DNA of 32,000 nt from Nostoc sp. PCC 7120 = FACHB-418 (GCF_000009705.1 NC_003272.1:390001-422000); one strand, 5' to 3'. Shown: positions 1-32,000, counted from the first letter of the stretch. The notes: generated by a model not told the origin, from the letters alone. Translations and numbers: made by a program.

Positions 1-1
1 T

Positions 2-490
2 TTAAGTGCTGGAGGCGCAGTTATTTTCCCCCTTGGTGGACTGATGGAAGGTGCAATTGAACTGTTGCAACATCATCAACTGACTTTTGATGCTCAACAG
101 TGGATTACTCTAGTTAATCAATATGGTGGTAATCCCTTGTTTCTGAATATGGCGGCTAATTTCATTCATGAATTATTTGCTGGGGATGTGGGAGAGTTTT
201 TAGCCTCTGGAACCTTAGTGGCTGGAGAATTTGCCCCCCTAGTAACGCAATGGCTGAAGCAGATTTCTACTTTAGAACAAATCCTGATCAAGTCTTTGGC
301 GACAAAGGTGCAAGGATTGACTCGCCAAGAGATCCTATTGCAATTAGCTAGTGATGCTGCCAATGGGGATATTTTAGCAGCGCTCTTATCCTTAAAGCGG
401 AGGGGGTTGATAGAAACGATGAAAGATAGTGAACTAGAACGCTTTTATTTACAGCCAGTCATTCTCAAGTGCGTGCAGCGTTTATTTTAA
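2..490 (+). CDS. 3' part of a STAND/AAA_16-type NTPase gene (5' end outside window)
   Basis: The frame is open from the window edge to the TAA at 488-490 (track ORF 44..490). The motif YGGNPLFLNMAANFI resembles the GNPFF/GxP motif after the P-loop module of STAND ATPases (compare KGNPFFSTQFIKAI in the 15302..20716 protein). A helical, winged-helix-like tail of about 100 aa follows. Confidence 0.4.
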   Translation, partial: LSAGGAVIFPLGGLMEGAIELLQHHQLTFDAQQWITLVNQYGGNPLFLNMAANFIHELFAGDVGEFLASGTLVAGEFAPLVTQWLKQISTLEQILIKSLATKVQGLTRQEILLQLASDAANGDILAALLSLKRRGLIETMKDSELERFYLQPVILKCVQRLF

Positions 491-1359
491 CCACCACCAC
501 CGCCGCCACCACCGCCGCCACCACCGCCTCCTCCTCCACCACCACCGCCACCATCACTGCTTCCATCACTTCCGTAACTAACACTAACACCACCACTTCC
601 ACGGAAAAAGAAAATAAAGAATAAGAACAGTAAAAATCCCCACAATATCAACTGACTCCCATCAGTAAAAGATTGTGAACTTTGCCAAATTGGAGCTTTT
701 ATCTCAGTTCCTGTGGGATCAAATTTCACCTGAATTTCTAATTCTTCCCCTGGTTCCAGAGATGTTTGGGCAACAGCCTCAACTGTATTTGCATCTACTT
801 TACGGACGTTGGCAGCTACACCAAAGCTTTGGAAATCTTTGATATTATTAGCCAATTGTTCAGGAAATTTTACTCTGACTCGTGCCTGTTTAATAGGGGC
901 TTGACGGTCAGCAAAAATGGCTTTCCAGTAGACTTGAGCATCATTATCGTTGACGTGTAATCCACCAACAACGCGATATTTCAAGACGAAAGTATGGCTT
1001 TCAGGCGCTTTAAGTTGATGTTCCCAACGAATCCAAAGTTGGTTATTTTCCGTACCTGTTTCGCTGGGTAATAATTGACCATTTTCTGCTACTGATACAT
1101 CGGTAATTTTGTCTACTTTATCAAGGGGAATGTAACGATAGCGTTGATTTTTATAGTCTCCGGTAAATGTATATTTCTGAGTTTCGGTAACATACATATC
1201 ACCGTTAGTTTGTACGGCGATATCAACATTCATAAATTCCCAATAGAAAGGCACTGATTGAGCTTGGACATGATTGAGAGAAAGCCCAAGACTACAAAAG
1301 AGAGCAACGCAAAATAGACACAATCTTTGGATGGTTTTATTCCACATAGTTTGAATCAT
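487..1359 (-). CDS. DUF2207-like exported membrane protein with C-terminal poly-Gly tail
   Basis: 290-aa ORF with an N-terminal signal-like helix (LCLFCVALFCSLGLSL..AQA). A beta-rich ectodomain of about 200 aa resembles the DUF2207 N-terminal domain (YVTETQKYTFTG..RYRYIPL, FVLKYRVVGGL, VYWKAI). One TM helix (LILWGFLLFLFFIFFF) is followed by a Gly/Ser tail. Confidence 0.6.
   Translation of the reverse strand: MIQTMWNKTIQRLCLFCVALFCSLGLSLNHVQAQSVPFYWEFMNVDIAVQTNGDMYVTETQKYTFTGDYKNQRYRYIPLDKVDKITDVSVAENGQLLPSETGTENNQLWIRWEHQLKAPESHTFVLKYRVVGGLHVNDNDAQVYWKAIFADRQAPIKQARVRVKFPEQLANNIKDFQSFGVAANVRKVDANTVEAVAQTSLEPGEELEIQVKFDPTGTEIKAPIWQSSQSFTDGSQLILWGFLLFLFFIFFFRGSGGVSVSYGSDGSSDGGGGGGGGGGGGGGGGGGGGG
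490..552 (-). repeat. In-frame GGN triplet tract encoding 21 consecutive Gly at the extreme C-terminus
   Basis: The + strand reads (ACC/GCC/TCC)x21 directly after the stop codon. I counted it codon by codon from 490 to 552. Confidence 0.9.
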
Positions 1360-1376
1360 TGATTACTATTAGTTAA

Positions 1377-1400
1377 TTTTGAATTTTGAATTTTGAATTG
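1377..1400. repeat. STRR-type heptamer tandem repeat (TTTTGAA x3 plus partial)
   Basis: ttttgaa ttttgaa ttttgaa ttg, in the intergenic spacer between two minus-strand genes. Short tandemly repeated heptamers are typical of heterocystous cyanobacteria. Confidence 0.8.
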
Positions 1401-1432
1401 ATTAATTCCTAGCGTTGGTTAGCTAAAAACGC

Positions 1433-2746
1433 TCATTCGCTTTGCACCTCTGCGTGAGATAAATCACCCTCCAAATACACAACATCCACCTGCTCAACCT
1501 GCTGTGTTTTACCATCCAGCAAACAACTAATAGTCATATCTCCCATGACATTGATTGCAGTCCGACAGCGATCGAGAAACCAATCCACCGTAATCAAGAG
1601 GGCAATATATTGAGTCGGCAATCCTACCGCCGTAAACACCAGCGTCATTGTCACCAGTCCAGCTTCAGGAATCCCCGCAGCGCCCACAGAAGCGATGATT
1701 GAGGTGAACACTACCATCAATTGTTGGGGTAGATTTAAATGCAGTCCCAACAACTGACCAACAAATAAAGCAGACATGGCTTCATACAAGGCCGTCCCAT
1801 CATTGTTGAAATTGCTACCTACCAAAGCCCCCAGAGATGCGGAAGATTCCCGCACACCGATTTTCTGCATCAAAGCTTGGAAGGTTACAGGCATGGCGGC
1901 TGTGGATGAGGCGGTAGAAAAAGCTGTTAACAGTGCATCGCTACCACCACGGAGAAACCTTTGGGGACTTACCCAAGAACCAAATTTAACTCGGAGTGTA
2001 TAGTAAATTCCTTGGAGAAATAGCCCAATTAATACGGCGACAATAAAGGCAGCTAATGAGATGAATGGTTTAAAACCTTGTAAAGCGATGGTTTTGGCGA
2101 CAATCCCAAATACGGCGATGGGAACTAGGGCAATTACCCATTTCAACACTGCCATCACAGCCTCAAACAATAAGCCAATTAGTTGCTCAACTGGTTGATA
2201 ATCGTTCTTTTTTTGGGCAACCTGCTCAGTTTTGATGGCACGTAAAACTACCCCAAAAGCCAAAGCCACGAACACTAGTTGAATCACATTGTTATCAACT
2301 AAGGGCTGTAATATAGAAGGTGGAACTATATCTTGCAGTAATCCCCAAGGGTCAAGGGTTTTATTTGTAGGTGCAGCGCCAAAGGATGCAACCGACCACC
2401 AACGCCCAGGTTGTAATAAATTGGCAACCAACAGTCCGATGACAATTGCCATGAGGGTATTGGTCAACAACAATATTGCTAGTTTTCGTCCTGAACGCCC
2501 CGGAATATGTACTGTAAGAAAGGCGTGGAGAATGGCGAGCAAAATCAACGGTGTGGCTAAGGCACGTAGGGCTTTGAGGATTAAATTGCAGGGGATGGTG
2601 AGATGATTGATTAAGTCGATGAAGTTGGGATTTGGATTACCTGCACCAAATAGGATTCCTACAACTACGGCTAGAATGAGAGCGATCGCAATCTGCAATG
2701 AAAGAGGAAAGGTCTTCGAGAACACAAAGCCTTTGGAGTCACTCAT
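1433..2746 (-). CDS. Dicarboxylate/amino acid:cation symporter (DAACS, GltP/SstT-like)
   Basis: 437-aa polytopic ORF with the family-typical motif NFNNDGTALYEAM and reentrant-loop-like segments (SSTAAMP, GIPEAGLVTM). Confidence 0.85.
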   Translation of the reverse strand: MSDSKGFVFSKTFPLSLQIAIALILAVVVGILFGAGNPNPNFIDLINHLTIPCNLILKALRALATPLILLAILHAFLTVHIPGRSGRKLAILLLTNTLMAIVIGLLVANLLQPGRWWSVASFGAAPTNKTLDPWGLLQDIVPPSILQPLVDNNVIQLVFVALAFGVVLRAIKTEQVAQKKNDYQPVEQLIGLLFEAVMAVLKWVIALVPIAVFGIVAKTIALQGFKPFISLAAFIVAVLIGLFLQGIYYTLRVKFGSWVSPQRFLRGGSDALLTAFSTASSTAAMPVTFQALMQKIGVRESSASLGALVGSNFNNDGTALYEAMSALFVGQLLGLHLNLPQQLMVVFTSIIASVGAAGIPEAGLVTMTLVFTAVGLPTQYIALLITVDWFLDRCRTAINVMGDMTISCLLDGKTQQVEQVDVVYLEGDLSHAEVQSE

Positions 2747-2788
2747 AATTTCCAGTGTTATTACTTGTGGATAAATGGCGGATTACCT

Positions 2789-3310
2789 TCACTTGTCATT
2801 AATCTGCCTAATTATGTTGATAACCTCTTGGTATTTGGCTGTTTCTTCTTGTTCTTGAAAGATGTCAGCAGCTTTCTGTAAATCTTCAATTGCCTCTTTT
2901 TCGTCTCCCAATTGCACCTTGGCAACACCTCGGCCTTTGTAGGCTTCGGCATAGTTAGGATTAATAAGTATGGCTTGGTTAAAATCTTCAATTGCTCCTT
3001 TCATGTCTCCTGACAACAGGTGCATAATACCTAGATGGAGGTGTAATTGCTCTACAGATTGAAACTCAATAGTAATGGAGGCGATCGCCCCTTTTTCGTC
3101 TCCCGATCGCATCTGAGCATGGGCTTCAGGATTGTTAGAATTAATTTTGAAATGTAATGATGATTGTCTATTTGAGGCTGTAATAGTGGAAATTGGAGTT
3201 TGAGGATGCCTCTGTGCCACCGCAGACATTGTTTGGGTGGACAACGAAAACACTAACGTAACAGTAGCAGCAGTAGTTGAGAGTAAACGCTTCATGATTT
3301 TCTCGATCAT
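2789..3310 (-). CDS. Secreted TPR-repeat protein
   Basis: 173-aa ORF with a signal-like N-terminus (LLSTTAATVTLVFSLSTQTMSAVA). It carries repeated TPR-type units (GAIEDFNQAILINPNYAEAY, GDEKEAIEDLQKAADIF). The start could instead be the Met at 3295. Confidence 0.7.
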   Translation of the reverse strand: MIEKIMKRLLSTTAATVTLVFSLSTQTMSAVAQRHPQTPISTITASNRQSSLHFKINSNNPEAHAQMRSGDEKGAIASITIEFQSVEQLHLHLGIMHLLSGDMKGAIEDFNQAILINPNYAEAYKGRGVAKVQLGDEKEAIEDLQKAADIFQEQEETAKYQEVINIIRQINDK

Positions 3311-3578
3311 GCTTGGGTATGTTAGTAATATCGTTGAATTAGTTGCTGTATACTAGTCAAGTTTTAGCTCACCCCATAACTGATATAAAATTGAGCTTGA
3401 CAAATTAGTCATTGCTCAACACTTAATAGTTCTCTTCTCTCCTGCTCCTCTGCCTCTTCCCCTTCCCCATTCCCTGCCATTAGTAAAAACTCTGAAATAA
3501 AGTGTTGGAAAAGGCTTTTTTTAACAGGTTGTGGTTTTAGAATACGTATATTGTTTGTTGGCTTTTTGTCTTTACTTT

Positions 3579-5921
3579 ATGGCGTACTGCATCAATCCCG
3601 ATTGTTCGCAGCGAGAAAATCCTGATACTAGTGCAGTATGTCAAAACTGTGGAACGCCACTCATACTTCAAAATCGCTACCGACTTAGGCATTTCCTACG
3701 AACTGATAGAGGTAGCTATACAGAAGTATTTGCAATCGAAGATTTAGTTAACCGAGATCAACCTAAAGTTCTCAAGTCTCTGAAAGAGGTAACGCCACAA
3801 CTAGAACGACTTTTTCAGCAAGAAGCATCAATATTGAACACGTTGCGACATCCTGGGTTACCTATTGGCGAAGCACTATTTCCCCTGGTTTTAAACACAG
3901 GTCGTCAATTGTGGTGTTTTGTGATGGAGAAAATTCCTGGTGAAGATTTACAGACTTGGTTATCTCACCATCAATATGTAACATCTTATAAAACAGCATT
4001 AGATTGGCTAAAACAACTAACGCAGATTCTCCAATTCGTACATGAGGAAAAGTTTTTCCATCGGGATATCAAGCCAGCAAATATTATGGTTTGTCCTGAT
4101 GGAAAACTGGTGTTAATTGATTTTGGTGCGGCGCGTAAAGTGACACAGACAATCATCAACCGTGAGTCCGTCACCATAGTTCATTCCCTTGGTTATACTG
4201 CACCCGAACAACGTGATGGTCACGCCGTTGTGCAGTCAGATTTTTATGCACTGGGTCGGACTTTGATCTATTTACTCACAGGCATTGACCCAACAGGCGA
4301 TCGCGCTCAAGATTTACTCAATTGGTCTAAATATATTCAAGACCCAAAAACTCCCAAAAAATTCATCTCTTTGCTTCAGGTAATGACAGATTCTCATCCC
4401 TACCACCGTCCGCCTACAGCACAAGCAATTCTCGAAAAGATTGAAAAAATTGACCAGCATTCGCACCAATGGCCAAAATTATTGCTGAGTGCTACTTGTG
4501 GTGTGTTATTGCTGTTCGCGGGAAAATCCTTATACCAGGAAATTACATTACCTCGGACTTGTGACAACATACTCAACGATTATCTTAGTTGTGGAGAAGA
4601 AAGCCTCACTCCCAGTAGCTTTTGGGGTAATAGTCAGCCGCCACCAGCAAAGCAATTAGGAATGGAACAGTATCGTAATCGAAATTTCGGCGCAGCCGTG
4701 AATTTCCTAGAAACTGCTTTCCAGCAAGAATCAGACCCAGAAACGTTAATTTACCTCAACAATGCCAAAATTCACCAGCAATTTCCCGCAAATCAAATTT
4801 ATACTATCGCCGTTGCAGTCCCCCTGGAACGACGCACAGATATAGGTCGGGAAATACTCAGAGGTGTAGCGCAAGCTCAAACTGAAGCACTAAAAAAAGG
4901 TCGAGCTTTACGCATTATCATTGCTGATGATAGTAATCGGGAAGATAGCAAAACGGGTAATAATGCCCGTAAAATTGCCCAGCATTTAGTAAAATATCGT
5001 GATTTACTGGCTGTTTTGGGTCACTATAGCAGCGAAGCCACCAAAAATTCTTTACCAATTTATAGCCAAGCCAGAGTAGTCTTAATTTCTGCTACTAGCA
5101 CTTCTCAAAATCTCAAAGACCCTTTTTTCTTTCGTACTGTCCCTAGCGATCGCATCGCAGCCCAAAAAATGGTAACTTACTTGTTGTCTGCATTGAAACA
5201 GAATCAAGTAGCTATCTTTTATAGTCGAGGTAGTGAGTATGCTGAATCTCTTTCCCAGGCTGTTCGAGAAAGCACAAAATCACTTCCTCTAAAGGTGATT
5301 GATCATCAAGCAGCTTTTAATTTAGCCAGCGATCGCTTCAACGCCATAACAGCGCTAAATCAAGCTCAAACCCAAGGTGCAAAGGCAATTGTCCTGATCC
5401 CCGATGCCGGAGTAGGGTTGTATAATGCAATTCCCAATGCCTTACGAGTGATTCAGTCGAATATCAATCAAGTTTGGATTGTTGCAGGTGACAGCCTCTA
5501 TAGTTCTGATTCGTTCACATCAGAGAAAGCTTTCTCTTCACCCGAAATCAAATACACAGCTTGGGCAGTTTTTTGGCATCCCCTCAATGAGATAAATTCA
5601 ACGTTTGTCAAGGAAGTCCAAAACCTCTGGAAAATTGATATACTGTCAATCCTCAGCAACACAAACATTACATGGCGAACAGCAACTAGCTACGATGCAA
5701 CATTAGTTTTGAGTCAAGCCATCACCCAAAATCCTACTCGCCTCGGCATTAAAAAAACACTCAGCCAACCTCAATTTTCCGTTACAGGTGCAACAGGAGT
5801 AATTCAATTTGCCGGAAGCGATCGCCAAAATGGAAAAATTACGATGGTAAGAGTCCAGCGTAATTGTGATGATAATGGTTTTTTCTTTATTCCTAGCGAT
5901 CGCTCTTTACAATGCCAGTAG
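3579..5921 (+). CDS. Hanks-type Ser/Thr protein kinase with N-terminal 4-Cys zinc ribbon, TM helix and C-terminal periplasmic-binding-protein (type 1, LivK-like) domain
   Basis: Motifs seen are CINPDC..CQNCG, HRDIKPANIMV, DFG and TAPE. A TM helix (LLLSATCGVLLLFAG) precedes a PBP1-like region (YTIAVAVPL, VLGHYSSEAT, FFRTVPSD). I prefer the ATG at 3579 (MAYCINPDC) over the track's GTG at 3531. Confidence 0.85.
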   Translation: MAYCINPDCSQRENPDTSAVCQNCGTPLILQNRYRLRHFLRTDRGSYTEVFAIEDLVNRDQPKVLKSLKEVTPQLERLFQQEASILNTLRHPGLPIGEALFPLVLNTGRQLWCFVMEKIPGEDLQTWLSHHQYVTSYKTALDWLKQLTQILQFVHEEKFFHRDIKPANIMVCPDGKLVLIDFGAARKVTQTIINRESVTIVHSLGYTAPEQRDGHAVVQSDFYALGRTLIYLLTGIDPTGDRAQDLLNWSKYIQDPKTPKKFISLLQVMTDSHPYHRPPTAQAILEKIEKIDQHSHQWPKLLLSATCGVLLLFAGKSLYQEITLPRTCDNILNDYLSCGEESLTPSSFWGNSQPPPAKQLGMEQYRNRNFGAAVNFLETAFQQESDPETLIYLNNAKIHQQFPANQIYTIAVAVPLERRTDIGREILRGVAQAQTEALKKGRALRIIIADDSNREDSKTGNNARKIAQHLVKYRDLLAVLGHYSSEATKNSLPIYSQARVVLISATSTSQNLKDPFFFRTVPSDRIAAQKMVTYLLSALKQNQVAIFYSRGSEYAESLSQAVRESTKSLPLKVIDHQAAFNLASDRFNAITALNQAQTQGAKAIVLIPDAGVGLYNAIPNALRVIQSNINQVWIVAGDSLYSSDSFTSEKAFSSPEIKYTAWAVFWHPLNEINSTFVKEVQNLWKIDILSILSNTNITWRTATSYDATLVLSQAITQNPTRLGIKKTLSQPQFSVTGATGVIQFAGSDRQNGKITMVRVQRNCDDNGFFFIPSDRSLQCQ

Positions 5922-5929
5922 TTGGTATA

Positions 5930-6742
5930 TCAAGCTTGAGCTACTGGAAACTGTAGTTCTGTTACATAGGAATCATTATTCTGCTCATTGCCACCAATGA
6001 TATAAACTTCGCGGTTAGGAGCAGTAATATTGTAGCCATTAGCTTCAATCCAAGATACTAAAGTGGCATAGGCTTGAGCGAGGGTTTCATAACTGCCGTG
6101 ATGAATTAAGCAAGCAGTTGTTTCTGATCCAGGTAACTCATAGATTTTTATTCTCTCATTACCTTTGATGGAGCCTTCAATTGAGATGACAGCTTCAGCA
6201 TCTATATCAGTATCTTTGTAACCTGGATCGTGCCAAATACCAGCATAGTAATCACCAGCTTTAACGCCATTTTGTGCCAAATATTCTGATATTTCACCGT
6301 AGAGTTGCCCTATACTTGGATTATCCGGTAATATCTGCCGTATTGATGCTACTTGTATCGGGGCAACCTTTTTGATCACAACTTCATAGTTAGGCATACT
6401 GTCCTCCTGTTCAATTTGCTTGAGTCTTGCTTCCACTCGAATGAGTCGTGCTTGTTCCGCCTCCACCAATCGCTGAATTTCTCCTTGCTTGAGGCGCAGC
6501 ATTCCACGAATTTGCTCCGGTGGTAAATTCTCATCTAATAACTTGGCAATTTGCTCTAGGGAAAACCCCAAATCCTTGAAGGCTAAAATGCGATTCAGTC
6601 GCGGTAGTTGTTCAGCCGAGTAGTAGCGATAGCTGGTAAAGTTGTCTACTTTTATTGGTTTGAGCAGTCCCATTTGATCGTAGAGACGTAATGCTTTCAC
6701 ACTCACTTGGCTAAGTTTAGAAAAGTCTCCTATTTTCAGCAT
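5930..6742 (-). CDS. MerR-family transcriptional regulator with GyrI-like effector-binding domain (BmrR-like)
   Basis: The N-terminus MLKIGDFSKLSQVSVKALRLYDQMGLL is a MerR HTH, followed by a coiled-coil linker and a GyrI-like C-terminal half. I prefer the ATG at 6740-6742. The track's 28-aa extension overlaps the predicted promoter. Confidence 0.85.
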   Translation of the reverse strand: MLKIGDFSKLSQVSVKALRLYDQMGLLKPIKVDNFTSYRYYSAEQLPRLNRILAFKDLGFSLEQIAKLLDENLPPEQIRGMLRLKQGEIQRLVEAEQARLIRVEARLKQIEQEDSMPNYEVVIKKVAPIQVASIRQILPDNPSIGQLYGEISEYLAQNGVKAGDYYAGIWHDPGYKDTDIDAEAVISIEGSIKGNERIKIYELPGSETTACLIHHGSYETLAQAYATLVSWIEANGYNITAPNREVYIIGGNEQNNDSYVTELQFPVAQA

Positions 6743-6795
6743 CTTTTTACTGCGCTGTAGGTGATATGGATTACTTAATCTATCCAACTGTCTAC

Positions 6796-6826
6796 AGTAC
6801 ACACCCTGCCCTAAGGGTAGAGTCAA
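6796..6826 (-). promoter_or_regulatory. MerR-type promoter: TTGACT, 19-bp spacer with ACCCT-N6-AGGGT dyad, then TGTACT
   Basis: The minus strand reads TTGACT CTACCCTTAGGGCAGGGTG TGTACT, about 55 nt upstream of the merR-like ATG. An over-long 19-bp spacer holding a dyad is the hallmark of MerR-controlled promoters. Confidence 0.4.
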
Positions 6827-6977
6827 GAGTCTTTTTTGAGTATTTTTGATATATAGCCATAGTCAGATAGATTAGGACATCAAGCTAAGACAAAACTCTG
6901 ACCATAAAAGGCTTTCAAGTCTGTCAACAGACAACAGTCAACCATCAACAGCTACATAAGGTGTGAGGAAAAGACTT

Positions 6978-7100
6978 ATGATTGCTCTGAGCCTAGAAAT
7001 ATTACTGGGCAGCATAGTGATAACCTCAGCAGTAGGACTGTTGAAGACAAACGACTTTCTCACAAACAGCGACTACCGTGTCATTTTCATCATTAACTAA
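6978..7100 (+). CDS. Possible small hydrophobic protein (40 aa), below the ORF-track length cut-off
   Basis: ATG at 6978 preceded by GAGGA (6965-6969). Product is MIALSLEILLGSIVITSAVGLLKTNDFLTNSDYRVIFIIN, with TAA at 7098-7100. There is no homology evidence. Confidence 0.25.
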   Translation: MIALSLEILLGSIVITSAVGLLKTNDFLTNSDYRVIFIIN

Positions 7101-7205
7101 TGACTAATTGACCGGTTACGTGGGATGCTGGTTGATTGGTAAGGTGAGTCAATAGTCCAAAAGATAATGACTATTGATTATTGACTGTTAAGTGAGTATT
7201 TATAA

Positions 7206-8114
7206 ATGTCTGTTGTTTCTTCTGTCACAGTTAAGGTTCCTGGCACAACTGCTAATTTAGGGCCTGGTTTTGACTGCATCGGTGCAGCGTTGACTATATA
7301 TAATCAATTCCAGTTCACCCGCCTGGAAGAAAGTGGGTTAATTATTCAAGCCACAGGCGCGGAAGCGGAACGCGTACCAACAGATGAGAGTAATTTAATT
7401 TATCAGGCGTTTGCCAAGTTATATCAATATATAGATCAGCCAGCGCCAGGGGTAAAAATCGAAATTGAGTTGGGTGTACCACTGGCGAGGGGTTTGGGTA
7501 GTTCAGCCACGGCGATTGTTGGGGGTTTGGTGGCGGCGAATCGATTGGCTGGTGAGCCTTTGTCTCAGGCGCAGGTGATGGCATTAGCGATCGCCATCGA
7601 AGGACATCCTGATAATGTCGTACCCGCTTTGTTGGGGGGATGTCGTCTGGCGGCTACTGGTGCTAGTGGTTGGGAAATTTGTGATGTTCCCTGGCATAGT
7701 CATATTGTCCCAGTACTGGCAATTCCCGATTTTGAATTGTCCACCTCAGAGGCGCGGCGAGTTTTACCAACAGAATATAGTCGTGCAGATGCGATTTTTA
7801 ATACTGCCCATTTGGGGTTATTGTTGCGCGGCTTGGAAACAGGTAAGGGAGAATGGTTAAGGGCAGCTTTACAAGATAAGTTACATCAGCCTTATCGCCA
7901 AGCTTTAATTCCTGGTTACGATGCTGTGAATACTGCGGCTGTAGCTGCTGGTGCTTACGGTATGGTGATTAGTGGCGCGGGGCCGACTTTGTTGGCTTTA
8001 GCGGATGTGTCTCATGCGGCAGCTGTTGAGGCGGCAATGTCCACAGCTTGGCAAGAAGCAGGAATTACGGCTGTAGTGCGATCGCTTGCTCTCGATACTC
8101 ATGGCGCAACTTAA
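7206..8114 (+). CDS. thrB: Homoserine kinase
   Basis: 302 aa. GHMP-kinase motifs are present: [21 protein letters not shown] and [16 protein letters not shown]. Confidence 0.95.
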
Positions 8115-8130
8115 CAATTCAAAATTCAAC

Positions 8131-8670
8131 ATGAAAGAACTTAATCCCAGCTTGCCTTTAAAGCAAATTCAGTCGGAGATGACAGCACTCAAGTCGCAAA
8201 TTCAAGTGCTGGAGCAAGAACGTGCGGCGCTGACTATTAATAATGATGCAATTACTCATGAGGATGATTCCCCGTTCGCCATTGTGGAAGCTTATCGCCG
8301 CCAAGCTAGGGAAAATGCCCAACTATTTGCTGAAATCAAAGGCATAGAAGATGCGATCGCTGCTTTAGACACACAGCTACAGCACAAAAAAGCTGAATTA
8401 GCTCGTTTACCAAGAAGACAGCAACAAATTGACCAAGAGCAACAATTAGAAGCAGCCAAAGAAGTGGCTCAAGTCCATGCGGAACGAATTAATGAAATAG
8501 CCGGAGAACTGGCAACAGAAATTCGCTTGCTCAAAGCTTGTGCTGATCAACTCAGTCCTCTATATTGGCAGGTTTATTACAAACCCTTTATTACCGGGTT
8601 CAAAACCATTTCAGTTCCCTATGTCCGCTCAGATGGGGCAGTTTGGACAATTGTCAATCGCATTGTTTAG
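8131..8670 (+). CDS. Hypothetical coiled-coil protein
   Basis: The ORF has long heptad-like Q/E/A/L-rich stretches. Candidate starts are the ATG at 8131 or the ATG at 8101, which overlaps the thrB end by 14 nt. It is followed by an intrinsic terminator. Confidence 0.6.
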   Translation: MKELNPSLPLKQIQSEMTALKSQIQVLEQERAALTINNDAITHEDDSPFAIVEAYRRQARENAQLFAEIKGIEDAIAALDTQLQHKKAELARLPRRQQQIDQEQQLEAAKEVAQVHAERINEIAGELATEIRLLKACADQLSPLYWQVYYKPFITGFKTISVPYVRSDGAVWTIVNRIV

Positions 8671-8720
8671 AGAATTCTAAAAAATCCTCCCCCAAAATAG
8701 AGGCAATATGACAATTTATA

Positions 8721-8745
8721 ACGGTGGTTGGAGCCACCGTTTTTT
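8721..8745 (+). terminator. Rho-independent terminator
   Basis: ACGGTGG ttggag CCACCGT followed by TTTTT. Confidence 0.65.
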
Positions 8746-8746
8746 G

Positions 8747-8775
8747 TTGACGTTACAAAAATTTATGCCTAGAAT
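8747..8775 (+). promoter_or_regulatory. Sigma70-like promoter candidate for ndhD (TTGACG, 17 nt, TAGAAT)
   Basis: ttgacg ttacaaaaatttatgcc tagaat. This would give a leader of roughly 180 nt before the ndhD start. Confidence 0.4.
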
Positions 8776-8959
8776 GGGCTGGCAGGCAATTCCCATGAGT
8801 ATTTATTCCTGCTCATCACGAGAATTGCAGAATTATTGAGTATAAATTCCTATCTATAACCAAAATTTAATTTTTCAGAGATAAATAAAGTTTACAAAAG
8901 TAACAATTCCTTAATATAATGTAATTAAAAGCGAAAAGAAAAAACGATTGTCAGAAGTG

Positions 8960-10573
8960 ATGAATCTCATTGAGTTTCCCTGGCTAACAGCCATAATTGC
9001 CTTACCCCTGGTGGCAGCCCTAGCCATCCCCATCATTCCCGACAAAGAAGGAAAAACGGTTCGTTGGTATGGATTGGGTGTCGCCTTTGCAGACTTTGCC
9101 TTAATGATTGCCGCTTTCTGGCATTATTACGACTTCCAAAGTTCGAGTTACCAATTTGTTGAAAAATACGCTTGGGTTCCTCAAATAGGTTTGAATTGGT
9201 CTGTAGCAGTTGACGGCTTATCAATGCCCTTACTGTTGTTAACAGGCTTAATTAACACACTCGCAATCTTCGCGGCTTGGAAAGTAACCAACAAGCCGCG
9301 ATTATTTTATGGGTTGATGTTGGTGATGTACAGCGCCCAGTTAGGCGTGTTTGTTGCCCAAGACTTGCTATTATTCTTCCTCATGTGGGAAATCGAGCTA
9401 GTTCCTGTCTACCTGCTGATTTCCATCTGGGGAGGTCCCAAACGCCGTTATGCAGCGACCAAGTTCATCCTTTATACTGCTGCTGCTTCTATATTTATTC
9501 TCGTAGCCGGATTTGCACTCGCATTCTCTGGAGATACAGTTACTTTCGACATCGCAGCCCTGGGAATGAAAGAATATCCCAAAGCGATTGAATTATTAGC
9601 TTATGCAGGATTCTTGATTGCCTTTGGTGTCAAACTGCCAATTTTCCCTCTCCACACTTGGCTACCCGATGCTCACGGTGAAGCATCTGCCCCTGGTTCG
9701 ATGATTCTGGCTGGTGTGTTGCTGAAAATGGGTGGTTATGCCCTCATTCGCTTCAACATGGAAATGTTGCCTGATGCCCATGTTTACTTTGCACCAGTCT
9801 TAGCAATATTGGGTGTAGTAAACATTGTTTATGGTGCTTGCTGTGCCTTTGCTCAAACCAACCTCAAACGCCGTCTAGCTTACTCTTCAATCGCCCACAT
9901 GGGTTTTGTGTTAATTGGTCTAGCTTCCTACACAGAAATTGGTGTTAGTGGAGCAGTACTACAGATGGTTTCCCACGGTTTGGTTGCGGCTAGCTTGTTC
10001 TTCTTAACTGGTGTGACTTACGAACGTACCCACACCTTATTGATGGACAAAATGGGTGGTATCGGTAAAATAATGCCCAAAACCTTCGCTCTCTACACAG
10101 CCGGCGCAATGGCTTCTCTAGCATTACCCGGAATGAGTGGTTTCGTAGGTGAATTGATGGTGTTCATCGGTATCGCTACCAGCGATGTCTACAGTTCCAG
10201 TTTCAAAGTTGTAGTCGTCCTACTGTCAGCAGTGGGTGTGATTCTGACTCCAATTTACTTATTGTCTATGTTGCGCCAAGTCTTCTACGGCAAACAAAGT
10301 GACGAGTTACATCTTGATGCTTTCGTCCCTGATGTGAAACCTCGTGAATTGTTCATCACTGCTTCTTTATTGCTTCCCATCATCGGTATCGGTTTGTATC
10401 CCAAGTTGATTACCCAAACTTATGATGCGAAGACTGTAGAAATTGCCGCTCACGCTCGTCAAGTTTTACCAGTGGTTGCAGGACAACAGCCATCAAGTCT
10501 GTACTCCCAGATTTTCACTGCACCAACACTGGCTAATGCTCAAGTTGAAAGTTTAGTTAATATCTCTAAGTAA
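8960..10573 (+). CDS. ndhD: NAD(P)H-quinone oxidoreductase (NDH-1) subunit 4
   Basis: NuoM/NdhD signature [35 protein letters not shown] and the N-terminus [16 protein letters not shown]. About 14 TM helices. I prefer the ATG at 8960 over the TTG at 8948. Confidence 0.9.
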
Positions 10574-10623
10574 ATATATCTCTCAGCAAGGGTGCTGAAA
10601 GTAAATCCTAAATATGACGGAAA

Positions 10624-10651
10624 TTAGGGGTGGTTGCAAAACTACCCCTAA
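10624..10651 (+). terminator. Hairpin downstream of ndhD
   Basis: TTAGGGGT, 12-nt loop, ACCCCTAA, followed by AATTTTATT. Confidence 0.5.
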
Positions 10652-10673
10652 AATTTTATTGCACTGCGTGTGT

Positions 10674-10694
10674 CAGTTGTTAGTTGTTAGTTGT
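10674..10694. repeat. STRR heptamer repeat (NAGTTGT x3)
   Basis: cagttgt tagttgt tagttgt. Confidence 0.8.
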
Positions 10695-10763
10695 TTTGAA
10701 TCTGGTTTAATATCCCATCCCCTAGTGGGTGGTTTTTAGGTGTCTTTAGCACTCACTATCGAT

Positions 10764-10777
10764 TACTGACTACTGAC
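10764..10777. repeat. STRR heptamer repeat (TACTGAC x2)
   Basis: tactgac tactgac. Confidence 0.6.
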
Positions 10778-10810
10778 AAAACTCCACCAATAAAGGGATG
10801 GGGTTTTTAT

Positions 10811-11206
10811 TTATTTTGGAAATTTTTTAGACCATTCCTGAAAATCGTGTTCATAGGATTCTCCGCTAGTTTTATAAGCCTTTATACCAGAGAAGAATAA
10901 ACCTAACCCCCAACCCAATAGGGGGAAAATCGCCCAAAAATAGCCAGGGCTTGTTAACAGATTCAAAACAACCAAAAATCCGTTGACACCAATAAAAGTA
11001 ATCAGGTGTGTTTTAAATTCCTCTCGTCGTTGGGCATGAAATCTCTGCCGCTTTTTCTCTCCTATTTCTTGGCTCAACCATTCTTGTTCAGCAGCTTGCA
11101 AAGATGCCGATGAAACTCCTAGTTCTGATGCAATTTCTATAATTTGCTGCCGTGAAATTTCCCCCTGTTGCTGACGAGCAAAAGCTTTTTGGAGAATCTG
11201 TTGCAT
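10811..11206 (-). CDS. 2TM-domain membrane protein
   Basis: The C-terminal half FKTHLITFIGVNGFLVVLNLL..YFWAIFPLLGWGLGLFFSG matches the 2TM-domain pattern. I prefer the ATG at 11204-11206 (MQQILQ). The track start at 11248 is a TTG inside a heptamer repeat. Confidence 0.6.
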   Translation of the reverse strand: MQQILQKAFARQQQGEISRQQIIEIASELGVSSASLQAAEQEWLSQEIGEKKRQRFHAQRREEFKTHLITFIGVNGFLVVLNLLTSPGYFWAIFPLLGWGLGLFFSGIKAYKTSGESYEHDFQEWSKKFPK

Positions 11207-11243
11207 TTGTTCTGAATTGTAAGTCACGTCGCTTCGCTCCGAA

Positions 11244-11260
11244 TTCAAAATTCAAAATTA
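11244..11260. repeat. STRR heptamer repeat (TTCAAAA x2 plus partial; reverse complement of the 1377 repeat unit)
   Basis: ttcaaaa ttcaaaa tta. Confidence 0.7.
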
Positions 11261-11580
11261 ATGACCCCATAAATAAATTTAGCGCCAAGTCATAGCGGAG
11301 GTTTCCTCCGTAGACGCGCAAGCGGCTTGCCACAGTCATCTGAACTGCGTAAGAGAGGGGCTTGTATCCTTTTCATTTTTGGTCATGTAAATACCTAAGA
11401 AGGTGAAAAAATAGCTGGGCAAAAGTTGATTTGGAAACTTTAGCGACAAAACAATTAAAAATATATTTACCCGTTGTTATGAACAGCTAAGATTCATATT
11501 TTATATCTGAAAAAATAACCCATGCAGTAATTGAAAACACAAATATAGATATATCGAGCGAATCAAATTAATTTTAATTT

Positions 11581-12141
11581 TTAGACTTTTCGTGATTGAG
11601 GATACAGCCAGAAGCTGAATAAAAGGTTCACTCTGGGGATAACGACATAGGTTAATAGCAAAACCATAATAACTGTAATAATCAAGGAAATGAGGAAGGG
11701 GGGTAAGCCGCGTAATAGGGGTGTTATAAATGTGTTCAATAGATTAATCAAAATATATACAGATGCCCAAGTTAGTAAAGCTGTTTTATAGCGCGGTGGT
11801 GTCTTCAGTGGTTGGCCGGGAAGAGAAAACCAAGCTTCTAAGCCATTGATTTGCTGAACTTGGGGGTCAGATTCTACCAAAGTTTCGGCTTGAGTTAGCC
11901 AATATGCGCGATCGCGCGATGTCATCCATGCCTTAAGATTTTCATAGCCGTCAAACCGGAAGATAATCACGTATTCTGTTCGCACTCCGAGTTGAGGGCG
12001 AATCACGTTGGTTCCCATGTGACCAGGGTAGGTTCTAGCAACGGTGGTAATATCTTTTAACCAAGCTTCGTAAGCGGCTTCACATCCTGGTTTGACAAGT
12101 TGTGAAATGACCACTGTAATAATTTGATCGTCTTGTTGCAT
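11581..12141 (-). CDS. ABM (antibiotic biosynthesis monooxygenase-like) domain protein with C-terminal TM helices
   Basis: The N-terminal ferredoxin-like ABM pattern is ITVVISQLVKPGCEAAYEAWLKDI..EYVIIFRFDGYENLKAWMTS. Two hydrophobic helices sit at the C-terminus. Confidence 0.65.
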   Translation of the reverse strand: MQQDDQIITVVISQLVKPGCEAAYEAWLKDITTVARTYPGHMGTNVIRPQLGVRTEYVIIFRFDGYENLKAWMTSRDRAYWLTQAETLVESDPQVQQINGLEAWFSLPGQPLKTPPRYKTALLTWASVYILINLLNTFITPLLRGLPPFLISLIITVIMVLLLTYVVIPRVNLLFSFWLYPQSRKV

Positions 12142-12258
12142 TTCTATTGGTACTAATCAGAGTGGAAGTAAGGACGCACTGTGTACGTCCCTATAGATTA
12201 TTGAGGTGTAGCAAAGATTTTGTGAATAGGTATAAATAGGACTTGTTTCTGGTAATTT

Positions 12259-13167
12259 TTAAACAAAAATATACCCAGTTTTATTGACTTCCAAGCGCAC
12301 AACGTTTGCAGGGACAACTCCCGTAGGAGGAGGTAAAAACATCCCACCGTTGGTGACGACATAGATGGCAGTGCAGTCATCTGGACTTTGACCAAAGGCC
12401 ACAGATGTACTACCAATTACACCTTGCTCGGCTTGAGCAATAATGGTTGTACTGCCATCAGTACCTATTCGTACTACACTGTTGTAAATGTGTGTTGCTC
12501 CGTAAAGATTGCCTTCCACGTCAAATGCAAAGTCATCGATATTTGTTTTCTCAACAAAGATTTCTGGCTCACCTGGGACATCTGCTATACCAAGGGGAAT
12601 CCGCAGCAACAACATTTTTTCTGTATTGGAAACATATAGTGTATTAGCAAAACGTTTGATGCCATTGGCGGCGGGGATGGGGTTATCTGCATTGCTACGA
12701 GCCAGTAAAGAATGTTCTAACCAAATTGATGCACTGGGTTGAGCAATATCAATTAGCCAGATGGCACCACGATAGGAATCTGCTGCCAAATAACGGTTAT
12801 TGGATAGAGGAGTGACACCGTTGAGAAATATGGCATCTGGCAAGGTCAATAAGGTTTCTACTGTACCATTTTGATCAACTAAAGAAACCACGGGTACAGA
12901 ATCAGCATTCCATCCTGTGACGACTAAACCACTATTGTTAGTAAAAGCTATACCACTTACCTTGCCTGGAACGCTGGCATGAATCTGTTGATTGCCATCT
13001 GGGGTGATGCGGACAATTTGACCGATTTCATGATTGGTTACGAAGATTGTACCATCGGGAGCGATCGCCAAATTTTCCAGAAAAGTATTCACAGGGAATG
13101 AGGTAATCACTTTGGCTGGAGCCAAATCAACTGGAGTCTCTGCATAAATCGGAGGTAAATTCGTCAT
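12259..13167 (-). CDS. SMP-30/gluconolactonase/strictosidine-synthase-like beta-propeller protein
   Basis: 302 aa with repeated blade-like units ([45 protein letters not shown]). It lies 6 nt downstream of the SDR gene, so it is probably in the same operon. Confidence 0.55.
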
Positions 13168-13173
13168 ATTAAC

Positions 13174-13920
13174 CTACCACTGTAATTGAACGGGTCCACC
13201 AAACTTCCGCATCTCTGCAAAAAACTGGCCTTGCACTCCTCTATCCGGTAGTGTTGCCAAATAGACGGCTGTTTCTGCTCCCTCTTCTGCTGTAAACGGA
13301 GCATTATCACCCCCCATATCTGTTTTCATCCAACCAGGAGAATAGGCGTTCACCAGAATATTCGTACCTTGGAGTTCCTTCGCCAAAATAGCTGTGATGC
13401 CATTCACACCTACTTTAGAAAGTCTGTACGATGGCGCTAAAGGGTAATAATCATCAGAAATTGAGGACAGAGAAGCCATTTCTGTGGAAATATTGACGAT
13501 GCGACCGTAATTCTGCGCCTGCATTAAGGGAATTAATGCTTGAGTAATTCTCACTACAGCTAAAACATTAGTTTCCCAAGTGAAACGCATTGTTTCCAGT
13601 TGCACAGTCAGCAAGCTAGATTCTTCTGGCTTAGTTGTGGGATTTATGCCTGCATTGTTGACTAAAATATCTACTTTGCTATAGGTCTCATGCAACCATT
13701 TAGTAAACTTCTGAACACTCACATCATTAGTCACATCTAGAACACAATAATCTGCATCCAGTCCTTCACTAGATAATTGCTGCTTGGCTGCTAAACCATC
13801 AGCTTCATTACGACTCGTCAGAATGACATGGATACCAATTTGGGCTAATTTACGGGAAATAGCATATCCTAGACCTCGATTACTGCCAGTTACCACCGCA
13901 ATTCTCTTTTGTTCCGTCAT
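13174..13920 (-). CDS. Short-chain dehydrogenase/reductase (carbonyl-reductase-like)
   Basis: SDR motifs VTGSNRGLG (TGxxxGxG), NNAG and YRLSK (YxxxK) are present. Confidence 0.9.
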   Translation of the reverse strand: MTEQKRIAVVTGSNRGLGYAISRKLAQIGIHVILTSRNEADGLAAKQQLSSEGLDADYCVLDVTNDVSVQKFTKWLHETYSKVDILVNNAGINPTTKPEESSLLTVQLETMRFTWETNVLAVVRITQALIPLMQAQNYGRIVNISTEMASLSSISDDYYPLAPSYRLSKVGVNGITAILAKELQGTNILVNAYSPGWMKTDMGGDNAPFTAEEGAETAVYLATLPDRGVQGQFFAEMRKFGGPVQLQW

Positions 13921-13928
13921 TTTTGTGA

Positions 13929-13947
13929 CCTAAAGAATGCTTTTAGG
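13929..13947. promoter_or_regulatory. Dyad CCTAAA-N7-TTTAGG in the SDR/LysR divergent intergenic region
   Basis: Perfect 6-bp arms. It lies only 9-27 nt from the SDR start codon, so it may be a LysR-type box or a 5'-UTR hairpin. Confidence 0.3.
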
Positions 13948-14005
13948 TTTACTGTACTGAGATGTTATAAATTAAGCAAATTGATTGCAGCGATATATTT
14001 TATTA

Positions 14006-14923
14006 ATGGGATTAATAGATTTATCTTCCATTGACCTCAACCTACTGGTTACGTTTGAGGTGCTTTTTGAAGAGCGAAGTGTGACAGCAGCAGCCCAACG
14101 CTTGTATTTAGGACAACCAGCTATGAGTGCGGCTCTTGCAAGGCTACGAATACTATTTCAGGATGAATTATTCATCCGTATTGGTCGGGAAATGCAGCCG
14201 ACAGCAAAAGCTCTAGAAATTTCTCCAGGTATATCAGTTGCGCTCCAGCAGATTCGACAGACATTAGAATCTAGTCAAACCTTTGACCCAACAACTTCTA
14301 AACATACCTTTGCCATTGGTAGTTCGGACTACACCAGCTATGTTGTTCTACCCAAGTTGTTAGAGGTTTGTCGCCAGGTTGCACCAAGCATTGATTTTCG
14401 ACTAATTGGTTTTGAGAAAGATAGTGTAGGAGACCTGTTAGAACAACGAGAAATTCATGTTGCGTTGGGTTTGTTTCAAAATCCACCCCGACAAACAAGA
14501 CAAATGCCATTATTTGAAGAACACTTTGTTGGTCTTTGTCGGCGTGGACATCCTGTTGTTACTCAGGAGAGTATGACACCGGAAACCTTTGCTCGTCTCC
14601 CTCAAGCTCTTTTTACTCTCCGAAGAGATGACATTGGTGAAATTGATAAGGTGCTTGCTCAATACAATCTTCAGCGTCGAGTCGTGTTGACTACCCCCCA
14701 TTTGCTCATCTTGCCAACTGTCATTTCATCTAGCGACTTGGTGACTGTCATTCCTTCACGACTGCTGACACCATTTGCTTATAAAGATACACTAGAAATT
14801 TTTGAACTTCCTGTAAAAACTGAACCTTGGATGATTTCTATGTTGTGGAGTAAACTTACAGATCAGGATCAAGCGAGTATTTGGTTACGGCAGATGCTCA
14901 AAAGTGTTTGTGAGGGAATTTAA
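14006..14923 (+). CDS. LysR-family transcriptional regulator
   Basis: The N-terminal HTH is IDLNLLVTFEVLFEERSVTAAAQRLYLGQPAMSAALARLR, with a LysR substrate-binding fold after it. It is divergent from the SDR operon. I prefer the ATG at 14006. Confidence 0.9.
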   Translation: MGLIDLSSIDLNLLVTFEVLFEERSVTAAAQRLYLGQPAMSAALARLRILFQDELFIRIGREMQPTAKALEISPGISVALQQIRQTLESSQTFDPTTSKHTFAIGSSDYTSYVVLPKLLEVCRQVAPSIDFRLIGFEKDSVGDLLEQREIHVALGLFQNPPRQTRQMPLFEEHFVGLCRRGHPVVTQESMTPETFARLPQALFTLRRDDIGEIDKVLAQYNLQRRVVLTTPHLLILPTVISSSDLVTVIPSRLLTPFAYKDTLEIFELPVKTEPWMISMLWSKLTDQDQASIWLRQMLKSVCEGI

Positions 14924-14924
14924 T

Positions 14925-15131
14925 CTAAATCTCCGCAGAATAAGCTTCATCTACTTTCAATGTTGTCCCTGTAATGAATTTGGCATTATCGGAAATCAGG
15001 AAAGCAACTGTTTTGGCAAACTCACTTTAGGTAGGGGGACGACCAAACATCATATCTCCAGATACATTCCAGCCTTCTAATTCTGCCATTGAATCAGCGA
15101 CAAAAAAGGTGCGACGCAAACCATGCGAATT
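14925..15131 (-). pseudogene. Remnant of an SDR-family gene (C-terminal ~65 codons, in-frame stop)
   Basis: The minus-strand translation is ..FFVADSMAELEGWNVSGDMMFGRPPT*SEFAKTVAFLISDNAKFITGTTLKVDEAYSAEI*. The tail matches the SDR C-terminal consensus (..VAFLxSDxAxxITGxxLxVDG). There is an in-frame TAA at 15027-15029 and no N-terminal Rossmann part. Confidence 0.55.
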
Positions 15132-15301
15132 TTATCTGCTTTGTAACACTTGCCATATAGGGGAAATTTAAATTGAGGATTTCCAGTAAATTTGGGATAT
15201 GAGGATTATTTTTCTAACAAGATATTATGAACTTCTACTTTGTTTATTACAATATTTCGCTGGTACGGGAATCCTAAATCTGATATTCAAGATTTGATAA
15301 T

Positions 15302-18300
15302 ATGCTTAGTGTTCCCGGTTATGCGATTAGCGAAGAACTTTATAATGGTTCGAGAACCCTAGTTTATCGAGCCGTTAGAGAAGTAGACTGCTTACCAGTG
15401 GTAATTAAACTGCTGAAGAATCATTATCCCAGCTTTTCCGAACTGGTACAATTTCGCAATCAATACACCATTGCCAAAAATCTCGACTATCCCGGAATCA
15501 TCAAAACCTATAGCCTAGAACCCTTACAGAATGGCTATCAGTTAGTGATGGAAGACTTTGGCGGAATTTCTGTGAAGGATTATTTCGCCAATAATAATGT
15601 TGCGTCTTTAGAGAAATTTTTACAAATAGCGATCGCACTATGCGACATCTTAGACATACTATATCGTGAGCGCATTATTCATAAAGATATTAAACCTGCC
15701 AATATTCTCATTAACCCGAAAACGACACAGGTTAAATTAATTGACTTTAGTATTGCCTCCTTACTCCCACGGGAAACTCAAACTTTAATCAATCCCAACG
15801 TTTTGGAAGGGACATTAGGTTATATTTCTCCCGAACAAACTGGAAGGATGAATCGGGGGATTGACTATCGCACTGATTTTTATTCCTTGGGGGCAACTTT
15901 TTACGAACTATTGACAGGAACATTACCATTCCCGTCAGAGGATGCGATGGAGTTGGTACATTGTCATCTGGCAAAAGCCGCAACCTTAGTACATGAAACT
16001 AATACAACAATTCCATCTGTACTCTCAGACATTGTTAATAAACTCATGGCGAAAAATGCTGAAGACCGCTATCAAAGTGCATTAGGTCTGAAGTATGATT
16101 TAGAAAAATGCTTACTCCAACTGCAAGAAACAGGTAAAATCGAGAGTTTCCCAATTGCTCAGAGGGATGTTTGCGATCGCTTCATGATTCCTGATAAATT
16201 ATATGGACGAGAAGCCGAAGTAGAAACCCTACTCCAAGCATTTGAGCGCGTCAGTACGGGGAAAACCGAAATGATGCTGGTAGCTGGGTTTTCGGGTATT
16301 GGGAAAACTGCTGTAGTTAACGAAGTTCATAAACCCATTGTTCGGCAACGGGGTTATTTCATTAAAGGCAAATATGACCAATTTCAGCGTAATATTCCCT
16401 TCAGTGCCTTTGTACAAGCATTCCGGGATTTAATGGGGCAGTTGTTGACAGAAAGCGACGCTCAAATCCAGCAATGGAAAAGTCAGATATTAGCAGCCGT
16501 TGGTGAGAACGGACAGGTAATTATTGAAGTCATCCCCGAATTAGCAGGAATTATTGGTCAACAACCTCCAATCATAGAACTATCAGGAACGGCTGCCCAA
16601 AATCGGTTTAATCTATTATTTCAGAAATTTGTCCAGGTATTCAAAACTCAGGAACATCCCTTAGTGATGTTTTTAGATGATTTGCAATGGGCAGATTCCG
16701 CATCTCTCAACTTGATGCAGTTGTTGATGAGTGAATCAGGAGGGGGATATTTATTATTAATTGGGGCTTATCGAGATAATGAAGTTACCGATGCCCATCC
16801 ATTGATGTTCAGTTTGGCAGAAATTAGAAAAGCCCAAGCCACCATCAATACTATTACCCTTGCGCCCCTCAGTCACTCTAGTTTAAATCAACTGGTGGCA
16901 GATACCCTGAGTTGTTCATCGGCAATTGCCCAACCATTAACTCAATTGGTATATCAAAAAACCAAGGGAAACCCATTTTTCAGCACCCAATTTATTAAAG
17001 CAATATATGAAGATGGACTGATTACATTTAATGGGGATGAGGGAAATTGGCAGTGCGATATTGTGGGAGTTAAACAGTCATCCCTTGCCGATGATGTTGT
17101 TGAATTCATGGCATTGCAGTTACGGAAATTGCCACAGACAACACAGAATATTTTAAAATTTGCAGCGTGTATAGGAAATAAATTTGATTTAGGAATATTG
17201 GCGATTATTTGGGAAAAATCATTAACTGAAACCGCTACAGCCTTATGGAAAGCATTACAAGAAGGACTGATTTTACCCCAGAGTGAAGTTTATAAATTTT
17301 ATGTCGATAGGGAAATACAGGATGAAGTCAAAGGTTCCCAGACAGTTACCTACAAATTTCTACATGATCGCGTCCAGCAAGCAGCATACTCATTGATTCC
17401 CGTAGAACAAAAGCAGTATACCCATTTCCAGATTGGTCAATTGCTGTTGCAAGGGTTATCTCAAGGGGAACAAGAAGAACGGATTTTTGACATTGTCAAC
17501 CAGTTGAATATGGGGCTAGATGTCATCACCAGCAATGAGCAGAAACAAGAACTGGCGCATCTCAATTTAAAAGCTGGACAAAAAGCCAAACTCTCAGCCG
17601 CCTATCAAGCTGCTTACGAGTATTGTACCATTGGGATGAGTCTATTATCCCCAGATGCTTGGCAGCAAGACTATCCACTCATCTACAGTTTGCACCGTGA
17701 TGCTTCAGAAGCCGCTTATCTTTGTGGTAAATTTGACCAAGCCGAAGCCTTGTATGCAGAAACACTCACCTATGCTCAAGCTCCCCTTGACCAAGCCATA
17801 ATTTATCGCATACAGATGACACAATATCAGCTTCAGGGACGAAATGCTGAGGCGATCGCTATTCAACGTCAAAGTTTACAGATGTTGGGATGGACGATGC
17901 CCACACAACCGGAGATGATACAAGCTGGCCTAGATGACGAAATCGCCACAGTCCAACAATTTCTAGAGCAGCATACCATTGAATCCATCCTTGCAGTCCC
18001 CAAAATGACAGACCCCAGCATTGCAGAAATGCTGCGGATTTTACAAATTCTGTTCTACGCCGCCTGGCTCGATGGTCAAAGCACCTTAGCCCTCCTAGCA
18101 ATCGCCAAGATGACCACACTGTCATTAGAGTATGGTAATAGCGATATGTCTCCCTTTGGTTATGCCGGCTATGGCTTAATTGCTAATGGTGTATTCAAAG
18201 ACTGCGCTACTGCTTATCGGTTTGGGGAAATGGCAGTACAACTTTGTGAACAATTTGATAATGCTGATGTGCGAGGGATGACGAATTTCCTTTTTGCAGC

Positions 18301-20716
18301 TGATGTGCATAGTTGGAGTCGTCCCATACAAGAGGCAGATACATACTATAACAACGCCTACCAATATGGGATGGAAGCGGGAAACTGGCTAACAGTGGGC
18401 TTCATGATGATGCAGAGTGGTTCTGATCGCCTAACCTATGGTAAACATTTAGATGATCTGTATGCGATCGCTCAAAACCATGCAGCTTTTCTTCATCATA
18501 TCAAAAGCTTAGATAACCTAGATGCTTTAACAGCAGGAGTTATTCAACCAATTCGCCATCTTTTGGGGTTAACAAAAACACCCTTCACCTTTGATGATGA
18601 CAGTTTTAGTGAAGCTGAATATTTGCAAAAATATGCCAATGCTCCCTATCACTTGTCTTGGTTATATTCCGTTAAAATTCGCCATGCTTATTTATTTGAC
18701 CAAAAATCCACCTACTCTGATTTAATTCCCCAACTGAGCATGATTGAAAACACTATTTCCAGCCATGCAAAAGTCCCTTCCAGCGTTTTTTATGTGGCAT
18801 TAATGCACCTAGCTCTAGGTGAAACTGCTACCGAAGAATCTCAGCGTCAACACCATTGGCAAGCACTCCTCCCCCTAGAAGCAAGCTTAAAGCGTTGGGC
18901 AAAAGCTTGTCCAGAAAATATCCGGCACAAGTTTCTCCTCATTCAAGCCGAAAAAGCCCGGATTAAAAAACAAAAAACCAAGGCCATTGAACTTTATGAG
19001 CAAGCAATTAGCCAAGCTCAAGCAAATCAGTATGGCTACGAAGAAGCCTTAGCTAACGAACTTGCAGCTAAATTCTATCTCGACTGGGGTAAAGTAAAAA
19101 TTGCCCAAGTATATATGCAGGAAGCCTGCTACGGCTACGCCCGTTGGGGAGCCAAAGCCAAAGTTAATTACCTAGAAAAAACCTATCCCCAACTCCTCAA
19201 ACCTATTCTGCAACAGCAACGGATCAACTTCAACCCCTTAGAAACTATTACCTTTCGTGCAGCTACTTCATCCACTCACACTTCTACTACTAGTAGCACA
19301 AATATTTCCGAGATTCTGGACTTTACCTCTGTCCTCAAAGGCGCTCAAGCTATCTCTAGCTGTATTGAATTAGACGAACTCATTGCCAACCTCACCAGAA
19401 TTATCCTCGAAAACTCCGGCGCAAAAAAATCTGTACTCATTCTTCCCCAAGAAGACACTTGGCAAGTTAAGGCAATTACCTCGATTAATCAAGAGTCAAG
19501 TTCTCACACTAATATACAAACTATCCTGTCCTCACAATCAATAGACGATTGTCAAGATATTCCCGAAAAAATTATCAATTACGTGAAAAATACCCAGAAA
19601 ATCCTGATTATAGACAATTGCCAAACAGATATTCCTGGGGTAATTGGGGAATATATGCTACAGCATCAGCCAAAAAGTGTATTATGCACACCAATTATTA
19701 ATCAAGGGCATTTAGTGGGGATTCTCTACTTAGAAAATGAACTCACAAGTGAAGTATTTAATAGCGAACATCTGCAAGTAGTTAATCTACTTTCTTCCCA
19801 AGCAGCAATATCACTAGAAAATGCCAGACTTTATCAAAAAGCCCAACAAGCATTACAAGATTTACAACAAGCCCAATTACAAATTGTCCAAAGTGAAAAA
19901 ATGTCAGCACTGGGTAATTTAGTCGCTGGGGTAGCCCATGAAATGAATAATCCCTTGGGTTTTATTGCTGCTAGTCTGATACAAGCCCAACCAATCATAG
20001 CTGATATTACCGAACACTTAAAGCTCTATCAAGAGACTTTACCCAGCAAGACTAAGGAAATCAAAGACCATGCTGAAGAAATTGACTTGGAATATAGTTT
20101 AGAAGATTTGCCAAAAATGATTGAGTCGATGACAATGGCTTGTGAAAGACTCCAAAATATTAGTACTAGTCTTTGCACTTTCTCCCGTGCCGATAGAGAT
20201 TATAAAGTACCATTCAATATTCATGAAGGTATTGATAGTACAATTCTAATTTTAAAGCATCGTCTCAAAGCTAACGAACAACGTCCAGCGATTGAAGTAG
20301 TAAAAGAATATGCTGATTCACCCATGATTGAATGCTTTCCAGGGCAAATAAATCAGGTATTTATGAATATTATAGCCAATGCTATTGATGCCTTAGATGA
20401 GGCAAATATGGGACATAGTTTTGCAGAAATTCAAGCAAATCCCAACAAGATAACAATTAGAACCTTGCTAGAAGATAACCAAGTACAAATTATCATTGCT
20501 GATAATGGTAAGGGCATGAGCGAAGAAGTTAAAGCCAAGATATTTGACCACTTATTTACTACCAAAATGGTAGGAAAAGGAACGGGATTAGGACTGGCTA
20601 TAGCTCAGTCTATTGTGGTAGAAAAACATAGCGGAACACTGGGAGTAAATTCTACCCTTGGTAAAGGAACTGAATTTGTCATCACCTTACCAATTCTGGA
20701 TGAGGCTCAAAATTAG
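15302..20716 (+). CDS. Multidomain Hanks Ser/Thr kinase - AAA_16/STAND ATPase - helical repeats - GAF - histidine kinase (HstK-type)
   Basis: 1804 aa. Kinase motifs are HKDIKPANILI, DFS and SPEQ. The P-loop is GFSGIGKT and Walker B is VMFLDDLQWAD. A GAF-like region sits near LVGILYLEN. The H-box is VAHEMNNPL, the N-box NIIANAIDAL, G1 DNGKGM and G2 GTGLGL. Confidence 0.9.
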   Translation: MLSVPGYAISEELYNGSRTLVYRAVREVDCLPVVIKLLKNHYPSFSELVQFRNQYTIAKNLDYPGIIKTYSLEPLQNGYQLVMEDFGGISVKDYFANNNVASLEKFLQIAIALCDILDILYRERIIHKDIKPANILINPKTTQVKLIDFSIASLLPRETQTLINPNVLEGTLGYISPEQTGRMNRGIDYRTDFYSLGATFYELLTGTLPFPSEDAMELVHCHLAKAATLVHETNTTIPSVLSDIVNKLMAKNAEDRYQSALGLKYDLEKCLLQLQETGKIESFPIAQRDVCDRFMIPDKLYGREAEVETLLQAFERVSTGKTEMMLVAGFSGIGKTAVVNEVHKPIVRQRGYFIKGKYDQFQRNIPFSAFVQAFRDLMGQLLTESDAQIQQWKSQILAAVGENGQVIIEVIPELAGIIGQQPPIIELSGTAAQNRFNLLFQKFVQVFKTQEHPLVMFLDDLQWADSASLNLMQLLMSESGGGYLLLIGAYRDNEVTDAHPLMFSLAEIRKAQATINTITLAPLSHSSLNQLVADTLSCSSAIAQPLTQLVYQKTKGNPFFSTQFIKAIYEDGLITFNGDEGNWQCDIVGVKQSSLADDVVEFMALQLRKLPQTTQNILKFAACIGNKFDLGILAIIWEKSLTETATALWKALQEGLILPQSEVYKFYVDREIQDEVKGSQTVTYKFLHDRVQQAAYSLIPVEQKQYTHFQIGQLLLQGLSQGEQEERIFDIVNQLNMGLDVITSNEQKQELAHLNLKAGQKAKLSAAYQAAYEYCTIGMSLLSPDAWQQDYPLIYSLHRDASEAAYLCGKFDQAEALYAETLTYAQAPLDQAIIYRIQMTQYQLQGRNAEAIAIQRQSLQMLGWTMPTQPEMIQAGLDDEIATVQQFLEQHTIESILAVPKMTDPSIAEMLRILQILFYAAWLDGQSTLALLAIAKMTTLSLEYGNSDMSPFGYAGYGLIANGVFKDCATAYRFGEMAVQLCEQFDNADVRGMTNFLFAADVHSWSRPIQEADTYYNNAYQYGMEAGNWLTVGFMMMQSGSDRLTYGKHLDDLYAIAQNHAAFLHHIKSLDNLDALTAGVIQPIRHLLGLTKTPFTFDDDSFSEAEYLQKYANAPYHLSWLYSVKIRHAYLFDQKSTYSDLIPQLSMIENTISSHAKVPSSVFYVALMHLALGETATEESQRQHHWQALLPLEASLKRWAKACPENIRHKFLLIQAEKARIKKQKTKAIELYEQAISQAQANQYGYEEALANELAAKFYLDWGKVKIAQVYMQEACYGYARWGAKAKVNYLEKTYPQLLKPILQQQRINFNPLETITFRAATSSTHTSTTSSTNISEILDFTSVLKGAQAISSCIELDELIANLTRIILENSGAKKSVLILPQEDTWQVKAITSINQESSSHTNIQTILSSQSIDDCQDIPEKIINYVKNTQKILIIDNCQTDIPGVIGEYMLQHQPKSVLCTPIINQGHLVGILYLENELTSEVFNSEHLQVVNLLSSQAAISLENARLYQKAQQALQDLQQAQLQIVQSEKMSALGNLVAGVAHEMNNPLGFIAASLIQAQPIIADITEHLKLYQETLPSKTKEIKDHAEEIDLEYSLEDLPKMIESMTMACERLQNISTSLCTFSRADRDYKVPFNIHEGIDSTILILKHRLKANEQRPAIEVVKEYADSPMIECFPGQINQVFMNIIANAIDALDEANMGHSFAEIQANPNKITIRTLLEDNQVQIIIADNGKGMSEEVKAKIFDHLFTTKMVGKGTGLGLAIAQSIVVEKHSGTLGVNSTLGKGTEFVITLPILDEAQN

Positions 20717-20743
20717 GGACTTCTAGATGAATCAATTCCAAAT

Positions 20744-20808
20744 GTAGGGTGCGTCAGTGCAAAAAAACCTAACTGTACTCAGAAATTATTCATACTGACG
20801 CACCCTAC
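20744..20808. repeat. Long inverted repeat (15-bp perfect arms, 35-nt spacer) between convergent genes
   Basis: GTAGGGTGCGTCAGT ... ACTGACGCACCCTAC. It could be a bidirectional terminator or a small dispersed palindromic element. Confidence 0.55.
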
Positions 20809-20863
20809 CAAACTTTCCTCTGCTTTTACTCTTTATAAATGATTGCTATACATCCTTGGGTGA

Positions 20864-20883
20864 AGACGCGATTCATCGCGTCT
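20864..20883. terminator. Palindromic hairpin AGACGCGAT tc ATCGCGTCT downstream of rlmN
   Basis: Perfect 9-bp arms. The core resembles a short dispersed palindrome I recall from Nostocales intergenic DNA (unverified). Confidence 0.45.
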
Positions 20884-20924
20884 CTACAGATGGTTTATTT
20901 GTCGCATTCTTTTTTTTATTGGTA

Positions 20925-21992
20925 TTACCTTGATGCTTTGGTGCGTAGTTGTCCACAAGCAGCATCAGCCTCTAAACCACGAGAATAGCGGACACTCACC
21001 GCAATATGTTGTTGCTGAAGCACTGTGAGGAAAGCTTGAATACGATCGCCACTAGGGCGTTTATAATCAACTTCATCAATAGAATTATAAGGAATCAAGT
21101 TGACGTGATTTTGAAAGCCCCGCAGATGCTTTGATAGTTCTAAAGCGTGTTCTGGCAAATCGTTAACACCAGCCAGCAGGATATATTCAAAAGAAATCCG
21201 TCTTCCTGTGATAGCTACATATTCTCGACATTCAGCCAGCAAATCCTCGATGTGATAAGAGCGAGCGCTGGGAATGAGTTGTTCCCGCAGTGCTTGGTTA
21301 GGGGCGTGGAGACTCACCGCCAGAGTCACTTGTAAATGGTGTTCGGCTAATTCACTAATGCGATCGCGTATCCCTACAGTAGATAAAGTGAGCGATCGCT
21401 GTCCAATACCCACATCTTGATTTAAGCTTCTCAGTCCAGCCAAAACATTCTCAGTATTTAACAACGGTTCACCCATCCCCATGAAGACAACATGACTCAC
21501 CCGTTGCTGAAAATCTTCTTGGACAGTAAGAACTTGATCAACAATTTCATGTCTTTCTAGGTTGCGTTTGTAGCCACCCTTACCAGTAGCGCAGAAATCG
21601 CAAGCCATCGGACAACCCACTTGGGTAGAGACGCAGACAGTCAACCGCTTGTCTGTAGGGATACCCACAGCTTCCACAATTTCACCATCGCTTAGTTGTA
21701 GGAGATATTTTACAGTCCCATCCGATGCTACAGACCGATGGTGAATGGTAGAACGTCCAATGGGGACATCTGCAACAGCAGCCCGCCATTGTTTAGAGAA
21801 TACAGAGATATCAGTGAGCGATCGCACTCCCTTGTGATAAATCCAATCATGCAGCTGCTTACCCCTATAAGCAGGTTGTCCTTGCTGCTGCACCCAACTA
21901 GTTAACTCCGTGACTGAAGCGCCGAGCAGAGGGGAACAAGGTTGTTGTGGCTGAGATGATGGAGTTAGCTGGGTGACAGGCGTAGCAGACAT
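20925..21992 (-). CDS. rlmN: 23S rRNA/tRNA (adenine-C2)-methyltransferase, radical SAM
   Basis: Radical-SAM cluster motif [11 protein letters not shown], plus [10 protein letters not shown] and the C-terminal conserved Cys (DAACGQL). Confidence 0.95.
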
Positions 21993-22532
21993 AAGAAATC
22001 ACAAATTAATTCTGAATCTCTATCCTACAACTTTCAAAGGAAGTTAGTGGCGATGTTCAAACTTCAAAAGAAGTGCATTTTTCTGCATAGGCATCGAATT
22101 CTGGTTTTTATAGAATTAAGTGGATACCTTGCCTATTTGGATTTCTGTTCGCACAGCGTAGCGTAGCCATACTTACTTGCGTAGTTAAGACGTGGAAAGG
22201 GAAAGAGAGCAAGGAATACGAGTGGGGGGAATTTTCTGGCACACATCAAGTTACCCTAACAAAGATCAAATAGGTGTGTGATGAGACGAGTCATTGTTTT
22301 TGAATAAATATATTCTTAACATTTTGTGTATTGAGTACCATATATACTATTTGCAATGAAACTATTAGTAAAAGCACTTACATGGATACAAGGTTTAAAC
22401 ACGAACGACTTACAAGCTCCAAATAGAGACTTTAACTATATAAAACTCCAAACTTTAACAACTAATACCAGTGAGCCTAATTTTGAATATACACAGATAA
22501 TCAAACAGTTGATTACCGATAAAGAGATAAGT

Positions 22533-23216
22533 ATGGTTAGTGTTGATCAATTGATAATGACCCAAGAATCATCCACACTGGAAATTTTAGTTGTTGATGA
22601 CCACCAGTTAATTTTAAGCGGAACGCTGAATGTACTACAGCAACAATATCCAGAAGCAGCGATCGCCACAGCCAAAACAGTAGTTGAGGCGCTGACACAG
22701 ATGAGAAATTCTGCCTTTGATTTGATTGTCATGGATTTATCGATACCCGAAAAATCTGGGGCGATCGCCTATATTGATACAGGTATCAATTTGCTACAAC
22801 AGTTAATCAAGGAATATCCCCAACAGAATTTTTTGGTACAAAGTAGTTATGTCAAAGCTTTGGTCAGGATTAAACACGAAATTGATGAGCATCAAGGTGG
22901 ATTTGCGATCGCTGATAAAGGACTATGCGAATCTGAGATGATAGTTCGTGCTAATTTAGCACTACAAGGTGCAACCCACACCAAAGACATCAAAACCGGA
23001 CTGGAACTGAAGCCAGAATGGTTAGAAGTGCTGAAATTAGCTTTTGAAGAAGGCTTGACAGATATAGCAATCTGCAAACGGATTCACAGATCCGAGCGCG
23101 CTGTGCGTACCTACTGGACGAAGATTCAAGATGTACTTGGTATTTATCCAGAACCAGGAAAAAATATGCGTATTCAAACTGAAATCCGCGCTCGACAAGA
23201 AGGATTAATTGATTAG
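22533..23216 (+). CDS. NarL/LuxR-type response regulator (REC + C-terminal HTH)
   Basis: REC motifs are ILVVDDHQL and DLIVMDLSIPE. The LuxR-like HTH is EWLEVLKLAFEEGLTDIAICKRIHRSERAVRTYWTKIQDVLGI. The track ORF starts at 22356, but its first 59 aa look non-homologous, so I prefer the ATG at 22533 or 22557. Confidence 0.75.
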   Translation: MVSVDQLIMTQESSTLEILVVDDHQLILSGTLNVLQQQYPEAAIATAKTVVEALTQMRNSAFDLIVMDLSIPEKSGAIAYIDTGINLLQQLIKEYPQQNFLVQSSYVKALVRIKHEIDEHQGGFAIADKGLCESEMIVRANLALQGATHTKDIKTGLELKPEWLEVLKLAFEEGLTDIAICKRIHRSERAVRTYWTKIQDVLGIYPEPGKNMRIQTEIRARQEGLID

Positions 23217-23236
23217 TCATTAGTTATTGCTGACTT

Positions 23237-25137
23237 ATGTTCCGGCTTAATACAAGAAAAATTAAGCAAGAAATTATCATTTTGCGACAGGTAGCAATAC
23301 CTGGAATGACCGTTTTATTTATTATAATAATTGCCAGATTATCTGGATTATTGCAGGGCTTAGAATTGATATTATTCGATACTTTTCTGCGGTTGCGTCC
23401 AGCCGAAGTGTCTGACCCAGAAATAGTAATTGTCGGAATTAATGAAAATGACATTCGTAGTTTAGGAACTTACCCAATTCCAGATTTAGAAATTGCTTCA
23501 CTGATTCAAAAAATACAGAATTACAAACCCGCAGTGATTGGGCTTGATATTGTCAAAAATGTCCCAACAGAACCAGGACATCAAGAACTTACTCAAGTAT
23601 TCCAACAATATCAAAACCTGATTGGTATTGAAAAAGTTTTACCACCTGACGAATTTTCTCCACCACCAAACCTACCACCAACACAAATAGGTTTTTCTGA
23701 TGTAATAGCAGATAGAGATGGTAACTATCGTCGCTATTTACTTTTGACCGCCTCACTCCAAAATCCCCAAAATCCCCAAGATGACAAATATTCCCTAGCC
23801 CTGAGATTAGCACAAGCTTATCTAGCTACTAAGAATATCATTATAGACACAGGTAAATATAATTCTTATATTCGATTTGCTAATACAGAACTGCCTATAT
23901 TTTCTGCAAATACTGGTGGATATGTAGGAGAAAATGATACTGGCTTAAAAATGCTAGTGAATTTTCGCAGTGGTAAACAACCATTTCGATTTATTTCTCT
24001 AAATGATATTAAAAATAATAAATTCAACTCAAATTGGCTCAAGCAAAAAATAATCATCATTGGTGTAACTGCTGCTAGTAGTAATGATTTATTTAATACT
24101 TCAGCAACTGCTAGCTCAAAAATTTATGAACAAATTTATGGAGTCGAATTTCATGCTCATGTTGCTTCACAAATAATTAATGCAGTTCTCAATGGTAGAC
24201 CGTTATTACAAGTTTGGTCTGATGGTTGGGAATATTTATGGATAATGAATTGGGGAGTGATAGCAATAGCTATTGCCAGAGTGACAAAGACTTTTCGCAG
24301 AAATTTATTAGCTATTACACTAATAATATTTGGCTTAATAAGTATCAGCTACTTACTCATCTTATTAGGTTGGTGGATTCCCCTAGTACCGACTTTACTA
24401 ATTTTAGGAATTAACGGTTTGGGAATCAGTGTCTTCGCTTTTCATGAATATAGACAAGGTCAAATAAAAATACAGCTAAGTCAACACACTATAGAGCATA
24501 CGTTTACACTTATTCATAATGGCCCATTACAGACTTTAGCTAATATATTGAGGCAGGTAGGTACAGACAACTTACAAAATGATCAATTAATATTGCAGTT
24601 AGAAAAACTTAATTCTGAAATTCGCTCTATCGGTGAGTATTTAAGAATCGAAGCATTAACTCCTAATGAAAGCTTGCGCTTAGGTAGCCGTGTCAAAATT
24701 GATTTAAAAAGACCAATCCATGAATTATTTTACGAAGTATATACAAGTACTATTGCCAGAGACGATTTAGAATATTTCTATAATATTAACGTCAAAGTCC
24801 GCACATTTGAGCCTATAGATGAAAAGTACTTAAATATAGAAAAAAACAAGAGTTATGTCTATTTTTAGAAGAAGCTTTATGTAATGTGGGAAAACACGCC
24901 AAAGGTGTTAAGAGAATCGAAGCTATTGGCAAGACAGAACGAAGTTTATATACTTTGATGATTAAAGACAATGGTTGTGGATTCACTTCATTGTCTGAAA
25001 ATAAAGGGATGAAGCAACTTAGAAATATTGCTAAAAAACTGGGAGGAAATTTTAGGTGTGAATCCCTTGATCCCAAGGGGACAATCTGTGAAGTTACATG
25101 GAAATTAACAAACAATAAGAAAAACTATCTGAATTAG
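23237..25137 (+). pseudogene. CHASE2-domain sensor histidine kinase (HisKA_3-type), reading frame interrupted at an A7 run
   Basis: ORF 23237..24868 holds a TM helix, a CHASE2-like ectodomain (IVIVGINENDI, IGLDIV, FSDV..DRDGNYRRY, IIIIGVTAAS), 3 TM helices and an H-region (LIHNGPLQTLA). ORF 24886..25137 holds G1 (DNGCGF) and G2-like motifs. The frame of the second ORF is open from 24823 and reads KKQELCLFLEEALCNVGKHA (N-box) across the junction. One nucleotude shift at 24840-24846 joins them. Confidence 0.75.
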
Positions 25138-25380
25138 ATTTGATTATTGAAAATATTTAGGTATCTGTAGGTTGGGCATTGCCACCATACGTATATTTTG
25201 GCACTCAAGTATAAATCCTATATCATTATGATTTTGGTAAGCAATACTCACTTTCTATAAATCAACAAATAACAGAAATTGCTATTAAATTAGTAAAATT
25301 CACATAAATATGGTAAGATTTCACTTCTTATAGACAGAAATTTCTCCCTGTTGATCAAATTGATAACTTAGAGAAGGCAA

Positions 25381-26127
25381 ATGTCAAAAAATTTTAGCTT
25401 CACTATCAACCCCAGACTAGTAACTAGTGCTAGTCTTGGCTTATTGCTGTTTCTGACACCAGTTGCAGTGACAGCTTCTCCATCATCTAATCGCCGCCAA
25501 CCTGCAAGCGACTATAGCAGAAGCGCGGGTAAACGAGGTTGTCCCAATGACTCCAGTGAAACCATACCTCTGACAGTACTTGCACCACAGACTTATGTTG
25601 GATACACAACAGAGTTACGTCCTACTTTTGTAGGGTTTGTCTCTAGTCCTCAGAAAGTAGAGTTGCGGATTTTTGAATTTACTTCAGACAAGGAAGTTAA
25701 ACAGCTAGGTAATGCCGTACACAAAGATGTCAAATCAGGTATATTTCCAATACCCTTACCTGAAGACAATCCTGATTTAACTATAGGTAAGAAATACCTT
25801 TGGCAGTTATCGATGAGATGTTCTGGGGTGAACATAGTCGAAGCAGCAGAATTTATTGTTGTAGAAATGTCATCTACACTCAAAAGTAAATTACCCAGTG
25901 CAGCAAATGGTTTACAAAAAGCTAATATCTTTGCTGAAGAAGATTTGTGGTATGACGCATTGAATGAGGCTTTAAAGTTAGCCAATAATGGCAAACTAGG
26001 CGATTTAGGTGCAAACATAGTTAAAAGCTTTGCTAAACATGAATCCCCAAAGCCTACAGAGATTGAAAAATTAGTCCAAAAGAGAATACAATTTCTACAT
26101 AAAATCGCAGATCAAGAAAAAAATTGA
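25381..26127 (+). CDS. Secreted DUF928-family protein
   Basis: Signal peptide (LGLLLFLTPVAVTASP), then the family-typical layout: GKRGCP.., IPLTVLAPQTYVGYTTELRPTFVGFV, VELRIFEF, GIFPIPLPE, GKKYLWQLSMRC. GAGAAGG precedes the ATG. Confidence 0.75.
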   Translation: MSKNFSFTINPRLVTSASLGLLLFLTPVAVTASPSSNRRQPASDYSRSAGKRGCPNDSSETIPLTVLAPQTYVGYTTELRPTFVGFVSSPQKVELRIFEFTSDKEVKQLGNAVHKDVKSGIFPIPLPEDNPDLTIGKKYLWQLSMRCSGVNIVEAAEFIVVEMSSTLKSKLPSAANGLQKANIFAEEDLWYDALNEALKLANNGKLGDLGANIVKSFAKHESPKPTEIEKLVQKRIQFLHKIADQEKN

Positions 26128-26330
26128 GTTAAATTCTGTGTTGAAATACCTTGCTTTTGAGAGGAGTTGGCGGTACTAGTTGAATGAGAACTTCTCAGCA
26201 GTCCCAATGAAAAATTTCACAGTCATAGATGAAAGATATCTTTCCCCTAGACCCTTACACCCCTACACAATCTTTCAAGCTAGAGGTAAATAAACTATGA
26301 AAGACTACACTTAGTTTTGACTATTCCTGC

Positions 26331-28983
26331 TCAAAGCCAATTTCCTATGAGGATAAATGCTGACCAATAGTATGGATGGTCATATTTGTCATTAATTTCT
26401 GGTATTTGTTTGGCATTGATTAGTTTTAACTGTGCTGCTTGTAAGGCTTGTGCTTTACTCATTCCTGCATTGCGTAACTTATCATAAAACTCGGCAATTA
26501 AGTTGGCTGTAGAGTCATCGTCTACAGGCCATAGTGAAGCTAAGGCGCTTTTTGTCCCAGCTTGCAATGCTACACCAGCTAAACCTAGTGTAGCGCGATC
26601 GTCACCTGTAGCTGTTTCACAAGCCGTTAATGTTAATAGTTCCACAGCATTAGAAATATTACCAGCTTGGCGCAGTATGGTTTCTAGTTTGTCAATGGTG
26701 AGCTTTTCATTATTACCTATTACCAGAAACGTATCTTCTGGGATAATACCGAACTGTGCATGGGTCGCAATATGAATAATGGGATAAGTTTTTTCTTGAA
26801 TTTCCTTTTTTAAGTTGTGGATAGCAAACTCTTCATTTTCTAATTTTTTACTTTCAGGAAATATTTTTTTAATAGCCGTATATTCTATAGGGAAATATGC
26901 AAGTTCAGGAAAAACCTTGTTATCAATTTTACTTTCTTGACTCAAAGCTAAAACTAAAGCACGATTGACTTGTGAGCTTAACGGTTTTAAGTCGGTCAAT
27001 TGTAAACTAGAAGTTGTGGCAACAGCATATTTTTCAGTTAAATACCTGCTTTCTTTTTTGTCGTAAAGTGCAGCCATTGGGACATCACGCAAGAAACCAT
27101 CTTGAATAAAAACTAAAGTTTTAATTCTTTGTTCGGTTAAATATTTTTCAATTGGACTAATGATTGCATCATAAATATTTTCGGCATCTTTCGTACTGTA
27201 GTTGATAGTCTGTTGCGCTAGTAAACTATTACGGAATTGAAATATTTCCTGACGCAACATTTCTTGATTTTTATTCTCTACCCAATGTAAATACTCTTGT
27301 TGATTGGGTAGACTGAGTAAAATTCCTATTTTATCTTTAAAAATAATTGAACTAATCACCGCAGTATCTTTTTCTATGACTTGATGCAGTGAGTTATTGT
27401 TCAAAGCTGCTAAAATACAATCATTACCAAAATAATTTTGGATTTCTGCTTGTCGGAGGGAATTGATAGTAGTCAACGCACTATTTAGTTGTTGATTTCG
27501 CCTTACACTATCTTGATTATTAGATGTAGCTAGTTCTAGCTGAAGTTGTGCTAGTTGTCGGTAGACAGGCTCAACAACATCGCGGAAATCAAATTGAAAA
27601 TCACGGTTTGTAGTTAAAATATCACTGCGTAGTTCTTCTAGTGTTTTATAAGCTCTTTCATAAAAAGAGAGTGCTTGATTAAATTGCTTTTGTGCTGCTA
27701 GAATCCTGCCCGCTTGCCACTCCCACAAATATAAACTGTCTTTTGCTTGCAAATTTTGATCAGCGAACCAAATAGCCTGATTAGTTAATTCCCAAGCAGA
27801 TTTATACGCTTTCTGGCATTCATATAAATGTCCTAATTCTCCCAGAGCATAAGATGTAGATCGGGCATCTTGTAACTTTTGGGCAGTTTTAATGGCTTGA
27901 TTAAAAAGCTGCTTAACTTGTACTTCCGGCAATCTTGTTTGTTGGTAGCATTGATTTATGGATGCAGTGAATTCATCATTAATACTAGGTAAGTTAGCCA
28001 ATTCAATTTCAGCATATACTTTGTTAATTGAATCTGGTAGTTGCTCAATGAGAGCTAAAGCTTGTTGGATATTTGTCTCAATTTGCTTTGGATTGAAAAT
28101 ATTAATGTCTATAGTTCGATAAGCAAGTTTGATTAAATTTATATGGCTACGTAGTTCAGCAATTTGATTATTTTCTTTAGCTGCTACCCCAATACTTTTT
28201 TGCAAAGAATTTATGGCTGTTATATAATCATCTTTAGAACGTTGTACAAACTCATTCTCTTTAGAAGAGTTATGATTTTGAGCAGATTTAGCGCGTAAAT
28301 TCCAAAGTTGGGCGCGGCTAGCGTAAGCATTAGCTAAACTGTTGAGGATAGCAAAGTTGTCGGTTTGATTTTGGCTATTGCTGACAGTCTCTAGATATTT
28401 AATTGATAAATCATAATTACCTTGCAGACGGTGGGCTTCTCCTAAACTTCCTAAGGCTGCAATCTCTCCTGATTTATCTTGTTGTTCCTGGGCAATTTGT
28501 AATGCACTCCCTGTTTGACAAGTTAATGTATTTACACCACATAAAAGACTGATAGCTTTTTTTTGTTTGTCCTGAATTACTATAAATTTGTGCTATTTCA
28601 GTGAGAATCCTTCCGACTTTTTGCAAATTTTTTTGAGAGTGATAATAATCTTTTACCTTTTCCCAATAACTCAAGGTTAAGCTTTTATTACCTAACTGCT
28701 GATAAGTTCTAGCTAAATTTTCGTTAATGATTGCTATATTACGAAAGTCATTGTTTTTTTGATAAGAATCTAAAGCAGCTTCCCAAGGTTTAATCGCTGC
28801 ATGAAAATCTCCTTTTTTATAGCTTTCAATACCCTGATTAACAAGTTTATAAGCATCAGGAGTTTGAGCATTTACTATAGCTACTGGATGAGAATTACCG
28901 AAACATATACAGAGTATGAGGCTGGTACTAAATAGGGTTGCTAGCCAAGAATAAAAAAATGATTTAAAAATTTTACTAAACAC
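26331..28983 (-). pseudogene. Exported TPR-repeat CHAT-domain (caspase-like) protease, reading frame interrupted at an A8 run
   Basis: The N-terminal ORF 28474..28983 holds a signal peptide plus TPRs. The C-terminal frame (track 26331..28205, with an artificial TTG start) is open up to about 28585 and reads ..QTKKAISLLCGVNTLTCQTGSALQIAQEQQDKSGEIAALGSLGEAHRLQGNYD.. A +1 shift in the A8 run (T8 on + at 28557-28564) joins them into about 884 aa. CHAT motifs are IIHIATHAQFG, LLTLTACETATGD and HPYYWSAFILIGNW. Confidence 0.75.
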
Positions 28984-29057
28984 GTATGTTTATTGATAGA
29001 TGTAGGATTCGTTTGCTATTTATTTTAATGGAAAAATAGATACAGCACTTTGCGCGA

Positions 29058-29711
29058 CTAACTGGTACAGTAGCAACAGTGAGAAAAGTAGTTTTGGAGT
29101 TGCTGACTTGAGCATAAGAGAACTCCTAGTGACAACAGTTGTACTACTGCCAAAATATTTTTTGGTGAAAACTTGCGGATAAATGCTTTGAGTTGCCACC
29201 AGAGATGTTCTATGGGGTTAAATTCAGGTGAATAAGGTGATAAATAAACTACCCTTGCGCCTACGGACTCGATCATTTCAATAATCCCCTTCATTTTATG
29301 TGCTTTGAGATTATCCATGACCACTACTGCCCCTTTCCACAATTTCGGTAATAGCTCTTGTTCCACAAATTTTTTGAAGTCTTCTCCATTCATTGATGGC
29401 CCTAATGTTTTGAGGGAGAGGATTGATTTGTTAGTAATAGCCCCCACTACGGTAACTCTGCTTCCACGGTAAAATGGTTTGACATCATAAACTCTGTCTC
29501 CCTTTTTACTTCTGCCCATTCCTCTCGTTAATCCGAGTAATACGCCCATTTCATCTACAAAAACTAGGTCATCTGCAACAATATCTCGGACGCTTTCCCA
29601 GTAAGAAAGCCTTTTATTTTGTGTAATTTCTGTTCCTGCTTGACTACTTCGTACTGTTTTTTTTGAGGGTGAGCTTCTGTTTCTGAAGAAATCTGCACAT
29701 TGCACTCTCAC
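29058..29711 (-). CDS. IS630-family transposase, DDE catalytic part (orfB, +1 frame relative to orfA)
   Basis: The DD(35)E-type triad context is VFVDEMG, VVVMDNLKAHK, YSPEFNPIEHLW. It overlaps orfA across the A8 run at 29657-29664. Confidence 0.8.
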   Translation of the reverse strand: MRVQCADFFRNRSSPSKKTVRSSQAGTEITQNKRLSYWESVRDIVADDLVFVDEMGVLLGLTRGMGRSKKGDRVYDVKPFYRGSRVTVVGAITNKSILSLKTLGPSMNGEDFKKFVEQELLPKLWKGAVVVMDNLKAHKMKGIIEMIESVGARVVYLSPYSPEFNPIEHLWWQLKAFIRKFSPKNILAVVQLLSLGVLLCSSQQLQNYFSHCCYCTS

Positions 29712-30003
29712 TTAACCTTACCCCTGTCTTTTCTTCCCAATACTCACAGTATTCGGCTAGGGTATAGTCTAGATGTTCTGCTACCATTTGCTCTATCTGT
29801 TGTTCATAACCAGATACTTGGCTTGGTTTTCCTCCTGTCGCTACACTTGGCTCTAGCGTCCCTTTTTCTCGTTTTCGCTTCACGAGGTTTTGTACTGTAT
29901 TTTTACTTACCTTGAATCTTTCTGCTACTTTGCGAATAGATGTATTTCCCGCTTCGTAAACGCTAATAATTTTTGAGCGCAGGTCTACTGAGTAGGGTTT
30001 CAT
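29644..30003 (-). CDS. IS630-family transposase, N-terminal HTH part (orfA)
   Basis: MKPYSVDLRSKIISVYEAGNTSIRKVAERFKVSKNTVQNLVKR is a paired-like HTH. The ORF ends just after the A8 run. Confidence 0.8.
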   Translation of the reverse strand: MKPYSVDLRSKIISVYEAGNTSIRKVAERFKVSKNTVQNLVKRKREKGTLEPSVATGGKPSQVSGYEQQIEQMVAEHLDYTLAEYCEYWEEKTGVRLSESAMCRFLQKQKLTLKKNSTK

Positions 30004-30061
30004 CTGATTTTTTACTTTTATCTTCTCAACTACTGTACCAAACCGTTAGACAAAGTGCTGT

Positions 30062-30107
30062 AATCACTAACATAGAAGCTGGTAATTTTCCCCTTATGTT
30101 AGTGATT
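30062..30107 (-). terminator. 13-bp perfect hairpin downstream of the RTX gene, abutting the IS630 end
   Basis: AATCACTAACATA, 20-nt loop, TATGTTAGTGATT. The T-rich tract expected after it on the minus strand (TATCTATTTTTCC) now lies on the far side of the IS, at 29028-29042. Confidence 0.45.
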
Positions 30108-30123
30108 TACTTGCCATAAATCC

Positions 30124-32000
30124 CTAAGCAACAACGAGAATATCTGCATTGGTCAAGGACAGTCCAGTATTGAGGGTAGCAAATTGAACTTTAGCGATCG
30201 CACCCGTGCCATCCTGATCAAAGAAGAGAGCGCCGTTGTTTCGGTCGTAGAGGAATCGGTGGCTAGCAGTAGTGGCGGCTGAACCTAGTAAAAACTGACT
30301 AGATGCGATCGCCGCACCTACAACCAACCCGCCACCAAAGCCAGCCGCAGAGACAACAATAGTGTCATCAACCACGTTAAAATCGGTAATTCTGTCGATA
30401 CCTTCACTACGAGAATTGAATGTAAAGCGATCGCGTCCTACACCCCCTGTTAGTGTATCGTTACCAGTACCACCAACGAGGATGTCATTACCGTTACCAC
30501 CAAGGAGAGTATCAACACCTGCACTACCATTAAGAGTATCATTGCCATCTCCACCATTTAGGGTATTGTTGCCACTGTTACCTGTAATGACGTTGTTAAG
30601 ACGGTTACCTGTACCATTGATTGCAGATGTACCTGTGAGAGTCAAATTCTCTAAACTATTGCCTAATGTATAGCTGATAGATGACTGAACTAAGTCTGTA
30701 CCTTGGTTGGCATTTTCCAAAACGTAGTCGCCTATACTATCAACAATGTAGGTGTCGTTACCTCCGCCACCAAGCATCGTATCATTGCCTGTACCACCAT
30801 TGAGAATGTCATTACCATTGCCAGCAATCAGGAAATCATTACCAGCATCGCCATTGAGGGTATTATTGCCACTGTTGCCAGTGATCGTATTGTTGAGACT
30901 GTTACCTGTACCGTTGATTGCACCCGTACCAGTCAGAGTCAAATTTTCTACATTCGCGCCCAGAGTATAAGTAACAGATGACTGAACTGTGTCTATACCT
31001 TCGTTAGCGTTTTCCGTAACGATATCCCCAGTGCTATTGACTATATATGTGTCGTTACCTCTACCACCCCTGAGCGTATCGTTACCTACTCCGCCATCGA
31101 GAGTATCATTACCCCTACCACCATGCAAAACGTTAGCAGCACTATTACCGATAATTGTGTCATTACCATCACCACCAAAAGCATTTTCGATTGTAGTTCC
31201 CGTACTGATAGTTAAGACGGTTCCATTGAGGATACTTGTAGACCCTGGATTTAGGTTGAGGTAAGAGTCAGCAGTAATCGCCGCCGCATTAATCGTGTCA
31301 GTACCTGAACTATCGGTTAGTGTCGTTGAGCCATAAAAACCATACTCATTGGTGTAGAAATAAGTGTCATTGATAGTATCAGCATCGCCGTATAAATTTA
31401 ATTTCCAACTATTAAAAATGCCGATATCTGAGGGGCCTAAATCTTGTATTGTCAGTGTCCAATTGCCAGCGCTGGTTTCTCCCCAGTGTTGCGTACTGGA
31501 GAGTTTAAACACAATATTGTCTCCCTCATCTTCCTTATTACCAGGTTGATGAACCAAAACACTCTGAACCCCACTCGGAGAAGTCAGGTAAACAACTATA
31601 TCACCCCGATAAGGATGAGTCAGATTAAGTTCTACTTCTACCCAGTCAATTTCTAAGCCAGCCGCCACCGTAAAAGTGTGACTAATTCCTGCCTCATCGT
31701 TATCAGGAACAGTCAAACCTAGATTACCTGAACTGTAAGAAAGAGACTGCTCGTTGTTGAATCGGCTCTGTTTTTGCCAAGTCTCAGCCAAACGCACAGC
31801 AGCAAGCGCATCTACCAAACCGAACCCATAATCATGGCTGACGTGTAAACCCCCACCATTAAAATTGTTAGCACCGTTAATTTGCCAAATGTAATTTCCC
31901 CCTACGTTATAGAAATCATTCTGGCGGGCGGAATAGGCGAGAATTTCTTGTATGTCTCGATAACCTAAATTCCGATTGGCTTCCAGCATTAAGGCGACTA
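30124..32000 (-). CDS. Kexin/subtilisin-like S8 peptidase (C-terminal part) - P-domain - RTX calcium-binding repeat exoprotein; 5' end outside window
   Basis: The frame is open to the window edge. HDYGFGLVDALAAV marks the end of the S8 domain. The P-domain is HPYRGDIVVYLTSPSGVQSVL..WGETSAGNWTLTIQD. Many GGxGNDxL nonapeptides follow, then the tail DRITDF..RFLYDRNNGALFFDQDG. Confidence 0.85.
   Translation of the reverse strand, partial: VALMLEANRNLGYRDIQEILAYSARQNDFYNVGGNYIWQINGANNFNGGGLHVSHDYGFGLVDALAAVRLAETWQKQSRFNNEQSLSYSSGNLGLTVPDNDEAGISHTFTVAAGLEIDWVEVELNLTHPYRGDIVVYLTSPSGVQSVLVHQPGNKEDEGDNIVFKLSSTQHWGETSAGNWTLTIQDLGPSDIGIFNSWKLNLYGDADTINDTYFYTNEYGFYGSTTLTDSSGTDTINAAAITADSYLNLNPGSTSILNGTVLTISTGTTIENAFGGDGNDTIIGNSAANVLHGGRGNDTLDGGVGNDTLRGGRGNDTYIVNSTGDIVTENANEGIDTVQSSVTYTLGANVENLTLTGTGAINGTGNSLNNTITGNSGNNTLNGDAGNDFLIAGNGNDILNGGTGNDTMLGGGGNDTYIVDSIGDYVLENANQGTDLVQSSISYTLGNSLENLTLTGTSAINGTGNRLNNVITGNSGNNTLNGGDGNDTLNGSAGVDTLLGGNGNDILVGGTGNDTLTGGVGRDRFTFNSRSEGIDRITDFNVVDDTIVVSAAGFGGGLVVGAAIASSQFLLGSAATTASHRFLYDRNNGALFFDQDGTGAIAKVQFATLNTGLSLTNADILVVA
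30480..31073 (-). repeat. Two tandem ~297-bp (99-codon) modules inside the RTX region (boundaries approximate)
   Basis: Sequence at 30661-30720 aligns with 30958-31017, and 30541-30600 with 30838-30897, at roughly three quarters identity by eye. The protein modules are GNDTYIV(N/D)S.GD.V.ENA..G.D.VQSS..YTLG...ENLTLTGT.AINGTGN.LNN.ITGNSGNNTLNG. Confidence 0.7.

Follow-up and report, generated by a model that had tools for sequence, protein, structure and literature searches.

CHASE2 receptors, DUF928 proteins and an exported TPR-CHAT protein in a candidate cyanobacterial cell-envelope signalling module

Composition of the alr0356–all0361 locus

Four adjacent genes of Nostoc sp. PCC 7120, alr0356 to all0361, encode a response regulator, a CHASE2 sensor histidine kinase, a DUF928 protein and a TPR-CHAT protein, which raises the question of whether these proteins work together at the cell envelope. 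We analysed them within a 32,000-nucleotide stretch of the genome (the window), for which an initial annotation had placed the four genes and assigned their domains; the genes lie where it put them, and Pfam and family-profile searches bear out the domain calls without contradicting any of them. The first gene, alr0356 (22356..23216, plus strand), encodes a NarL/LuxR-class response regulator with a Pfam Response_reg match (E 2e-10). Translation probably starts at M60 (22533), since homologues measure ~225 aa and their consensus begins at that residue. Pfam returned no LuxR/NarL-type output domain for alr0356 alone; GerE is matched in 20/44 homologues, and the family profile aligns over its full length to the NarL-family regulator EvgA and in its N-terminal part to DevR and NarL. 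The receiver match, the GerE matches of the homologues and the profile together identify a receiver with a LuxR/GerE helix-turn-helix.

The kinase (alr0357 + alr0358, 23237..25137, plus strand) begins 20 nt after the regulator, the spacing already reported, and carries a CHASE2 domain (PF05226, E 2.6e-68) spanning residues 27–344. A hydropathy scan detects one segment ahead of CHASE2 (residues 13–31), with a positively charged N-terminus, and one peak within a hydrophobic block of ~70 residues behind it (~331–403), which we read from the sequence as three predicted transmembrane helices. With one helix ahead and three behind, CHASE2 is predicted to be extracytoplasmic. The Pfam HisKA_3 model matches none of 43 kinase homologues; the family has an invariant H-box, IHNGPLQ, resembling the hHDxxxQ motif. 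The HATPase_c match is weak for the single protein (E 0.018), and recognition of this catalytic domain rests on the family profile, whose ATPase domain matches DosT and VraS (6e-5 to 8e-5) and NarQ and UhpB (3e-6), so that its nearest relatives are HisKA_3-class kinases.

The third gene, alr0359 (25381..26127, plus strand), encodes a stand-alone protein of ~250 aa with a significant DUF928 match (PF06051, E 1.8e-30, Pfam) and an N-terminal hydrophobic signal sequence in the hydropathy scan. DUF928 comprises 3639 clusters at 50% identity, of which the best 150 are 143–384 aa long and mostly ~250 aa. Besides this sequence, the alr0359 protein has an N-terminal motif that is disordered and conserved (PASDYSRSAGKRGC), and it comprises a beta-sandwich and, at the C-terminus, a helical bundle; two cysteines are near-invariant in the alignment. 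Foldseek searches with the AlphaFold model (pLDDT 82.5) gave generic beta-sandwich matches and no specific functional match.

The fourth feature (all0360 + all0361, 26331..28983, minus strand) is a predicted exported TPR-CHAT protease of the caspase fold, with TPR matches and a CHAT domain (PF12770, E 1.7e-72). Both caspase-like motifs, HIATHAQF and LTACETA, are present, and the catalytic His and Cys are invariant in 31/31 homologues, in keeping with the predicted protease role, although the gene is frameshifted in PCC 7120. All 31 homologues also keep an N-terminal hydrophobic stretch, followed in the listed N-termini by a (V/S)xA|Q site, which argues against a cytoplasmic location. The hydropathy scans and N-terminal signal sequences thus support the earlier prediction that CHASE2, DUF928 and TPR-CHAT all lie outside the cytoplasm. 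In cyanobacteria a signal peptide can also direct a protein into the thylakoid lumen; a periplasmic location is therefore suggested solely by the secretion context described below.

The initial annotation had proposed that this copy may be inactive, since two of its genes are frame-broken. Both breaks are present in the window, but they differ in standing. The kinase gene is split by a 1-nt deletion in an A-run (24840–24846), which reads A7 in the window, whereas five further assemblies from this strain group have A8 there and an intact kinase of 633 aa; this frameshift is unique to the window's assembly. The TPR-CHAT gene is split by an extra T in a run at 28557–28564, and here alone the break recurs: T8 is common to the window and three assemblies, and T7, the intact form, is found in two. 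Sister assemblies encode an intact protein of 883 aa. In the PCC 7120 lineage the CHAT frameshift is genuine, a polymorphism among strains. In the close relatives Trichormus variabilis NIES-23 and ATCC 29413, all genes are intact.

Gene neighbourhoods of DUF928 and TPR-CHAT

A forward search retrieved 80 genomes through DUF928 (38–91% identity), with 56 loci serving for upstream counts and 57 having enough downstream sequence, at a reach of 10 kb. A CHASE2 kinase lies directly upstream of DUF928 in 55/56 loci and the regulator upstream in 54/56, and CHAT is found downstream in 31/57 compared with upstream in 1/56 (Fisher p = 7e-11), counts that are not independent because many of the loci belong to related Nostocales. 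Collapsing DUF928 at 70% identity, which lessens this relatedness and does not remove it, leaves CHASE2 in 14/14, CHAT in 9/11 and TPS in 8/11 lineages. A reverse search through TPR-CHAT retrieved 80 metagenome loci (31–61% identity); among the 23 with at least 4 kb on each side, DUF928 is present in 20, CHASE2 in 19, TPS in 20 and ShlB in 14. Co-localisation of CHASE2, DUF928 and TPR-CHAT is far above chance. The initial annotation had proposed that these three families are neighbours and had made such an excess the test; the neighbourhood exists, and it departs strongly from randomness whichever of the two families the search starts from.

That this adjacency might be inherited synteny in a few cyanobacterial lineages rich in CHAT, CHASE2 and TPS, with no functional coupling, gains some plausibility from the predominance of Nostocales among the loci and from flanking housekeeping clusters (ABC transporter, MoxR/DUF4350) that are likewise syntenic within sub-lineages. 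Between lineages, however, these housekeeping neighbours differ and the module stays. Distant DUF928 members (26–33% identity) still adjoin CHASE2, in other orders, in rearranged gene order and with different output domains, and the downstream bias of CHAT also runs against simple synteny. We regard it as very improbable.

The CHASE2 proteins beside DUF928 have five types of output: histidine kinase, Ser/Thr kinase, cyclase, fused CHAT and none. DUF928 directly follows a Pkinase-CHASE2 gene (locus L163), a CHASE2-cyclase gene (L149), CHAT-CHASE2 fusions (L166 and L169) and CHASE2-only genes (L087 and L088). Because DUF928 follows CHASE2 genes whatever their output, the core of the putative module is, on gene-neighbourhood grounds, CHASE2 plus DUF928; and because CHAT is absent within 10 kb in 26/57 DUF928 loci, while the CHASE2-DUF928 pair is essentially invariant, the predicted protease is a frequent accessory. 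The same indifference to cytoplasmic output suggests that DUF928 may be an extracytoplasmic partner of CHASE2, acting as a co-sensor, a presented ligand or an inhibitor.

Secretion context and flanking proteases

The initial annotation described the gene content of the locus correctly and lacked its two-partner secretion context: TPS (TpsA) genes lie downstream in 46/57 DUF928 loci (81%) and TpsB (ShlB) in 22/57. In PCC 7120, the sequence immediately beyond the window encodes two TpsA proteins (1152 and 1158 aa), which carry the N-terminal TPS domain, and a calpain-like protease; no TpsB (POTRA_2 + ShlB barrel) was seen in the ~12 kb covered there. The link to secretion is frequent and not obligatory, since about one fifth of DUF928 loci lack TPS within 10 kb, and in five CHAT occurs without it.

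The RTX exoprotease noted earlier upstream of the CHAT gene, separated by an insertion sequence, is confirmed as an S8 subtilase with a P-domain and RTX repeats (30124..32000, minus strand, running past the window; P_proprotein and HemolysinCabind matches). The window holds the C-terminal 621 of its 900 aa, and the full protein carries Peptidase_S8. S8 genes occur at variable positions in 14/47 fully flanked DUF928 loci; the protease thus recurs in the module, but as a facultative member. The intervening element (29041..30062, minus strand) belongs to the IS630 family (DDE_3 and HTH_Tnp_IS630 matches, 33-nt terminal inverted repeats). It is an interruption and not a functional part of the module; in locus L007 the CHAT and S8 genes are ~200 nt apart.

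Alternatively, this might be a locus of conflict or competition: TpsA proteins would be contact-dependent toxins or adhesins directed at neighbours, the three kinds of protease (CHAT, S8 and calpain-like) would act as effectors or in processing, and CHASE2 and DUF928 would be merely the switch. In favour of this, tandem TpsA paralogues are frequent among the loci, defence systems are the best-known setting of CHAT proteases, and a C39 ABC exporter lies near one locus type. Against this, Pfam found no domain beyond TPS, and hence no toxin domain, in eight TpsA proteins scanned, no immunity-like small genes were noted, and TPR-CHAT differs from the known CHAT proteases of defence in carrying a signal sequence. 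PADLOC returned only generic receiver and TPR matches for the module proteins, and we rejected assignment to a known anti-phage defence system. We consider a conflict locus improbable.

Csx29, the TPR-CHAT protease of type III-E CRISPR ("Craspase"), resembles the protein described here in combining TPR repeats with a CHAT domain, in its caspase-like His/Cys dyad and in being a protease wired into signalling; it differs in that the signal sequence is conserved here. The Pfam-annotated locus tables contain no Cas/CRISPR families, and a PDB profile search with TPR-CHAT returned TPR-repeat proteins only. Together with the signal sequence, these results led us to reject a type III-E Craspase identity.

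A proposed working of the module and its relation to known systems

On evidence that is comparative throughout, the best explanation, to which we give somewhat better than even chances with its proposed working included, is that the locus represents a copy of a cell-envelope module conserved in cyanobacteria. For the output encoded in the window, the HisKA_3-class kinase would phosphorylate the adjacent NarL-type regulator, which may control the exoprotein and protease genes nearby; a search for a regulator-binding dyad common to the upstream regions of the module genes found none. The module would normally sit within a two-partner (type Vb) secretion locus with one to three large TpsA beta-helical exoproteins, often TpsB, and a TPR-CHAT cysteine protease that is exported, joined in some cases by an S8/RTX protease. 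The exported proteases could act on the module's envelope proteins by maturing, releasing or degrading them, and the CHASE2-DUF928 pair may report the state of the surface or secretion pathway back to the cytoplasm. We found no paper describing such a module.

Among two-partner secretion substrates, FhaB is processed by SphB1, a subtilisin-like protease controlled through BvgAS, and CdrA by LapG, a periplasmic cysteine protease controlled through LapD. TpsA is as plausible a substrate as DUF928 for the CHAT and S8 proteases alike; going by the precedents of SphB1 with FhaB and of LapG with CdrA, it would be the most likely substrate in the working proposed here, with DUF928 the second candidate. 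Like the present loci, these systems combine TpsA/TpsB with a dedicated protease (S8 or periplasmic cysteine) and a signalling protein in the inner membrane. Here, in contrast, the fold is CHAT and not LapG-type, CHASE2 takes the place of LapD, DUF928 is the accessory, and cleavage is a proposal.

The initial annotation had favoured DUF928 itself as the target, with exported TPR-CHAT cleaving it, or docking it through the TPRs, and so making or destroying the CHASE2 signal. Its logic is that of the periplasmic inhibitor-kinase pairs controlled by proteolysis, ExoR with ExoS/ChvI and CpxP with CpxA, in which a small exported protein that modulates a kinase is itself eliminated by an envelope protease. 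Those families have no relation to the ones here, and for DUF928 both interaction and proteolysis are proposed. In most cases TPR-CHAT stands right next to DUF928 and converges on it (convergent in 41/45 reverse-search loci, within 1.2 kb in 36/57, and within 450 nt in 19/34 in the forward search), five loci have CHAT and DUF928 but no TPS gene nearby, the CHAT dyad is invariant, and the disordered N-terminal motif of DUF928, with its Asp and Arg, is a possible cleavage or docking site. This motif does not track CHAT, however, because its G-x-R-G-C part is kept where CHAT is not seen (L087) and its SDY part varies among CHAT-adjacent loci. Nor does the frequent absence of CHAT from DUF928 loci fit an obligate pairing, and TpsA co-occurs with TPR-CHAT as often as DUF928 does, in 20/23 loci each. 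We therefore judge it unlikely that cleavage or docking of DUF928 sets the CHASE2 signal, though this deserves more weight than either synteny or conflict.

Other CHASE2 systems provide partial parallels to the proposed CHASE2-DUF928 module. The betaproteobacterial (Burkholderia) CHASE2 kinase operon "BiofilmReg" encodes a regulator, an exported LysM-FecR protein, a CHASE2 kinase and a DUF4136 protein (PMC5192318), and likewise encodes a CHASE2 kinase and regulator together with a small exported accessory protein. That accessory is FecR/LysM and not DUF928, with no Pfam cross-match between them; the regulator is of the OmpR/CreB type, the kinase has PAS and HisKA domains, and TPS or CHAT genes are not described there. 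In Sinorhizobium meliloti, the CHASE2 adenylate cyclases CyaK as well as CyaD1/D2 sense a protein signal via the outer-membrane beta-barrel NsrA (PMC7529298, PMC13001267). CHASE2 receptors there answer a protein signal, and the CHASE2-cyclase beside DUF928 in L149 is the corresponding variant here; DUF928, CHAT or TpsA are not reported in that system.

A bolder extension, which we advance tentatively and with distinctly less confidence than the module itself, is that DUF928 is the cognate ligand or co-receptor of orphan CHASE2 and, with exported TPR-CHAT and type Vb exoproteins, forms a previously unrecognised cyanobacterial surface signalling pathway, read out through a histidine kinase, a Ser/Thr kinase, a nucleotide cyclase or a CHASE2-fused intracellular CHAT. 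CHASE2 is a widespread domain with a definition dating from 2003, and its signal is still given as not known (PMC5192318); the one case studied points to a protein signal (PMC7529298). An exported protein that trails CHASE2 genes irrespective of their output domain is thus a concrete, testable candidate partner, and DUF928, with its several thousand sequence clusters, would gain a first role if it is one. Linked to two-partner secretion and to an exported caspase-fold protease, the module suggests a way in which filamentous cyanobacteria might tie their surface or secretion state to gene expression, and it would extend CHAT proteases beyond cytoplasmic defence roles to the cell envelope.

Module genes and their integrity in Nostoc sp. 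PCC 7120

The ORF listing and Pfam matches bore out the four adjacent genes of the initial annotation. The window proteins are identical to BAB72314, BAB72315, BAB72317, BAB72318 (all0360), and BAB72319, so that the module genes correspond to alr0356 to all0361. The response regulator (22356–23216, + strand) matches a receiver domain (E 2e-10); its homologues comprise ~225 aa, and their consensus begins at an internal methionine of the window ORF, implying that translation probably starts at 22533. The output domain of the window regulator alone gave no Pfam match. GerE was matched in 20/44 homologues, and the family profile aligns to the NarL-family regulator EvgA over its full length and to DevR and NarL over the N-terminal part only, supporting the earlier NarL/LuxR-type assignment. 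The kinase, which begins 20 nt after the regulator, contains a CHASE2 domain (E 2.6e-68), preceded in a hydropathy scan by one hydrophobic segment and followed by a ~70-residue hydrophobic block, read from sequence as three transmembrane helices. These segments and the positively charged kinase N terminus place CHASE2, by prediction, outside the cytoplasm. Pfam HisKA_3 was not matched in any of 43 homologues, but the ATPase domain is nearest to those of DosT, VraS, DevS, NarQ, and UhpB, all of the HisKA_3 class. The kinase H-box, IHNGPLQ, is invariant.

The DUF928 protein (25381–26127; E 1.8e-30) carries a hydrophobic signal sequence at its N terminus, and two of its cysteines are nearly invariant. 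In TPR-CHAT (26331–28983, − strand; E 1.7e-72), the catalytic His and Cys residues proposed earlier are invariant in 31/31 homologues; the N-terminal hydrophobic stretch is likewise kept in 31/31, followed in the N termini listed by a (V/S)xA|Q site. An IS630-family element (29041–30062) with 33-nt terminal inverted repeats, in which an HTH ORF (29644–30003) overlaps a DDE ORF (29058–29711), lies between the CHAT gene and the neighboring protease gene, which was confirmed to encode an S8/P-domain/RTX protease; in the comparison locus L007, ~200 nt lie between the CHAT and S8 genes. Upstream of the module, a 1804-aa multidomain protein (15302–20716, + strand; Ser/Thr kinase, AAA_16, GAF, histidine kinase ATPase) is encoded, with rlmN, on the opposite strand, in between; other loci gave no sign of a link between this protein and the module.

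The frame breaks were examined by comparing the window, at single-base level, with five further assemblies from the same strain group. The kinase break reflects an A7 run at 24840–24846 in the window only, versus A8 in the five other assemblies, and may thus stem from an error in the assembly or from a private mutation. An A/G substitution at 21083, in rlmN, is also private to the window, and both differences seem to be errors or mutations confined to this assembly. The CHAT break (T8 versus T7 at 28557–28564) is a real polymorphism, since T8 is common to the window and three independent assemblies and is absent from two, both of which encode an intact 883-aa protein. The suggestion that this copy may be inactive therefore needs qualification: it is partly degenerate, but the kinase break is confined to the window and sister strains have intact copies; the genes are also intact in Trichormus variabilis NIES-23 and ATCC 29413.

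Conserved neighborhood and two-partner secretion context

Scanning the DUF928 alignment against one genome per species yielded 80 loci (DUF928 identity 38–91%), in which six-frame ORFs were sorted by iteratively built profiles and all-against-all clustering, with cluster representatives checked against Pfam. Among loci with 9 kb or more of flanking sequence (56 upstream, 57 downstream), the CHASE2 kinase (55/56 upstream, 4/57 downstream) and the response regulator (54/56 and 0/57) precede DUF928 on the same strand. Downstream lie the TPS-domain exoprotein (46/57; 4/56 upstream), TPR-CHAT (31/57; 1/56 upstream), and a ShlB/POTRA_2 transporter (22/57; 0/56 upstream), with Fisher p values of 7e-11 for CHAT and 2e-16 for TPS. 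Because many loci come from close relatives, DUF928 was collapsed at 70% identity; CHASE2 was then present in 14/14, the regulator in 13/14, CHAT in 9/11, TPS in 8/11, and ShlB in 5/11. Housekeeping neighbors (ABC transporter, MoxR/DUF4350, hydrolase) are lineage specific and differ between groups, whereas the module is constant. Inspected one by one, four of the most distant retrievable DUF928 proteins (26–33% identity) all adjoin a CHASE2 gene; TPR-CHAT accompanies three of the four and TPS two; the third of these TPR-CHAT genes, unannotated and located where a contig ends, was assigned by profile.

In the converse search, metagenome contigs were scanned with an alignment built from the exported TPR-CHAT subfamily. 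In the 23 loci flanked by 4 kb or more on each side, DUF928 was present in 20, CHASE2 in 19, TPS in 20, and ShlB in 14. DUF928 lies at most 1.2 kb downstream of TPR-CHAT in 36/57 cases and is convergent to it in 41/45. The neighborhood of CHAT, DUF928, and CHASE2, noted in the initial annotation, is thus verified from both directions, and checks of co-localization, domain calls, and predicted CHAT location brought up nothing against the module proposed there.

After the kinase and regulator, the commonest neighbor is a large exoprotein with a TPS domain, often present as one to three tandem copies and frequently with a TpsB transporter beside it. The module belongs to a two-partner (type Vb) secretion locus, a context that had been overlooked. 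In this genome, just past window position 32000 (L173:1–5809 and L176:2023–7796, same-genome sequence beyond the window), the S8 gene is followed by an ORF of 55 aa, a tandem pair of TpsA genes (1152 and 1158 aa), and a 501-aa calpain-like protease (PPC and Peptidase_C2); no TpsB was seen in the ~12 kb of sequence available past the window. In two other loci (L091:14535–19122 and L092:13168–17755), a cNMP-binding Peptidase_C39 ABC exporter and an HlyD-like adaptor lie directly past TPR-CHAT; this pair (type I or bacteriocin-type export) represents one lineage.

DUF928 and the CHASE2 domain

DUF928 follows CHASE2 genes irrespective of their output, which is a histidine kinase in most loci, Pkinase-CHASE2 in locus L163, and a CHASE2-cyclase in L149. 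In two loci, DUF928 comes directly after CHAT-CHASE2 fusions (L166:14534–16894 and L169:19543–21921, both − strand), whose N-terminal CHAT precedes the first transmembrane segment and hence should be cytoplasmic; a caspase-fold protease thus seems to serve the CHASE2 sensor as its cytoplasmic output. These loci also hold separate exported TPR-CHAT and TPS genes. In L087 and L088, CHASE2 has no recognizable output and lies beside partner-switching genes: the most distant DUF928 (26% identity; L087:1500–9196, GCA_965188575.1 contig) adjoins such a CHASE2, the pair being flanked by genes for a STAS anti-anti-sigma factor, an HATPase_c_2 anti-sigma kinase, and a SpoIIE phosphatase. That DUF928 accompanies CHASE2 independently of output is the strongest argument that the CHASE2 domain itself is its functional partner. 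Some Nostoc loci contain extra Ser/Thr kinase genes within 10 kb of the module (L007:16891–18699, L046:1388–3583, and L058:1670–3865, all + strand). Of their products, that of L046 was confirmed as a CHASE2-Pkinase fusion, and in that of L007 Pfam matched only the kinase domain; none of the three genes has an adjacent DUF928 of its own.

In the AlphaFold model of DUF928 (pLDDT 82.5), a signal helix and a disordered N-terminal stretch precede a β-sandwich (~62–160), and a helical bundle forms the C terminus. Within the window subfamily, conservation is highest in the disordered stretch (P[AP]SDY[ST][RK][ST][GA]GxRGC), of which the wider family keeps only G-x-R-G-C. A link of this motif to CHAT was rejected, as its occurrence does not follow that of CHAT. 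Foldseek comparison with the PDB gave only generic β-sandwich matches (E 6e-4 or weaker), e.g. CsgH, adhesin repeats, and carbohydrate-binding modules, providing no functional lead. The family forms 3639 clusters at 50% identity, the best 150 of which are stand-alone proteins of 143–384 aa, mostly ~250 aa.

Proposed mechanism, regulation, and precedents

The data directly show domain content, predicted topology, and conserved linkage of the genes. We propose that DUF928 may bind or modulate the CHASE2 ectodomain, that the kinase would signal to the NarL-type regulator, and that the latter would control the adjacent exoprotein and protease genes; TPR-CHAT, plus S8 where present, would process envelope proteins of the module. 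SphB1 acts on FhaB, and LapG acts on CdrA; by analogy with these pairs, TpsA is our first-choice candidate substrate. The initial annotation had instead proposed that the exported CHAT protease may cleave or dock DUF928 and so could set the CHASE2 signal. This interpretation is supported in part: its gene association holds in both search directions, TPR-CHAT is more often the immediate neighbor of DUF928, and five loci hold CHAT and DUF928 without TPS. Co-occurrence does not discriminate between the two candidates, TPR-CHAT being found with DUF928 and with TPS equally (20/23 each), and we place DUF928 second to TpsA. Cyanobacterial signal peptides can also target the thylakoid lumen, so the periplasmic placement rests on the secretion context.

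A search for dyad-symmetric 5-mers (gaps 0–10) in de-replicated 300-nt regions upstream of the regulator, DUF928, TPS, CHAT, and ShlB genes revealed no shared regulator site clearly above shuffles, the best matches being the cyanobacterial HIP1 palindrome and A/T runs. Promoter and terminator counts across the locus were likewise not above shuffled expectation. The only match to the PCC 7120 locus tags in the literature searched was a FurC (PerR) box upstream of alr0359, itself a prediction (PMC10406281); window 25218–25236 (− strand) matches it exactly and overlaps a promoter-like site at 25198–25226.

Full-text searches of the literature returned no description of DUF928 with CHASE2, CHAT, or TPS. 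The TPR-CHAT architecture resembles that of Csx29 of type III-E CRISPR, from which it differs in its predicted export; a relationship is unsupported at sequence level, and neither a CRISPR context nor a sequence or defence-model match was found. A defence-system reading was likewise set aside, as PADLOC gave no meaningful match for the module. A fusion of a metacaspase to CHASE2 has been listed from Trichodesmium (PMC2853523). In the nearest precedent, a Burkholderia operon, a CHASE2 kinase is encoded along with a regulator, an exported LysM-FecR protein, and DUF4136, and the paper describes the CHASE2 signal as unknown (PMC5192318); a second precedent is a Sinorhizobium pathway. The module combines a sensor and an accessory protein that is exported, and it is linked to a secretion locus and to envelope proteases; it brings the question of what CHASE2 senses within reach of direct tests.
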